DNA from: a virus
Taxonomy: Duplodnaviria > Heunggongvirae > Uroviricota > Caudoviricetes
Reading direction: 5' to 3' (one strand)
Length of the DNA: 46,496 bases
Virus record (IMG/VR): IMGVR_UViG_2630968543_000003
The position numbers and the translations under genes were made by a program. The notes below the pieces were generated by a model. It was not told where the DNA came from. It searched no databases and worked only from the letters and a program-made list of their open reading frames with translations. Below are positions 1 through 46,496 of this stretch, one piece after another (positions within the stretch are counted from its first letter, which is position 1; every line of letters starts with the position of its first letter).

Positions 1-74
1 TCCGTAACGCCTCTGCCACGCGCGTAACGTGACAGGGATTAAGGGTAAACTAACTGATTTTACAAGTTTTTATT

Positions 75-1361
75 TTACCCCACTTTCTTATGGGGCATAC
101 ATGGGACACTTTCAGATAGTCTTTTGTTAAGGAGTTCTATCTGTTCGTGATTGTTGTCTTTCATCCATGCTCCGTAAACATTGAATACCATTTGTGCGTT
201 TGTGTGGCCCATCTGGCTTGCGATAAAACTAGGATTAGCTCCAGCGGCAAGTGACCAGCATGCATAAGTATGCCTGGATTGGTACGATTTTCTGTGTCTC
301 AGACCTGCGCGTTTTAAGATACTTGTCCATGACTCCCTGATGGAGTCAACCTTATAGTGCGGTCCGGAAAACTGCCGCTGTTTTATTACCTGAGGACTAA
401 AAACAAAAGTGCATTTATGCACAGTACTTCTCCCATATTCCCTCTGCTTTACCTCTACAGAATGTTGCTTTCCAAGCATGGTCATTTCCGCCTGACTTTT
501 AAGAGCATCAATAGCTGGTTGAACCAGATGAATTGTCCTTCCGGTGCCAGCATCGGTTTTTGGTGGAGTGAATTCGCCAAGTTTTGTATAATTCCTACGG
601 ATGGTTATAGTCCTTGCTTTAAGATCTATATCTTCCCATGCCAGCGATACCAGCTCCCCGTGACGAATACCCGTGTATACAGCGAGAATCCACAGGTTTT
701 TTGTTTGTTGATGACGGCAAGCCTCAATAAAACGAATAAATTCGTCACGGGTGAGAGGATCTGGTTTTACCTTGGACTTTTTTAAGGGTGCCAGACCGTT
801 AAATGGGTTTCCTGAGGTATAACCATTATCTGTTGCAAATTGAAACATTCCAGCTATGGTTGTCATATAGTAGTTTACTGTGACCACTGAGCGCCCTTTT
901 ATGGAAGAAATCTTTCCATTAGAAAGCTTATGGTAACCGGTCAACAAATCTCTCCTTGCGAAAAGTAAATCCTCTTTTGTTATGGATGAAACCAGTTTTT
1001 TCTCACCCAACATAGGCAACATGTTTTTAATTACTGACTGGTAACGATTAAGTGCATTCGCACAAATCTCAATTTTCTTAAGGTCCAACCATTTTTCCGA
1101 AAGTGCCTTAACGGTTATCTCTCTTTTTCCCAGACCAAAGTGTTTCAGGTTAGGGGAATTAGGGAACTGTGTGGCGTAGTCGAAACACCCCATTCTGATT
1201 GCAAAACAAACGGAAGTGCGAAGTTCACCTGCGATCTTCCGGTTTTTGGCGGTGTCAGGAACACCGAGGTTTTCTCTGACACGTTTGCCATTATAGTGAA
1301 ACCATATACGGAGTGATCCTCCATGGTTTTCAACGCCTGTCGGGTATGATACGTTACTCAT
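75..1361 (-). CDS. int: phage integrase (tyrosine site-specific recombinase)
   Basis: 428-aa ORF; catalytic-region motifs RHGEL, SRHTYACW and VYGAW consistent with the R..HxxR..Y signature; GGGAGG RBS 5 nt before the ATG at 1361; sits next to xis at the prophage end. Confidence 0.9.
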   Translation of the reverse strand: MSNVSYPTGVENHGGSLRIWFHYNGKRVRENLGVPDTAKNRKIAGELRTSVCFAIRMGCFDYATQFPNSPNLKHFGLGKREITVKALSEKWLDLKKIEICANALNRYQSVIKNMLPMLGEKKLVSSITKEDLLFARRDLLTGYHKLSNGKISSIKGRSVVTVNYYMTTIAGMFQFATDNGYTSGNPFNGLAPLKKSKVKPDPLTRDEFIRFIEACRHQQTKNLWILAVYTGIRHGELVSLAWEDIDLKARTITIRRNYTKLGEFTPPKTDAGTGRTIHLVQPAIDALKSQAEMTMLGKQHSVEVKQREYGRSTVHKCTFVFSPQVIKQRQFSGPHYKVDSIRESWTSILKRAGLRHRKSYQSRHTYACWSLAAGANPSFIASQMGHTNAQMVFNVYGAWMKDNNHEQIELLNKRLSESVPCMPHKKVG

Positions 1362-1394
1362 TAAACCTCCCAGACGTCCAGGAGCATTAACAGG

Positions 1395-1649
1395 TTAACC
1401 GGAACTTGCATTTTTGGCACCTGGTTGTTTCTGGTTTTCGATCCATCGCATAATTTCTTCGATGTTGTACAGGCATTCACTGTAATGCCCAGGATCACCT
1501 TCTACAGCGTAATGGCGGTATTCTTTTCCCTGCATCCATGACTTTCTCCTGGCCCGCTCGATGGTGCCGGGCTTTAGCCCTGTTGATGCAATAAGGACTC
1601 TCTCCGTACACCATTTGCTGGGGGTTATCTGATAGATGATTGTCTGCAT
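1395..1649 (-). CDS. xis: excisionase-like small protein
   Basis: 84-aa ORF directly upstream of int on the same strand; GAGG RBS about 7 nt before the ATG at 1649; size and position typical of lambdoid Xis; family assigned from context only. Confidence 0.55.
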   Translation of the reverse strand: MQTIIYQITPSKWCTERVLIASTGLKPGTIERARRKSWMQGKEYRHYAVEGDPGHYSECLYNIEEIMRWIENQKQPGAKNASSG

Positions 1650-1667
1650 GCCAACCTCATAAAACTT

Positions 1668-1802
1668 TCATCCACGGCAGTGGCACCACATTTCAAACAT
1701 TCGCTTCACAACTTCACGACAGTAGAAACCGTCAACATCTCGCGTCAGATCATAGCGATTGCCGTAACGCTGGTGGACCCATCGTTCAAATGCTTTATTC
1801 AT
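1668..1802 (-). CDS. small hypothetical protein (44 aa, MNKAFERWVHQRYGNRYDL...)
   Basis: Below the ORF-track size cutoff; ATG at 1802 with AAGGAAG RBS 7 nt upstream; follows the previous ORF within 4 nt. Confidence 0.3.
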   Translation of the reverse strand: MNKAFERWVHQRYGNRYDLTRDVDGFYCREVVKRMFEMWCHCRG

Positions 1803-1805
1803 TCT

Positions 1806-2048
1806 TTACTTCCTTTTCATGGCTCGTAATTTTTTCAGATGAGCTTCCTGCTCTGTTTCTGCCAGAATTTTGCGGTACTCCTGGTGGTCAATATGTTCGA
1901 ACAGGCTGTTGAACTCAGTGATGCGTACCCGCCCGGAGCGCCCGTCCATCCTCCGAAAGAATACCGAGTGAACAGTACTGCGAGTAATTTTTACCGGGTA
2001 GCCAGCACTATCGGTGTATATCTGCCCGCGTTGAATCAAAGCGAACAT
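1806..2048 (-). CDS. hypothetical early protein (start uncertain; track ORF runs to 2084 from a TTG)
   Basis: ORF-track frame 1806..2084; first ATG at 2048; no recognised family. Confidence 0.3.
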   Translation of the reverse strand: MFALIQRGQIYTDSAGYPVKITRSTVHSVFFRRMDGRSGRVRITEFNSLFEHIDHQEYRKILAETEQEAHLKKLRAMKRK

Positions 2049-2132
2049 GTGGTTATCCCCATCGACAAATCGAGAACACAACAAACGCTGCTGCGAATAC
2101 CACCCCCAGAGTTACGATTGCATCACGCCAGC

Positions 2133-2510
2133 TCATTGATTCACCTCCTGCGGCGGTTCTGGCAGCGGCATCCAGTGGGTTACCTCCTTGAGATACAGGT
2201 CTTCGCCACCACCGTCATCCCAAGTGGGCTTGCCATCATTAAACCAGTCGCCATATACGCCGACCTGAGTGTTGGGGATGCTTGGTGGGTAGTTGTTTTT
2301 AAAGTCAGCAGCTAACACATAGCATTGTCGCTCTCCCATTTCTGGCATTCGCTCACTACAGCTTATCCAACTATCCGGAGTTACCGGAGAGTTGCCAGCC
2401 TCATACGCCACACGCATCCAGTGCATAAGCGTTTCAGTGCTCACACAGCCGCAATCAACATCAATTTTGCCGTGCTGCTGTTCCAGCCATTGCTCAAGCG
2501 TAGTGCTCAT
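2133..2510 (-). CDS. DUF551-like phage protein
   Basis: 125 aa; C-terminal W..C.ERMPE...W...PLP pattern resembles DUF551 proteins of lambdoid early regions; ATG at 2510 overlaps the upstream stop (ATGA). Confidence 0.55.
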   Translation of the reverse strand: MSTTLEQWLEQQHGKIDVDCGCVSTETLMHWMRVAYEAGNSPVTPDSWISCSERMPEMGERQCYVLAADFKNNYPPSIPNTQVGVYGDWFNDGKPTWDDGGGEDLYLKEVTHWMPLPEPPQEVNQ

Positions 2511-2740
2511 TTTTCATCCCCCCGATGATGCCATCTGCATCGCATCTCATAACACCCCCACTCAACACGAAAACCACATAGCCTGTGCAGATCCACCCAC
2601 TTCTGCGCCATCGCTGGCGACGTGTAAATCACAGTGAATGCGTTATCTTCGTTGTCGATTTGCGTAAACGTCACTTTGTACAACAACCCACCGTCGACAC
2701 ATGCTGTGTTCAACGATTTATTGCTAATACCCTCAATCAT
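2507..2740 (-). CDS. hypothetical early protein (77 aa)
   Basis: ORF translationally coupled to its neighbours by ATGA overlaps at both ends. Confidence 0.4.
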   Translation of the reverse strand: MIEGISNKSLNTACVDGGLLYKVTFTQIDNEDNAFTVIYTSPAMAQKWVDLHRLCGFRVEWGCYEMRCRWHHRGDEK

Positions 2741-3102
2741 TCGTACTCAACCCCCGCTGTTTTGAATTTGATCCCCGCTGCCTGCAATGCGTGCTCGACG
2801 TCGAAGCGGTCCAGCCATCCACCAAAGTGGTGCGGCATCATTACCACCCGCTCACCGCTATTTATTGGGTGGCCCATACGGGGTTCGTAGCCGTCCGGTA
2901 ACTCGACTTCCCTCGCTTCCAGTTCTGCAATTCGGCACATAGCATCAATATTTGTGTCCTCCAGGCGCTTAATTTCATCCAGCAGCGCCAGTACCACCGA
3001 CGGTGTGACCTTCATCCGAAACGCCTGCAATTTTTGAGGCGTTGCCACTGTTTCAATTGCTACTGCTGCCTCACGCAGTGCCTGATAATCAATCCCGCTC
3101 AC
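2737..3102 (-). CDS. hypothetical early protein (121 aa, GTG start)
   Basis: ORF in the coupled leftward operon; only a GTG start is available; no confident family. Confidence 0.4.
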   Translation of the reverse strand: MSGIDYQALREAAVAIETVATPQKLQAFRMKVTPSVVLALLDEIKRLEDTNIDAMCRIAELEAREVELPDGYEPRMGHPINSGERVVMMPHHFGGWLDRFDVEHALQAAGIKFKTAGVEYE

Positions 3103-3322
3103 GCCCGACCTCTCCCTGTGCTGTTTTATATGCCCGCAACATATCGCGGGTTTTACCGGATAAAACCGACTTCATGAAAAACACACCACTGTGAGTTGCA
3201 ATAACGTCCGGCGTGCAAAGCAATGCAGCATCCACCACCCGGTTATGTTTACGAAATTCGAACACGGTGCAGGTGATCACGATGTTCGCTACGGCTCCGT
3301 AGTCCTGGTATTCGATTTTCAT
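3089..3322 (-). CDS. hypothetical early protein (77 aa)
   Basis: ATG at 3322 overlaps the upstream stop (ATGA). Confidence 0.35.
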   Translation of the reverse strand: MKIEYQDYGAVANIVITCTVFEFRKHNRVVDAALLCTPDVIATHSGVFFMKSVLSGKTRDMLRAYKTAQGEVGRERD

Positions 3323-3888
3323 TCCGGATGCTCCTGAGCCACGTTGAAATCGCCATGATCACGACAAGGCATCACAACAAATTCAGGATTGCCATACATT
3401 GAGTTGATGATGGAATCAAACTGAATTCTGACCGCTTGCCCGTCACCGGAGGGACGTAACTGGACGGGAATAAATTTACGCTCACGACCAAACATCTTCT
3501 CTGGATAACTCAGGTAACCCGCCTGGATCACCGGGTGTGTACAGAGGTCAAATTTTTTCGGAATGATGCGTTCCAAATCCGGAAAACAACCGTCCACCAA
3601 TTTAATGCCGGTAATGGACAGTCGGCGCTGAAACTGGTCGCGATGAACAGCGATCGGCTCTTTACTAAAAATCAGCTCTGTCGTTTCGGCTTTGGCCGGG
3701 ACGCCACCTTCGAACTGGACAATGATGTTTTTCTTCGTCCGGATGCCGTGAGTCATGCGCAGTGCCACGGAACCATTGGTTGCCTCAATATGTTTTGGCG
3801 TGATGTGAAGACCGTTCAGGTAATAACGAACGTCGTTTTTAGCAGCGCACACCAGAGCGGCGCGAATAAGTTTTGACTGGATGATCAT
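3319..3888 (-). CDS. DnaN-like protein (beta sliding clamp domain II-III homolog, 189 aa)
   Basis: Segments NDVRYYLNG, KLVDGCFPD..IPK and C-terminal VVMPCR align by eye with E. coli DnaN motifs QDVRYYLNG, KLVDGRFPDYRRVLPK and YVVMPMR; GGAGG RBS; ATG at 3888. Confidence 0.55.
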   Translation of the reverse strand: MIIQSKLIRAALVCAAKNDVRYYLNGLHITPKHIEATNGSVALRMTHGIRTKKNIIVQFEGGVPAKAETTELIFSKEPIAVHRDQFQRRLSITGIKLVDGCFPDLERIIPKKFDLCTHPVIQAGYLSYPEKMFGRERKFIPVQLRPSGDGQAVRIQFDSIINSMYGNPEFVVMPCRDHGDFNVAQEHPE

Positions 3889-4634
3889 GCTTTATCCTCC
3901 CATCCGATTACCTGGAAAAGCCCCATCTTCGGGTGATACCAGCGTGTGCCGCGTGGTTCAGCCTCTGACATCATTTGGTGGAATGCCGCCATAAATGTCT
4001 CAAGCTCGACGATAGCCCTGCGAGACAACAGACCGTCCGGAGTCATAAATTCGTGCGTGTCGGTAGGGATGTGGTAGGCGTTGACCAGATTCCGGCACTT
4101 GGCGTCACTCATTCCGCTTTTGGCTACCACCTGGCGGTAACCGACATATCCGGTGCGCATTGTGCCGCGTTTGATGTTCTCCACAGCTTTGGTGACCGTT
4201 TCGATCTTCTCTTCAACATGACTCAGGCGCTTCTGCTGGCGAACGGCATCGGCGGCCATTGCAGCGATCATCTCCATTTCCGTCAGCGGCGCGTGAGTTC
4301 GGAAATAGCTGTTAACCAGTTCGCGCTGAACCTGCCATGCAAGAGTATCGTTAAAAGGCTTCGTCAACATCAGGTAACCAGACTCGAAAAGAATGATCCC
4401 TTTGGCAGTTCGCGCGGCAAAGGCATCAGAAAGTGACTCCGTACGTATTACGTCCGCAGTCATTTCAAGAAAATCCACCCCTTCGATAAAGTGAGAACGG
4501 TTGCGGTTAAACGCAGCACGGGCGGTACCTTCCGGGCGCTGGTGGACGTCATCAATTATTGCAAATGTCACAACACGCTGACCGCGATATTCGATTACCG
4601 GAAACTGTTTGTTGTTGATGGTTACAATATTCAT
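3885..4634 (-). CDS. antirepressor-like protein (ORF6N / Bro-N type N-terminal domain)
   Basis: Chosen start is the internal ATG at 4634 (MNIVTINNKQFPV...) with GGAG RBS 6 nt upstream; track ORF extends to 4709; N-terminal region resembles phage antirepressor DNA-binding domains. Confidence 0.5.
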   Translation of the reverse strand: MNIVTINNKQFPVIEYRGQRVVTFAIIDDVHQRPEGTARAAFNRNRSHFIEGVDFLEMTADVIRTESLSDAFAARTAKGIILFESGYLMLTKPFNDTLAWQVQRELVNSYFRTHAPLTEMEMIAAMAADAVRQQKRLSHVEEKIETVTKAVENIKRGTMRTGYVGYRQVVAKSGMSDAKCRNLVNAYHIPTDTHEFMTPDGLLSRRAIVELETFMAAFHQMMSEAEPRGTRWYHPKMGLFQVIGWEDKA

Positions 4635-4677
4635 TTTTATCTCCAGACAGCCCGACGTGTAATACCGGGCATATGTA

Positions 4678-5505
4678 TTACTTAACCTGAATAAATGGTG
4701 TGTTGGCACCGCTGGTCATGTATTGCGGCAGTGTACCGTTCCACTTGTTGATGGCTTCCAGCTCCATAACACCGGGGTTCTGGCGCAGAGCTTCACCGCG
4801 TAAACGAATAGCATCGGCTTCGGCCTGGGCTTTTGTGCGAATCGCATCTGCCTGTCCGGCAGCTTCCGCGCGCAACATGTTGGCTTCCGCTTCGCGCTGT
4901 TTTACTTCCTGCTCGCGTTGCAGGGTTTTCTGGTTCGCCGTGACTTTGGCATTAATGCTGTCGATAACAGTAGGCGGGTACTCCGGCTTACCCACATATG
5001 AGAGGCTCATTACCTGAATACCGATGGGCGTCATTTCTTCCTGAATGTCTTTAAGAGCTGCATCCAGCAGCTCAGACTTGCCGCCGTCGATAAATTTGTC
5101 GGTGGTCATTTTGCTGGCCAGTCGGTTGAGTGCGTCGGCTATCTTCTGGCGCAGGTCGGTGTCGGTAATGTCGTCCACGCCTTTGCGGTAGGTCTGAAAG
5201 ACTGTGGTAACTTTGGATGGATCAACTTTGTAGGCCACGCCGATGTGATAGCCGATGGTTGTACCGTCACTCATCTGGAAACTGAATGGATCATCGTAGG
5301 TCTTCATCTGCTTAAAGGTCGGGAAGATGTAAACCTCAGTGTTCCATCCCGTCCAGTAGCGCCCAACACCGACCACTTCACCGACGCCTTTATCGTCGCC
5401 CAGTTTGTTTACTTTGATGCCCACATTACCAGGCTCAACGCGATCGCAACCGACAAGGCCAATGGTCGGCAGAACAAGGGCTAAAGCAAAAAGTAATTTT
5501 TTCAT
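4678..5505 (-). CDS. SPFH/band-7 (prohibitin-like) domain lipoprotein
   Basis: 275 aa; signal peptide with lipobox LVGC; SPFH-like core followed by an Ala/Glu/Arg-rich coiled-coil tail; AAGGA RBS; ATG at 5505. Confidence 0.75.
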   Translation of the reverse strand: MKKLLFALALVLPTIGLVGCDRVEPGNVGIKVNKLGDDKGVGEVVGVGRYWTGWNTEVYIFPTFKQMKTYDDPFSFQMSDGTTIGYHIGVAYKVDPSKVTTVFQTYRKGVDDITDTDLRQKIADALNRLASKMTTDKFIDGGKSELLDAALKDIQEEMTPIGIQVMSLSYVGKPEYPPTVIDSINAKVTANQKTLQREQEVKQREAEANMLRAEAAGQADAIRTKAQAEADAIRLRGEALRQNPGVMELEAINKWNGTLPQYMTSGANTPFIQVK

Positions 5506-5690
5506 CTTTTATCCTTAGAAAAAGAAAGACCCTTATAAATGGCATAAATGCAGGGCGGGGTCAGACACGCCAGAGCAAAGCCAGAAATCACTGCTACCGT
5601 ATCCTTCATTGATATGAGGGCCGGAACGATTAATCCGTAAATACATGTGATAATTGCCAGTGATATAACTATTCTGAAATAAATGTTCAT
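5502..5690 (-). CDS. small hydrophobic membrane protein (62 aa), partner of the SPFH lipoprotein
   Basis: Two predicted transmembrane segments; AGGAGG RBS; its stop overlaps the SPFH start (ATGA). Confidence 0.5.
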   Translation of the reverse strand: MNIYFRIVISLAIITCIYGLIVPALISMKDTVAVISGFALACLTPPCIYAIYKGLSFSKDKR

Positions 5691-5750
5691 GGTCCTCCTG
5701 ATGTATTCGGCTTGCCTTATTTAATTGCGTCATGGTTAATTTCGTTTACG

Positions 5751-6143
5751 TCAGAATGGTTTTGTTGCCATCAGTTCGTAATATCCGGCGCTCCATGTGT
5801 CATATTTTCTGAACCATTTTTCTGTATACTGTTTCCTGGCGATGAGTCTGCGCAGTCGTCTGATTGTTCGCTGGTGTGCGCGGGTATACTCTGTGGTTGA
5901 TTCTCCACGTTTCCATATCTCATTCCTGTTGAAGATAAAACGCTTGTCAGGATAGCGTTGTCGGAATCCTGAACGTTCAAAAGCGCGGGTGGTCATAAAG
6001 AAGGCCAGGTAACGAATTGCCGTTTTTCGAGTGAGGCATTTTTTTGTTCTTCCGTGGCGTGTTACAAAAAATAACGGGCCGACGGGTGTATCATGTTTCT
6101 GTAATGCCTGGTCAATGGCGCTGGCGGTGCGGTTGTCGATCAT
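5751..6143 (-). CDS. hypothetical basic protein (130 aa)
   Basis: ORF with ATG at 6143 overlapping the upstream stop; Arg/Lys-rich; no family recognised. Confidence 0.45.
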   Translation of the reverse strand: MIDNRTASAIDQALQKHDTPVGPLFFVTRHGRTKKCLTRKTAIRYLAFFMTTRAFERSGFRQRYPDKRFIFNRNEIWKRGESTTEYTRAHQRTIRRLRRLIARKQYTEKWFRKYDTWSAGYYELMATKPF

Positions 6144-6358
6144 TTCTTTATTTCTCCCGAATAACGTTCATGACTCATTACTTCCCAGTTCCGGCCGTCG
6201 TCTTTCGATAACAGCCGCCAGCGACGGTTAACCTTCAGACTGAGATATCCGGTGCGCTGTATCCGATGCGGAAATATCCGTCGGCATCGGTACAACAACA
6301 GGACCTGCAATGCCTGCCGGTGGATCCGCTCAGGAATGCGTGTTGCTGTTAATGCCAC
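6140..6358 (-). CDS. hypothetical protein (72 aa, GTG start)
   Basis: AGGAGG RBS 4 nt before the GTG at 6358; coupled to the downstream gene. Confidence 0.4.
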   Translation of the reverse strand: MALTATRIPERIHRQALQVLLLYRCRRIFPHRIQRTGYLSLKVNRRWRLLSKDDGRNWEVMSHERYSGEIKK

Positions 6359-6545
6359 CGGTTTCCTCCTGAGCAGGTGCTGTTATCTGATACCCCGCTC
6401 TTTCTGCCAGCCGTATGAATGTATCCATGCTGGCAATCAGCTCGCCATCGCGGACTTTGCAGACACCTGTGACTTGGCCATTTTCAATTGTCATAACGAT
6501 CTGCACTTTTTCGTGCACAACAGATACAGGGGATAAATTAGCCAT
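6330..6545 (-). CDS. hypothetical protein (71 aa)
   Basis: ATG at 6545 overlaps the upstream stop (TGATG). Confidence 0.4.
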   Translation of the reverse strand: MANLSPVSVVHEKVQIVMTIENGQVTGVCKVRDGELIASMDTFIRLAERAGYQITAPAQEETGGINSNTHS

Positions 6546-6904
6546 CAGTTAATTCCTCCGCTGATATATTTTTCTTTCGCGTAATCAATAACCTCTTGAA
6601 AAAGGTTGTCTATAATTAACTTTCCGGTTTCAGTCAGGTATTCAGTATGTTGATTAATCCCGATAGCATTCTGGTATGCAGTGTGGATTTCGGTTTCACC
6701 CTCCACCCGGCCCAATTCACCACGGGTAATACCTTCGAAGCGTAACAGCAACTGGTTTATAAACTGTTCAGTTATTTCTATGGTCGTAATGTTCCCATCC
6801 GGAAGGTCAACAATAAGCAGATTACCACCTGTTTTACGTTTTATTCGATGGAGTGCCGCAACAGCTATACGGCGACGATATGTATTAATGGGTTCATGTG
6901 TCAT
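6545..6904 (-). CDS. hypothetical protein (119 aa)
   Basis: ORF with ATG at 6904; no family recognised. Confidence 0.45.
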   Translation of the reverse strand: MTHEPINTYRRRIAVAALHRIKRKTGGNLLIVDLPDGNITTIEITEQFINQLLLRFEGITRGELGRVEGETEIHTAYQNAIGINQHTEYLTETGKLIIDNLFQEVIDYAKEKYISGGIN

Positions 6905-6907
6905 TTG

Positions 6908-7006
6908 TTATTTCCCGTATGCTTTTCTGAGAAACAGTATTGCAACTGACCAGTATCCTGCATTAGCCATTAATAATGCGGTTTTATAAGCACTTCTGTT
7001 TTTCAT
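6908..7006 (-). CDS. possible small protein (32 aa, MKNRSAYKTALLMANAGYWSVAILFLRKAYGK)
   Basis: Not in the ORF track; its TAA stop lies 3 nt before the next gene's ATG; GGTGGTGA sequence just upstream of its ATG. Confidence 0.25.
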   Translation of the reverse strand: MKNRSAYKTALLMANAGYWSVAILFLRKAYGK

Positions 7007-7088
7007 GCATCACCACCATTTTCAGGTTGTGGAAATTCCCGACCAGAGGCCGTTATGTTTTTATGGGTGATTGTTTATTGAGTTTTCT

Positions 7089-7280
7089 TTATTCGTTGCG
7101 CAGTGTGTCGATATACGCGTAAGCCATTTCACAGGTTTTATTCATGGAGCGAATGAGGCAACATAAATAATCGTCTGTCTCTCCTGAATCAGGCGAATTC
7201 TTAAATATAAATTCAAGCATGGATGTATTCTCTTTTATTTGTGCTGCCACTTCCTCAAGAATATTTAATGGAGTTATCAT
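7089..7280 (-). CDS. hypothetical small acidic protein (63 aa)
   Basis: AAGGAG RBS; ATG at 7280 overlaps the upstream stop. Confidence 0.4.
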   Translation of the reverse strand: MITPLNILEEVAAQIKENTSMLEFIFKNSPDSGETDDYLCCLIRSMNKTCEMAYAYIDTLRNE

Positions 7281-7468
7281 GTTCTTTGCTCCTTAAATGC
7301 ATCGCATGCGCTTCTGGCGTATTGTTGTGCCAGTAAAAAGATATCATCCGAAAGTTCATCACATTCTTCATCACCGGAAGCCGAAATGATTAACCCCGCT
7401 TCAAGCAGTACGGCAATGTGATGAAAAGCTGTTTCCGGTTCGTTGGTGAGGCCTTTGAACATTTTCAT
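7277..7468 (-). CDS. hypothetical small protein (63 aa, MKMFKGL...)
   Basis: Internal ATG at 7468 with AGGAGG RBS; overlaps the stop of the upstream HTH gene. Confidence 0.4.
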   Translation of the reverse strand: MKMFKGLTNEPETAFHHIAVLLEAGLIISASGDEECDELSDDIFLLAQQYARSACDAFKEQRT

Positions 7469-7469
7469 C

Positions 7470-7913
7470 TTATGCTTCCTCCTGATTTTGTTTATAAGCA
7501 CCAGTCAGTAACCACATTGGATCGCAGCCAAGAAGATTTGCCAATGGGATAATTTTGTCGCAAGTAGGAATTGCTGAGTCATTTTCCCATAACGAAACAG
7601 CCTGAACAGTCACTCCAGCACCGCTGGCAATATGATGTTGTTGAAGACTTGCTGATTTACGCGCTTGGAGAATACGTTGACCGAAAGATAATGCTGGGGA
7701 ATTACTAGCGCTAACTTCTTTGGTAAATAAATCAACATTAGCGCCGGGAGCGCTACTATCTGTAAAGGAATTCATAGTTGAAGAGATGATGTCTTGTGCA
7801 ACATCTAAGAGGTTGATGACGTCATGGTTTGAAGCGGTACCGCCTAATAGTGCCGCTTGAGCACAAATCAACAGAGAGTTTACGGAATAAGAGTCATGTT
7901 TATCATTTAACAT
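7470..7913 (-). CDS. HTH (XRE-family) transcriptional regulator with the HTH at the C-terminus
   Basis: C-terminal FGQRILQARKSASLQQHHIASGAGVTVQAVSLWENDSAIP matches the Cro/C1-type helix-turn-helix pattern; ATG at 7913 with GAGGTGA RBS 5 nt upstream. Confidence 0.55.
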   Translation of the reverse strand: MLNDKHDSYSVNSLLICAQAALLGGTASNHDVINLLDVAQDIISSTMNSFTDSSAPGANVDLFTKEVSASNSPALSFGQRILQARKSASLQQHHIASGAGVTVQAVSLWENDSAIPTCDKIIPLANLLGCDPMWLLTGAYKQNQEEA

Positions 7914-7914
7914 T

Positions 7915-7953
7915 ACATTCACCTCACTTGTTTTTACTTGCTGAGGTGAATGT
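7915..7953 (-). promoter_or_regulatory. perfect 12-bp inverted repeat (ACATTCACCTCA, 15-nt spacer, TGAGGTGAATGT) overlapping the RBS of the HTH gene
   Basis: Arms at 7915-7926 and 7942-7953 are exact reverse complements; on the minus-strand mRNA the downstream arm contains the GAGGTGA Shine-Dalgarno of the ATG at 7913. Confidence 0.45.
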
Positions 7954-8025
7954 AGCGCTATGCGTTATTCTTGACAATAGCAAAATGCTAATATTTGCTG
8001 TTTTTTTTATAGTGCGTTGTATTTA

Positions 8026-8481
8026 TTATTCATTTTCGTCTTTGTCGATCGGCATTCTTGATGCTTTAACAGCCATTAGCTCATCAAGTAGTTTGTCAAA
8101 ATTACGTTTCTTTTCAGATAACTCACTGATTATCCTGTCTTTTTCGCTTTCAGGCATTTGTCTGAATAACTCAATAAGTCGAGTCTCTCTTTTAGTTAGT
8201 TGCTGTTCATCAATAGTGGTCTCACCAGTCTTTTCCCTCATTTTAGCTAGATGCCATGGGGAATCCAGCAATGAGTGGGGGATGTCAAACCATCCTTCTG
8301 ATAGGCTCAGTCGCCCCTCGAGTTTTCTAGCGAGAGCAGTTCCCATATTTCTGCGCTTAGTCATTATTTGGCTTATAAGTGAGGGTGATATCTCACATTT
8401 TAACGCCAGATCTGTCTGGGTTAAGCCGCTGCGTTGGATTACCGTCTGTAGATTTTTTAAGCGAATATCTTTGATTTCCAT
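8026..8481 (-). CDS. prophage repressor, RacR/CI-like, HTH only (no S24 peptidase domain)
   Basis: N-terminal HTH (LTQTDLALKCEISPSLISQIMTKRR); start taken as the only in-frame ATG at 8481 (track ORF extends to a TTG at 8568); divergent from a Cro-like gene across an operator-rich gap. Confidence 0.6.
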   Translation of the reverse strand: MEIKDIRLKNLQTVIQRSGLTQTDLALKCEISPSLISQIMTKRRNMGTALARKLEGRLSLSEGWFDIPHSLLDSPWHLAKMREKTGETTIDEQQLTKRETRLIELFRQMPESEKDRIISELSEKKRNFDKLLDELMAVKASRMPIDKDENE

Positions 8482-8494
8482 GCTTGTCTCATTG

Positions 8495-16561: not shown

Positions 16562-18345
16562 AGCCGTCGGATGGAGAAGGCGCAGTTATCAGCACCACCA
16601 GCAACCCGGAGTATTACTTTGTTGTTGCCCTGGCCGGGCAGTCAAACGGTATGGCGTATGGTGAAGGGCTTCCACTGCCGGAGACATATGACCGTCCGGA
16701 CCCGCGTATTAAACAGCTGGCGCGTCGCAGCACTGTCACGCCGGGTGGTGCGTCCTGTAACTACAATGACATTATTCCTGCGGACCACTGCCTGCATGAT
16801 GTTCAGGATTTGAGTAAGTTTTCACACCCGAAAGCCAGTGCAGCTCAGTATGGATGCGTGGGGCAGGGATTACATATCGCGAAGAAATTGTTGCCGTTTA
16901 TTCCGGCGAATGCCGGTATTCTTCTGGTTCCGTGCTGCCGTGGTGGTTCTGCATTTTTGGCGGGCGATGAAGGTACCTTCAGCGAATCCACCGGCGCAAG
17001 CGAGACCTCGGCACGCTGGGGTGTAGATAAGCCACTGTACAAGGACCTGCTTACCCGTACTCAGGCCGCACTGAAGGCCAACCCTAAAAATATTCTGCTT
17101 GCAGTGGTCTGGATGCAGGGCGAGTTTGATTTGAAACAGGGTGCATACGCCACTCAGCCGGGGCTGTTTGATTCCATGGTGGAAAAATATCGTTCTGACC
17201 TGTCGGAATTCGGAGGTCAGTGTCTCGGGGGCTCTCCGTCATCGGTTCCCTGGATTTGTGGCGACACGACCTACTACTGGAAGCAGACTTATTCTTCGCA
17301 ATACGATGCGGTGTATGGTGCATACAAGACGAAATCCGCAAAAAAAATCTTCTTTGTGCCGTTTATGACGGATGAAAACGGGCGAAATGTGGGTACCAAC
17401 GAGCCGTCAGAAGATCCGGATGTTGCGGATATTGGGTATTACGGAGCCGGTGGTCGAACGGACGCCAAAACCTGGACGACGGCTGACCGTAAAACGCATT
17501 TTGGATCATGGGCACGTCGTGGGATTATTTCCGACCGTCTGGCAACGGCGATTCTTGTGCATGCCGGGAGAACCGCTGAATTCATTACCGGAAAACAGCC
17601 TGATACGGTGAAGCCCACCGGACCTTCCGGTGAAGGTACGGAGAGAGAGCCGGAAGGTCCGGTCAGTAACCGAACCCTGATGAGTCTGCTGGCGTCCGGC
17701 GAAGACCTGGCATCACAGGGCTGGCGCTATTATCACAAACCGGCGAGCGGAGACAATGTTAACAAAAACATTGCTGAAGCGGTGGTCAGTGATGCGGGGG
17801 CTACGGGAGGTAAGGCCCTGCAACTGAATAAACCGGAAAACCACATCTGGTTTCTGGAGCATGATGCAGCCGGGCAGGGGGCAGAGTTGCTGAAGAAAGG
17901 AGGACGTGTGAGCGTACGGTTTAAGTTGCCGGGTTCACTGGTGCCGAATCAGTTTGCCCTGGGCATTTACTGGCAGTTGTCGTCCCTGCCGGAGGGAGTG
18001 ACGCTGGCAGAGGAAGGCAACGACATGCTGATGTCCTTCTTTCTGCAGACGGATGCGACGAACCTGAACGCGATGCACCACAAGAAGCCGAATGCGAAGC
18101 TGGAAACGTTCGGGGTCTTTGATAACGGATGGCACACACTGGCTTTTGAGTTTGCCGGAAACAACAGCATTCAGGTGACGCCGGTACTGGATGAGAAACG
18201 GGGGACGCCGTTCACACTGGTGAAATCTCCGGCATCAGGGGCGGCGGACAAACTGCAACTGACAGGCATATCAAAGGCGGCGACATATACGCTGCTGATT
18301 GACAGTGTGAAGGTGGAAGTGAACAACGCGGATGCCGCGGCATGA
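16552..18345 (+). CDS. nanS: prophage sialate 9-O-acetylesterase (NanS-p-like, SASA family)
   Basis: 597-aa ORF from a GTG; GQSN motif (ALAGQSNGMAYGEG) typical of SASA esterases; located between tRNAs and lysis genes. Confidence 0.7.
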   Translation: MVVKPSDGEGAVISTTSNPEYYFVVALAGQSNGMAYGEGLPLPETYDRPDPRIKQLARRSTVTPGGASCNYNDIIPADHCLHDVQDLSKFSHPKASAAQYGCVGQGLHIAKKLLPFIPANAGILLVPCCRGGSAFLAGDEGTFSESTGASETSARWGVDKPLYKDLLTRTQAALKANPKNILLAVVWMQGEFDLKQGAYATQPGLFDSMVEKYRSDLSEFGGQCLGGSPSSVPWICGDTTYYWKQTYSSQYDAVYGAYKTKSAKKIFFVPFMTDENGRNVGTNEPSEDPDVADIGYYGAGGRTDAKTWTTADRKTHFGSWARRGIISDRLATAILVHAGRTAEFITGKQPDTVKPTGPSGEGTEREPEGPVSNRTLMSLLASGEDLASQGWRYYHKPASGDNVNKNIAEAVVSDAGATGGKALQLNKPENHIWFLEHDAAGQGAELLKKGGRVSVRFKLPGSLVPNQFALGIYWQLSSLPEGVTLAEEGNDMLMSFFLQTDATNLNAMHHKKPNAKLETFGVFDNGWHTLAFEFAGNNSIQVTPVLDEKRGTPFTLVKSPASGAADKLQLTGISKAATYTLLIDSVKVEVNNADAAA

Positions 18346-18496
18346 TAAAAAAAGGCCGCCAGCAATGAAGGAAAGGGATGAACTGTGTCCACTACATGAA
18401 TGCTGGCGGCTGGTAAAACGACCACGATGACACCGAAGTTTGCGATATTTTTCTACAAAAATAAGTAAATCATGTCAACTATCACGGTGAGAAACC

Positions 18497-18679
18497 ATGA
18501 CATTTCTGAACCAGTTAATGCTGTACTTCTGTACGGCAGTCTGTGTTATGTATCTTCTTTCGGGTGGGTACAGGGCAGTGCGCGATTTCTGGCGCAGGCA
18601 GATTGATAAAAGGGCCGCTGAGAGAATCAGCGCCAGTCAGTCAGCCGGAAGCAAACCCGAAGATCCGCTCATTCCGTAG
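18497..18679 (+). CDS. hypothetical small membrane protein (60 aa)
   Basis: ORF with a hydrophobic N-terminus; no family recognised. Confidence 0.3.
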   Translation: MTFLNQLMLYFCTAVCVMYLLSGGYRAVRDFWRRQIDKRAAERISASQSAGSKPEDPLIP

Positions 18680-18716
18680 TCACTTTCTTGACAACACCTT
18701 TCAACGAGAAAATCCC

Positions 18717-18986
18717 ATGTCAGAAATCACATCCCTGGTCACTGCTGAGGCAGTGAAGGAAGTCCTGCGCTCTGAAGAAGTCCTGAGCGCACTGAAACAG
18801 AAACTCCGCCAGAACCTTGAGTCGCGTCTTGATGCAGAAGTGGATGCCATTCTGGATGAGCTGCTGGGCGTACCAGCGGTTCCGGAGCCGGAAGGCATTG
18901 CGGATGACAGTACTGTTTCAGATGGCGTCGGGTCTCAGCCTGACGGTAGTGAAGAGCCTCAGCCTGACGGCGAAATGATGATGTAA
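18717..18986 (+). CDS. hypothetical acidic protein (89 aa; track ORF starts at 18543)
   Basis: First ATG at 18717 (MSEITSLVTAEAV...); acidic C-terminus. Confidence 0.35.
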   Translation: MSEITSLVTAEAVKEVLRSEEVLSALKQKLRQNLESRLDAEVDAILDELLGVPAVPEPEGIADDSTVSDGVGSQPDGSEEPQPDGEMMM

Positions 18987-19061
18987 CCATGCGCAGGGGG
19001 TGTCGGTGTGAGCTGATGCCCCACTTGTTGTTGTGAGCTTCCGGATTGCGGGAGACGGGGT

Positions 19062-19277
19062 ATGTACCAGATGGAAAAAATCACAACAGGTGTGTCATAC
19101 ACCACGTCAGCGGTGGGAACGGGCTACTGGTTCCTGCAGTTGCTGGACAGGGTTTCCCCGTCTCAGTGGGCGGCAATAGGCGTGCTGGGGAGTCTGCTGT
19201 TTGGGCTGCTGACATATCTGACTAACCTGTATTTCAAAATCAGAGAGGACCGGCGTAAGGCGGCGCGGGGAGAGTAA
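19062..19277 (+). CDS. S: holin, phage 21 S-like pinholin with dual start (Met1/Met4)
   Basis: 71 aa; MYQMEKI dual-start motif; C-terminal [22 protein letters not shown] matches the S21 pinholin family from memory. Confidence 0.8.
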
Positions 19278-19281
19278 AGTG

Positions 19282-19632
19282 ATGAATAAAAAATATGAAC
19301 TGGTTGTTAAGGGGATAAATAATTACGGGGATAAGGTTACTGTTACTGTGAAGCCGGAAGGTGACGGGCAAGCGTCGCTGTTGTTGCCAGATGTGGCGAT
19401 TAGTCTTGACCGTACTGAAGGTGCCACGCTGGAGTTTTACGAAGCTGAGGCGAAAAAGCAGGCGAAGCAGTTTTTCATGGATGTTGCTGCCGGGTTATGT
19501 GAATGGAACGAACCGTTGCCGGAAAAGCGCCCCGTAATTTTAGAGGCGCAGGATGTGTTGATAACCTACAAAGGAAAGCTACCGGGAAGAATTACTGGTT
19601 CTCTGAAGACTCCACCGGAATCACAACCTTAA
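19282..19632 (+). CDS. hypothetical protein (116 aa) between holin and endolysin
   Basis: ATG at 19282, 4 nt after the holin stop; no family recognised. Confidence 0.5.
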   Translation: MNKKYELVVKGINNYGDKVTVTVKPEGDGQASLLLPDVAISLDRTEGATLEFYEAEAKKQAKQFFMDVAAGLCEWNEPLPEKRPVILEAQDVLITYKGKLPGRITGSLKTPPESQP

Positions 19633-19695
19633 TTCACTGACCGGAACAGATAAACCTGTCCGTGGGCAGAAACCGATAAATCCTGATAAATATCC

Positions 19696-20229
19696 ATGAA
19701 CGCAAAAATCAGATACGGCCTGTCGGCTGCCGTTCTGGCGCTGATTGCCGCAGGTGCGCCTGCGCCTGACATTCTCGACCAGTTTCTGGATGAAAAGGAA
19801 GGTAACCACACCACGGCATACCGTGATGGTGCGGGTATCTGGACTATCTGCCGCGGTGCCATCCTGGTGGATGGCAAACCTGTCGTTCCGGGCATGAAGT
19901 TGTCGAAGGAAAAATGCGACCAGGTTAACGCCATTGAGCGTGATAAAGCGCTGGCATGGGTGGAGAAAAACATCAGAGTGCCATTGAGTGAACCCCAGAA
20001 AGCGGGGATCGCGTCATTCTGTCCGTACAACATTGGTCCCGGTAAGTGTTTCCCGTCGACGTTTTATAAACGAATTAATGCAGGTGATCGCAGGGGAGCG
20101 TGTGAGGCGATTCGCTGGTGGATTAAGGACGGTGGCAGAGACTGCCGTATCCGCTCAAATAACTGTTATGGTCAGGTATCCCGTCGTGACCAGGAGAGCG
20201 CGCTGGCGTGCTGGGGAATCGACAGATAA
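19696..20229 (+). CDS. R: SAR endolysin (GH24 lysozyme with N-terminal signal-arrest-release domain)
   Basis: 177 aa; Gly/Ala-rich weakly hydrophobic N-terminus YGLSAAVLALIAAGAPA; catalytic E-x8-D-x5-T pattern (EGNHTTAYRDGAGIWT). Confidence 0.85.
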   Translation: MNAKIRYGLSAAVLALIAAGAPAPDILDQFLDEKEGNHTTAYRDGAGIWTICRGAILVDGKPVVPGMKLSKEKCDQVNAIERDKALAWVEKNIRVPLSEPQKAGIASFCPYNIGPGKCFPSTFYKRINAGDRRGACEAIRWWIKDGGRDCRIRSNNCYGQVSRRDQESALACWGIDR

Positions 20230-20320
20230 GCAGAATATTTTGCTGAAAAATAAGGCATGGCCACGCGGGCGGATAACATGAAATCCTGCGAACTGGCGAA
20301 ACGTAAGTGAATAAAAGTAA

Positions 20321-20356
20321 AAACCCCGTTTGTTGGCACCAAGCGGGGTTTTGTGT
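20321..20356. terminator. hairpin with flanking A and T tracts (possible bidirectional terminator) between endolysin and Rz
   Basis: Stem AAACCCCG/CGGGGTTT followed by TTTTGTGTTT. Confidence 0.4.
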
Positions 20357-20388
20357 TTCCTGACTCCGGAAAAGTCAAAGGAGAAAGT

Positions 20389-20526
20389 GTGTTTGATTTT
20401 AGCAAACTGATTCGGGAGATTCGAGTGATGGCTGAAAAATTATCCACCTGGAAGTTCATTCTTATCTGGCTGGTGTTTGTGATTATGGCCTCCGGTTATT
20501 TCATCGGTCAGATACGCTGGTGGTGA
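20389..20526 (+). CDS. possible small single-pass membrane peptide (45 aa) immediately upstream of Rz
   Basis: AAGGAG RBS 5 nt before an in-frame GTG at 20389 (ATG at 20428); hydrophobic core WKFILIWLVFVIMASGYFIG; stop 1 nt before the Rz start. Confidence 0.35.
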   Translation: MFDFSKLIREIRVMAEKLSTWKFILIWLVFVIMASGYFIGQIRWW

Positions 20527-20527
20527 A

Positions 20528-20965
20528 ATGAACCGCGTACTGTGCGTGGTCATCATTGCCCTGCTGGTGGCCTGTGGTGCGCTTAGTCTGGGGCTGAATC
20601 ATTACCGTGATAACGCCATGACCTACAAAGAGCAGCGCGATAAAGCCACATCCATCATCGCTGATATGCAGAAGCGTCAACGTGATGTAGCAGAACTCGA
20701 CGCCAGATACACAAAGGAGCTTGCTGATGCTAACGCGACTATCGAAAGTCTCCGTGCTGATGTTTCTGCTGGTCGTAAGCGCCTGCAAGTCGCCGCCACC
20801 TGTGCAAAGTCAACGACCGGAGCCAGCAGCATGGGCGATGGAGAAAGCCCAAGACTTACAGCAGATGCTGAACTCAATTATTACCGTCTCCGAAGTGGAA
20901 TCGACAAGATAACCGCGCAGGTTAACTACCTGCAGGAATACATCAGGACGCAATGCCTGAAATAA
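20528..20965 (+). CDS. Rz: Rz-like inner-membrane spanin subunit
   Basis: 145 aa; N-terminal transmembrane segment then coiled-coil periplasmic domain; contains an embedded Rz1 ORF. Confidence 0.8.
   Translation: MNRVLCVVIIALLVACGALSLGLNHYRDNAMTYKEQRDKATSIIADMQKRQRDVAELDARYTKELADANATIESLRADVSAGRKRLQVAATCAKSTTGASSMGDGESPRLTADAELNYYRLRSGIDKITAQVNYLQEYIRTQCLK
20727..20912 (+). CDS. Rz1: Rz1-like outer-membrane lipoprotein spanin subunit (embedded in Rz, +1 frame)
   Basis: 61 aa from the ATG at 20727 with AAGGAG RBS; lipobox LVVSAC; proline-rich KSPPPVQSQRPEPAAW. Confidence 0.75.
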   Translation: MLTRLSKVSVLMFLLVVSACKSPPPVQSQRPEPAAWAMEKAQDLQQMLNSIITVSEVESTR

Positions 20966-20997
20966 TTTTTTTGCAAATCACAAAGTCCATTTAATGA

Positions 20998-21019
20998 GCC
21001 TCGCGATGCGGGGCTTTTT
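20998..21019 (+). terminator. intrinsic terminator after Rz/Rz1
   Basis: Stem GCCTCGC/GCGGGGC (one G-U pair) followed by TTTTT. Confidence 0.5.
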
Positions 21020-21166
21020 GCAATAAATGCGTACCGCAACGCATGTTTTTTACACCGAACCTGCCCCTTTGGAATGGGCCTTTGAGGATACCAGTTAGTG
21101 CTGGCGAGCCTCGGTGGGCTGGTTTCCTATGCGGCAAAGGTTCATTTCAAATGGTAGGTAAACGTT

Positions 21167-21688
21167 ATGAATATCGTGCCACTTAATTACAAAGGTGAAA
21201 TTGTCAGTTTCAACACTGATGGTTGGATCAACGTCACAGGTGTTGCTGAGAGATTTGGAAAACGCATTGATAACTGGATGCGTTTGGCAGAAACGCTTGA
21301 ATACGTTCGTGCTTTAGACGAAGCGTTGACCGGGAAAGAATCTCAAATTTTACATCCCTCACAATCGAGGTATGTAAAAACCAGCAAGGCACGAAAGGAC
21401 AGGGGTGGTGGTACGTGGCTACATCCAAAACTTTCAGTTGCATTTGCCCGTTGGTGTGATGCTCGTTTTGCTGTGTGGTGCGACCTGCACATTGATAGTC
21501 TGCTTCGCGGTGAACTGACTGAGCAGCAGAAATATGAGCAAGCATGTCGCATTCGCGATGACCGGAAATCAAAAGCCAGCAATGGGGCAAGAGAGATGGC
21601 TCGCTGGCGATGGGATAAGCCGGTTATTGAAGCAAATGTTGAGTACTGGCGCGAGCAACTGCAGTTGACTCTCGATATCGCGTGCTGA
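21167..21688 (+). CDS. KilA-N domain protein
   Basis: 173 aa; TWLHPKLSVAFARWCDARFAVW region resembles the KilA-N DNA-binding domain; preceded by a terminator, so likely its own transcription unit. Confidence 0.6.
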   Translation: MNIVPLNYKGEIVSFNTDGWINVTGVAERFGKRIDNWMRLAETLEYVRALDEALTGKESQILHPSQSRYVKTSKARKDRGGGTWLHPKLSVAFARWCDARFAVWCDLHIDSLLRGELTEQQKYEQACRIRDDRKSKASNGAREMARWRWDKPVIEANVEYWREQLQLTLDIAC

Positions 21689-22669
21689 TGGCAAACGCAA
21701 AACTGCGTTATCGGAAAAATCAAAGCATTACGAGAACTGAGCAACGGCTATCCATTACAAAGCCCATCTACGGGTGGGCTTGATAATGAAACCGGAATTT
21801 ATTCTTGGCAACCAGTTACGGCAGTACCACGAAACAACCCAAGCCAGTAAGTGGGGAAATAACACTGGCAGCCACTGAAAGATGAAGCTCCTGCCTTAAG
21901 GCAAAAAAGATTCTTTGTGGTGGCGGACTGATGGAAAGACATCGGTTATTGCAGAGGCCATTCAATGAGTGGTCTCGACAATGGCTTATACCCTACACGG
22001 GATAACTTAACTGATATCCCTGTTAAAGGATAAAGGTATTCAAGCCTGACACATCATGCGCTGTATCGTCGCCGTATTCCTGCATTAACAGAGACCGCAG
22101 CCCGACAGGGAGACTCCTCTGCGCGAGTGTGCGGGGATAATCAAAAACGATACACACCGGGGTTTACCGCGTTAACGGAGCGCGGCGTTGTCCCCTCATA
22201 GTCGCCTGTCCGGTGCGATGGTGGAAGAAACCGGATGTTTATCACTATTAATTGATGACACAGAAATGGATTCATTGAATTTCAGCACGTTTTTGTATTC
22301 GTGTTATTGAACATCTGTTTATTTTACTTTTAACATATTGATAATAAAAAGAGCTGTAAATCTTTAGATGAGTCGATTTTGTCCGGGGAAGTTCAAATGG
22401 ATTTTATGCTGACGGTTTCTGGTGTGGTTATCCTGTCCATTGCTTATACTGCAGATAAATATGGCTGCCATTTGTTATCACGTATTGGCGCTTATTGTTC
22501 GTTGATGCTGATTTTCTCGTCGCTTTTTTTTGAGTAAGTTATATTAATTATAACAAATAATTTTCTGTGTTATTTTTTCAGGCTATCCCGTCAGAGGGGA
22601 AGCCTGTACTGCCGGGGAGCGAATGGAAAACTGATGTGTCCGGTAACTGCGTGTTCTGTGAACACCATG

Positions 22670-22855
22670 TTACTTAATTATGTAATTCATACCCGAACTC
22701 TCTGTTGACAGCCTTCTTCTGCAGGCTTCAATAACCCACGCTGAAAAGTTTCCTGAACCTTTCAGATCAAGAGCGATGTTAATTTGTTCAATCATCTGGT
22801 TTGGAAATCGGATGTTGCGGGTTGTTGTTCTGCGGGTTCTGTTCTTTGATGACAT
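22670..22855 (-). CDS. small ribbon-helix-helix-like protein (61 aa)
   Basis: IRFPNQMIEQINIALDLKG...NFSAWVIEACRRRL suggests a strand-helix-helix Arc/CopG-like fold; lies in the cos-proximal region. Confidence 0.35.
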   Translation of the reverse strand: MSSKNRTRRTTTRNIRFPNQMIEQINIALDLKGSGNFSAWVIEACRRRLSTESSGMNYIIK

Positions 22856-23062
22856 AATGTTTCCCCATATTCAGTGTTGCTGATTTGTATTATCTGAAGT
22901 TGCTTTTACGTTAATTTGATGCAGATCAATTAATACGATACCTGCGTCATAATTGATTATTTCTCGCGGTTTGATGGCGTACACACATGTTGTGATAAAC
23001 CTTATATAGATGATAATCATTATCATTTTCGTGGGTCCTTTCCGGCGATCCGACCGGTTACG

Positions 23063-23074
23063 GGGCGGCGACCT
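23063..23074 (+). other. cos: cosN cohesive-end site
   Basis: Exact lambda 12-nt cohesive-end sequence GGGCGGCGACCT; the sequence to its left closely matches the lambda right end as remembered, and the sequence to its right diverges. Confidence 0.8.
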
Positions 23075-23290
23075 CGCGCGTTTTCACTATTTATGAGATT
23101 TTTTGAGGGGGTGGTTGTTGTTTAATTGTTTGGTATATCTAATTGATAAGTAAGGTGAAAATAAAATAAATACAACAACCTTACGATGTGTTTTGATGTC
23201 GTCAATGCGAAAAATGTCAATGATATCAAATGGTTTTGCAAAAACACATGGTTGTTGTTTCGCTTTTTATCGATGACTTATGGAGAGGAG

Positions 23291-23797
23291 ATGGCCTTTT
23301 TATTGAATAAAAGTGATATGGCCTCCTCCATCGGTATCTCTGTTCAGGCATTTGATAAATGGGGCGTTCCTCCTGTTGAACGTCGGGGGAGGGAAGTTTT
23401 ATATGACGTTAAAACTGTACTGGAGATAGATCGCGAGCGGCGACAACACAATCAGAGAACACCTGATGACGGGGGAGAACTGGAGGAAAGGCTGCTTCGG
23501 GCCAGAGCTGAACTGACAGAAGAACAGGCTGTAGCTCAAAAACTTAAAAATCAGGTAACCGAAGGTAAGCTCATCGATTCAGACTTCTGCGTTTTCGCCC
23601 TCAGCAAACTGGCGATGGCATTGTCCAGTACGCTTGATTCCATTCCGTTATCCATGCAGCGACAGTTCCCGGATTTAACGCCACGTCATATTGACCATCT
23701 GAAAACCCTTATTGCAAAGGGCGCAAATCAGTGTGCGCGGGCAGGGGATAAATTACCGGATTTGCTGGATGAATATATCAGAGCAACAACTGAATAA
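23291..23797 (+). CDS. nu1: terminase small subunit (Nu1-like)
   Basis: Start at the ATG at 23291; segments such as VLYDVKTV, FCVFALSKLA, LPLSMQRQFPDL and HIDHLK parallel lambda Nu1. Confidence 0.85.
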   Translation: MAFLLNKSDMASSIGISVQAFDKWGVPPVERRGREVLYDVKTVLEIDRERRQHNQRTPDDGGELEERLLRARAELTEEQAVAQKLKNQVTEGKLIDSDFCVFALSKLAMALSSTLDSIPLSMQRQFPDLTPRHIDHLKTLIAKGANQCARAGDKLPDLLDEYIRATTE

Positions 23798-25697
23798 TAT
23801 GGTGGCCGCCGTTTCGGTTGCGCTGCAGCCTCTGGTCAGGGTTGTACCGATGACGGCAGTTGAATGGGCTGACCAGTATTATTATCTGCCGAAAGAATCC
23901 TCATACGGTGACGGCGAATGGAAAACGCTGCCGTTCCAGATCGCCATCATGAACAGTATGGGGAATGATCAGATCCGCACTGTTAATCTGATTAAATCTG
24001 CCCGTGTTGGCTATACAAAGATGTTGCTGGGAGTCGCCGGGTATTTTATTGAGCATAAATCCCGAAACAGTCTGCTTTTTCAGCCCACGGATTCTGCCGC
24101 TGAAGATTTTATGAAGTCTCACGTGGAGGCGACGATTCGGGATGTGCCATGTCTGAAAGACCTTTTTCCATGGCTGGGGCGTAAACATCGTGACAATACC
24201 CTCACGCTGAAACGCTTTTCATCGGGTGTGGGTTTCTGGTGCCTGGGCGGCGCTGCCGCCAAAAACTACCGTGAAAAATCCGTGGACGTGGTCTGCTATG
24301 ACGAACTTTCCTCGTTCGAACCGGATGTCGAAAAAGAGGGTTCGCCAACCCTGCTTGGGGATAAACGTATTGAGGGCTCTGTATGGCCCAAATCCATTCG
24401 CGGCTCGACGCCTAAAATCAAAGGCACCTGCCAGATCGAAAAAGCGGCCAACGAGTCGGCGCATTTCATGCGTTTTTATGTGCCCTGCCCACACTGTGGG
24501 GAGGAGCAGTATCTGAAATTTGGCGATGAATCCACGCCTTTTGGCCTTAAATGGGAGAAGGACAGCCCCGAAAGCGTTTTCTACCTCTGTGAACATCATG
24601 GCTGCGTGATCCATCAGTCTGAGCTTGACCAGAGCAACGGGCGGTGGATCTGTGAAAACACGGGGATGTGGACCCGTGACGGTCTGACGTTTTTCAGCGC
24701 CGCGGATAATGAAATTCCGCCGCCGCGCTCCATCACGTTCCATATCTGGACAGCGTACAGTCCGTTCACCACCTGGGTACAGATTGTCTATGACTGGCTG
24801 GATGCACTGAAAGATCCCAACGGCCTGAAAACCTTTGTGAACACCACGCTGGGCGAGACCTGGGAAGAGGCCGTGGGCGAAAAACTCGATCACCAGGTAC
24901 TGATGGATAAGGTCGTGCATTACACGGCGGCGGTGCCAGCCCGGGTGGTTTATCTGACGGCGGGCATTGACTCGCAGCGAAACCGTTTTGAGATGTATGT
25001 CTGGGGATGGGCACCGGGAGAGGAAGCTTTTCTGGTGGATAAAATCATCATTATGGGCCGTCCCGATGAGGAAGAGACGCTGTTACGTGTGGATGCGGCG
25101 ATCAACAAAAAATACTGCCATGCAGACGGAACCGAAATGACCATTTCCCGTGTCTGCTGGGACACCGGGGGGATCGATGGTGAAATTGTCTATCAGAGGT
25201 CAAAAAAACACGGTGTTTTCCGGGTGCTGCCGGTAAAAGGCGCATCTGTCTATGGCAAGCCGGTGATCACCATGCCGAAAACCCGCAATCAGCGGGGCGT
25301 GTATCTGTGTGAAGTGGGGACGGACACCGCAAAAGAAATTCTCTATGCCCGTATGAAAGCCGAGCCCACGCCTGCGGATGAAGCCACGTCGTATGCCATC
25401 CGTTTTCCTGATGATCCGGAGATTTTTTCGCAGACAGAGGCGCAGCAACTGGTCGCGGAAGAGCTTGTGGAGAAGTGGGAAAAAGGAAAGATGCGTCTGC
25501 TGTGGGATAACAAAAAGCGGCGTAACGAAGCGCTGGACTGCCTGGTGTATGCCTACGCGGCATTACGTGTGTCCGTGCAACGCTGGCAGCTTGATCTGGC
25601 TGTACTGGCAAAATCCCGGGAAGAAGAGACGCCCCGGCCAACCCTTAAAGAACTGGCAGCGAAGCTGTCCGGAGGAGTGAATGGTTACAGTCGCTGA
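23769..25697 (+). CDS. A: terminase large subunit (gpA-like)
   Basis: 642 aa from the ATG at 23769 (MNISEQQ...); TAVEWADQYYYLPKES and SARVGYTKMLLG parallel lambda gpA; overlaps the Nu1 end as in lambda. Confidence 0.9.
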   Translation: MNISEQQLNNMVAAVSVALQPLVRVVPMTAVEWADQYYYLPKESSYGDGEWKTLPFQIAIMNSMGNDQIRTVNLIKSARVGYTKMLLGVAGYFIEHKSRNSLLFQPTDSAAEDFMKSHVEATIRDVPCLKDLFPWLGRKHRDNTLTLKRFSSGVGFWCLGGAAAKNYREKSVDVVCYDELSSFEPDVEKEGSPTLLGDKRIEGSVWPKSIRGSTPKIKGTCQIEKAANESAHFMRFYVPCPHCGEEQYLKFGDESTPFGLKWEKDSPESVFYLCEHHGCVIHQSELDQSNGRWICENTGMWTRDGLTFFSAADNEIPPPRSITFHIWTAYSPFTTWVQIVYDWLDALKDPNGLKTFVNTTLGETWEEAVGEKLDHQVLMDKVVHYTAAVPARVVYLTAGIDSQRNRFEMYVWGWAPGEEAFLVDKIIIMGRPDEEETLLRVDAAINKKYCHADGTEMTISRVCWDTGGIDGEIVYQRSKKHGVFRVLPVKGASVYGKPVITMPKTRNQRGVYLCEVGTDTAKEILYARMKAEPTPADEATSYAIRFPDDPEIFSQTEAQQLVAEELVEKWEKGKMRLLWDNKKRRNEALDCLVYAYAALRVSVQRWQLDLAVLAKSREEETPRPTLKELAAKLSGGVNGYSR

Positions 25698-25887
25698 ACT
25701 GCAGGCGCTACGTCAGGCGCGCCTTGATTTATTAACCGGTAAACGGGTGGTGTCTGTCCAGAAAGATGGTCGCAGAATTGAATATACGGCGGCTTCTCTG
25801 GATGAGCTTAACCGGGCGATCAATGATGCGGAGTCGGTACTGGGGACAACCCGACGTCGCCGTCGTCCGCTGGGAGTGAGGTTATGA
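25681..25887 (+). CDS. W: head-tail joining protein (gpW-like)
   Basis: 68 aa; LTGKRVVSVQKDGRRIEYTAAS parallels lambda W. Confidence 0.8.
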   Translation: MVTVAELQALRQARLDLLTGKRVVSVQKDGRRIEYTAASLDELNRAINDAESVLGTTRRRRRPLGVRL

Positions 25888-27476
25888 AACGAACGCCTGT
25901 CCTGATTGATGTGAACGGCGTTCCGCTTCGTGAGAGTCTCAGCTACAACGGGGGCGGCGCAGGATTTGGCGGGCAAATGGCGGAGTGGTTGCCACCGGCG
26001 CAGAGTGCCGATGCAGCCCTGCTGCCTGCGTTGCGTCTGGGGAATGCCCGGGCAGATGATCTGGTGCGCAATAACGGGATAGCGGCTAATGCGGTGGCCC
26101 TGCATAAGGATCATATTGTCGGGCATATGTTTCTGATCAGCTACCGTCCGAACTGGCGCTGGCTGGGGATGCGGGAGACTGCGGCAAAAAGTTTTGTCGA
26201 TGAGGTGGAGGCGGCCTGGTCGGAATACGCCGAAGGGATGTTTGGCGAGATCGACGTGGAAGGGAAACGCACGTTCACGGAATTTATCCGTGAAGGTGTG
26301 GGCGTTCATGCGTTTAACGGCGAAATCTTTGTGCAGCCGGTCTGGGATACGGAGAGCACGCAACTGTTTCGTACGCGTTTTAAAGCCGTGAGTCCGAAAC
26401 GGGTGGACACGCCAGGACACGGTATGGGGAACCGTTTTCTGCGGGCCGGTGTGGAGGTCGATCGATATGGTCGTGCCGTTGCGTACCATATCTGTGAGGA
26501 TGATTTTCCTCGCTCCGGGAGTGGACGATGGGAACGGATCCCGCGTGAACTTCCCACCGGGCGTCCGGCCATGCTGCATATTTTCGAGCCGGTGGAGGAC
26601 GGGCAGACCCGTGGGGCCAATCAGTTTTACAGCGTAATGGAACGGCTGAAGATGCTCGATTCCCTGCAGGCAACACAGCTTCAGTCGGCCATAGTGAAGG
26701 CGATGTATGCAGCGACGATTGAAAGTGAACTTGATACCGAAAAGGCCTTTGAATATATCGCCGGTGCGCCGCAGGGGCAGAAGGATAATCCGCTTATTAA
26801 TATTCTGGAGAAGTTCTCCACCTGGTATGACACGAATAGCGTGACGCTGGGCGGTGTCAAAATTCCGCACCTTTTCCCCGGTGATGATCTGAAACTTCAG
26901 ACCGCGCAGGATTCAGACAATGGATTTTCGGCGCTTGAACAGGCGCTGCTGCGGTATATCGCCGCCGGTCTTGGCGTTTCCTACGAACAGTTGTCCCGTG
27001 ATTACTCGAAGGTCAGTTATTCAAGTGCCCGCGCATCCGCCAATGAGTCGTGGCGCTATTTTATGGGGCGGCGAAAATTTATTGCGTCCCGGCTGGCCAC
27101 GCAGATGTTTTCCTGCTGGCTGGAAGAGGCACTTCTTCGGGGGATTATTCGTCCGCCACGGGCGCGTTTTGATTTTTATCAGGCGCGATCAGCCTGGTCA
27201 CGGGCTGAGTGGATTGGAGCAGGAAGAATGGCCATTGACGGGCTCAAGGAGGTTCAGGAATCAGTGATGCGCATTGAGGCCGGACTGAGCACGTATGAGA
27301 AAGAGCTGGCGCTGATGGGCGAGGATTATCAGGACATTTTCCGCCAGCAGGTCAGGGAATCTGCAGAGCGGGAAAAAGCCGGACTCTCACGTCCGGTGTG
27401 GATAGCGCAGGCGTATCAGCAGCAGATAGCGGAGAGTCGCAGGCCGGAAGAGGAGACAACACCACGTGAGACGTAA
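25884..27476 (+). CDS. B: portal protein (gpB-like)
   Basis: 530 aa; position and size as lambda B; ATGA overlap with W. Confidence 0.9.
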   Translation: MKRTPVLIDVNGVPLRESLSYNGGGAGFGGQMAEWLPPAQSADAALLPALRLGNARADDLVRNNGIAANAVALHKDHIVGHMFLISYRPNWRWLGMRETAAKSFVDEVEAAWSEYAEGMFGEIDVEGKRTFTEFIREGVGVHAFNGEIFVQPVWDTESTQLFRTRFKAVSPKRVDTPGHGMGNRFLRAGVEVDRYGRAVAYHICEDDFPRSGSGRWERIPRELPTGRPAMLHIFEPVEDGQTRGANQFYSVMERLKMLDSLQATQLQSAIVKAMYAATIESELDTEKAFEYIAGAPQGQKDNPLINILEKFSTWYDTNSVTLGGVKIPHLFPGDDLKLQTAQDSDNGFSALEQALLRYIAAGLGVSYEQLSRDYSKVSYSSARASANESWRYFMGRRKFIASRLATQMFSCWLEEALLRGIIRPPRARFDFYQARSAWSRAEWIGAGRMAIDGLKEVQESVMRIEAGLSTYEKELALMGEDYQDIFRQQVRESAEREKAGLSRPVWIAQAYQQQIAESRRPEEETTPRET

Positions 27477-28971
27477 TCTTTCACACATTATTGCCGCAGC
27501 ATTCAATGAACCGCTGCTTCTGGAGCCCGCCTATGCGCGGGTTTTCTTTTGCGCGCTCGGGCGCGAGATGGGGGCAGCAAGTCTTTCGGTACCGCAACAG
27601 CAGGTACAGCTTGATGCTCCCGGGATGCTGGCTGAAACGGACGAGTACATGGCCGGAGGTAAACGACCGGCCCGTGTTTACCGGGTGGTGAACGGTATTG
27701 CGGTACTGCCGGTGACCGGCACGCTGGTGCACCGGCTGGGGGGGATGCGGCCATTTTCCGGAATGACTGGCTATGACGGCATTGTCGCCTGTCTTCAGCA
27801 GGCAATGGCAGATAGCCAGGTGCGGGGCATACTGCTGGACATTGACAGTCCGGGCGGGCAGGCCGCCGGCGCGTTTGACTGCGCTGACATGATTTACCGC
27901 CTCCGGCAGCAGAAGCCGGTCTGGGCACTGTGTAATGACACGGCCTGTTCTGCAGCCATGCTGCTGGCGTCGGCCTGCTCCCGACGGCTGGTTACCCAGA
28001 CATCCCGTATCGGCTCCATTGGCGTGATGATGAGCCATGTCAGCTATGCCGGTCATCTGGCGCAGGCCGGTGTGGATATCACGCTGATTTATGCCGGGGC
28101 GCACAAGGTGGATGGCAATCAGTTTGAAGCCTTACCGGCAGAGGTGCGTCAGGACATGCAGCAGCGGGTTGATGCGGCGCACCGGATGTTTGCCGAAAAA
28201 GTGGCGATGTATACGGGGCTGTCTGTGGAAGCTGTCACGGGGACAGAGGCTGCCGTTTTTGAAGGTCAGTCCGCTATTAAGGCCGGACTGGCGGATGAAT
28301 TAATCAATGCGTCGGATGCCATCAGCGTGATGGCTGCGGCGCTGAACACTCATGATACAGGAGGCACTATGCCGCAATTAACTGCAACGGAAGCTGCCGC
28401 GCAGGAGAACCAGCGAGTGATGGGGATCCTGACGTGTCAGGAAGCGAAAGGACGTGAACAGCTTGCCACGATGCTGGCAGGACAACAGGGCATGAGCATT
28501 GAACAGGCCCGGGCGATTCTGGCCGCGGCGGCACCACAGCAGCCGGTGGCATCCGCGCAGAGTGAAGCCGATCGCATTATGGCGTGTGAAGAAGCGAAAG
28601 GTCGTGAACAACTGGCGGCAACGCTGGCGGCGATGCCGGAGATGACGGTGGAAAAAGCCCGCCCGATCCTGGCTGCCTCACCGCAGGCGAATGCCGGGCC
28701 CTCACTTCGTGATCAGATCATGGCCCTGGATGAGGCAAAAGGGGCAGAAGCGCAGGCTGAAAAACTGGCGGCCTGCCCGGGAATGACCGTGGAGAACGCC
28801 CGGGCTGTGCTGGCTGCGGGATCAGGTAAGGCCGAACCGGTCTCTGCATCCACAACCGCCTTGTTTGAACATTTCATGGCGAATCATTCACCGGCAGCGG
28901 TGCGGGGTGGCGTGTCACAGACGTCAGCAGACGGTGATGCGGACGTGAAAATGCTCATGGCCATGCCATGA
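27466..28971 (+). CDS. C: head maturation protease/scaffold (gpC-like, S49 family; Nu3-like region expected in frame at the C-terminus)
   Basis: 501 aa from a GTG; N-terminus AAFNEPLLLEPAYARVFFCAL parallels lambda C; C-terminal region carries a triplicated EAKGREQLA-type module. Confidence 0.85.
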   Translation: MRRNLSHIIAAAFNEPLLLEPAYARVFFCALGREMGAASLSVPQQQVQLDAPGMLAETDEYMAGGKRPARVYRVVNGIAVLPVTGTLVHRLGGMRPFSGMTGYDGIVACLQQAMADSQVRGILLDIDSPGGQAAGAFDCADMIYRLRQQKPVWALCNDTACSAAMLLASACSRRLVTQTSRIGSIGVMMSHVSYAGHLAQAGVDITLIYAGAHKVDGNQFEALPAEVRQDMQQRVDAAHRMFAEKVAMYTGLSVEAVTGTEAAVFEGQSAIKAGLADELINASDAISVMAAALNTHDTGGTMPQLTATEAAAQENQRVMGILTCQEAKGREQLATMLAGQQGMSIEQARAILAAAAPQQPVASAQSEADRIMACEEAKGREQLAATLAAMPEMTVEKARPILAASPQANAGPSLRDQIMALDEAKGAEAQAEKLAACPGMTVENARAVLAAGSGKAEPVSASTTALFEHFMANHSPAAVRGGVSQTSADGDADVKMLMAMP

Positions 28972-29007
28972 AGTCAGTGCTGACCATCAATATGAGGTTT
29001 TAACAAA

Positions 29008-29355
29008 ATGGTGACGAAAACCATCACTGAACAGCGTGCGGAAGTACGTATTTTTGCCGGTAATGATCCGGCTCATACCGCCACAGGCAGCAGCGGGATT
29101 TCTTCTGCAACACCGGCTCTGACGCCCCTGATGCTGGATGAAGCCACCGGGAAACTGGTGGTCTGGGATGGACAGAAAGCCGGTAGTGCGGTTGGCATAC
29201 TGGTACTGCCGCTTGAAGGCACAGAGACGGTGCTGACCTATTACAAGTCGGGGACCTTTGCGACGGAGGCAATCCGCTGGCCTGACAGTGTGGATGAACA
29301 CAAAAAGGCAAATGCCTTTGCCGGCACAGCCCTGAGTCACGCGGCTCTGCCGTAA
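29008..29355 (+). CDS. D: head decoration protein (gpD-like)
   Basis: 115 aa; DPAHTATG...TPLMLD...KSGTF pattern parallels lambda D. Confidence 0.85.
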   Translation: MVTKTITEQRAEVRIFAGNDPAHTATGSSGISSATPALTPLMLDEATGKLVVWDGQKAGSAVGILVLPLEGTETVLTYYKSGTFATEAIRWPDSVDEHKKANAFAGTALSHAALP

Positions 29356-29412
29356 CACGTTATCAGGCCACCATGGCGGCCTGACTGATTTCTGAATGAA
29401 AGGAACTGATTT

Positions 29413-30441
29413 ATGGGATTGTTTACGACCCGCCAGTTACTCGGTTATACCGAACAAAAAGTGAAATTCCGTGCGCTGTTTCTGGAGCTGTTTTTCCGCC
29501 GTACGGTGAATTTCCACACCGAAGAGGTGATGCTGGACAAAATTACCGGAAAAACGCCGGTGGCGGCCTATGTCTCCCCGATCGTTGAAGGAAAAGTGCT
29601 TCGCCATCGCGGTGGTGAAACCCGCGTGTTACGTCCGGGCTACGTCAAGCCCAAACACGAATTTAATTACCAGCAGGCGGTTGAGCGCCTTCCTGGTGAA
29701 GATCCGGCTCAGCTGAACGACCCGGCCTACCGTCGTCTGCGTATCATTACCGATAACCTCAAACAGGAAGAGCACGCCATTGTCCAGGTGGAAGAAATGC
29801 AGGCGGTGAATGCCGTGCTGTATGGCAAATACACCATGGAAGGGGATCAGTTTGATACTGTCGAGGTGGATTTCGGGCGCTCTGAAGGAAATAACATTGA
29901 GCAGGCTGACGGTAAAAAATGGTCTGAGCAGGACCGTGATACGTTTGATCCGACGCATGATATTGACCTCTACTGCGATCAGGCCAGCGGCCTTGTGAAT
30001 ATCGCCATTATGGACGGTACGGTCTGGCGTCTGCTGAATGGCTTTAAGCTGTTCCGCGAAAAACTGGATACCCGTCGCGGCTCAAATTCACAACTCGAAA
30101 CGGCAGTGAAAGATCTGGGCGCAGTGGTGTCCTTCAAGGGGTATTACGGCGATCTGGCCATTGTGGTGGCGAAAACGTCTTATGTGGCAGAGGACGGTAC
30201 CGAAAAACGTTATCTGCCGGAGGGCATGCTGGTGCTGGGGAATACGGCGGCAGAGGGGATTCGTTGCTATGGTGCCATTAAGGATGCACAGGCGTTGTCT
30301 GAAGGAGTGGTGGCTTCTTCCCGTTACCCGAAACACTGGCTGACCGTGGGCGATCCGTCCTGTGAATTCACCATGACGCAGTCCGCTCCGCTGATGGTGC
30401 TGCCGGATCCGGATGAGTTTGTGGTGGTACAGGTGAAATAA
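29413..30441 (+). CDS. E: major capsid protein (gpE-like)
   Basis: 342 aa; size and position as lambda E. Confidence 0.9.
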   Translation: MGLFTTRQLLGYTEQKVKFRALFLELFFRRTVNFHTEEVMLDKITGKTPVAAYVSPIVEGKVLRHRGGETRVLRPGYVKPKHEFNYQQAVERLPGEDPAQLNDPAYRRLRIITDNLKQEEHAIVQVEEMQAVNAVLYGKYTMEGDQFDTVEVDFGRSEGNNIEQADGKKWSEQDRDTFDPTHDIDLYCDQASGLVNIAIMDGTVWRLLNGFKLFREKLDTRRGSNSQLETAVKDLGAVVSFKGYYGDLAIVVAKTSYVAEDGTEKRYLPEGMLVLGNTAAEGIRCYGAIKDAQALSEGVVASSRYPKHWLTVGDPSCEFTMTQSAPLMVLPDPDEFVVVQVK

Positions 30442-30450
30442 TCCGTGAGC

Positions 30451-30477
30451 GGGGGCGAAATGCCCCCGTGTCTTTTT
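30451..30477 (+). terminator. hairpin plus T-tract immediately after the capsid gene (partial terminator candidate)
   Basis: Stem GGGGGC/GCCCCC with GAAAT loop, then GTGTC TTTTTT. Confidence 0.4.
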
Positions 30478-30492
30478 TCACAGGAGGCTGAG

Positions 30493-30876
30493 ATGGCAAC
30501 AAAAGAAGAAAATCTGAATCGTCTTCGTCAACTGGCTGGCCTGCTGGGGCGCGAGGCGGATATGTCGGGGAGTGCTGCGGATATTGCTCAACGTGTGTCT
30601 GAGTGGGAAGAGGAGCTTGCTGTTTCCCCGGAGGGCATTATGCACTCTGATGAGAGCGGGGCTGATCAAAATCACACAGACGATGGTGAGCAGTTGAACA
30701 ACACGGATGCTCCGGATGATGTTAAAGCCGTCCGGGTACGGAAGTGCCTGCAAGTAATGGGGTATTGCCCGGAGACAGGTCGTCCCGTTGAGCTGGCGTT
30801 ACGGGGTATGCGTGTTCTGGTGCCATCATCACTGGCAACGGCCATGATACAGCACGGAACGGCTGAATATGCGTGA
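30493..30876 (+). CDS. FI: FI-like DNA packaging protein
   Basis: 127 aa from the ATG at 30493 with AGGAGG RBS; position between E and FII; acidic central linker. Confidence 0.55.
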   Translation: MATKEENLNRLRQLAGLLGREADMSGSAADIAQRVSEWEEELAVSPEGIMHSDESGADQNHTDDGEQLNNTDAPDDVKAVRVRKCLQVMGYCPETGRPVELALRGMRVLVPSSLATAMIQHGTAEYA

Positions 30877-31222
30877 TTTTCAGAATGCCTTTGATGCTGC
30901 CCTCGCCGGGGTAGACAGTACGATCGTTGAAGTGATGGGGCTCTGTGCGCAGTTCACCTCGGGGGCACAGTGTGGCAGCGAAGTTCAGGGGGTTTTTGAC
31001 GATCCGGAGTCGCTGGGGTTTGCCGGTGGCGGGGTCCGTATTGAAGGAAGCAGCCCGTCATTATTTGTGCGGACGGATACGGTTCGTGCCGTGCGGCGTG
31101 GTGACACGCTGACCATTAATGGTGAGATATTCTGGGTGGATCGTGTTTCTCCGGATGACGGGGGCAGCTGTTATCTCTGGCTCAACCGTGGTCAACCACC
31201 CGCAGTTAACCGGCGACGATAA
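30869..31222 (+). CDS. FII: head-tail connector protein (gpFII-like)
   Basis: 117 aa; SSPSLFVRTD, GDTLTI and WVDRVSPDDGGSC with C-terminal PPAVNRRR parallel lambda FII. Confidence 0.85.
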   Translation: MRDFQNAFDAALAGVDSTIVEVMGLCAQFTSGAQCGSEVQGVFDDPESLGFAGGGVRIEGSSPSLFVRTDTVRAVRRGDTLTINGEIFWVDRVSPDDGGSCYLWLNRGQPPAVNRRR

Positions 31223-31237
31223 ACGCAGGGTGAAATT

Positions 31238-31771
31238 ATGGCGATAAAAGGGCTTGATCAGGCGATTGACAATCTGAGCCGGGTTCGTAAAAACGCCATT
31301 CCGGCGGCTTCAGCAATGGCCATTAACCGCGTGGCCACAACGGCGATTAATCAGTCTTCATCACAGGTTGCCCGGGAGACAAAGGTTCGCCGGAAACTGG
31401 TTAAGGAACGGTCCAGACTGAAACGGGCGACGGTCAGAAATCCGAATGCCAGAATTATCGTTAACCGCGGTGATCTCCCTGTGATTAAGCTGGGGATCAG
31501 GATGCTGGGGCGTCGCCCGAACAGCATACTTAAAGCCGGTCAGCATCGGTATCAGCGGGCATTTATTCAGCGATTAAAAAATGGTCGCTGGCATGTCATG
31601 CAGCGTGTGGCCGGGAAAAACCGTTACCCCATTGATGTGGTGAAAATCCCGATGGCGGCCCCACTGAAACAGGCATTTGATGAGAATGTTGACCGTATCC
31701 GGCGTGAACGCCTGCCTAAAGAACTGGCATACGCGCTGAAACAACAACTGAGGATTGCGATAAAACGATGA
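31238..31771 (+). CDS. Z: tail completion protein (gpZ-like)
   Basis: 177 aa; MAIKGL..., NRGDLPVIKLG and NGRWHVMQRVAGKNRYPIDVVKIPMA parallel lambda Z. Confidence 0.85.
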   Translation: MAIKGLDQAIDNLSRVRKNAIPAASAMAINRVATTAINQSSSQVARETKVRRKLVKERSRLKRATVRNPNARIIVNRGDLPVIKLGIRMLGRRPNSILKAGQHRYQRAFIQRLKNGRWHVMQRVAGKNRYPIDVVKIPMAAPLKQAFDENVDRIRRERLPKELAYALKQQLRIAIKR

Positions 31772-32163
31772 AACACACTGACATTCGTGCCGCAGTGCTG
31801 GATGCACTCGAGCAGCATGAACACGGGGCGACGCTGTTTGATGGTCGCCCCGTTGTTTTTGACGAAGAGGATTTTCCTGCGATCGCGGTTTATCTGACGG
31901 ATGCAGAGTATACCGGTGAAGAGCTGGATGCAGATACCTGGCGGGCCACACTGCATATTGAGGTGTTTTTACCGGCACAGGTACCGGATTCAGAGCTCGA
32001 TCAGTGGATGGAAAGCCGGATTTACCCGGCGATGACCGCGATCCCGGCACTGGCAGGACTGATTACCACGATGGTTACGCAGGGCTATGAGTATCGTCGT
32101 GATGACGATATGGCGTTATGGAGTTCTGCAGATCTGACTTATTCCATTACATACAAGATGTGA
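31768..32163 (+). CDS. U: tail terminator protein (gpU-like)
   Basis: 131 aa; [24 protein letters not shown] and LWSSADLTY parallel lambda U. Confidence 0.85.
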
Positions 32164-32170
32164 GGACGAT

Positions 32171-32923
32171 ATGGCAACACCAAATCCCCTTGAGCCGGTA
32201 AAAGGTGCCGGTACCACTCTGTGGGTTTACAACGGCAAGGGTGATGCTTATGCAAACCCGTTGTCAGACGATGACTGGCAGCGACTGGCTAAGGTGAAGG
32301 ATCTGACGCCGGGCGAGATGACGGCAGAATCCTACGATGATAACTACCTGGATGATGAAGACGCGGACTGGACCGCGACCGGGCAGGGGCAGAAATCTGC
32401 AGGTGGTACCAGTTTTACGCTGGCCTGGAAACCGGGAGAGGAAGGCCAGAAAGGGCTTATAGGCTGGTTTGAAAGCGGCGATGTCCGGGCCTATAAAATC
32501 CGTTTTCCGAATGGCACGGTGGATGTGTTTCGTGGCTGGGTCAGCAGTATCGGTAAGGCCGTGACGGCGAAAGAAGTGATCACCCGCACGGTGAAAGTCA
32601 CTAACGTGGGTAAACCTTCTGTAGCGGAAGAACGCAGCAAAATTACGCCGGTCAGTGCGATTAAGGTGACGCCGACATCCGGTACGGTGGCAAAAGGGAA
32701 AACAACCACCCTGACGGTTTCTTTTGAGCCGGAAAGTGCAACCGACAAGACGTTCAGAGCGGTTTCCGCCGATCCGTCGAAAGCCACCATTAGTGTGAAA
32801 GATATGACAATTACGGTAAACGGCGTGGCGACAGGTAAGGTGCAGATCCCTGTGGTGAGCGGAAATGGTCAGTTCGCCGCAGTGGCTGAAGTCACCGTTA
32901 CTGAAGCGGGCGCTGCAGGGTAA
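32171..32923 (+). CDS. V: major tail protein (gpV-like, with C-terminal Ig-like domain)
   Basis: 250 aa; [48 protein letters not shown] and C-terminal Ig-like segment parallel lambda V. Confidence 0.9.
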
Positions 32924-32936
32924 ACGGAGGTAATAC

Positions 32937-33368
32937 ATGTTTCTGAAAACAGAACAATTTGAATATAACGGTGTGTCTGTCACGCTTTCCGAATTGTCTG
33001 CGCTGCAGCGTATCGAGCATCTTGCCCTCCTGAAACGGCGTGCAGAACAGGCAGAATCCTGCGGCAACCTGCAGGTAAGCGTGGAAGATCTCGTCAGAAC
33101 CGGCGCGTTTCTGGTGGCGATGTCCCTGTGGCATAACCATCCACAGAAAACGCAGTCACCGTCAATGAATGAGGCCGTGATGAAGATAGAGCAGGAAGTG
33201 CTCACCACCTGGCCTGCCGATGCCATTGCCCGGGCGGAAGACGTGGTGTTGTGCCTGTCCGGGATGATCGAAGCTGTTCGTCCGGATACTGATATTACTG
33301 AAGTGGCGAAAAATAACACGCTGACTGATGATGATTTTTCTGCGGGAAAGTCTTTGACGGCGAGCTGA
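32937..33368 (+). CDS. G: tail assembly chaperone (gpG-like)
   Basis: 143 aa; MFLKTEQFE...LSELSALQRIEHLAL parallels lambda G; ends just after the slippery site. Confidence 0.85.
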   Translation: MFLKTEQFEYNGVSVTLSELSALQRIEHLALLKRRAEQAESCGNLQVSVEDLVRTGAFLVAMSLWHNHPQKTQSPSMNEAVMKIEQEVLTTWPADAIARAEDVVLCLSGMIEAVRPDTDITEVAKNNTLTDDDFSAGKSLTAS

Positions 33369-33808
33369 ACTTTGCCCTCAGACTGGCGCGTGAGATGGGG
33401 AGACCCGACTGGCGCGCCATGCTTGCCGGGATGACATCCACCGAATATGCCGACTGGCACCGTTTTTACCGCACGCATTATTTTCAGGATACCCAGCTGG
33501 ATATGCATTTTTCCGGGCTGACGTACGCTGTACTCAGCCTGTTTTTTTGCGATCCGGATATGCATCCCTCTGATTTCAGTCTGCTTGTCCCCCGGCATGA
33601 GGAAGAGCAGGTGGAGAGGCCGGATGAGGACAAAATGCTGATGCAGAAAGCGGCAGGACTTGCCGGAGGCGTCCGGTTCGGTGGGGACGGAGGGCGCGAT
33701 ATTTTATCGTCTGCGGATGTGGCGGATGTCATGGTGGATGATGCCGCATTAATGATGGCTTCAGCGGGGATTCCGGGAGGTGTGAGATATGTCCCAGCCG
33801 GTTGGTGA
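32937..33808 (+). CDS. GT: G-T tail assembly fusion protein made by -1 frameshift at 33344-33350
   Basis: Downstream -1 frame encodes VFDGELNFALRLAREMGRPDWRAMLAGMTSTEYADWHRFY, paralleling the lambda gpT region. Confidence 0.7.
33344..33350 (+). promoter_or_regulatory. -1 programmed ribosomal frameshift slippery heptamer G GGA AAG
   Basis: GGGAAAG read as G GGA AAG in the G frame; the -1 frame is open from 33335 and continues into the T-like ORF. Confidence 0.75.
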
Positions 33809-36362
33809 TCTTGTTATTGACCTTAGTCTGGATGCTGTCCGTTTCGATGAGCAGATGAGCCGGGTAAGGCGTCATTTTTCAGGTCTGGATACCGACGCCA
33901 GAAAAACCGCCAGTGCTGTTGAACAGGGCCTGAGCCGCCAGGCGCTGGCTGCACAAAAAGCAGGGATTTCCGTCGGGCAGTATAAAGCGGCCATGCGAAC
34001 CCTGCCCGCACAGTTTACGGATATCGCCACGCAGCTTGCCGGTGGTCAGAATCCCTGGCTGATCCTGCTGCAACAGGGCGGTCAGGTGAAGGACTCCTTC
34101 GGCGGGATGATCCCCATGTTCAGGGGGCTCGCCGGTGCGATCACCCTGCCGATGGTCGGGGTCACCTCGCTGGCGGTGGCGACAGGTGCGCTGGTGTACG
34201 CCTGGTACCAGGGAGATTCCACGCTTTCAGCGTTTAATAAAACCCTGGTTCTTTCCGGTAATCAGTCCGGACTGACTGCCGATCGTATGCTGACTCTCTC
34301 AAGAGCCGGGCAGGCAGCAGGGCTGACGTTTAACCAGGCGAGAGAGTCACTGGCAGCCCTGATGAATGCCGGTGTGCGTGGTGGTGAACAGTTTGATGCC
34401 ATCAACCAGAGTGTCGCGCGTTTTGCGTCTGCATCCGGTGTGGAGGTGGATAAAGTCGCTGAAGCCTTCGGGAAGCTGACCACTGACCCGACGTCGGGAC
34501 TGATGGCGATGGCGCGCCAGTTCCGTAACGTGACGGCAGAGCAGATTGCGTATGTTGCACAGCTGCAGCGTTCCGGAGACGAGGCCGGGGCATTGCAGGC
34601 GGCGAACGATATCGCCACGAAAGGCTTTGATGAGCAGACCCGTCGCCTGAAAGAAAACATGGGAACACTGGAGACCTGGGCGGATAAAACAGGGAAGGCA
34701 TTCAAATCGATGTGGGATGCCATTCTGGATATCGGTCGTCCGGAATCCTCAGCGGATATGCTCGCCAGTGCGCAGAAGGCATTTGATGAGGCGGATAAAA
34801 AATGGCAGTGGTACCAGAGCCGGAGCCAGCGCCGGGGAAAGACCTCCTCTTTTCGTGCGAACCTTCAGGGGGCATGGGATGACCGGGAAAATGCCCGTCT
34901 GGGTCTGGCAGCGGCCACGCTGCAGTCGGATATGGAAAAAGCCGGTGAACTGGCGGCAAGGGACCGGGCTGAGCGTGAGGCGTCACAGCTGAAGTATACC
35001 GGAGAGGCGCAGAAGGCGTATGAGCGCCTGCAGACGCCGCTGGATAAATATACCGCCCGTCAGAAAGAGCTGAATAAGGCCCTGAAAGACGGAAAAATCC
35101 TGCAGGCGGATTACAACACGCTGATGGCGTCGGCAAAAAAGGATTATGAATCGACGCTGAAAAAGCCGTCAGGTGTGAAGGTGTCTGCCGGTGAGCGCCA
35201 GGAAGACCGGGCGCATGCAGCCATGCTGGCGCTTGAAACCGAGCTCAGGACGCTGGAAAAACACAGCGGTGTGAATGAGAAAATCAGCCAGCAGCGCCGG
35301 GATTTATGGGAAGCGGAAAATCAGTATGTGGTCCTGAAAGAGGCCGCCACGAAACGGCAGTTATCTGAGCAGGAAAAATCCCTGCTGGCCCATGAGAAAG
35401 AAACGCTGGAGTACAAACGCCAGCTGGCTGAGCTGGGCGACAAGATAGAACACCAGAAGCGGCTGAATGAGCTGGCACAGCAGGCGGCGCGGTTTGAACA
35501 GCAGCAGAGCGCGAAGCAGGCGGCAATCAGCGCAAAAGCCCGCGGCCTCACTGACCGTCAGGCGCAGCGGGAGTCGGAAGAGCAGCGCCTTCGTGAGGTG
35601 TACGGTGATAATCCGGCTGCGCTGGCGAAGGCCACATCGGCACTGAAGAACACCTGGTCTGCGGAGGAGCAGCTTCGTGGAAGCTGGATGGCCGGGATGA
35701 AGTCCGGCTGGGGCGAGTGGGCGGAAAGTGCGACGGACAGTTTTTCGCAGGTTAAAAACGCGGCCACGCAGACCTTTGACGGTATTGCACAGAATATGGC
35801 GGCGATGCTGACCGGCAGTGAGCAGAACTGGCGTGGTTTCACCCGTTCCGTGCTCTCCATGCTGACAGAGATTTTTCTGAAGCAGGCAATGGTGGGGATT
35901 GTCGGAAGTATCGGCAGCGCCATTGGCGGGGCTGTTGGTGGTGGCGCATCCGCGTCAGGCGGTACAGCCATTCAGGCTGCGGCGGCGAACTTCCATTTTG
36001 CGACCGGAGGATTTACGGGAACCGGCGGCAAATATGAGCCAGCGGGGATTGTTCACCGTGGTGAATTTGTCTTCACGAAGGAGGCAACCAGCCGGATTGG
36101 TGTCGGCAACCTGTACCGCCTGATGCGGGGCTATGCGGAAGGGGGGTATGTGGGTGCTGCCGGAAGTCCGGCGCAGATGTGGCGGGCCGAAGGCATTAAT
36201 TTTAATCAGAACAATCACGTGGTGATTCAGAACGACGGTATCAACGGACAGGCGGGGTCGCAGCTGATGAAGGCGGTGTATGACATGGCCCGCAAGGGGG
36301 CACAGGATGAACTCCGGCTGCAGTTGCGTGATGGCGGTCTGTTATCAGGGAGCGGTCGATGA
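33789..36362 (+). CDS. H: tail tape measure protein (gpH-like)
   Basis: 857 aa; long helical Ala/Gln/Glu-rich protein with a Gly-rich segment near the C-terminus; position after G-T. Confidence 0.9.
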   Translation: MSQPVGDLVIDLSLDAVRFDEQMSRVRRHFSGLDTDARKTASAVEQGLSRQALAAQKAGISVGQYKAAMRTLPAQFTDIATQLAGGQNPWLILLQQGGQVKDSFGGMIPMFRGLAGAITLPMVGVTSLAVATGALVYAWYQGDSTLSAFNKTLVLSGNQSGLTADRMLTLSRAGQAAGLTFNQARESLAALMNAGVRGGEQFDAINQSVARFASASGVEVDKVAEAFGKLTTDPTSGLMAMARQFRNVTAEQIAYVAQLQRSGDEAGALQAANDIATKGFDEQTRRLKENMGTLETWADKTGKAFKSMWDAILDIGRPESSADMLASAQKAFDEADKKWQWYQSRSQRRGKTSSFRANLQGAWDDRENARLGLAAATLQSDMEKAGELAARDRAEREASQLKYTGEAQKAYERLQTPLDKYTARQKELNKALKDGKILQADYNTLMASAKKDYESTLKKPSGVKVSAGERQEDRAHAAMLALETELRTLEKHSGVNEKISQQRRDLWEAENQYVVLKEAATKRQLSEQEKSLLAHEKETLEYKRQLAELGDKIEHQKRLNELAQQAARFEQQQSAKQAAISAKARGLTDRQAQRESEEQRLREVYGDNPAALAKATSALKNTWSAEEQLRGSWMAGMKSGWGEWAESATDSFSQVKNAATQTFDGIAQNMAAMLTGSEQNWRGFTRSVLSMLTEIFLKQAMVGIVGSIGSAIGGAVGGGASASGGTAIQAAAANFHFATGGFTGTGGKYEPAGIVHRGEFVFTKEATSRIGVGNLYRLMRGYAEGGYVGAAGSPAQMWRAEGINFNQNNHVVIQNDGINGQAGSQLMKAVYDMARKGAQDELRLQLRDGGLLSGSGR

Positions 36363-36688
36363 AAACCTTTCGCTGGAAAGTGAAGCCGGATATGGAGGTG
36401 AACTCGCAGCCATCGGTGCGTGAAGTGCGTTTTGGTGACGGGTACTCACAGCGTATGGCGGCAGGGCTGAATGCTGACCTGAAAACATACAGGGTGACGC
36501 TTTCCGTGACCCGGGAGGAGGCCCGGCATCTGGAAGCGTTCCTGGCAGAGCACGGTGGCTGGAAGGCATTTTTGTGGAAGCCACCCTATGCATACCGGCA
36601 GATAAAGGTGACCTGTGCCGGGTGGTCTGCGCGGGTCGGGATGTTGCGCGTTGAGTTCAGCGCGGAGTTTAAGCAGGTGGTGAACTGA
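36359..36688 (+). CDS. M: minor tail protein (gpM-like)
   Basis: 109 aa; position and size as lambda M. Confidence 0.85.
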   Translation: MKTFRWKVKPDMEVNSQPSVREVRFGDGYSQRMAAGLNADLKTYRVTLSVTREEARHLEAFLAEHGGWKAFLWKPPYAYRQIKVTCAGWSARVGMLRVEFSAEFKQVVN

Positions 36689-37386
36689 TGCAGGATATTC
36701 ATGAAGAAAGCCTGAACGAGTCGGTTAAATCAGAGCAGTCACCGCGGGTGGTACTCTGGGAAATCGACCTGACGGTACAGGGCGGTGAGCGGTATTTTTT
36801 CTGTAATGAGCTGAATGAAAAAGGGGAGCCGGTCACCTGGCAGGGGCGTAAGTATGAGGCATACCCGATTGACGGCAGCGGCTTTGAGATGAACGGCCGG
36901 GGCAGCAGTGCCAGACCGTCGCTGACGGTGTCCAATCTGTTCGGTCTGGTCACCGGGATGGCGGAAGACCTGCAGAGTCTGGTGGGGGCCACGGTGGTCC
37001 GCCGCCGGGTGTATGCCCGTTTTCTGGATGCGGTGAATTTCGTTGCGGGCAATCCGGCGGCGGACCCGGAGCAGGAGCTGAGTGACCGCTGGGTGGTGGA
37101 GCAGATGTCGCAGCTGACAGCCATGACGGCCTCGTTTGTGCTGGCCACACCGACCGAGACGGACGGGGCGCTGTTTCCCGGTCGCATCATGCTGGCGAAC
37201 ACCTGTATGTGGGATTACCGGGGAGATGAATGCGGGTATAACGGTCCTGCGGTGGCGGATGAGTTCGACAACCCCACCACGGATATCCGTAAGGACAGAT
37301 GCAGCAAGTGCATGCGCGGGTGTGAACTGCGCAGGAATGTCGGCAATTTTGGCGGTTTCCTTTCCATTAATAAACTTTCGCAGTAA
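36688..37386 (+). CDS. L: minor tail protein (gpL-like)
   Basis: 232 aa; position and size as lambda L; cysteine cluster near the C-terminus. Confidence 0.85.
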   Translation: MQDIHEESLNESVKSEQSPRVVLWEIDLTVQGGERYFFCNELNEKGEPVTWQGRKYEAYPIDGSGFEMNGRGSSARPSLTVSNLFGLVTGMAEDLQSLVGATVVRRRVYARFLDAVNFVAGNPAADPEQELSDRWVVEQMSQLTAMTASFVLATPTETDGALFPGRIMLANTCMWDYRGDECGYNGPAVADEFDNPTTDIRKDRCSKCMRGCELRRNVGNFGGFLSINKLSQ

Positions 37387-37396
37387 ATCCCGGTTT

Positions 37397-38140
37397 ATGA
37401 CACAGACTGAATCAGCGATTCTGGCGCATGCCCGGCGGTGTGCGCCTGCGGAGTCGTGCGGCTTCGTGATAAGCACGCCGGAGGGGGAGTGGTATATCCC
37501 TTGTGTGAATATTTCTGCAGAGCCGGAGGCGTATTTTCGTATCGCACCGGAAGACTGGCTGCGGGCAGAGATGCAGGGGGAGATTGTGGCACTGGTCCAC
37601 AGTCATCCCGGTGGGCTGCCCTGGCTGAGCGAGGCTGACCGGCGGCTGCAGATAAAAAGCGCACTGCCCTGGTGGCTGGTCTGCCGGGGTGACATTCACA
37701 AATTCCGCTGTGTGCCACATCTGACAGGACGGCGCTTTGAGCACGGGGTGACGGACTGTTACACGCTGTTCCGGGATGCTTATCATCTGGCGGGGACTGA
37801 GATGCCGGATTTTCATCGCGAGGATGACTGGTGGCGCAACGGTCAGAACCTTTACCTGGACAATATGGCGGTCACCGGCTTTTACCGGGTGCCCCTGTCC
37901 TCTGCACAGGCGGGCGATATTCTGCTGTGCTGCTTTGGTGCTTCGGTACCGAACCATGCCGCCATTTACTGCGGCAACGGTGAGCTGCTTCACCATCTGC
38001 CTGAACAACTGAGTAAACGGGAGAGGTATTCCGAAAAATGGCAACGACGAACGCATTCAGTCTGGCGTCACCGCCACTGGCACGCATCTGCCTTCACGGG
38101 GATTTACAACGATTTGGCCGCCGCCTCAGCCTGTATGTGA
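37397..38140 (+). CDS. K: tail tip assembly protein (gpK-like)
   Basis: 247 aa from the ATG at 37397 (MTQTESAIL...); HSHPGG metal-binding motif (JAB/MPN-like) and a Cys/His segment consistent with an NlpC/P60-type region. Confidence 0.85.
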   Translation: MTQTESAILAHARRCAPAESCGFVISTPEGEWYIPCVNISAEPEAYFRIAPEDWLRAEMQGEIVALVHSHPGGLPWLSEADRRLQIKSALPWWLVCRGDIHKFRCVPHLTGRRFEHGVTDCYTLFRDAYHLAGTEMPDFHREDDWWRNGQNLYLDNMAVTGFYRVPLSSAQAGDILLCCFGASVPNHAAIYCGNGELLHHLPEQLSKRERYSEKWQRRTHSVWRHRHWHASAFTGIYNDLAAASACM

Positions 38141-38718
38141 ACACGGCAGCGGAAGCCATTCGCGCCCTGTCGATGCAGATGCCGGGCTTTCGCCGTCAGA
38201 TGAACGAAGGCTGGTACCAGATACGTATTGCCGGTTATGACACGGCACCGGAGGCGGTGTACGCCCGTCTTCACGAACAGCTGGGTGAGGGAACGGTCAT
38301 CCACATTGTGCCGCGACTGGCCGGGGCCGGAAAGGGTGGACTGCAGATTGTGCTGGGGGCGGCAGCCATCGTGGGCTCTTTCTTCACTGCCGGGGCATCA
38401 ATGGCGTTATGGGGTTCAGCCCTGGCAGCCGGTGGTTTTTCTGCCACCACGATGCTGTTTTCACTTGGAGCCAGCATGATTCTGGGCGGTGTGGCACAGA
38501 TGCTGGCCCCGAAGGCAAAAACACCGGATTACCGCGTAACGGATAACGGCAGACAGAACACGTACTTTTCCTCGCTGGATAACATGATTGCCCAGGGGAA
38601 CCCGATGCCGGTGCCTTACGGGGAAATGCTGGTTGGCTCCCGCCGTATATCCCAGGACATCAGCACCCGTGATGAAGGCGGGGGCGGAAAGGTCGTGGTT
38701 ATCGGGCGGCAGGGGTAA
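38038..38718 (+). CDS. I: tail tip assembly protein (gpI-like)
   Basis: 226 aa; overlaps the K end as in lambda; Gly/Ala-rich hydrophobic central region. Confidence 0.85.
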   Translation: MATTNAFSLASPPLARICLHGDLQRFGRRLSLYVNTAAEAIRALSMQMPGFRRQMNEGWYQIRIAGYDTAPEAVYARLHEQLGEGTVIHIVPRLAGAGKGGLQIVLGAAAIVGSFFTAGASMALWGSALAAGGFSATTMLFSLGASMILGGVAQMLAPKAKTPDYRVTDNGRQNTYFSSLDNMIAQGNPMPVPYGEMLVGSRRISQDISTRDEGGGGKVVVIGRQG

Positions 38719-38721
38719 AAA

Positions 38722-38822
38722 GAATAAAAAAATCCCGCAGTGATCGCGGACAGGAACTGCGGGAGAGTTACGAAGATTAAGTGTAAGGAATTATTCTTAT
38801 ATCACGACAAAAAAATTAACGC
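38722..38822 (-). ncRNA. candidate small RNA (about 100 nt) encoded antisense to the tail operon in the I-J gap
   Basis: Minus-strand -35 TTCACA (38851-38856) and -10 TATAAT (38829-38834) with 16-bp spacing; no ORF; ends at stem CCCGCAG/CTGCGGG (38734-38763) followed by a U-rich tail. Confidence 0.4.
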
Positions 38823-38828
38823 AGAGAA

Positions 38829-38856
38829 ATTATACGCGCCACAGTCAGTTTGTGAA
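38829..38856 (-). promoter_or_regulatory. near-consensus sigma70 promoter for the candidate sRNA
   Basis: -35 TTCACA (5 of 6 to TTGACA), 16-bp spacer, -10 TATAAT (6 of 6). Confidence 0.45.
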
Positions 38857-38931
38857 AATGTGAAGATATTCAGAATTTTTATGCCATTACCGGTTTTAAC
38901 CAACAGGATTATCGGTGGGCATGAAAGAAAA

Positions 38932-38964
38932 CCCCGGTATCTGCTGATACCGGGGTTTCTCTTT
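38932..38964. terminator. bidirectional intrinsic terminator in the I-J gap
   Basis: Perfect 10-bp stem CCCCGGTATC/GATACCGGGG with 4-nt loop, A-rich upstream and TTTCTCTTT downstream. Confidence 0.5.
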
Positions 38965-39061
38965 AGCATGGCAGAAATGTGTTTCATGCTTTTCGGGCGA
39001 AGGATATCCGACTTCTGTACGGAATGGCAAGTGGCGGTTAATTTATTCAGGGGAAGGCTGT

Positions 39062-42000
39062 ATGGGAAAAGGTGGCGGTAAGGCACACACGCCTCGCGAG
39101 GCGAAGGATAATCTCAAATCCACGCAGATGATGAGTGTGATTGATGCGATTGGTGAGGGACCGATAGAAGGTCCGGTGAAGGGACTGCAGAGTATTCTGG
39201 TGAACAAAACCCCGCTGACGGACACGGACGGTAATCCCGTGATACACGGTGTGACTGCGGTCTGGCGTGCCGGGGAGCAGGAGCAGACACCACCGGAAGG
39301 CTTTGAGTCCTCCGGAGCTGAAACCGGACTGGGCGTGGAAGTGACGAAGGCAAAGCCGGTGACGCGCACCATTACGTCCGCGAACATTGACCGCCTGCGG
39401 GTTACCTTCGGAGTGCAGTCACTGGTGCAGACCACGTCAAAGGGCGACCGTAATCCTTCCTCTGTCCGGATTCTGATTCAGTTACAGCGTAATGGCCGCT
39501 GGGTGACGGAAAAGGACGTCACCATTAACGGCAAGACCACCTCACAGTTCCTGGCCTCGGTGATTCTGGATAATCTGCCTCCCCGGCCCTTTAACATCCG
39601 GATGGTCAGGGAGACGGCGGACAGCACCACGGACCAGCTGCAGAATAAGACGCTGTGGTCGTCATACACTGAAATCATCGATGTGAAACAGTGCTACCCG
39701 AACACGGCCATTGTGGGGCTGCAGGTGGATGCGGAGCAGTTCGGCGGCCAGCAGATGACGGTGAACTACCATATCCGCGGTCGCATCATCCAGGTGCCGT
39801 CAAACTATGACCCGGTAAAACGCACGTACAGTGGTATCTGGGACGGCAGTCTGAAACCGGCATACAGCAACAACCCGGCCTGGTGCCTGTGGGACATGCT
39901 GACTCACCCGCGCTACGGCATGGGAAAACGTCTGGGGGCGGCGGATGTGGACAAGTGGGCGCTGTATGCCATCGGGCAGTACTGCGACCAGACGGTCCCG
40001 GATGGTTTCGGGGGGACCGAGCCGCGGATGACCTTTAATGCGTACCTGGCACAACAGCGTAAGGCGTGGGACGTTCTCAGTGATTTCTGCTCTGCGATGC
40101 GCTGTATGCCGGTATGGAACGGTCAGACGCTGACGTTCGTTCAGGACCGCCCGTCGGATGTGGTGTGGCCGTACACCAACAGCGATGTGGTGGTGGATGA
40201 TAACGGCGTGGGATTCCGCTACAGCTTCAGTGCCCTGAAGGACCGGCACACGGCGGTGGAGGTGAATTACACCGACCCGCAGAACGGCTGGCAGACCTCC
40301 ACGGAACTGGTGGAAGACCCGGAAGCCATACTGCGCTACGGACGCAACCTGCTGAAGATGGACGCGTTCGGCTGTACCAGCCGCGGTCAGGCCCACCGTG
40401 CCGGACTGTGGGTGATAAAGACCGAACTGCTGGAAACGCAGACGGTGGATTTCACGCTCGGGTCTCAGGGGCTGCGGCACACACCCGGTGACATTATTGA
40501 AATCTGTGATAATGACTATGCCGGGACCCTGACCGGCGGACGTGTCCTGTCCATTGATGCTGCCACCCGCACCCTGACGCTGGACCGTGAGGTTACCCTG
40601 CCGGAGACAGGTACATCGGCGGTGAACCTGATTAACGGCAGCGGTAAGCCGGTGAGTGTGGACATCACCGCACACCCCGCGCCGGACCGGATACAGGTCA
40701 GTACCCTGCCTGATGGTGTGGAGACATACGGGGTGTGGGGACTCTCCCTGCCGTCACTGCGTCGTCGCCTGTTCCGCTGTGTCTCCATCCGGGAAAACAC
40801 GGACGGCACGTTCGCCATCACGGCGGTGCAGCACGTACCGGAAAAAGAAGCCATTGTGGATAACGGGGCCAGCTTTGAGCCGCAGTCAGGCAGCCTGAAC
40901 AGCGTTATCCCACCGGCAGTGCAGCACCTGACGGTGGAGGTGAGTGCAGCTGACGGTCAGTATCTGGCACAGGCGAAATGGGACACGCCGCGGGTGGTGA
41001 AGGGTGTGCGCTTCAGTCTGCGTCTGACCAGCGGAAGCGGAGAAGACAGCCGTCTGGTGAGCACCGCCATCACCGCAGACACGGAGCACCGTTTCAGTGG
41101 TCTGCCGCTGGGGGAATACACCCTGACGGTGCGGGCCATTAACAGCTACGGCCAGCAGGGCGAACCTGCGACCACCACCTTCCGGATTAACGCGCCTGCA
41201 AAACCCGCCACCATTGAGCTGACGCCGGGGTATTTTCAGATAACGGCGGTCCCGCGTCTTGCGGTGTATGACCCGACGGTACAGTTTGAATTCTGGTTCT
41301 CAGAAAAACGCATCACGAACACGGCACAGGTGGAAAAATCTGCCCGTTATCTGGGGACCGGCAGTCAGTGGACTGTCCAGGGGAGCCGGATTAAGCCGGG
41401 GACGGATTTCTGGTTTTACGTGCGAAGCGTCAACCTGGTGGGAAAATCTGCTTTTGTGGAAGCCAGCGGGCAGCCCAGCAATGATGGTGAAGGGTATCTG
41501 GAATTTTTCCGGGGGCTGATAGATGAGACGCTTCTGGGCCAGGCACTGAAAGAGCGCATTGATGCTTCAGCGCTGCGTACGGAGGTCACGCAACTGGAAG
41601 AAGACATCCGTCAGCGGATGGACACGGATATCGCAGAAGTGACCCGGAAAATCGGGAAGGCGGAAAACAGCCTCACGCAGCTGGTTGCGAAAAAGAATGA
41701 GGACCAGACACTGGCCATCGCGCAGGTGAGCCAGAAAGTGGACCGGGTGAGCAGTGAAATCTCACAGACTGTCAGCCAGGGGCAGTCAGAAAACGCCCGA
41801 CAGATAGCACAGGTCCGCCAGTACGTGGATAAAAAAGGGAGTGAAATTACCTCGACCACGGATAAAAAGCTGGGTGACCAGGCCGTGACCATACAGCAAA
41901 TCCAGCGGGTTCAGTCAGACACGCGCAATGAGCTGAATGCCATGTATATGCTGAAGGTGCAGAAAACAAAAAACGGTATTCCCTATGTGGCCGGGATTGG

Positions 42001-42754
42001 CGCGGGGATTGAGGATGTTGATGGTCAGACCCTGAGTAACATTCTGCTGCAGGCCGATCGCATTGCGATGATTACCCCGGAGAACGGCAACACCACGCCG
42101 CTGTTTGTGGCGCAGGGGAATCAGCTGTTCATGAACGACGTGTTCCTGAAGCGACTGTTTGCGGTGAGCATCACGTCATCCGGCAATCCTCCGACGTTTT
42201 CCCTGACGCCGGATGGCAGGCTGACAGCCCGCAATGCGGATATCAGTGGAGCCATCACGGCGAATACCGGCACGCTCAATAATGTCACCATTAACGAGAA
42301 CTGTGTCATCAGAGGGAAACTGTCTGCAAACCAGATTGAAGGCGATCTCGTTAAAACAGTGGGTAAGGCTTTCCCCCGTGACTCCCGTGCACCGGAGCGT
42401 TGGCCATCAGGAACCATTACCGTCAGGGTTTATGACGATCAGCCGTTTAACCGGCAGATTGTTATTCCGGCGGTGGCTTTCAGCGGTGCCAGACATGAGC
42501 GGGAGAACAGCGATACTTATTCGTCATGCCGCCTGATAGTACGGAAAAACGGTGCTGAAATTTATAACCGTACCGCGCTGGATAATACGCTGATTTACAG
42601 TGGTGTTATTGATATGCCTGCTGGTCGCGGCGACATGACGCTGGAGTTTTCTGTATCAGCATGGTGGGTAAATGGCTGGTATCCCACAGCAAGTATCAGC
42701 GATTTGCTGGTTGTTGTGATGAAGAAAGCCACTGCAGGCATCACGATTAGCTGA
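39062..42754 (+). CDS. J: host specificity / central tail fiber protein (gpJ-like)
   Basis: 1230 aa; position after I; family assigned from size and context. Confidence 0.9.
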
Positions 42755-42773
42755 ATTTTATAACCCCAATACG

Positions 42774-42798
42774 GGCGCCAGAAATGGCGCCTTTTTTA
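42774..42798 (+). terminator. intrinsic terminator after J
   Basis: Stem GGCGCCA/TGGCGCC with GAAA loop, followed by TTTTTTATT. Confidence 0.6.
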
Positions 42799-42821
42799 TT
42801 GCAGAAAAGCGAGAGGTAATT

Positions 42822-43421
42822 ATGCGTAAATTATGTGCTGTTATTCTGTCCGCAGTAGTCTGGCTGGTTGCCGCTGGTACGCCAGCGAGCGCAGCAGAGC
42901 ATCAGTCCACACTAAGCGCCGGGTATCTTCAGACCCACACTGATATGCCAGGCAGCGATAATCTGAACGGGATTAACGTGAAATACCGTTATGAGTTTAC
43001 GGACGCGCTGGGGCTGATTACGTCCTTCAGTTATGCCAATGCTGAGGATGAGCAAAAAACGCACTACAGCGATACCCGCTGGCATGAAGATTCAGTGCGT
43101 AACCGCTGGTTCAGCGTGATGGCGGGGCCATCTGTACGCGTGAATGAATGGTTCAGTGCTTATGCGATGGCAGGTGTGGCTTACAGCCGTGTGTCGACGT
43201 TCTCCGGGGATTATCTCCGCGTAACTGACAACAAGGGGAAAACGCACGATGTGCTGACCGGAAGTGATGACGGTCGCCACAGCAACACGTCTCTGGCGTG
43301 GGGGGCTGGCGTGCAGTTTAACCCGACCGAATCCGTGGCCATTGATATTGCTTATGAAGGCTCCGGCAGTGGTGACTGGCGCACTGACGGTTTCATCGTG
43401 GGTGTCGGTTATAAATTCTGA
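42822..43421 (+). CDS. lom: Lom-like outer membrane protein (Ail/Lom family)
   Basis: 199 aa; signal peptide; beta-barrel alternating pattern; C-terminal GVGYKF; flanked by terminators. Confidence 0.85.
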   Translation: MRKLCAVILSAVVWLVAAGTPASAAEHQSTLSAGYLQTHTDMPGSDNLNGINVKYRYEFTDALGLITSFSYANAEDEQKTHYSDTRWHEDSVRNRWFSVMAGPSVRVNEWFSAYAMAGVAYSRVSTFSGDYLRVTDNKGKTHDVLTGSDDGRHSNTSLAWGAGVQFNPTESVAIDIAYEGSGSGDWRTDGFIVGVGYKF

Positions 43422-43447
43422 TTAGCCAGGTAACACAGTGTTATGAC

Positions 43448-43475
43448 AGCCCGCCGGTTCAGGCGGGCTTTTTTG
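43448..43475 (+). terminator. intrinsic terminator after lom
   Basis: Stem AGCCCGCC/GGCGGGCT with 6-nt loop, followed by TTTTTT. Confidence 0.7.
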
Positions 43476-43485
43476 TGGAGTGGAT

Positions 43486-45549
43486 ATGGCAGCAGTAAAA
43501 ATCTCAGGTGTGCTGAAAGATTGTGCGGGAAAACCAATACAGAACTGCACTATTCAACTGAAGGCAAAGCGTAACAGCACCACGGTACTGGTGAACACGG
43601 TGGCCTCTGAAAATCCGGATGAAGCCGGGCGTTACAGCATGGATGTTGAGCATGGCCAGTACAGCGTCATCCTGCTGGTTGAAGGTTTTCCGCCTTCACA
43701 TGCCGGGACCATTACCGTCTATGAAGGCTCCAGACCAGGTACGCTGAATGATTTTCTCGGCGCCATGACGGAGGATGATGTTCGTCCGGAGGCACTGCGC
43801 CGTTTTGAGCTGATGGTGAATGAAGTGGCACGTCATGCCGGAGCGTCATCACAGAGTGCAGCGGCGGCAAAGAAATCCGAAACGGCAGCAGCCTCATCGA
43901 AGAATGCGGCGAAAACCTCAGAAACGAATGCAGCTAACAGCGCACAGGCGGCAGCGGCCTCGCAGACTGCATCGGCAAACTCCGCGACAGCAGCCAAAAA
44001 ATCAGAAACCAGCGCGAAAAATAGCGAGACAGCCACAAAGGCCAGCGAAAAAAACGCAAAATCCAGCCAGACGGCAGCGAAAACCAGTGAGACGAATGCC
44101 AAAGACAGTGAAGCCAACGCAAAGGTGAGCGAAACAGCGGCGGCGAACTCGGCGAAAGCATCGGCAGCAAGCCAGACGGCAGCAAAAGCAAGTGAAGATG
44201 CTGCCAGAGAATACGCAAACCAGACAGCAGAGCCGTACAGATATGTTTTACAGCCGCTGCCGGATGTGTGGATACCCTTTAATGATTCGCTGGATATGAT
44301 TACGGGCTATTCTCCGGGTTATAAAAAAGTGAAGATTGGTGATAATGTGGTTCAGGTTGCCAGTGATAAACAGGTTAATTTCAGTCGCGCATCAACGGCA
44401 ACATATATCAACAAATCTGGCGAACTGAAAACGGCGGAAATTAATGAGCCACGATTTGAAAAAGAAGGTTTATTGATTGAAGGTCAGCGAACCAACTACA
44501 TGTTGAATTCAGCAACTCCAGCTTCTTGGGGTAAATCTGCAAATATGAATGTCGCTGAGGTTGGAACTGATAGTTTTGGTTTTACTTATGGAAAGTTTGT
44601 TTGTAATGAATCATTAATTGGGCAAAGTACAACCCTTAATATGGCAGTAGTTTCAACCTCGGGGGCTGTCGATGTATCAGGCGATAATAAGTGTGTGACG
44701 ACATCGTGCAGATTTAAAACGGATTTGGAACTCCTGTTAAGGATCAGGTTTGAAGCCTTCGATGGCAGCGCTTCATCTAATCTTGGATATGCCATTGTTA
44801 ATACGCGGTCTTTATTGGTTGAAATCACCGGTGTAGCTGCCGACAGGCTCACCGCACGAGTTAACAAAGATGAAGCTACGGGCTGGATTTTTGTAGAGGC
44901 AACGATTCAAGCAAGTAAAGAAACTTACATAACCTCTGCAATACAATACGCACCAAAAAAAGGTGGTGTCGTTGAATCTGGTGACTATATTTATCTGGCC
45001 ACCCCTCAGGTTGAGGATGGTTCGTGTGTATCATCTTTTATTATATCAGGAACGACGGCGGCGACGCGCGCAAGCGATATGGTTACAGTTCCGATTAAGA
45101 ATAATCTTTATAATCTTCCTTTTACGGTTCTTTGTGAGGTACATAAGAACTGGTATAAAACGCCAAATGCAGCGCCACGTGTTTTTGATACCGGCGGTCA
45201 TCAAACCGGAGCGGCTATTATTCTTGGCTTCGGATCTTCGGCAGATGGGCCAGACGGATTTCCTTATTGCGATATTGGTGGATCAAATAGGCGTGTTAAC
45301 GAAAACGCATCGTTGAAAAAAATGGTTATGGGGATGCGTGTAAAGTCAGATCAGTCTACATGTGCAGTAAGTAACGGGCGTATATCCAGCGAAACAAAAA
45401 CCACATGGGAATATATCCGGAGTACAGCAACCATTCGCATTGGTGGACAAACTACAGCAGGATTACGCCATTTATTTGGGCATGTGAGGAATTTTCGTCT
45501 CTGGCATAAAGAGCTAACAGATGCGCAGCTTGGGGAGGTTGTGGAGTGA
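43486..45549 (+). CDS. stf: side tail fiber protein (Stf-like) with a lectin-like C-terminal domain
   Basis: 687 aa from the ATG at 43486 with GGAG RBS; N-terminus MAAVKISGVLKD...NCTIQLKA; Ser/Glu/Thr/Ala-rich repeat region; C-terminal GHVRNFRLWHKELTDAQLGEV resembles the end of LamG/concanavalin-like domains. Confidence 0.8.
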   Translation: MAAVKISGVLKDCAGKPIQNCTIQLKAKRNSTTVLVNTVASENPDEAGRYSMDVEHGQYSVILLVEGFPPSHAGTITVYEGSRPGTLNDFLGAMTEDDVRPEALRRFELMVNEVARHAGASSQSAAAAKKSETAAASSKNAAKTSETNAANSAQAAAASQTASANSATAAKKSETSAKNSETATKASEKNAKSSQTAAKTSETNAKDSEANAKVSETAAANSAKASAASQTAAKASEDAAREYANQTAEPYRYVLQPLPDVWIPFNDSLDMITGYSPGYKKVKIGDNVVQVASDKQVNFSRASTATYINKSGELKTAEINEPRFEKEGLLIEGQRTNYMLNSATPASWGKSANMNVAEVGTDSFGFTYGKFVCNESLIGQSTTLNMAVVSTSGAVDVSGDNKCVTTSCRFKTDLELLLRIRFEAFDGSASSNLGYAIVNTRSLLVEITGVAADRLTARVNKDEATGWIFVEATIQASKETYITSAIQYAPKKGGVVESGDYIYLATPQVEDGSCVSSFIISGTTAATRASDMVTVPIKNNLYNLPFTVLCEVHKNWYKTPNAAPRVFDTGGHQTGAAIILGFGSSADGPDGFPYCDIGGSNRRVNENASLKKMVMGMRVKSDQSTCAVSNGRISSETKTTWEYIRSTATIRIGGQTTAGLRHLFGHVRNFRLWHKELTDAQLGEVVE

Positions 45550-45824
45550 GAGATTTCACGTTGCGTTTCAGTGATAAAGCAGATTTCAGGGCATTTCTCA
45601 GGAAACTTAACTGGGAAGAGGACGAAGAGCTGCAGAATGCCATTCTGGTTGATGAGATTGGTTTTACGTTCAGTGAGTCAGGTGTTTCTGCTGACGGGGA
45701 GCCTGAATACACGCGAGACGAAGGGTACTTTGTTAATATTCGTCTTCTTGACGATGGCTTTGATGAATCCGTGTTCCGTGAGTGGGTGGTTACACCAGAG
45801 CGCCCGCTCAGGGAGTGGTTTTAA
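45546..45824 (+). CDS. hypothetical protein (92 aa) coupled to the tail fiber gene
   Basis: GTG start overlapping the stf stop (GTGA); acidic; no family recognised. Confidence 0.4.
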   Translation: MRDFTLRFSDKADFRAFLRKLNWEEDEELQNAILVDEIGFTFSESGVSADGEPEYTRDEGYFVNIRLLDDGFDESVFREWVVTPERPLREWF

Positions 45825-45833
45825 GGGGAGCAG

Positions 45834-46130
45834 ATGGATATCACGCCGATACTTCATGCAATTTGTGCAGTAGCCGTGCAGGGGCTGGTCGGGTGCATTA
45901 CCGGTGACTGGGTTTACGGAGCGATAGCGGGTTGTACGTTCTTTATTGCCCGAGAACATACCCAGGCAGAATATCGCTGGATTAAGCGTTTTGGTGATGG
46001 TCACAGACAGAACATGCCGTGGTGGGGCGGTTTTGATCCGCGTGTGTGGAATGTGGCCAGTCTGATGGATTTTGTGGTGCCGGTGGTGGCCTGTGCGGGA
46101 TTGTATGGCTGTATGCTGATTTTTAGCTGA
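45834..46130 (+). CDS. hypothetical membrane protein (98 aa)
   Basis: AAGGGGAG RBS; hydrophobic segments at both ends. Confidence 0.45.
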   Translation: MDITPILHAICAVAVQGLVGCITGDWVYGAIAGCTFFIAREHTQAEYRWIKRFGDGHRQNMPWWGGFDPRVWNVASLMDFVVPVVACAGLYGCMLIFS

Positions 46131-46156
46131 AAAAAAGGGGAGCACTCAGGCTCCCC
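46130..46156 (-). terminator. intrinsic terminator for the DinI-like gene
   Basis: Stem GGGGAGC/GCTCCCC with 6-nt loop; seven A upstream on the plus strand, giving a U-tract on the minus-strand transcript. Confidence 0.55.
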
Positions 46157-46247
46157 AACCAGAAGAAGTCGCTTGAAACGACAAGCTCGTTGTTATGCCT
46201 TTTAAGAATGTCATACAAAACAGGTCATTACAGTGATTATGATCCCG

Positions 46248-46496: not shown

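Follow-up and report, generated by a model that had tools for sequence, protein, structure and literature searches.

Results

The DNA analyzed here (the window, a stretch of 46,496 nucleotides) is a lambdoid prophage located next to yecE in the Escherichia coli chromosome, and carries in its early-left operon a gene for a short protein related to the DnaN beta sliding clamp, hereafter called the mini-clamp (Table 1). A first-pass annotation of this DNA had described a 189-aa open reading frame beside an antirepressor-like gene at this site, and our analysis confirmed both the frame, with exactly the same ends, strand and ATG start, and its setting in the early-left operon, the neighboring gene being recognized as ORF6N by Pfam and as an anti-repressor by PHROG. 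The name under which the protein appears in RefSeq stems from newer PGAP annotation. The start of the mini-clamp gene overlaps the stop of the upstream gene in the sequence ATGA (3885-3888), and its own stop overlaps the start of the downstream gene in the same manner (ATGA, 3319-3322), which indicates that the gene is part of a tightly coupled operon. The upstream antirepressor-like gene is a backbone gene and at most a putative partner of the mini-clamp. Among 5426 complete E. coli genomes, the mini-clamp gene was found intact (at least 80% of its length covered) in 59, and in 57 of these the identity was at least 95%.

Table 1. Coordinates of the mini-clamp gene, its immediate neighbors and the segments of the encoded protein in the window
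Feature	Position	Strand	Remarks
Mini beta-clamp CDS	3319..3888	-	189 aa + stop, ATG start; RefSeq WP_000586690.1 'beta clamp domain-containing protein'
Shine-Dalgarno GGAGGA	3895..3900	-	6 nt 5' of mini-clamp ATG, within the end of the upstream gene; read from the DNA
Upstream ORF6N antirepressor-like gene	3885..4634	-	Pfam ORF6N 1.6e-12; PHROG anti-repressor
Downstream 77-aa gene, phrog_1001	3089..3322	-	ATGA overlap; downstream position kept in prophages L005, L006 and L009
DnaN domain II equivalent, aa 1-113	3550..3888	-	DnaN ~132-250; PF02767 positions 8-116/116 in family members
Linker and second half of DnaN domain III, aa 114-177	3358..3549	-	DnaN ~313-366; PF02768 positions 66-121/121
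C-terminal tail, aa 178-189	3322..3357	-	Poorly conserved; pLDDT ~60 in last block; many homologs without tail
RYYLNG, aa 21-26	3811..3828	-	Subsite I: R21 = R152 (R 99%), L24 = L155 (L 96%)
ATNGS, aa 36-40	3769..3783	-	T37 = T172, G39 = G174, S40 = H175
DGCFPDLERIIP, aa 99-110	3559..3594	-	Subsite I: P103 = P242 (P 99%), R107 = R246 (R/K 91%), I108 = V247
QAGY, aa 122-125	3514..3525	-	Subsite II: Q122 = N320 (N 72%, Q 9%), Y125 = Y323 (Y 88%)
FVVMPCR, aa 170-176	3361..3381	-	Pocket floor, C-terminal strand; M 96%, P 89%, R 80%; read from the DNA

When the window protein was searched as a single sequence, the signal for DnaN was marginal. It scored 17.4 bits against Pfam PF02767 and 19.1 bits against TIGR00663, and thus did not reach the curated thresholds (27 bits for PF02767 and PF02768, 137.65 bits for TIGR00663), although some relatives clear the PF02767 cutoff (e.g. 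P0064 with 34.9 bits), and a search of the PDB returned DnaN chains at E~2e-3. With a family profile built from a 38-sequence alignment, homology to DnaN was unambiguous: in an hmmsearch against the PDB, DnaN chains were the best matches (E=3.7e-16), and hhalign of the family against E. coli DnaN gave a probability of 98.6% (E=6.6e-16), with the domain II part aligned to DnaN residues 136-250. The AlphaFold2 model of the window protein (pLDDT 93.6, pTM 0.88) retrieved exclusively beta clamps as its top Foldseek matches in the PDB (E~1e-6), and 164 of its residues, both in domain II and in the C-terminal half of domain III, could be superposed on DnaN at 2.7 A, so that the pocket-forming junction between these domains retains its native geometry. 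The likeness to DnaN domains II and III that had been noticed by eye is therefore real, as profile, hhalign, AlphaFold2 and Foldseek agree, and the three motifs on which it had been based proved to be true anchor points of the DnaN alignment: NDVRYYLNG is matched to QDVRYYLNG of DnaN (149-157), KLVDGCFPD..IPK to KLVDGRFPDYRRVLPK (235-250) and VVMPCR to VVMPMR (360-365). No solved structure of the short clamp form was found among the PDB sequence and profile matches. Among predicted viral structures in BFVD, many phage proteins of 180-210 aa resemble the model of the window protein (TM 0.7-0.8), and forms of 237-266 aa as well as full-length three-domain phage clamps are additionally present.

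To delimit the conserved parts, the family profile was run by hmmsearch against separate pieces of E. coli DnaN. It scored 54.8 bits with domain II (125-253), 9.8 bits with the second half of domain III (313-366) and 0.8 bits with its first half (254-314), while domain I (1-124) gave no match (-2.8 bits), as had been claimed for the window protein. The further description of the protein as a two-domain clamp held for domain II, which is complete, and failed for domain III, of which just the second half is present (PF02768 positions 66-121 of 121). As judged from these alignments, the window protein comprises about 1.5 clamp domains, and 'two-domain' is the wrong term for it. In the model, the elements follow each other in the order beta-alpha-beta-beta-beta-beta, loop, beta-beta-beta, then a DGxFPD..R.IP linker and alpha-beta-beta-(short alpha)-beta, the segment of aa 114-177 containing a helix (123-133), three strands and the C-terminal VVMPCR strand. 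In place of the second of the helices that line the channel, domain II has a short loop, in which a proline, P64, is conserved at 96% among 141 representatives of the family. The model of P0081 from phage IME207 (pLDDT 91.1), a member of the T1-like-phage clade with ~32% identity, has the same order of elements, so that the 1.5-domain architecture is family-wide, and in both models DSSP left the stretch from strand 55-59 to strand 69-73 without a helix.

The family is large. With a cutoff of E<=1e-3, an exhaustive search of representatives (clusters at 50% identity) yielded 10042 clusters, and 1762 remained when the cutoff was E<=1e-10; the best 150 were all stand-alone proteins without domain fusions, the full-length ones being ~170-214 aa long and matched end to end (profile positions 1-177). 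The possibility that the open reading frame is a fragment of a larger gene, disrupted here and intact in relatives, was thus not borne out, since the relatives among these best 150 representatives stand alone and are matched from end to end. The window protein itself matched PHROG 3007 over residues 1-179 (E=5.8e-65). The copy of the mini-clamp gene in Fels-1 is split. Comparison with a Klebsiella homolog gave a dN/dS of 0.14, which corresponds to purifying selection; synonymous sites are saturated in deeper comparisons. The window protein is basic, with a pI of 9.08 compared with 5.25 for E. coli DnaN, and this is a trait of its relatives too (the median pI is 9.24 for the enterobacterial prophage clade and 8.3 for the 141 representatives).

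The surfaces through which DnaN functions have been mapped in detail (PMC11139829), and we used these assignments to ask what has been kept in the mini-clamp. The ring interface of DnaN consists of I78 and F106 of domain I, packed on I272 and L273, and of salt bridges from K74, R96, R103 and R105 to E298-E304 (PMC11139829), and in the alignment every one of these residues falls in a segment that has no counterpart in the window protein. The pocket for clamp-binding motifs (CBMs) is formed by R152, L155, T172, G174, H175, R176, L177, P242, R246, V247, V360 and M362 in subsite I and by H175, N320, Y323, V344 and M362-R365 in subsite II (PMC11139829), and all 18 pocket residues have an aligned counterpart in the window protein, those in its C-terminal strand being V171 = V360, M173 = M362, P174 = P363, C175 = M364 and R176 = R365. 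Identity to E. coli DnaN amounts to 11 of the 18 pocket positions versus 35 of 142 positions elsewhere (Fisher p=0.0025). The same trend was found across the family, for which 141 cluster representatives with at most 50% identity were analyzed: mean column entropy was 1.34 bits in the pocket and 2.81 bits in the rest of the protein (Mann-Whitney p=9e-7), and pocket positions made up 12 of the 30 most conserved columns. Conservation among these representatives was highest at the positions of DnaN R152, G174 and P242 (99% each), followed by L155 and M362 (96% each), T172 (91%), H175 and P363 (89% each), Y323 (88%), R365 (80%) and N320 (72%). These figures have to be read in the light of two facts, namely that pocket residues also lie within the most conserved motifs of DnaN, so that part of the conservation may be structural, and that homology detection is biased towards these pocket-bearing motifs. 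Moreover, the allele in the window carries Ser (S40) at the position of the pocket-bridging H175, which is occupied by His in 89% of the family, and Gln at that of N320, and these exchanges may have weakened or retuned the pocket. With these qualifications, the deletions that distinguish the mini-clamp from DnaN are seen, on alignment, to remove the ring interface and to spare the CBM pocket.

Five prophage loci have the mini-clamp gene in the early-left operon, in the interval between repressor and integrase: the window, whose early region matches that of E. coli N61, and prophages of Limnobaculum (L005), Photorhabdus (L006) and Klebsiella (L009 and L010). In the window, L006, L009 and L010, its direct neighbors are an antirepressor-like gene on one side and a gene of ~75 aa on the other, and in L005 the antirepressor-like gene lies a few genes further upstream. 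Both neighbors are conserved among the examined prophage loci, but both belong to the backbone. A conserved three-gene module of antirepressor, mini-clamp and 77-aa gene was considered and rejected: the phrog_1001 gene is found in 101 phage records, most of which have no mini-clamp, and it adjoins the antirepressor gene in CharmingMan and phi467, where the mini-clamp is missing. The mini-clamp gene thus behaves as an independent cassette. One and the same Klebsiella allele occurs in a prophage with a DnaB/DnaC-type replication module and in another with a DEAD-helicase/Toprim module, and a role as adaptor for one type of phage helicase was rejected on this ground.

In five other lineages, the mini-clamp gene is a separately transcribed insert on the opposite strand of head or structural gene clusters. 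It is accompanied by anti-restriction, ParB-like and methyltransferase genes in the T1-like phage Bas77, has a methyltransferase gene nearby in Shewanella phage 1/41 and in Bcep43 (Naesvirus), whose gp15 was annotated as 'DNA Pol III b subunit fragment', is inserted in the same type of cluster in EP23 (Dhillonvirus), and possesses its own RBS and terminator in Snoke (Kagunavirus). Scans for sigma-70 promoters upstream of the stand-alone copies of Snoke, EP23 and Bcep43 returned weak matches (9/12) or none, and are therefore uninformative on the timing of expression of these copies. In none of the ~10 contexts examined was the gene located inside a replication module. Helicase and primase genes are present in the window, and there is no gene for a polymerase, clamp loader or methyltransferase among its open reading frames; Bas77 has no polymerase or clamp loader gene either. 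The defense-system models of PADLOC matched neither the mini-clamp protein nor its neighbors. The recurrent accessory, non-replicative context of the gene across lineages is an addition of the present analysis.

Discussion

The clamp fold of the mini-clamp, the selective retention of the pocket, the loss of the interface, and the accessory and widespread nature of the gene all speak for a function in which the protein, unable to form a ring, would serve as a receptor or decoy and draw part of the clamp clients away from host DnaN, and this is the explanation that we tentatively favor. The one functional DnaN surface kept by the mini-clamp is the hydrophobic pocket between domains II and III that accommodates CBMs (QLxLF-type peptides). 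The protein presumably does not encircle DNA, and may instead act as a free receptor for CBM peptides. Since no phage neighbor is common to the lineages and CBMs are universal in bacteria, clients of the host clamp would be the most parsimonious ligands, and candidates include the clamp-loader delta subunit, Pol III alpha and epsilon, Hda, Pol II/IV/V, MutS/MutL and RecBCD. Upon expression of the early-left operon after induction, such clamp-binding proteins could be sequestered from host DnaN, and the net effect would most likely be competitive, with the clamp interactome rewired in favor of the phage. That phages target the host clamp is known, for example, from the MuC protein of Mu (PMC12867686) and from the complex of Twort Gp168 with the clamp (PDB 7evp). 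Nevertheless, phages without a polymerase of their own depend on the contact between host Pol III and the clamp, so that an indiscriminate sponge for CBMs would harm the phage itself. Also counting against a pure peptide decoy is the basic shift in pI, which is left unexplained and points towards nucleic-acid binding.

The main rival explanation accounts for this charge. A basic mini-clamp might bind DNA without forming a ring, similar to UL42/UL44 and independently of a loader, while its pocket holds an enzyme that carries a CBM (host Pol III, Pol I or ligase, or an enzyme of the phage), and could in this way support recombination-dependent or rolling-circle replication without a clamp loader. 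In line with such a DNA tether, the pI of the window protein (9.08) and of the family (median 8.3) differs from that of DnaN (5.25) in the direction expected from viral processivity factors, for which Kazlauskas and Venclovas (2011; PMC3201878) describe a high pI of the directly DNA-binding, non-ring types and an acidic nature of ring clamps. The conservation of the CBM pocket would fit as well, and so would the gene content of the window and of Bas77, which have helicase, primase and recombination genes and no polymerase, and must therefore recruit host polymerases. However, the mini-clamp lies in a replication module in none of the ~10 contexts and is independent of the type of that module; furthermore, just 1.5 domains are left and one of the channel-lining helices is gone. 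We therefore regard the tether as possible but somewhat doubtful, as it explains the basic pI and fits the non-replicative context less well.

The pocket might alternatively bind a CBM-like peptide of a phage partner, either the antirepressor-like protein or a phage DNA methyltransferase, in which case the mini-clamp would be an adaptor. The conserved C-terminus of the antirepressor-like protein ends in KMGLFQVIGWE, which can be compared with AMSLF of the delta subunit, and its C-terminal domain with the [KN]MG[LI]F end is conserved under three different N-terminal domains; in addition, the antirepressor-like and mini-clamp genes are translationally coupled, and Bas77, Bcep43 and Shewanella phage 1/41 have methyltransferase genes in the vicinity. 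However, no neighbor is common to the lineages, many phages have the antirepressor and phrog_1001 pair without the mini-clamp, and terminal CBM-like motifs occur at chance level when all open reading frames of the window and Bas77 are scanned, which makes an adaptor function unlikely.

The first-pass annotation had suggested that the protein could form a PCNA-like trimer or poison the host clamp. Although the clamp fold is present, and exposed edges of the half domains could pair so that four chains of 1.5 domains would provide the six domains of a ring, a closed self-ring of the PCNA type requires two full domains per chain, where 1.5 are available, and the idea of a trimer is thus unsupported. 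Further points against a ring are the loss of one inner helix, a basic pI that sets the protein apart from ring clamps, and the lack of a clamp loader gene in both the window and Bas77. A cap or poison acting on the dimer interface of host DnaN would face the difficulty that both elements of that interface, domain I with I78 and F106 and the segment with I272, L273 and E298-E304, are missing from the mini-clamp, and poisoning through the normal interface is for this reason unlikely. Overall, we consider a self-ring or a poison of the host clamp quite improbable.

A functionless, decaying dnaN remnant, for which the old annotation 'DNA Pol III b subunit fragment' and the split Fels-1 copy might be cited, is ruled out by the conservation data (members in the thousands that have diverged and all keep their length and architecture, a dN/dS of 0.14 and confident models in two clades), and a RusA-like Holliday junction resolvase, the label attached to PHROG 3007, was rejected because there is no match to PF05866 at E<=10 and the structural neighbors are clamps only, so that this pair of readings is hardly credible. 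It follows that the name 'RusA-like Holliday junction resolvase', which is spreading in RefSeq phage records for the mini-clamp family, is wrong.

Short clamp homologs of phages have been noticed before. Kazlauskas and Venclovas (2011) reported 5 short forms among 12 phage polIII-beta homologs (PMC3201878), and Kazlauskas et al. (2016) explicitly asked which role stand-alone polIII-beta homologs have in viruses without a polymerase (PMC4889955). The earlier remark that no described function was known for such a protein in lambdoid phages stands insofar as our literature searches on truncated or mini phage clamps, decoys and anti-defense roles found no functional study, whereas the class itself had already been reported and annotated. 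The RDFs of large serine integrases, followed up as a lead to moonlighting clamp-like phage proteins (PMC11795197), were discarded, as they proved to be an SSB and an exonuclease. The gene in the window is an ordinary member of a known and annotated, functionally uncharacterized phage family. The passages searched in the short-homolog papers do not mention the combination of retained pocket and deleted interface, and what our alignments add is the corrected architecture, which consists of domain II and one half of domain III, and a quantification of this pattern of interface loss and pocket retention.

In bacteria, DNA replication and repair have their central docking hub in the beta clamp, which is also an antibiotic target. 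On a more general level, it is a tentative possibility that many phage lineages carry a soluble, ring-less clamp mimic, whether decoy or tether, that captures clamp-binding motifs and thereby reprograms the access of host enzymes to the clamp. If so, a pocket-only mimic would represent a general and previously unrecognized strategy of host takeover or counter-defense and a new type of phage-host interference, affecting the clamp loader, Hda, translesion polymerases, mismatch repair, RecBCD or clamp-dependent defense factors, and would answer the question raised in 2016 about stand-alone polIII-beta homologs in polymerase-less viruses. The mini-clamp also makes the role question of Kazlauskas et al. 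(2016) directly testable. Should the protein indeed be a free-standing copy of the docking pocket alone, phages would have evolved a natural competitor for clamp-binding motifs, which could be used to titrate clamp clients in vivo and as a minimal scaffold for the study and screening of pocket ligands.

A comparison with known systems places the mini-clamp among the relatives of DnaN, with which it shares a homologous clamp fold and subsites I and II of the CBM pocket. In contrast to DnaN, which has ~366 aa and three domains per chain and is acidic, the mini-clamp has 189 aa and is basic, and while the channel of DnaN is lined by helices and the ring is loaded by a clamp loader, one of the two domain II helices is missing in the mini-clamp. 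PCNA and T4 gp45 have two complete domains per chain and form acidic, loader-dependent head-to-tail trimer rings, none of which applies to the mini-clamp. Its closest counterparts are the short phage polIII-beta homologs, PHROG 3007 and gp15 of Bcep781/Bcep43, which belong to the same class and share a stand-alone nature, a length of ~180 aa, the absence of domain I and an occurrence often in polymerase-less genomes; accordingly, the window protein is stand-alone, is matched end to end by the profile, and has the 1.5-domain order that recurs across clades. The herpesvirus proteins UL42, UL44, BMRF1 and PF-8 can be likened to it as well, being ring-less, loader-free and basic proteins of the clamp fold that bind the partner peptide near the interdomain connector. 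Factors of the UL42/UL44 type are defined by a basic DNA-binding face, by the lack of a ring and by a cognate polymerase in the same genome; the mini-clamp has a basic pI, with a DNA-binding face being putative, its ring elements are absent, and no polymerase is encoded in the window or in Bas77. Finally, Twort Gp168 (7evp) and Mu MuC (PMC12867686) target during infection the same host hub as proposed for the mini-clamp; these proteins bind the host clamp itself, whereas the mini-clamp, as a mimic of the docking site, would act on the clients of the clamp.

Discussion

The mini-clamp family, to which the truncated DnaN-fold protein of the window belongs, is listed as a 'RusA-like Holliday junction resolvase' in PHROG 3007 and in many RefSeq phage records, including those of IME207, DS8, C1, Skate, Bcep43 and Bas77-79. 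Since a search of the window's mini-clamp for a RusA domain gave no match and the fold of the family is that of a beta clamp, this label is an annotation error, and one that is now spreading.

Five phage lineages that are unrelated to one another carry the mini-clamp as a stand-alone insert within the head or structural gene cluster, on the opposite strand. A DNA methyltransferase gene adjoins it in Bas77; in Bcep43 and Shewanella phage 1/41 one lies elsewhere in the same region of the genome. In the window, the mini-clamp is translationally coupled to a downstream gene that is conserved across 101 phage records, many Stx-converting phages among them.

Coordinates of the mini-clamp genes and associated features (L002, L003, L012, L013 and L014 are, as a set, the loci of Bas77, Shewanella phage 1/41, EP23, Snoke and Bcep43; L005, Limnobaculum prophage; L006, Photorhabdus prophage; L007, Fels-1; L008, Bas77)
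Feature	Locus	Position	Remark
Mini-clamp gene	window	3319-3888	minus strand
S40 codon	window	3769-3771	aligned with DnaN His175
77-aa gene	window	3089-3322	phrog_1001; directly downstream of mini-clamp
Mini-clamp gene	L002	6989-7525	opposite strand to cluster
Mini-clamp gene	L003	7001-7549	opposite strand to cluster
Mini-clamp gene	L012	4477-4989	opposite strand to cluster
Mini-clamp gene	L013	4465-4986	opposite strand to cluster
Mini-clamp gene	L014	4498-5079	opposite strand to cluster
Mini-clamp copy	L007	3196-3830	STM0896 and STM0896.2n
Antirepressor-like	window	3885-4634	
Antirepressor-like	L005	4317-5072	
Antirepressor-like	L006	5264-6004	
SPFH/Band-7 lipoprotein	window	4678-5505	early-left operon
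Small membrane protein	window	5502-5690	early-left operon
ParE-like toxin	window	6140-6358	early-left operon
Gram-negative porin	window	13729-14871	PF00267, E=2.6e-151
Sialate O-acetylesterase-like	window	16552-18345	SASA + DUF6645
QMKLF protein	L008	36250-36447	
QMKLF protein	L008	44590-44775	

The copy in Salmonella phage Fels-1 is split or partly replaced, as only residues 80-187 align (72% identity), spread over two annotated ORFs, and PHROG 27198 (81 aa) consists of similar C-terminal fragments. Besides the ~180-aa and ~360-aa forms, structure matches in BFVD include phage clamp homologs of intermediate length, ~237-266 aa (Seurat, 246 aa; BcepNazgul, 237 aa; REQ2, 266 aa). These may represent genuine two-domain clamps and could reveal the route by which the mini-clamp truncation evolved.

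In DnaN, His175 bridges the two subsites of the pocket in which clamp-binding motifs dock. The E. coli allele in the window carries Ser (S40) at this position, which is occupied by His in 89% of family members; the occurrence of H, R, C or Y there among its close relatives suggests that the specificity of the pocket may differ between members of the prophage clade.

The early-left operon of the mini-clamp also encodes a ParE-like toxin (PGAP name) and an SPFH/Band-7 lipoprotein whose gene is followed by that of a small membrane protein. Moron-type cargo elsewhere in this prophage comprises a porin and a sialate O-acetylesterase-like protein. Relative to the prophage of E. coli genome N61 the window is mosaic, near-identity being limited to the early region.

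Two small annotated Bas77 proteins carry an identical N-terminal QMKLF, which satisfies the clamp-binding consensus Q-phi-x-[LM]-[FL], a match that may be due to chance. The antirepressor-like proteins of the window and of the Limnobaculum and Photorhabdus prophages differ in their N-terminal DNA-binding domain, which is of three types (ORF6N, Bro-N and pRha), and share a ~135-aa C-terminal domain (47-55% identity). [quoted passage not shown] It could be a ligand of the clamp or the mini-clamp, but is found also in phages that lack a mini-clamp.

Follow-up and report, generated by a model that had tools for sequence, protein, structure and literature searches.

The gene pair between positions 4678 and 5690 is a conserved two-gene membrane cassette, which joins a 62-aa protein with two predicted membrane helices to a 275-aa SPFH lipoprotein and travels as a mosaic unit with no detectable promoter of its own. 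Throughout, the window denotes the whole stretch of 46,496 nucleotides that was analysed. With a probability of roughly 0.55, we favour a reading in which SPFH subunits, docked on the small partner, form a ring or cage at the periplasmic side of the inner membrane and serve in the management of that membrane during lytic growth.

The cassette lies on the minus strand. To its left are the annotated integrase (75-1361) and excisionase (1395-1649) genes, and to its right an HTH repressor-like gene (8026-8568), all on the same strand, followed by a divergent cro-like HTH gene (8575-8820); every ORF between these two groups is oriented leftward. The partner gene (5502-5690) is preceded by an AGGAGG Shine-Dalgarno sequence (5694-5699) with a spacer to the ATG of only 3 nt (ACC), and its stop codon overlaps the start codon of the SPFH gene (4678-5505) in an ATGA at 5502-5505 (TCAT on the plus strand). 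The SPFH gene has a Shine-Dalgarno sequence, AAGGA (5512-5516), 6 nt 5' of its ATG and within the end of the partner gene. A preliminary description of this DNA had reported a 275-aa lipoprotein with the lipobox LVGC, its ATGA coupling to an upstream 62-aa gene, the AGGAGG ribosome-binding site of the latter and the early-left operon position, and all of these were found again at the positions given here.

Both ORFs are real genes, far above what chance would produce, because both match phage protein families and both are under purifying selection relative to phiP27. The SPFH protein matched PHROG 200 (E 9.7e-115, residues 1-274; RefSeq 'SPFH domain-containing protein', WP_000734576.1) and the partner PHROG 1130 (E 1.5e-23, residues 1-61), while dN/dS values were 0.035 and 0.30, respectively. 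Members of PHROG 200 ('lipoprotein') and PHROG 1130 ('membrane protein') occur in the same gene order in phiP27 (L05), P88 (gp12/gp11), KpCHEMY26 (gp29/gp28), PVP-SE1 (gp117/gp115) and phiE125 (gp43), often with the same 4-bp overlap. In phiP27 and RCS47 the partner gene lacks an annotation. Both PHROGs are annotation bins to which no function has been assigned.

The Pfam profile Band_7 (PF01145) matched the SPFH protein over profile positions 2-176 of 176 with 107.9 bits (cut-off 23.6; E 8e-31). As delimited by the Pfam envelope and by the strands and helices of the structural model, the SPFH domain comprises aa 22-208 (4882-5442, minus strand). An AlphaFold model based on an 80-sequence alignment (pLDDT 80.6) showed the SPFH alpha/beta fold, a 65-residue helix and a C-terminal segment; a shallower alignment had given a poor N-terminal SPFH region (pLDDT 66.9), and the modelling was repeated with 80 sequences. 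The helix is rich in Ala and Glu, covers aa 178-242 (4780-4974, minus strand) and is of the kind that forms the coiled-coil wall of SPFH cages. The SPFH-like domain named in the preliminary description thus scores above the curated Pfam cut-off, and the coiled-coil tail corresponds to this single long helix. Behind the helix follows a conserved KWNGxLP...PF segment (aa 254-271), in which an alignment of 80 sequences shows no variation at W255 and P260 and hardly any at G257, P270 and F271. This C-terminus was modelled with low confidence yet is conserved, which is compatible with a role as an inter-subunit cap.

The N-terminus of the SPFH protein, MKKLLFALALVLPTIGLVGC followed by DRVEPG, consists of MKK, a hydrophobic stretch and LVGC, in agreement with the lipobox pattern [LVI][ASTVI][GAS]C. 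Signal peptide and lipobox occupy aa 1-20 (5446-5505, minus strand), with the codon of Cys20 at 5446-5448 and that of Asp21, the +2 residue, at 5443-5445. Cys20 was invariant in 49 diverse homologues, and the lipobox pattern was present in 109 of 150 SPFH-family representatives. Asp at +2 is an inner-membrane retention signal in the Lol sorting of E. coli lipoproteins, and Arg at +3, also present here, may weaken this retention according to E. coli Lol-avoidance studies. Almost all lipobox-bearing enterobacterial homologues (99 of 103) have Asp at +2, and outside Enterobacterales the residue is variable. From the lipobox and Asp at +2 we infer that the SPFH protein is a lipoprotein retained in the inner membrane.

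The partner protein has two hydrophobic segments, at approximately residues 4-27 and 32-53, with a short MKDT turn between them and a basic C-terminal tail. Its predicted orientation is N-in/C-in. In the family, the consensus of the turn is P-x-L-I-S-x-x-D/S-T, and the best-conserved residues of the partner fall within this turn, which would be exposed to the periplasm in the predicted topology. A Pfam search with the 62-aa sequence returned no family at E<=1.

Adjacency across phyla and natural gene fusions indicate a genuine functional partnership of the two proteins, which may bind each other directly. Among 13,017 ORF segments from 80 diverse bacterial genome loci, a profile of the partner matched significantly (E<1e-3) in about 55 of the loci; each of these matches was on the strand of the SPFH match and 18-125 nt upstream of it, and there was no significant match in any other position. 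Genome contigs were sampled with a 12-sequence alignment and a single search pattern, which skewed the sample to Dyella. Likewise, the profile matched once in the entire window and only beside SPFH genes in phiP27, P88, RCS47, the N4-like KpCHEMY26, PVP-SE1 and the LUZ24-like Ab22. The identical 4-bp overlap was found in P88 (gp11/gp12), KpCHEMY26 (gp28/gp29) and phiE125 (gp44/gp43). Furthermore, in about 19 of 150 SPFH-family representatives (clustered at 50% identity) the partner segment is joined to the SPFH protein as an N-terminal fusion, ahead of the signal peptide and lipobox, an arrangement that would place the partner C-terminus in the cytoplasm. As the fused precursors retain the internal lipobox, cleavage by signal peptidase II might yield the two products of the unfused genes, and a lipoprotein made in this way from a polyprotein would be unusual.

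The SPFH protein resembles HflK and HflC in its fold, its long coiled-coil helix followed by a C-terminal segment and the predicted location of its bulk, which is the periplasmic side of the inner membrane. Among solved structures, HflK matched its sequence best (E 2e-4), and the matches to HflK and prohibitin map to the long-helix and C-terminal region. However, HflK and HflC form a hetero-pair held by N-terminal transmembrane anchors, whereas the window encodes a single 275-aa SPFH protein with a lipobox Cys, only 11-18% identity to either and its own two-helix partner encoded beside it. The best NCBIfam matches were below threshold (HflK, TIGR01933, 23.4 bits with a cut-off of 159.4; HflC, TIGR01932, 25.4 bits with a cut-off of 134.4), and membership in the HflK/HflC family was rejected on these scores, which fall far under the equivalog cut-offs. 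In structure comparison, erlin and prohibitin were at least as near to the model as HflK/C was. The cages of erlin and prohibitin are eukaryotic and anchored by transmembrane helices, and at 16-17% identity their kinship with the window protein is at the level of the superfamily only.

The cassette is mobile among phages. Megablast and blastn comparisons delimited a mosaic unit at 4665-5694 (minus strand), which is the only stretch that the window has in common with phiP27 and the Stx2 phages (approximately 92% identity) and contains the two genes exactly, without flanks. The prophage of FDAARGOS_1283 matches the window at approximately 99% only at 1654-7552 and 8975-13160, the integrase and immunity regions being different. 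Related loci on viral contigs were copies of 97-100% identity only and thus uninformative on the diversity of contexts. The family was detected in 391 of 50,697 phage records, which include temperate and many strictly virulent phages, and the cassette occurs in approximately 10% of complete E. coli genomes. It is also widespread in environmental virulent phages and in soil bacteria. In Dyella the pair is chromosomal, syntenic and vertically inherited, and chromosomal copies outside prophages were found in Leptospira and Saprospirales. Apart from the partner, no conserved neighbour accompanied the chromosomal copies of these three groups. A divergent BlaR1-like M56 peptidase gene next to the pair in Dyella was considered as a general clue to function and rejected, because this neighbour is absent in Leptospira and Saprospirales.

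A consensus scan around the pair detected no promoter- or terminator-like site, although weak or non-sigma-70 promoters may escape such a scan. Morons, prophage cargo with autonomous expression, carry a promoter and a terminator of their own; here the scan placed neither next to the pair, and the block of homology ends at the gene borders. A candidate early-left promoter (TTGTCA-17-TACATT; 7949-7977, minus strand) was placed by consensus scan and gene layout in the interval that separates the first leftward gene from the repressor-like gene; transcription through the pair likely starts there. Comparable positions are occupied in other temperate phages. Early operons under repressor control carry the cassette in phiP27-like, P2-like and P1-like phages: in the P2-like P88 it lies within the cox-to-A early operon, and in the P1-like RCS47 it stands in place of tciABC within the C1-controlled ban operon. 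A prophage of Rhodopseudomonas palustris carries the fused form in its early operon, adjoining the integrase gene. In virulent N4-like, rV5-like and LUZ24-like phages, the pair is found among early or middle genes. The pair is probably silent in lysogens, since no promoter of its own was detected and three temperate phage types carry it within repressor-controlled lytic operons. Together with its carriage by virulent phages and its chromosomal synteny in Dyella, the lack of a recognisable promoter or terminator and the repressor-controlled operons mean that the context fits a membrane function in the lytic cycle better than prophage-expressed defence cargo.

These observations suggest the following model. 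The partner would be an inner-membrane hairpin with both ends in the cytoplasm, of which only the short conserved turn reaches the periplasm. With Asp at +2 keeping the SPFH lipoprotein in the inner membrane, the domain, long helix and C-terminal segment of this protein would face the periplasm, on the same side as the bulk of HflK/C. By analogy with HflK/C, prohibitin, erlin, stomatin and QmcA, the most likely arrangement of this lipoprotein is a ring or cage that rests on the outer leaflet of the inner membrane and encloses a membrane patch. The partner would be a transmembrane dock, either as the 'fence' that a lipid-anchored SPFH protein lacks or as the enclosed client. As a presumed part of the repressor-controlled early-left transcript, the cassette would act during lytic development or induction and not in the quiescent lysogen. 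Its role would most likely be to manage the host inner membrane in infection, for example by stabilising or insulating it or by controlling a membrane enzyme. 'Membrane management' is in itself an unspecific mechanism. The low dN/dS of the SPFH gene suits a protein that interacts with some conserved feature of the host better than one engaged in an arms race.

Among the alternatives, superinfection exclusion or abortive infection is possible but rather unlikely. It would have the periplasmic SPFH assembly and its partner stop the entry of foreign phage genomes at the inner membrane, or the SPFH cage restrain a membrane-damaging small protein. T4 Imm/Sp, P22 SieA and HK97 gp15 are exclusion proteins acting at the inner membrane or in the periplasm, where Imm/Sp and SieA block DNA entry, and Llp and Cor are lipoproteins. 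The window pair shares with them that it encodes small phage envelope proteins among accessory (here early-left) genes and that its predicted site of action matches that of the DNA-entry blockers, a likeness of location only; none of these proteins has an SPFH domain, and no relationship in sequence or fold to the window pair was found. Horizontal movement among unrelated phage types and the presence in about a tenth of complete E. coli genomes would also suit such a role, and its carriage by virulent phages does not conflict with it, since exclusion can operate in the course of lytic growth, as it does in T4. However, PADLOC-DB 2.0 (2023 library) gave no match at E<=1 for the pair or three neighbouring proteins, and a literature search on phage SPFH proteins, defence and exclusion returned speculation in genome papers and no functional study. 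The probable silence in lysogens, the vertical and syntenic inheritance in Dyella and the chromosomal copies of Leptospira and Saprospirales argue against exclusion as well, and the strong constraint on the SPFH gene is unlike that of typical, fast-evolving exclusion genes. The defence or exclusion role suggested in the preliminary description therefore gained no positive evidence. More speculatively, the family might represent an unrecognised, widespread phage device, in which a lipid-anchored SPFH cage on the periplasmic side, docked on its partner and deployed early in infection, seals or insulates the inner membrane, for instance through Imm/Sp-like exclusion during lytic growth or through capture of a host membrane enzyme such as FtsH.

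A doubtful alternative is that the SPFH protein mimics HflK/C and modulates FtsH, which it would cage, displace or titrate from the periplasmic side, with consequences for the stability of phage regulators, as known for lambda CII and CIII, and thereby for the lysis-lysogeny decision, or for the protection of phage membrane proteins. The early-left operon of lambda, which encodes the FtsH inhibitor CIII, provides a precedent, and the shared predicted orientation and the HflK and HflC matches described above point in the same direction. An action on FtsH has also been proposed for phage SPFH genes by the authors of phage genome papers (PMC10269572; PMC4936722). However, 23-25 bits against cut-offs of 134-159 is far from family level, the structure shows no particular proximity to HflK/C and the N-terminal transmembrane helix of HflK/C is missing. 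Furthermore, the family is carried by many phages that are strictly virulent and face no lysogeny decision, and an FtsH-related gene was linked to the pair in none of the contexts examined.

It is very improbable that the cassette encodes a lysogenic-conversion or virulence lipoprotein that is expressed in the lysogen, exported in vesicles and active on an animal host. The model for this is PM0222 of Pasteurella multocida, an HflK/C-like SPFH protein of 25-35 kDa borne on a prophage island, which is reported to be present in outer-membrane vesicles and to act as a TLR1/2 agonist, and whose deletion attenuates mouse virulence (PMC9872710); it is likened to the window protein by description only. 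The window protein is predicted to be triacylatable and is carried by E. coli from humans. On the other hand, Asp at +2 predicts retention in the inner membrane and not export in vesicles, the consensus scan detected no promoter of its own, and the environmental phages and soil bacteria that carry the family are not in keeping with a virulence factor.

QmcA faces the cytoplasm, whereas the window protein is a predicted exported lipoprotein; moreover, the partners in QmcA-YbbJ and archaeal stomatin-NfeD pairs have an NfeD/OB-fold domain, which the window partner lacks, and the latter can be fused N-terminally to its SPFH protein. That a phage here carries a canonical SPFH-NfeD operon, of the QmcA-YbbJ or stomatin/NfeD type, is therefore scarcely credible: of the resemblance noted in the preliminary description, the coupling of an SPFH gene to a membrane-protein gene in one operon stood, but the partner as an NfeD protein and membership in the SPFH-NfeD family were both rejected, since Pfam gave no NfeD/OB-fold or other match at E<=1, 62 aa allow two helices only and leave no room for an OB-fold or ClpP-like protease domain, the partner gene comes first, the SPFH protein is a predicted periplasmic lipoprotein and the partner family has a distinct motif.

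SPFH proteins such as stomatin, prohibitin, flotillin or HflK/C build membrane cages, and the role of most bacterial members is obscure. Why phages carry SPFH proteins has explicitly been called unknown (PMC13239085). The window offers, in this pair, a compact E. coli representative that lends itself to genetics; approximately 390 sequenced phages and about 10% of complete E. coli genomes contain the family. By defining an obligatory partner, a likely topology and a likely time of expression, this analysis turns the question of phage SPFH proteins into simple experiments. If the cassette is an exclusion or protease-capture device, it would represent a new class of mechanism; if it is a membrane stabiliser only, a common phage gene would still be explained.

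The SPFH (stomatin/prohibitin/HflK-type scaffold) lipoprotein gene (4678..5505; 275 aa) and the gene of its small membrane partner (5502..5690; 62 aa) are both located on the minus strand, where the stop codon of the partner and the start codon of the SPFH gene share an ATGA overlap (5502-5505). On the same strand, AGGAGG (5694-5699) lies 3 nt ahead of the partner ATG and AAGGA (5512-5516) lies 6 nt ahead of the SPFH ATG. The SPFH protein begins with MKKLLFALALVLPTIGLVGC followed by DRVEPG, a classical signal peptide with the lipobox LVGC, Cys20, and Asp at position +2. Both ORFs have the lengths and the location given in the preliminary description, and the lipobox, ATGA coupling, and AGGAGG ribosome binding site it named were each found in the sequence. 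Its SPFH-domain claim was upheld by Pfam (Band_7/SPFH, residues 22-208, E 8e-31), and the protein belongs to phrog_200 ("lipoprotein"; E 1e-114) in PHROGs. The coupled genes are real, and the larger product is an SPFH lipoprotein. The partner has two hydrophobic stretches, a turn of four residues (MKDT), and a tail rich in basic residues (KGLSFSKDKR), and was assigned to phrog_1130 ("membrane protein"; E 1.5e-23). As it matched no Pfam family, the proposed resemblance to NfeD-type modules was not borne out.

For the SPFH protein, an exhaustive HMMER search returned 3008 relatives (E<=1e-3; 227 of these at <1e-30), most of which are 270 to 300 aa long and have a lipobox. Among the best 150 representatives, about 19 are fused forms of 320 to 400 aa, with a two-helix segment alignable to the 62-aa protein ahead of the signal peptide and lipobox. 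A profile was built for this two-helix core and run against 13,017 stop-to-stop segments drawn from 80 diverse genome loci (both strands). Significant matches were obtained in approximately 55 of the 80 loci, always 18 to 125 nt upstream of the SPFH match and on the same strand, with none elsewhere in these loci and a single match in the window. The match stands beside the SPFH gene in phiP27, P88, RCS47, and the N4-like phage KpCHEMY26, and two small genes upstream of it in PVP-SE1 and the LUZ24-like phage Ab22. These results show that the 62-aa protein is a real and specific two-helix partner. Its best-conserved positions (G-x-x-G-P-x-L-I-S-A-x-S-T-x-A-V-x-x-G-L) run from the last part of helix 1 through the predicted periplasmic turn into the first part of helix 2, and this region would be the sole partner segment within reach of a periplasmic protein.

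The AlphaFold model (80-sequence alignment; pLDDT 80.6) comprises a signal helix, the SPFH alpha/beta domain, a 65-residue helix (178-242), a short helix, and a C terminus that is modeled with low confidence yet conserved (W255, G257, P260, P270, F271). The sole solved relatives by sequence, HflK (E 2e-4) and prohibitins, match in the helix region and all form rings or cages, with none singled out as the closest subfamily. Scores against the NCBIfam HflK and HflC models were far below the cutoffs, and the protein was thus rejected as an HflK/C orthologue. Cys20 is invariant in 49 diverse homologues, and Asp +2 occurs in 99 of 103 enterobacterial homologues with a lipobox. In E. coli, Asp +2 is an established inner-membrane retention signal; outside the Enterobacterales the residue varies, as expected where sorting rules differ. 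In the fused forms, a basic linker ahead of the signal-peptide core indicates a cytoplasmic partner C terminus and an SPFH domain outside. Asp +2, the inner-membrane partner, and the capacity of the partner to be fused to the SPFH protein together favor an SPFH domain anchored to the inner membrane on its periplasmic side.

The window represents a lambdoid, phiP27-like E. coli prophage. Its leftward genes include those for the integrase (75-1361) and the excisionase (1395-1649) and two HTH genes, one at 7470-7922 and a repressor-like one at 8026-8568; a cro-like HTH gene at 8575-8820 is divergent. Since all ORFs from the switch region to the integrase are leftward with short or overlapping junctions, the earlier placement of the pair in an early-left operon is correct. 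A consensus scan detected no promoter- or terminator-like sites adjoining the pair; upstream, the nearest leftward promoter-like site lies at 6904-6875, while a candidate better placed for the early-left promoter (7977-7949) directly follows the repressor-like gene. Within the operon, the SPFH gene is directly followed by an ORF6N/anti-repressor-like gene (3885-4709, minus strand, RefSeq start near 4634; Pfam ORF6N, E 1e-12; PHROG 1726, anti-repressor). A 189-aa protein (3319-3888, minus strand) shows weak similarity both to PHROG "processivity factor" families and to the central domain of DNA polymerase III beta, the sliding clamp. A 72-aa ORF (6140-6358, minus strand; RefSeq "ParE family toxin-like protein") overlaps the start of a 130-aa ORF (5751-6143; PHROG 1886, unknown function); it had no Pfam, NCBIfam, or PADLOC match and no obvious antitoxin.

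Positions 1654-7552 are 99.5% identical to the prophage of E. coli FDAARGOS_1283, in which RefSeq names the pair "SPFH domain-containing protein" and "hypothetical protein". The integrase/attachment end (1-1654) and immunity region (7552-8975) are unlike this otherwise 99%-identical prophage; the same left arm with another integrase and repressor is typical lambdoid mosaicism. Three tRNA genes (Met-CAT, Arg-TCG, Arg-TCT) occur in the late-regulatory region (15641-15892, plus strand), and only two tRNA-Arg are annotated in the FDAARGOS_1283 prophage.

Nucleotide homology to phiP27 and a set of Stx2 phages (~92%) is confined to 4665 to 5681-5694, i.e., both genes and nothing more. Within this block, dN/dS was 0.035 for the SPFH gene, indicating strong purifying selection, and 0.30 for the partner gene, where constraint is weaker but clear. 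In the P2-like phage P88, the pair (gp11 and gp12, 4-bp overlap) is located in the early operon between cox and replication gene A. The P1-like phage-plasmid RCS47 has a two-helix ORF of 78 aa, left unannotated, ahead of its SPFH gene (4775-5011 of the RCS47 locus for the 78-aa ORF), and the pair stands within the C1-controlled ban operon at the position of tciABC in canonical P1 (14234-14930 of the P1 locus). The P1 genes tciA-tciB-tciC are TerB-like ("tellurite/colicin resistance"), and one membrane-stress cargo is exchanged for another among P1-like phage-plasmids. The pair therefore occupies repressor-controlled lytic operons in three unrelated temperate architectures, and is a mobile cassette without a detectable promoter of its own. 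In the phiP27 reference genome, the partner gene (3304-3492 of the phiP27 locus) lies unannotated upstream of L05. The labels "serine protease" and "transposase fusion protein", given to the SPFH gene in many records, look like annotation errors.

The distribution of the pair is very wide. Copies were present in 542 of 5426 complete E. coli genomes (429 chromosomal places and 198 on plasmids), and tblastn detected the family in 391 of 50,697 phage records, with a coverage of >=80% in 377. Temperate carriers include phiP27, Stx2 phages, P88, P1-like phages, and Burkholderia phiE125 and phi644-2. Among virulent carriers are N4-like Schitoviridae, rV5/PVP-SE1-like myoviruses, LUZ24-like podoviruses, Erwinia phiEa104-like, crAss-like, and Caulobacter phiCbK-like phages, and Lak megaphages; one haloarchaeal virus also carries it. 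In KpCHEMY26, the pair has the RNA polymerase II genes on one side and the dUTPase and replication genes on the other; in Ab22, it belongs to the early region. A Rhodopseudomonas palustris prophage encodes the fused form in an early operon adjoining the integrase and downstream of an S24 repressor, with a full-length DNA_pol3_beta gene just upstream of the fused gene (5597-6763 of that locus); 71.7-kb phage-like contigs also encode fused forms. The pair is not phage specific. In Dyella (~27 species/loci; L087-L131 and L162 of the compared loci), it occupies one syntenic chromosomal site, divergent from a BlaR1-like M56 membrane metallopeptidase with MacB-type permeases on one side and near nrdBA on the other. 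Membrane proteases are frequent partners of SPFH proteins; this M56 neighbor is not kept in other genera. In Leptospira and Saprospirales, the pair lies amid ordinary chromosomal genes without a common neighbor.

We favor a role in host inner-membrane management during lytic development. The SPFH protein, with its predicted inner-membrane and periplasmic topology, would form a ring or cage that docks on the turn of its partner, and the pair would be expressed with the early lytic transcript. Exclusion of competing phages during lytic growth, by analogy with T4 Imm/Sp, is a live rival, as is modulation of FtsH, an idea put forward as speculation for phage SPFH genes (PMC10269572, PMC4936722). 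The defense role suggested in the preliminary description, taken as expression by the resting prophage, is argued against by the virulent carriers, strong conservation, vertical chromosomal inheritance in some bacteria, the absence of a PADLOC match for either protein, and the absence of an own promoter in the consensus scan, which favor membrane management instead. A virulence role such as the one reported for PM0222, which a Pasteurella prophage encodes (PMC9872710), is possible but unlikely for a lipoprotein with Asp at +2.

Annotation resources already bin both genes, and "SPFH/band 7 lipoprotein" genes in phages have been noted in several genome papers, one of which calls it unclear why they are there (PMC13239085). 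No functional study of the family was found in the literature, nor any prior description of the conserved two-helix partner, the fusion forms, or the early-operon placement. The pair represents an SPFH scaffold that combines a lipid anchor, a probable periplasmic orientation, and a non-NfeD partner. In several fused homologues (P0124, P0142, P0311, P0363, and others; loci L165 8001-9065 and L167 8001-9107), partner, basic linker, signal-peptide core, and an intact lipobox Cys form a single polypeptide. Should this internal lipobox be a substrate of Lgt and LspA, cleavage of the fused precursor would yield the two products that the two-gene form encodes separately, which would constitute an unusual polyprotein route.

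Follow-up and report, generated by a model that had tools for sequence, protein, structure and literature searches.

The window analysed here, i.e. the whole stretch of DNA of 46,496 nucleotides, is a lambdoid E. coli prophage that is integrated beside mlrA. In its immunity region, two co-directional genes on the minus strand, encoding a CI-like repressor and the regulator HTH2, are separated by a gap of 112 bp, and it is in this gap that an inverted repeat sits (Table 1). A Cro-like ORF (8620-8820) lies divergently to the CI-like gene. The ATG from which HTH2 starts is the same start as that chosen by RefSeq/PGAP, and the leftward operon that starts with HTH2 ends in xis and int. HTH2 is laid out as a two-helix N-terminal domain followed by a C-terminal HTH of the CI/DicA type, and its profile family is PHROG 4836, which is labelled 'CII-like regulator'. 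In the AlphaFold model, the C-terminal five-helix HTH is confidently predicted, the linker is disordered and the N-terminal helical hairpin has a pLDDT of about 65. The profile search of genome contigs with the HTH2 alignment gave one match, which is irrelevant.

Table 1. Features of the gap and of the two genes that bound it (positions are those of the window)
Feature	Positions	Strand	Sequence	Remarks
CI-like repressor gene	8026..8481	-		151 aa; N-terminal HTH, without S24 peptidase domain; co-directional with HTH2
Operator O1	7977..7991		TTAGCATTTTGCTAT (minus strand)	TTAGC-N5-GCTAA type; its last base is also the first T of the -35
-35 hexamer	7972..7977	-	TTGTCA	17-bp spacer to the -10; TTG invariant in relatives
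Operator O2, degenerate	7966-7952		AACGCATAGCGCTAC	overlaps the spacer and the -10
5' (upstream) arm	7942..7954	-	TACATTCACCTCA	-10 hexamer TACATT (7954-7949), anti-Shine-Dalgarno CACCTCA and predicted start base A7942
Loop, A-rich, 15 nt	7927..7941	-	GCAAGTAAAAACAAG	predicted 5' leader of the promoter's own transcript
3' (downstream) arm	7914..7926	-	TGAGGTGAATGTA	Shine-Dalgarno GAGGTGA (7925-7919) and 5-nt spacer to the start codon
HTH2	7470..7913	-		147 aa; first gene of the leftward early operon; start ATG at 7913

The region 7400-8900 is present nearly at full length (at least 93%, with at least 99.5% identity) in 19 of the 5,426 complete genomes, and the carriers of the prophage are STEC/O157 and human-associated E. 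coli. Since the segment 7860-8040 is 100% identical in all the 19 E. coli genomes, the variation within E. coli is uninformative here. Among the phage GenBank records, no isolated phage with this immunity module was found.

The preliminary description of this DNA had reported a perfect 12-bp inverted repeat with a 15-nt loop, the downstream arm of which contains the Shine-Dalgarno (SD) sequence GAGGTGA for the ATG at 7913. The sequence agrees on both points: 7915-7926 (ACATTCACCTCA) is the exact reverse complement of 7942-7953 (TGAGGTGAATGT), the two being 15 nt apart, and the SD lies 5 nt from the ATG. The perfect pairing in fact runs one base further on each side, giving arms of 13 bp. Read on the minus strand, the whole element is TACATTCACCTCA-GCAAGTAAAAACAAG-TGAGGTGAATGTA, with the ATG (7913-7911) then following directly, and the 3' arm stops one base short of this start codon of HTH2. 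In 100 dinucleotide shuffles of the whole 46.5-kb window, perfect inverted repeats (arms of 12 bp or more, loop of at most 40 nt) occur at 0.13 register-hits per shuffle, while the real window holds 3 such repeats. As RNA, the element folds with about -18 to -19 kcal/mol (z = -7.0 versus shuffles).

It was also claimed before that the element is not followed by a U-tract and is thus not a simple terminator, and this is borne out. The bases next to the hairpin are AUGUUAAAUGAUAAAC, with no U-tract 3' of it, and the scan for an intrinsic terminator (a G+C-rich stem plus a U-tract) at the repeat was negative, the stem being followed by AUGUUAAAU. In the whole window, no further copy of the arm sequence with at most one mismatch exists, and Rfam 15 at the gathering threshold gives no match at the repeat locus; with a permissive E-value over 7700-8700, the best Rfam 15 score is 19.7 bits versus a gathering score of 47, with E >1. 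Note also that the opposite strand folds about equally, being the stabler one in four of the eight variants tested (the window, L250, L249 and L013) and the less stable one in the other four. In the four variants with G-U pairs, it is the sense strand that is energetically favoured. Strand discrimination by the fold energy is therefore not decisive.

We now turn to the promoter. The preliminary description had overlooked that the 5' arm is at the same time, as read from the sequence, the -10 hexamer plus the start region of a leftward promoter, TTGTCA-17-TACATT. On the minus strand of the gap this is the sole promoter-like site, with TTGTCA at 7977-7972 and with TACATT making up the first six bases of the 5' arm; counted overall, 3 promoter-like sites were found in the region versus 3.5 expected by chance. 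The promoter is flanked by the operator pair O1 and O2, the centres of which are 25 bp apart. Sites of the operator motif TTAGC-N5-GCTAA are present at OR (8547-8561, which is perfect, and 8495-8509) and at OL (7977-7991), and the motif is absent from the repeat arms.

With a pattern anchored on the positions of the operator and the hexamers, we searched viral contigs for this module, and more than 120 contigs were listed. Taking the viral matches listed together with the loci fetched earlier, the module of operator, TTGnnn, 17 nt and TAnATT is represented by at least 87 distinct sequences, and at least 70 of these have the -10 TAAATT or TATATT and wholly different downstream leaders, with no strong pairing to the promoter region. 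Both O1 and O2 are clear in this larger family, while O2 is degenerate in the clade of the window. The downstream leaders of the larger family are homologous to the phi80 pL leader, and, in the alignment, the -10 that is annotated for phi80 pL (GenBank JX871397) falls base for base on that of the window. These alignments suggest that the hexamers are a promoter in their own right and not merely part of an arm. Moreover, the hairpin-less relatives share a start-region motif, xACyCCATC, of which CACCTCA in the 5' arm is the form present in the window. This implies that the 5' arm is the ancestral promoter sequence and that it is the ribosome-binding-site (RBS) side that was shaped to complement it. 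Many leaders of the larger family carry the boxA-like CGCTCTTTAACAA. With a nut site taken as a boxA-like GCTCTTTAACA downstream of pL plus a short boxB hairpin, no boxA with at most two mismatches was found across the immunity region of the window, the nearest matches being at 5048 and 16707. A search of metagenome contigs with the 17-nt operator word gave, among the matches listed, mostly chance AT-rich ones and no new variant.

Because the standard distance from the -10 is 7 nt, the own transcript of this promoter is predicted to start at about A7942, which is the last base of the 5' arm, and it would thus be without the 5' arm. A start at 7942 would give an A-rich leader of 29 nt, the HTH2 start being 29 nt from the predicted start. 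If the own transcript starts there without the 5' arm, the hairpin is possible only in read-through RNA from the repressor gene. The energy needed to open the SD-AUG stretch is 20-22 kcal/mol in the read-through RNA versus about 9 kcal/mol in RNA from a start at 7942. The earlier claim that hairpin formation occludes ribosome binding hence holds for any RNA with both arms and would not hold for the own mRNA of HTH2, which is predicted to be without the 5' arm. In the preliminary description, a transcript starting downstream of the upstream arm was named as an outcome that would speak against the claim. The predicted start at about 7942 is of this kind, yet it would limit the role of the repeat at the RNA level to read-through transcripts and not refute it.

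The conservation was studied with a close alignment of 14 relatives from Klebsiella, Raoultella, Salmonella, Shigella and metagenomes. In these 14 relatives, the variable columns number 1 of 19 in the operator, 2 of 6 in the -35 (with TTG kept), 10 of 17 in the spacer (with the length of 17 nt fixed) and 0 of 6 in the -10. In this pattern, too, the hexamers resemble a promoter and not just an arm. For the two arms together, 3 of 26 columns are variable versus 22 of 32 in the spacer plus loop (Fisher p = 1.3e-5), which suggests that both arms are under selection. The loop, in which 12 of 15 columns vary, has a length of 15 or 13 nt in the relatives and is always A/U-rich, and in the 3' arm only one of the 13 columns varies, at the loop-proximal base. 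The close clade has 12 distinct hairpin versions, and its arms differ by two C-to-U changes, each leading to a G-U pair in the mRNA sense, and by a mismatch at the loop-closing position. As to classical covariation, no pair in the close clade has changed on both sides and 10 of the 13 pairs never vary; the shuffle control for covariation is uninformative because the arms barely vary.

The distant relatives, including L248, have CI-like proteins that are 52-83% identical to that of the window (52-60% for L249-L251). In L248, an A-to-G change leads to a G-U pair. In L251, CAUUCUUUUCAUC pairs with GGUGAAAAGAAUG, with a matched UUUU/AAAA insertion and a U-G pair. In L250, a different SD (GGAG) is paired via UCCA/UGGA, with asymmetric bulges, and in L249 a central A-A mismatch is present in the stem. 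The folds of L249-L251 have -13 to -15 kcal/mol with z of about -5, the range over all distant relatives being -13 to -20 kcal/mol with z of -5 to -7. In the distant relatives the 5' arm always begins at the -10 and the 3' arm always covers the SD, with L249-L251 pairing the AUG too. Of the five one-sided arm changes, four are G-U pairs in the mRNA sense (L023, L025, L248 and L251). The distant relatives have retained the pairing with altered arm sequences. It is noted that the arms could be conserved partly because the -10 and the SD each have requirements of their own, and that symmetric changes would also be kept by a DNA palindrome.

The protein downstream varies in another way. In the relatives, the N-terminal domain of HTH2 travels with the immunity block and the HTH part is mosaic, with at least three divergent types of the DNA-binding domain present beside identical arms. 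The heteroimmune HTH2-like genes (L009, L011, L046, L050 and L051) have ordinary promoters and at most a weak anti-SD inside the leader, implying that the hairpin architecture is not general to the protein family.

For each module sequence, we then scored the pairing of the -10/+1 segment with the next 60 nt and whether the upstream 300 nt contain an intrinsic terminator, where strong pairing means -12.6 kcal/mol or lower (17 sequences). Among the matches listed, counted as distinct sequences, an upstream terminator is present in 0 of the 17 with the hairpin versus 66 of the 70 without the hairpin. In the hairpin-less relatives the terminator is typically CCCGC-loop-GCGGG-T6 after the S24-type cI. 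In the window, no terminator-like site was found between the stop codon of the CI-like gene and the hairpin (7955-8025). The Fisher p of 1e-14 for this association is overstated, because the sequences are phylogenetically clustered and the association stands for few independent evolutionary events, perhaps one or two. In three of the four hairpin-less sequences scored without a terminator, the 300 nt upstream that are shown do not contain the end of any co-directional gene; L263, which is the fourth, has the terminator of L264 in a variant with a weaker tail. In L263-265, the CI-like gene, which belongs to the same family (42% identity), has a terminator after it. The operator is the same, TTGATA-17-TATATT is the promoter, and downstream of this promoter there is a homologue of the N-terminal domain of HTH2; here the pairing is at the chance level (-4.8 kcal/mol, z = -0.26).

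Starting from the layout of the repeat, with the promoter in one arm and the RBS in the other, from its conservation and from its association with the absence of a terminator, which were all obtained computationally above, we infer the transcript start, the occurrence of read-through and the block of translation. The best reading of the data, in which we have moderate confidence, is then an IS10-like foldback inhibition of read-through transcripts, where the repeat, acting as an RNA foldback, would separate two classes of leftward transcript. Of the repeat, the own transcript, starting from about A7942, would have only the loop, which makes up a short A-rich leader, and the 3' arm, with GAGGTGA being free, and HTH2 would be translated. 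The transcript of the repressor gene, with the CI-like gene being the presumed source of the read-through transcription, would meet no terminator in this clade, would cross the promoter and would thus carry both arms. In this read-through RNA, the 13-bp hairpin (about -18 to -20 kcal/mol) would bury the SD and the spacer up to the base before the AUG, leaving HTH2 untranslated in the lysogen. Here it is assumed that in the lysogen transcription can proceed past the repressor-occupied operators. It may be speculated further that Rho terminates the untranslated RNA, insulating the whole early-left operon, and that leaky expression of HTH2 carries a cost is our conjecture.

The foldback principle is known from transposons. 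In IS10/Tn10 and IS50/Tn5, the element's own promoter is placed such that transcription begins within the 5' arm or beyond it, with the consequence that the transcripts from outside fold back and are untranslated while the native ones are translatable. To our knowledge, this foldback trick is known from IS10 and not from phage immunity regions. For IS10, the sequestration of the translation signals of the transposase has been described (Davis, Simons and Kleckner 1985, pmid 2416461, as cited in PMC13181058). As in IS10/IS50, the 3' arm of the repeat in the window covers the translation start signals, and the own promoter is predicted here to start transcription within the 5' arm. By contrast, the element of the window sits in a prophage immunity region and not at a transposon end, the incoming transcription would be the own repressor mRNA of the phage and not that of a host gene, and the 5' arm is itself the -10 hexamer plus the start region. 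In addition, the element appears to replace the terminator that is found after the repressor gene in related phages.

As regards the genomic position, the element is comparable with the insulation of the lambda tIMM type and with phi80 pL: it is at the same place, where transcription of the repressor must not leak into the early-left operon. In phi80 pL (JX871397) there are likewise operators flanking a TTGnnn-17-TAnAtT promoter, with the -10s aligned. Relatives of the phi80 type encode an S24-type CI and N, and they possess nutL together with a strong intrinsic terminator. By contrast, the clade of the window has a 151-aa CI-like protein without S24, no terminator, the hairpin and an HTH gene at 29 nt from the predicted start, and the immunity region of the window has no boxA match. 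Another comparison is with IS200, where a stem-loop in the 5'-UTR of tnpA sequesters a strong SD and represses translation (PMC4513863). Like that one, the stem-loop of the window is stable and buries a strong SD. By contrast, in IS200 the stem-loop is in the native mRNA and is constitutive, acting with an antisense RNA and Hfq, while the native transcript in the window is predicted to be without the 5' arm.

On the evolutionary side we go further only tentatively. It is possible that this lambdoid clade has replaced the terminator between the repressor gene and the early-left promoter with a translational insulator that is made from the promoter, where the RBS of the first early gene has evolved to be complementary to its own -10/start region. 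One segment would then be promoter, operator-adjacent region, anti-SD and SD, and the repressor mRNA would enter the lytic operon silently, perhaps with Rho-dependent termination.

Other explanations of the repeat should be weighed against the foldback. The preliminary description had suggested that the element could be a DNA operator, which would mean that a phage or host protein binds both 13-bp arms (-10/+1 and +15 to +27) and represses the early-left promoter, with the overlap with the RBS being incidental. The near invariance of the arms around a variable spacer is as for two half-sites, the element overlaps the -10, the degeneracy of O2 over the -10 in this clade would make an extra repressor site useful, and the symmetric changes in the distant relatives fit a palindrome equally well. 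However, neither arm is palindromic, the arm centres are 28 bp apart (26 bp with the 13-nt loop, the spacing between the arms being 15 or 13 nt) and the bulges in the distant relatives are unequal on the two sides, a geometry that is unlike that of known HTH dimers. The arms are also unlike TTAGC-N5-GCTAA at OL and OR, i.e. unlike the operators of this group, and have no other copy (at most one mismatch) in the phage. Moreover, the HTH domain of HTH2 has been swapped beside identical arms (at least three divergent versions), the 5' arm is the ancestral promoter/start sequence of the hairpin-less relatives with only the RBS side newly matched, and O1 and the degenerate O2 already flank the promoter. 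An operator also leaves the restriction of the repeat to terminator-less loci unexplained. We thus regard this suggestion as weakly supported and an operator as unlikely. Another explanation, which follows the preliminary description to the letter and which we consider unlikely too, is that the hairpin is in the normal HTH2 mRNA and keeps translation off until a factor or an upstream ribosome opens the stem. In its favour are the strong stem with its buried SD and the precedent of an SD-sequestering stem-loop in the native 5' UTR of IS200 tnpA (PMC4513863); were the predicted promoter inactive, the cI-HTH2 bicistron would be the only HTH2 mRNA. This requires a start upstream of 7954, where that strand of the gap offers no other promoter-like site, and the conserved module of operator, -35, 17 nt and -10 that is common to pL of the phi80 type puts the start where the 5' arm ends. 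It is also to be considered that an early-left operon with xis and int needs a repressor-controlled lytic promoter here.

The exact coincidence of the repeat with the clade that has no CCCGC...GCGGG-T6 after the repressor gene could be read in still another way, namely that the hairpin stands in for the lost terminator, either as a U-tract-poor terminator or as a processing/stability element for the repressor transcript, with the sequestration of the RBS being a side effect. In L249 and L250 the stem is indeed followed by UUUAGC. However, AUGUUAAAU, the sequence next to the stem in the window, is no U-tract, the scan finds no site, and the coincidence of the 3' arm with the SD/AUG and of the 5' arm with the -10 would be unexplained, making this explanation very unlikely. 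Least probable of all, in our opinion, is that a cis-antisense small RNA is made from the plus strand (about 7913-8008) and pairs with the HTH2 leader, the repeat being its 5' stem-loop, with a promoter-like TTTACG-16-TATCAT at 7879-7906 and with its end at a hairpin plus T8 at 7976-8008. It is true that the plus strand of 7905-8012 folds into two hairpins followed by U8 (-31 kcal/mol, z = -5.2) and that the promoter-like match on the plus strand is 9 of 12. However, the HTH2 codons in which this promoter-like site is located are different in the MFSTN group, whose members have the same repeat. In addition, the promoter-like sites are at the chance count given above (3 versus 3.5 expected), Rfam gives no match at the locus, and on the plus strand the four G-U pairs of the mRNA sense turn into C-A mismatches. 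The distal half of the 'terminator' stem is variable (13 of 28 columns) and its proximal half is the operator O1, and we reject the plus-strand 'terminator' at 7976-8008 as operator palindromes beside an A/T run with an unconserved distal half.

Returning to the foldback model, we would best class the element as a further case of a regulatory principle that is already known, but met here in a setting that is new, a phage immunity region, where it apparently takes the place of a terminator. If this is correct, the principle of IS10/IS50 would be extended to phage immunity regions, and a prophage would have a compact alternative to a terminator, by which its lytic operon stays silent although transcription of the neighbouring repressor gene continues across it. 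A single stretch of 41 bp would then specify the -10, the start of the transcript, its leader and the RBS, and it would also be the device that discriminates own from foreign transcripts. The comparison gives the rule that the hairpin is present where the terminator is absent. For annotation, it follows that such a repeat should not be labelled as an operator or a terminator by default. In addition, a 'promoter-complementary RBS', i.e. an RBS that is complementary to its own -10, would be a signature of read-through insulation in mobile elements that can be searched for genome-wide. Finally, we note that, if the proposal is true, the stability of the lysogen would depend on an RNA fold, besides the occupancy by the repressor.

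It is noted that at OR, the operators upstream of the CI-like repressor gene, a perfect 14-bp palindrome (TGCTAATGTTAGCA) shares bases with a perfect 15-bp site, and therefore three consecutive alternating half-sites are present. At OL, the operators of the early-left promoter, the second operator, which lies over the −10 element, is degenerate (AACGCATAGCGCTAC) in the window clade, the relatives that have the hairpin between the CI-like gene and HTH2 and no terminator after the repressor gene. In the terminator-like fold that the operator palindromes form on the plus strand, conservation among the relatives extends to the A/T run of 6-8 nt but not to the distal half of the stem. Note also that in the window the Cro-like ORF is divergent relative to the CI-like gene, and that it is left unannotated in RefSeq NZ_CP069990.1.

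Features of the immunity region and of other parts of the window
Feature	Position	Strand	Remark
Operators of the immunity group of the window	8539-8561, 8495-8509, 7977-7991		TTAGC-N5-GCTAA palindromes
Terminator-like fold	7976-8008	+	operator palindromes, then T8; folds like an intrinsic terminator
Cro-like HTH ORF	8620-8820, or from ATG 8575/8587	+	Pfam HTH_3, E = 5e-4
HTH2	7470-7913	-	first early-left gene
One-codon ORF	7912-7917	-	ATG-TAA, GAATGTAATG
Inverted repeat, 14 bp	17617-17663	+	perfect; loop 19 nt
Inverted repeat, 13 bp	38929-38958	+	perfect; loop 4 nt
Three tRNAs	15641-15889	+	Rfam
sRNA STnc100	15968-16176	+	Rfam
Anti-Stx2 sRNA AsxR	16180-16232	-	Rfam, score exactly at threshold

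The module composed of the operator, −35 and −10 elements, TTAGCAnTTTGCTATTG-N20-TAnATT, is widespread, being present in more than 120 viral contigs among the matches listed (loci L268-L378, IMG/VR contigs). Most of the sequences bearing it combine an S24-type CI with a CCCGC..GCGGG-T6 terminator and with a pL leader of the phi80 kind that contains boxA. This leader is also found in phi80 itself (locus L379, 860-901), whose operators, however, are different.

HTH2 is mosaic: its N-terminal domain, about 65 aa long, is conserved and goes with the immunity block, and the HTH core joined to it comes in at least three versions unrelated to one another (in the window and in relatives L007, L017 and L018). 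In three further relatives (L263-265) the domain is a stand-alone protein of 88-89 aa. The one-codon ORF overlaps the HTH2 start codon. Its ATG lies within the downstream (3') arm of the inverted repeat just before HTH2, and in distant relatives (L249-251) it is at this ATG that the homologous protein actually begins.

Elsewhere in the window, two other perfect inverted repeats are observed. One (ACCGGACCTTCCGG ... CCGGAAGGTCCGGT) lies within a frameshifted DUF6645 gene; the other (AAACCCCGGTATC-TGCT-GATACCGGGGTTT, followed by CTCTTT) sits in the 343-bp gap between a tail assembly gene and gpJ and looks like a terminator. The RNA matches at 15641-16232 all score at or above the Rfam gathering score, and their layout, with tRNAs, STnc100 and AsxR, is one that Stx-phage-like prophages typically show in their late region.

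Follow-up and report, generated by a model that had tools for sequence, protein, structure and literature searches.

A predicted small RNA gene of the PasB/EcOnc22-24 family in the I-J tail-gene spacer of a lambdoid prophage

The stretch of DNA analysed here (46.5 kb; called the window throughout) is a lambdoid prophage in which the tail assembly gene I and the tail tip/host specificity gene J are separated by a spacer of 343 bp (positions 38719-39061). With a G/C content of 0.35-0.46 compared to 0.54-0.65 in the flanking genes, this spacer matches the AT-rich insert reported in a preliminary description of the same DNA, except that the insert had been given a length of 344 bp. The same description held that lambda has no spacer between I and J; in fact, lambda has a gap of 60 bp at this place, which contains a terminator-like hairpin. 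The RefSeq records that we examined (CFT073, E2348/69 and others) carry no annotation inside the spacer, and its sequence is 100% identical in the strains CFT073, ATCC 25922, S88 and CE10. The true start of gene I may be internal to the listed reading frame; its stop codon (38716-38718) lies 8 nt from the predicted 3' end of the small RNA (sRNA) described below. The following features were assigned to the locus:

38038-38718, plus strand: tail assembly gene I (ORF list; Pfam Lambda_tail_I, E 5.6e-17; 'tail assembly protein' in the CFT073 RefSeq record)
38726-38822, minus strand: predicted sRNA, the window allele of the PasB/EcOnc22-24 family (covariance-model match, fold and alignments)
38726-38732, minus strand: U7 tract of the terminator, following one A (from the sequence; equivalent to the annotated 3' end of PasB at the end of a T7 run)
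38734-38763, minus strand: intrinsic terminator hairpin with the outer stem CCCGCAG (38763-38757) / CUGCGGG (38740-38734) and a 16-nt loop
38773-38789, minus strand: candidate seed with UCCUUA (RNA nt 34-39) and AAUCUU (nt 45-50), from conservation and unpaired probabilities
38790-38798, minus strand: (ARN)3 motif AAGAAUAAU (RNA nt 25-33)
38829-38856, minus strand: predicted sigma-70 promoter with -35 TTCACA (38856-38851), a 16-bp spacer and -10 TATAAT (38834-38829)
38857-38874, strand not given: CRP-like site AATGTGA-N6-TCAGA, abutting the -35 element and centred at about -44.5
38920-38970, both strands: palindromic hairpin with a perfect 13-bp core stem (38929-38941 / 38946-38958), extendable to about 22 bp
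39062-42754, plus strand: tail tip/host specificity gene J (ORF list; six GpJ Pfam domains above the curated cut-offs)

A near-consensus promoter on the minus strand had been proposed beforehand, and our consensus scan bears this out: 11 of the 12 consensus positions match, and no other sigma-70 site with at least 11 matches is found on either strand of the whole 46.5-kb window (mean of 0.62 such sites in shuffled sequences). When promoter-terminator units were defined as a promoter with a hairpin and a U-run 40-250 nt downstream, the unit in the spacer was the only one in the window, and any such unit occurred in just one of 60 dinucleotide-preserving shuffles. Transcription from G38822, 7 nt past the -10 element, to the end of the U7 tract at 38726 would yield an RNA of 97 nt. 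This predicted RNA contains no AUG and no open reading frame of more than 2 codons, in agreement with the earlier claim of about 100 nt devoid of an ORF, and the intrinsic terminator postulated at its end was likewise recovered, as a CCCGCAG/CUGCGGG stem within 38734-38763 that is followed by one A and the U7 tract; an alternative inner stem (UCCGCG/UGCGGG) can form over 38750-38734. The predicted fold of the sRNA has a free energy of -19.4 kcal/mol with a z-score of -2.1, which is modest for the whole RNA. The CRP-like pattern upstream of the promoter occurs once in the window (0.03 expected, for a pattern that was picked post hoc) and its half-sites are kept in prophage Sp15 of enterohaemorrhagic Escherichia coli (EHEC) O157:H7 Sakai; we regard it as a lead only.

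The preliminary description had interpreted this arrangement as a lysogen-expressed moron sRNA transcribed antisense to the late operon and had left undecided whether it is one of the prophage sRNAs already described in pathogenic E. coli. Two experimentally detected sRNAs in the same slot and orientation support the first point through their homology to the window unit and answer the second. The first of them is PasB of the enteropathogenic (EPEC) strain E2348/69, an 83-nt RNA from prophage PP6 (NC_011601, 1466343..1466261, minus strand; table S6 of Pearl Mizrahi et al. 2021, PMC8550237), for which a Northern band fitting 83 nt was reported, with Hfq-dependent stability and higher abundance in the non-activating condition (PMC8550237). 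In the E2348/69 RefSeq record, PasB is located between I (tail assembly protein, ending at 1466255) and J (gpJ, starting at 1466496), antisense to both genes, and the PasB Northern probe AATCCCGCAGTGATCGCGGAGCT matches window positions 38732-38751 at 20 of 23 positions. Besides the slot, the antisense orientation and a terminator that abuts the stop codon of I, PasB and the window unit have an almost identical -35 element, spacer and -10 element, an identical stretch of 25 nt at the 3' end (the 3' arm of the terminator and the U7 tract), and a U-run, an ARN block and the UCCUU and AUCUU motifs in the same order. However, the RNA bodies are only 72-74% identical, and the J-proximal half of the PasB spacer is unrelated to that of the window.

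The second relative is EcOnc22 from the EHEC prophage Sp15, which was identified as an Hfq-CRAC cluster and gives a Northern signal of about 85 nt (Tree et al. 2014, PMC4104026 supplement); it is marked 'Destabilised' in the published tables (PMC4104026 supplement; PMC7873438), and EcOnc23 and EcOnc24 are its homologues in the Sakai prophages Sp14 and Sp11 (PMC4104026). The reverse complement of the probe shared by EcOnc22-24 is found as an exact 23-nt match in the I-J spacer of Sp15 (GTTAATCTTCATCGTTCTCTCCC), in antisense orientation to both tail genes, and the layout of Sp15 is the same as that of the window (I, antisense sRNA, J). In common with the window, these antisense, Hfq-bound sRNAs of about 85 nt from a lambdoid I-J spacer have GUUAAUCUUC, the CCCGCAG...CUGCGGG-A-U7 terminator and an upstream AAATGTGA..TCAGA element, whereas the interval between -35 and -10, the 5' region and the terminator loop of Sp15 are unlike those of the window, and the O157 copies are about 75-80% identical to the window unit.

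A covariance model (R1) built from 10 alleles other than that of the window (PasB, PasB-2, EcOnc22 and 7 others from IMG/VR) gave a single match in the window, at 38822..38726 on the minus strand (57.2 bits, E 5.2e-13), which covers model positions 1-94 of 94. Mosaic intermediates connect the allele types, and the window unit has the features by which we delimit the family, i.e. a place in the I-J slot, antisense orientation, a 3' end beside the stop codon of I, and its own promoter and U-tract terminator. Judged from these sequence comparisons, the locus is an sRNA gene of the PasB/EcOnc22-24 family, and the same comparisons indicate that PasB and EcOnc22-24 are one family under two names. 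This equation is not made in the papers that we consulted: PasB has an empty note field in table S6, and the names EcOnc22-24 do not occur in the 2026 preprint. Rfam 15, to which the preliminary description had pointed for comparison, returned no family at the locus, either in a search of the whole window at gathering thresholds or at E<=10 over 38600-39200, apart from chance-level hairpin matches; it holds no model for the PasB/EcOnc22-24 family.

The lengths measured in the relatives (83-85 nt) are smaller than those predicted from the promoters (91-98 nt), which implies processing of the 5' end or wrongly placed start sites. If the 83-nt annotation of PasB is taken as a guide, the mature 5' end of the window RNA could lie near 38808.

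A 23-nt word taken from the promoter region was used to scan IMG/VR and retrieved 120 loci, which represent 39 distinct complete units. Most frequent among them is the window allele, followed by the PasB-2 type; many of the remaining alleles are mosaics of these types. The promoter is nearly invariant across the alleles, a finding to be read with caution, as this very region supplied the word by which the loci were retrieved; in Sp15, which was found independently of the promoter word, TTCACA and AATAAT are kept. Also kept across alleles are the 5' GCGUUA with its U-run, the ARN block, UCCUUA, (A/G)AUCUU, the terminator stem and the U7 tract. The stem is present in all 20 aligned alleles, with a loop that varies from 4 to 16 nt through indels, and the linker regions between the conserved motifs vary by indels that are not divisible by 3. 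Conserved motifs in combination with non-triplet indels form the pattern of a structured, Hfq-binding non-coding RNA rather than that of a coding sequence.

Three Hfq-type motifs can be recognised in the window allele: the U7 tail, the 5' U-run and the (ARN)3 block. At least 3 consecutive ARN triplets occur at the equivalent position in 38 of the 39 distinct alleles (mean of about 1.4 triplets in shuffles) while their sequence varies (AAGAAUAAU, AGUAACAAAAACAAC, AAAAAUAAC), and the block is likely an Hfq distal-face site. A 3' U-tail together with an internal (ARN)n block is characteristic of class II Hfq-dependent sRNAs like ChiX and MgrR. The window RNA combines the same two elements, suggesting use of both Hfq faces, but it has no sequence relationship to these sRNAs, and for the window RNA the faces are assigned from motifs only. 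UCCUUA and AAUCUU, which make up the candidate seed, are conserved and, by prediction, largely unpaired; the bases that separate and follow them are variable.

The published census of PasB (Zhu, Shabalina & Storz 2026 preprint) used blastn with a word size of 28 and a query coverage of >75%, and describes variants that differ by 'a few nucleotides'. With this word size, PasB of E2348/69 finds no match in the window; at a word size of 11 only the 25-nt terminator is aligned, corresponding to a query coverage of 43%. The window allele would therefore escape the 2026 census, and since it falls outside this narrow operational definition of PasB, we assign it, as a divergent allele, to the family in the wide sense. 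In a search of 5426 complete E. coli genomes, distant blastn with the window unit identified 1847 genomes and 4724 places (up to 9 per genome), compared to 956 genomes and 999 places for the 83-nt PasB in megablast. At an identity of at least 99%, the window unit is present in 633 complete E. coli records. Among the GTDB species representatives, the exact 23-mer of the promoter is found only in E. albertii and in two probable contaminant contigs; by this exact word, the element is confined to Escherichia among these representatives.

The second hairpin of the spacer, close to J, had been described as a perfect 10-bp bidirectional terminator at 38932-38964 that insulates the sRNA unit. The hairpin itself is real and even stronger than stated (13 bp, 38929-38958), with -28.5 and -28.0 kcal/mol on the two strands and z-scores of about -8 on both. 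U-rich tails follow on both strands (sense UUUCUCUUU, antisense UUUUCUUUC), as expected from the sequence of a bidirectional terminator. A dedicated insulator, however, is improbable, given that lambda has a pre-J hairpin with no sRNA: its I-J gap (NC_001416, 15445-15504) contains a hairpin and a T-run just before J and no sRNA unit. The lambda and window elements are alike in that a GC-rich hairpin is followed by a T-run shortly before the ribosome-binding site of J (38929-38958 in the window), but the hairpin sequences are unrelated, the 60-bp lambda spacer is free of a promoter or sRNA unit, and the window hairpin has an additional U-run on the antisense strand. Across the family, two forms of the J-proximal half of the spacer can be told apart, which are unrelated to each other. 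One is a long form of about 180 nt, represented by the window; its hairpin is found in 1445 genomes and only in this context, and since these are the very genomes that have the long I-J spacer, a dispersed repeat or MITE is ruled out. In the short form (E2348/69 and Sp15) an unrelated 106-nt sequence takes its place, with a hairpin (CAGGCAYCC-loop-GGRUGCCUG) that shows a compensatory change from T:A to C:G and a U-run on the sense strand only. Moreover, in the IMG/VR locus L111 a precise deletion between GCATGAAAGAAA and GCATGGCAGAAA, which are imperfect repeats, has removed the window hairpin, and the sRNA promoter region is kept. From the lambda hairpin, the sense-only U-run of the short form and the deletion in L111, we read the second hairpin as punctuation of the tail operon, i.e. 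it is probably an ordinary intercistronic hairpin or terminator before J and not a part of the sRNA gene, which is located between this hairpin and I. An insulating role toward the antisense direction, restricted to the long form, is possible but not supported.

Information on targets is available for PasB, which in the RIL-seq chimeras listed in PMC8550237 is always the second RNA when joined with bfpB, bfpI, ftsZ, galE, ler, perB or rplX; a chimera with the pasA intergenic RNA is listed as well (PMC8550237). We compared the pairing of 26-nt central segments with six of these partner fragments (rplX and the pasA intergenic RNA left aside) to that of 100 shuffled seeds. The central 26 nt of PasB beat 99 of the 100 shuffled seeds (sum of -108.6 versus -85.9 +/- 7.4 kcal/mol), the best duplexes being formed with ler, bfpB and perB via UCCUUCAC and, for ler, also via GAUCUUC. 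This result speaks for a seed in the central single-stranded region. The corresponding segment of the window allele paired with the same six fragments no better than shuffled seeds (-76.3 versus -77.7 +/- 7.1), with only the ler site partly retained. Three of the tested partner genes (ler, bfp, per) are specific to EPEC. The missing fit to the PasB partners points to a different target set for the window allele. Unconstrained RNAduplex calculations with whole sRNAs against the RIL-seq fragments produced long spurious duplexes with z-scores between about -1.7 and +1.9. A survey of the UPEC/ExPEC literature, including Hfq co-immunoprecipitation in UTI89, found no expression, Hfq-binding or target data for the window allele.

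Taken together, we consider it likely that the locus is an autonomously transcribed sRNA moron of the PasB/EcOnc22-24 family, inserted between I and J, whose RNA is Hfq-dependent and acts in trans in the lysogen. The anatomy of the unit, its homology and its conservation pattern were observed directly. Host RNA polymerase in a lysogen would initiate at the near-consensus sigma-70 promoter on the minus strand (38856-38829) and, reading against the silent late operon, would make an RNA of about 83-97 nt that ends at the CCCGCAG/CUGCGGG hairpin and U7. Hfq would then hold the RNA through the U7 tail and the 5' U-run on its proximal face and through the (ARN)3 block on its distal face, and the central single-stranded region (UCCUUA...AAUCUU) would pair with mRNAs. 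In this scheme, transcript size, Hfq dependence and the many trans partners are carried over from the published relatives, in which alone they have been demonstrated, and we infer from the comparison that the window allele is expressed and bound by Hfq, where its seed lies and that its targets differ from those of PasB.

A different role, which we judge to be unlikely, would be that the RNA, or the convergent transcription as such, acts mainly in cis on the tail operon, either by pairing with the I-J junction in the late mRNA of its own phage or of a superinfecting relative, resulting in cleavage or lower J, or by transcriptional interference. Any late transcript would contain, in its I-J intercistronic part, a perfect complement of the RNA, the near-consensus promoter faces the late operon, and the promoter-proximal and terminator segments are so nearly identical between the alleles that cross-pairing with related phages is possible. 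The position is fixed in every member examined, with 5-8 nt between the terminator and the stop codon of I; however, this can be explained by descent alone, and the data do not need a cis role. PasB forms Hfq-dependent chimeras with many unlinked mRNAs that its central segment fits, the late operon is silent in the lysogens in which the relatives were detected, and no chimera with a tail-gene mRNA appears among the PasB rows of the activating-condition RIL-seq data (PMC8550237).

It is distinctly less probable that the RNA serves mainly as a sponge or anti-sRNA in the manner of AgvB and AsxR (RF02702/RF02703), titrating a core-genome sRNA or competing for Hfq. The resemblance is one of type: AgvB and AsxR are prophage-encoded RNAs that bind Hfq and are expressed in lysogens, and they have a conserved hairpin at the 3' end but a targeting part that varies; the PasB/EcOnc22-24 family likewise combines a conserved terminator with a variable body. 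Prophage anti-sRNAs with conserved 3' and variable 5' parts do exist, one of them in the window itself (an AsxR-family Rfam match at 16180-16232), the ARN block suggests distal-face binding of Hfq as in AgvB, and PasB was found in a chimera with the pasA intergenic RNA. AgvB and AsxR, however, measure 51-60 nt and occupy a moron site downstream of PR', in a convergent pair with a second sRNA, whereas the I-J locus is part of the tail operon, some 22 kb further downstream, and has a predicted RNA of 83-97 nt. No AgvB/AsxR match is obtained at the locus in Rfam even at E up to 10; location, length and this result rule out an identity with these sRNAs, and the question raised beforehand is answered by the PasB/EcOnc22-24 family, not by this kind. 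The partners listed for PasB are almost all coding sequences, and no complementarity to the seed of a specific core sRNA was identified.

Finally, it is hardly credible that the spacer holds no RNA gene, but a small sense ORF overlapping the start of J or mere punctuation of the late operon with a vestigial promoter-like site: mechanical ORFs of 113 aa (plus strand) and 94 aa (minus strand) do cross the spacer, and the phages ASU11 and vB_EcoS-569R3 annotate a sense ORF of 66-77 aa over about 38850-39080, but RefSeq leaves the spacer empty, indels of 1 nt and 47 nt break the frames in near-identical copies (IMG/VR loci L031, L051 and L111), the J-proximal half is swapped for the unrelated 106-nt sequence in E2348/69 and Sp15, and homologous units yield RNAs that were detected on Northern blots. 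The ORFs of 113, 94 and 66 aa were rejected on the grounds that they belong to no Pfam or PHROG family and that their frames are broken by indels; a coding role of the spacer is very unlikely.

Returning to the trans-acting sRNA moron as the preferred reading, the family of the element is already known, having been described in 2014 and 2021, and the function of PasB is 'not elucidated' (bioRxiv 10.64898/2026.05.13.724894). New are the equivalence of the two names, the conserved ARN block, a divergent and unannotated allele that is fixed in ExPEC reference strains, and a distribution of the family that is about twice as wide by genomes and nearly five times as wide by copies as in the published census. 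The gain for the field is incremental. A more speculative thought, which we hold to be doubtful, is that prophages have in the I-J sRNA gene a 'seed cassette' that recombines, in which promoter, Hfq handles and terminator are fixed and the central targeting segment is swapped. If this were true, each allele, the ExPEC-associated one included, would rewire transcripts of a set of its own, from the host or from rival prophages; it might, for example, act as an antisense RNA on the tail-operon mRNA of lambdoid phages that compete with its own. The published census would in that case have seen only about half of the genomes that carry the gene and roughly one copy in five.

As the central region of the window allele differs from that of PasB, its regulon probably differs, too. 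The locus belongs to an experimentally supported class of prophage sRNA genes that can be recognised from the raw sequence and, if the allele is expressed, it would readily suggest itself as a candidate regulator of prophage origin in extraintestinal E. coli.

EcOnc22, EcOnc23 and EcOnc24 (Tree 2014, PMC4104026) and PasB (Pearl Mizrahi 2021, PMC8550237) appear to be one sRNA family occupying one slot, an equation that was not found in the literature on these sRNAs that we searched. The comparison of EcOnc22 with PasB was based on the I-J spacer of Sakai Sp15 and on E2348/69 PP6, respectively; the Sakai positions in the 2014 table (PMC4104026) and those of NC_002695.2 differ by a shift of up to 128 bp. 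In the window, a CRP-like site adjoins the -35 element of the sRNA promoter on its upstream side:

38857-38874, AATGTGA-N6-TCAGA

The site is centred at about -44.5, which is a non-canonical spacing, and both half-sites are retained in Sakai Sp15. The pattern was picked post hoc and matches once in the window (0.03 matches expected). PasB is reportedly more abundant under the non-activating than under the activating condition (PMC8550237).

All non-homologous I-J spacers compared, including that of lambda, carry a GC-rich hairpin and a sense-strand T-run shortly 5' of the J start, in the following regions:

L001 (E2348/69 PP6), 1900-1960
L122 (Sakai Sp15), 1230-1275
L124, 746-805

In the short spacer form, the hairpin shows a compensatory T:A to C:G change between loci. 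A single IMG/VR locus, L111, is without 47 bp including the big hairpin of the long form (compared stretch, window 38932-38978), and the deleted segment lies exactly between two imperfect direct repeats, GCATGAAAGAAA and GCATGGCAGAAA. Either slippage removed this segment, or its absence is a trace of the route by which the hairpin was inserted. Judged from the sequence, the long spacer may also contain a second transcription unit (window 38920-39030, minus strand), with a weak promoter-like site that precedes the big hairpin (38958..38929) and UUUUCUUUC on that strand:

39030..39001, minus strand, TTGCCA-18-TATCCT (9/12)

The predicted RNA of about 70 nt would fold into two hairpins (-31.9 kcal/mol, z -6.9).

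On the sense strand, an ORF of 66-77 aa covers the J-proximal spacer and is annotated in two deposited phage genomes (ASU11 and vB_EcoS-569R3) as 'hypothetical protein' or 'tail fiber protein':

window 38881-39081, plus strand
L125, 579-779
L126, 548-781

This ORF is probably a spurious call, because it matches no family in Pfam or PHROG and near-identical copies of the spacer carry indels that disrupt its frame.

The exact 23-nt word from the promoter region is present in two non-enterobacterial genome records:

L128, Collinsella MAG contig
L129, 546-bp Asaia platycodi contig

Both occurrences look like contamination or mis-binning, since the sequence is of Escherichia-phage nature. In two IMG/VR loci (L006 and L007) the promoter region is joined straight to internal J-like sequence, with the terminator absent or the spacer truncated; these fusions suggest deletions in decaying prophages.

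Elsewhere in the window, three tRNAs are followed by an STnc100/PasD-like sRNA and, convergent with the latter, an AsxR-family anti-sRNA:

15641-15889, three tRNAs
15968-16176, plus strand, STnc100/PasD-like sRNA (131.7 bits)
16180-16232, minus strand, AsxR-family anti-sRNA (63 bits, exactly the gathering score)

The anti-sRNA has a variable 5' end of its own, UUCGAUUAUAAAAAUGUAUAUCUCAUGCUG..., and the stretch 15641-16232 is a classic PR' moron site from which the toxin gene is absent.
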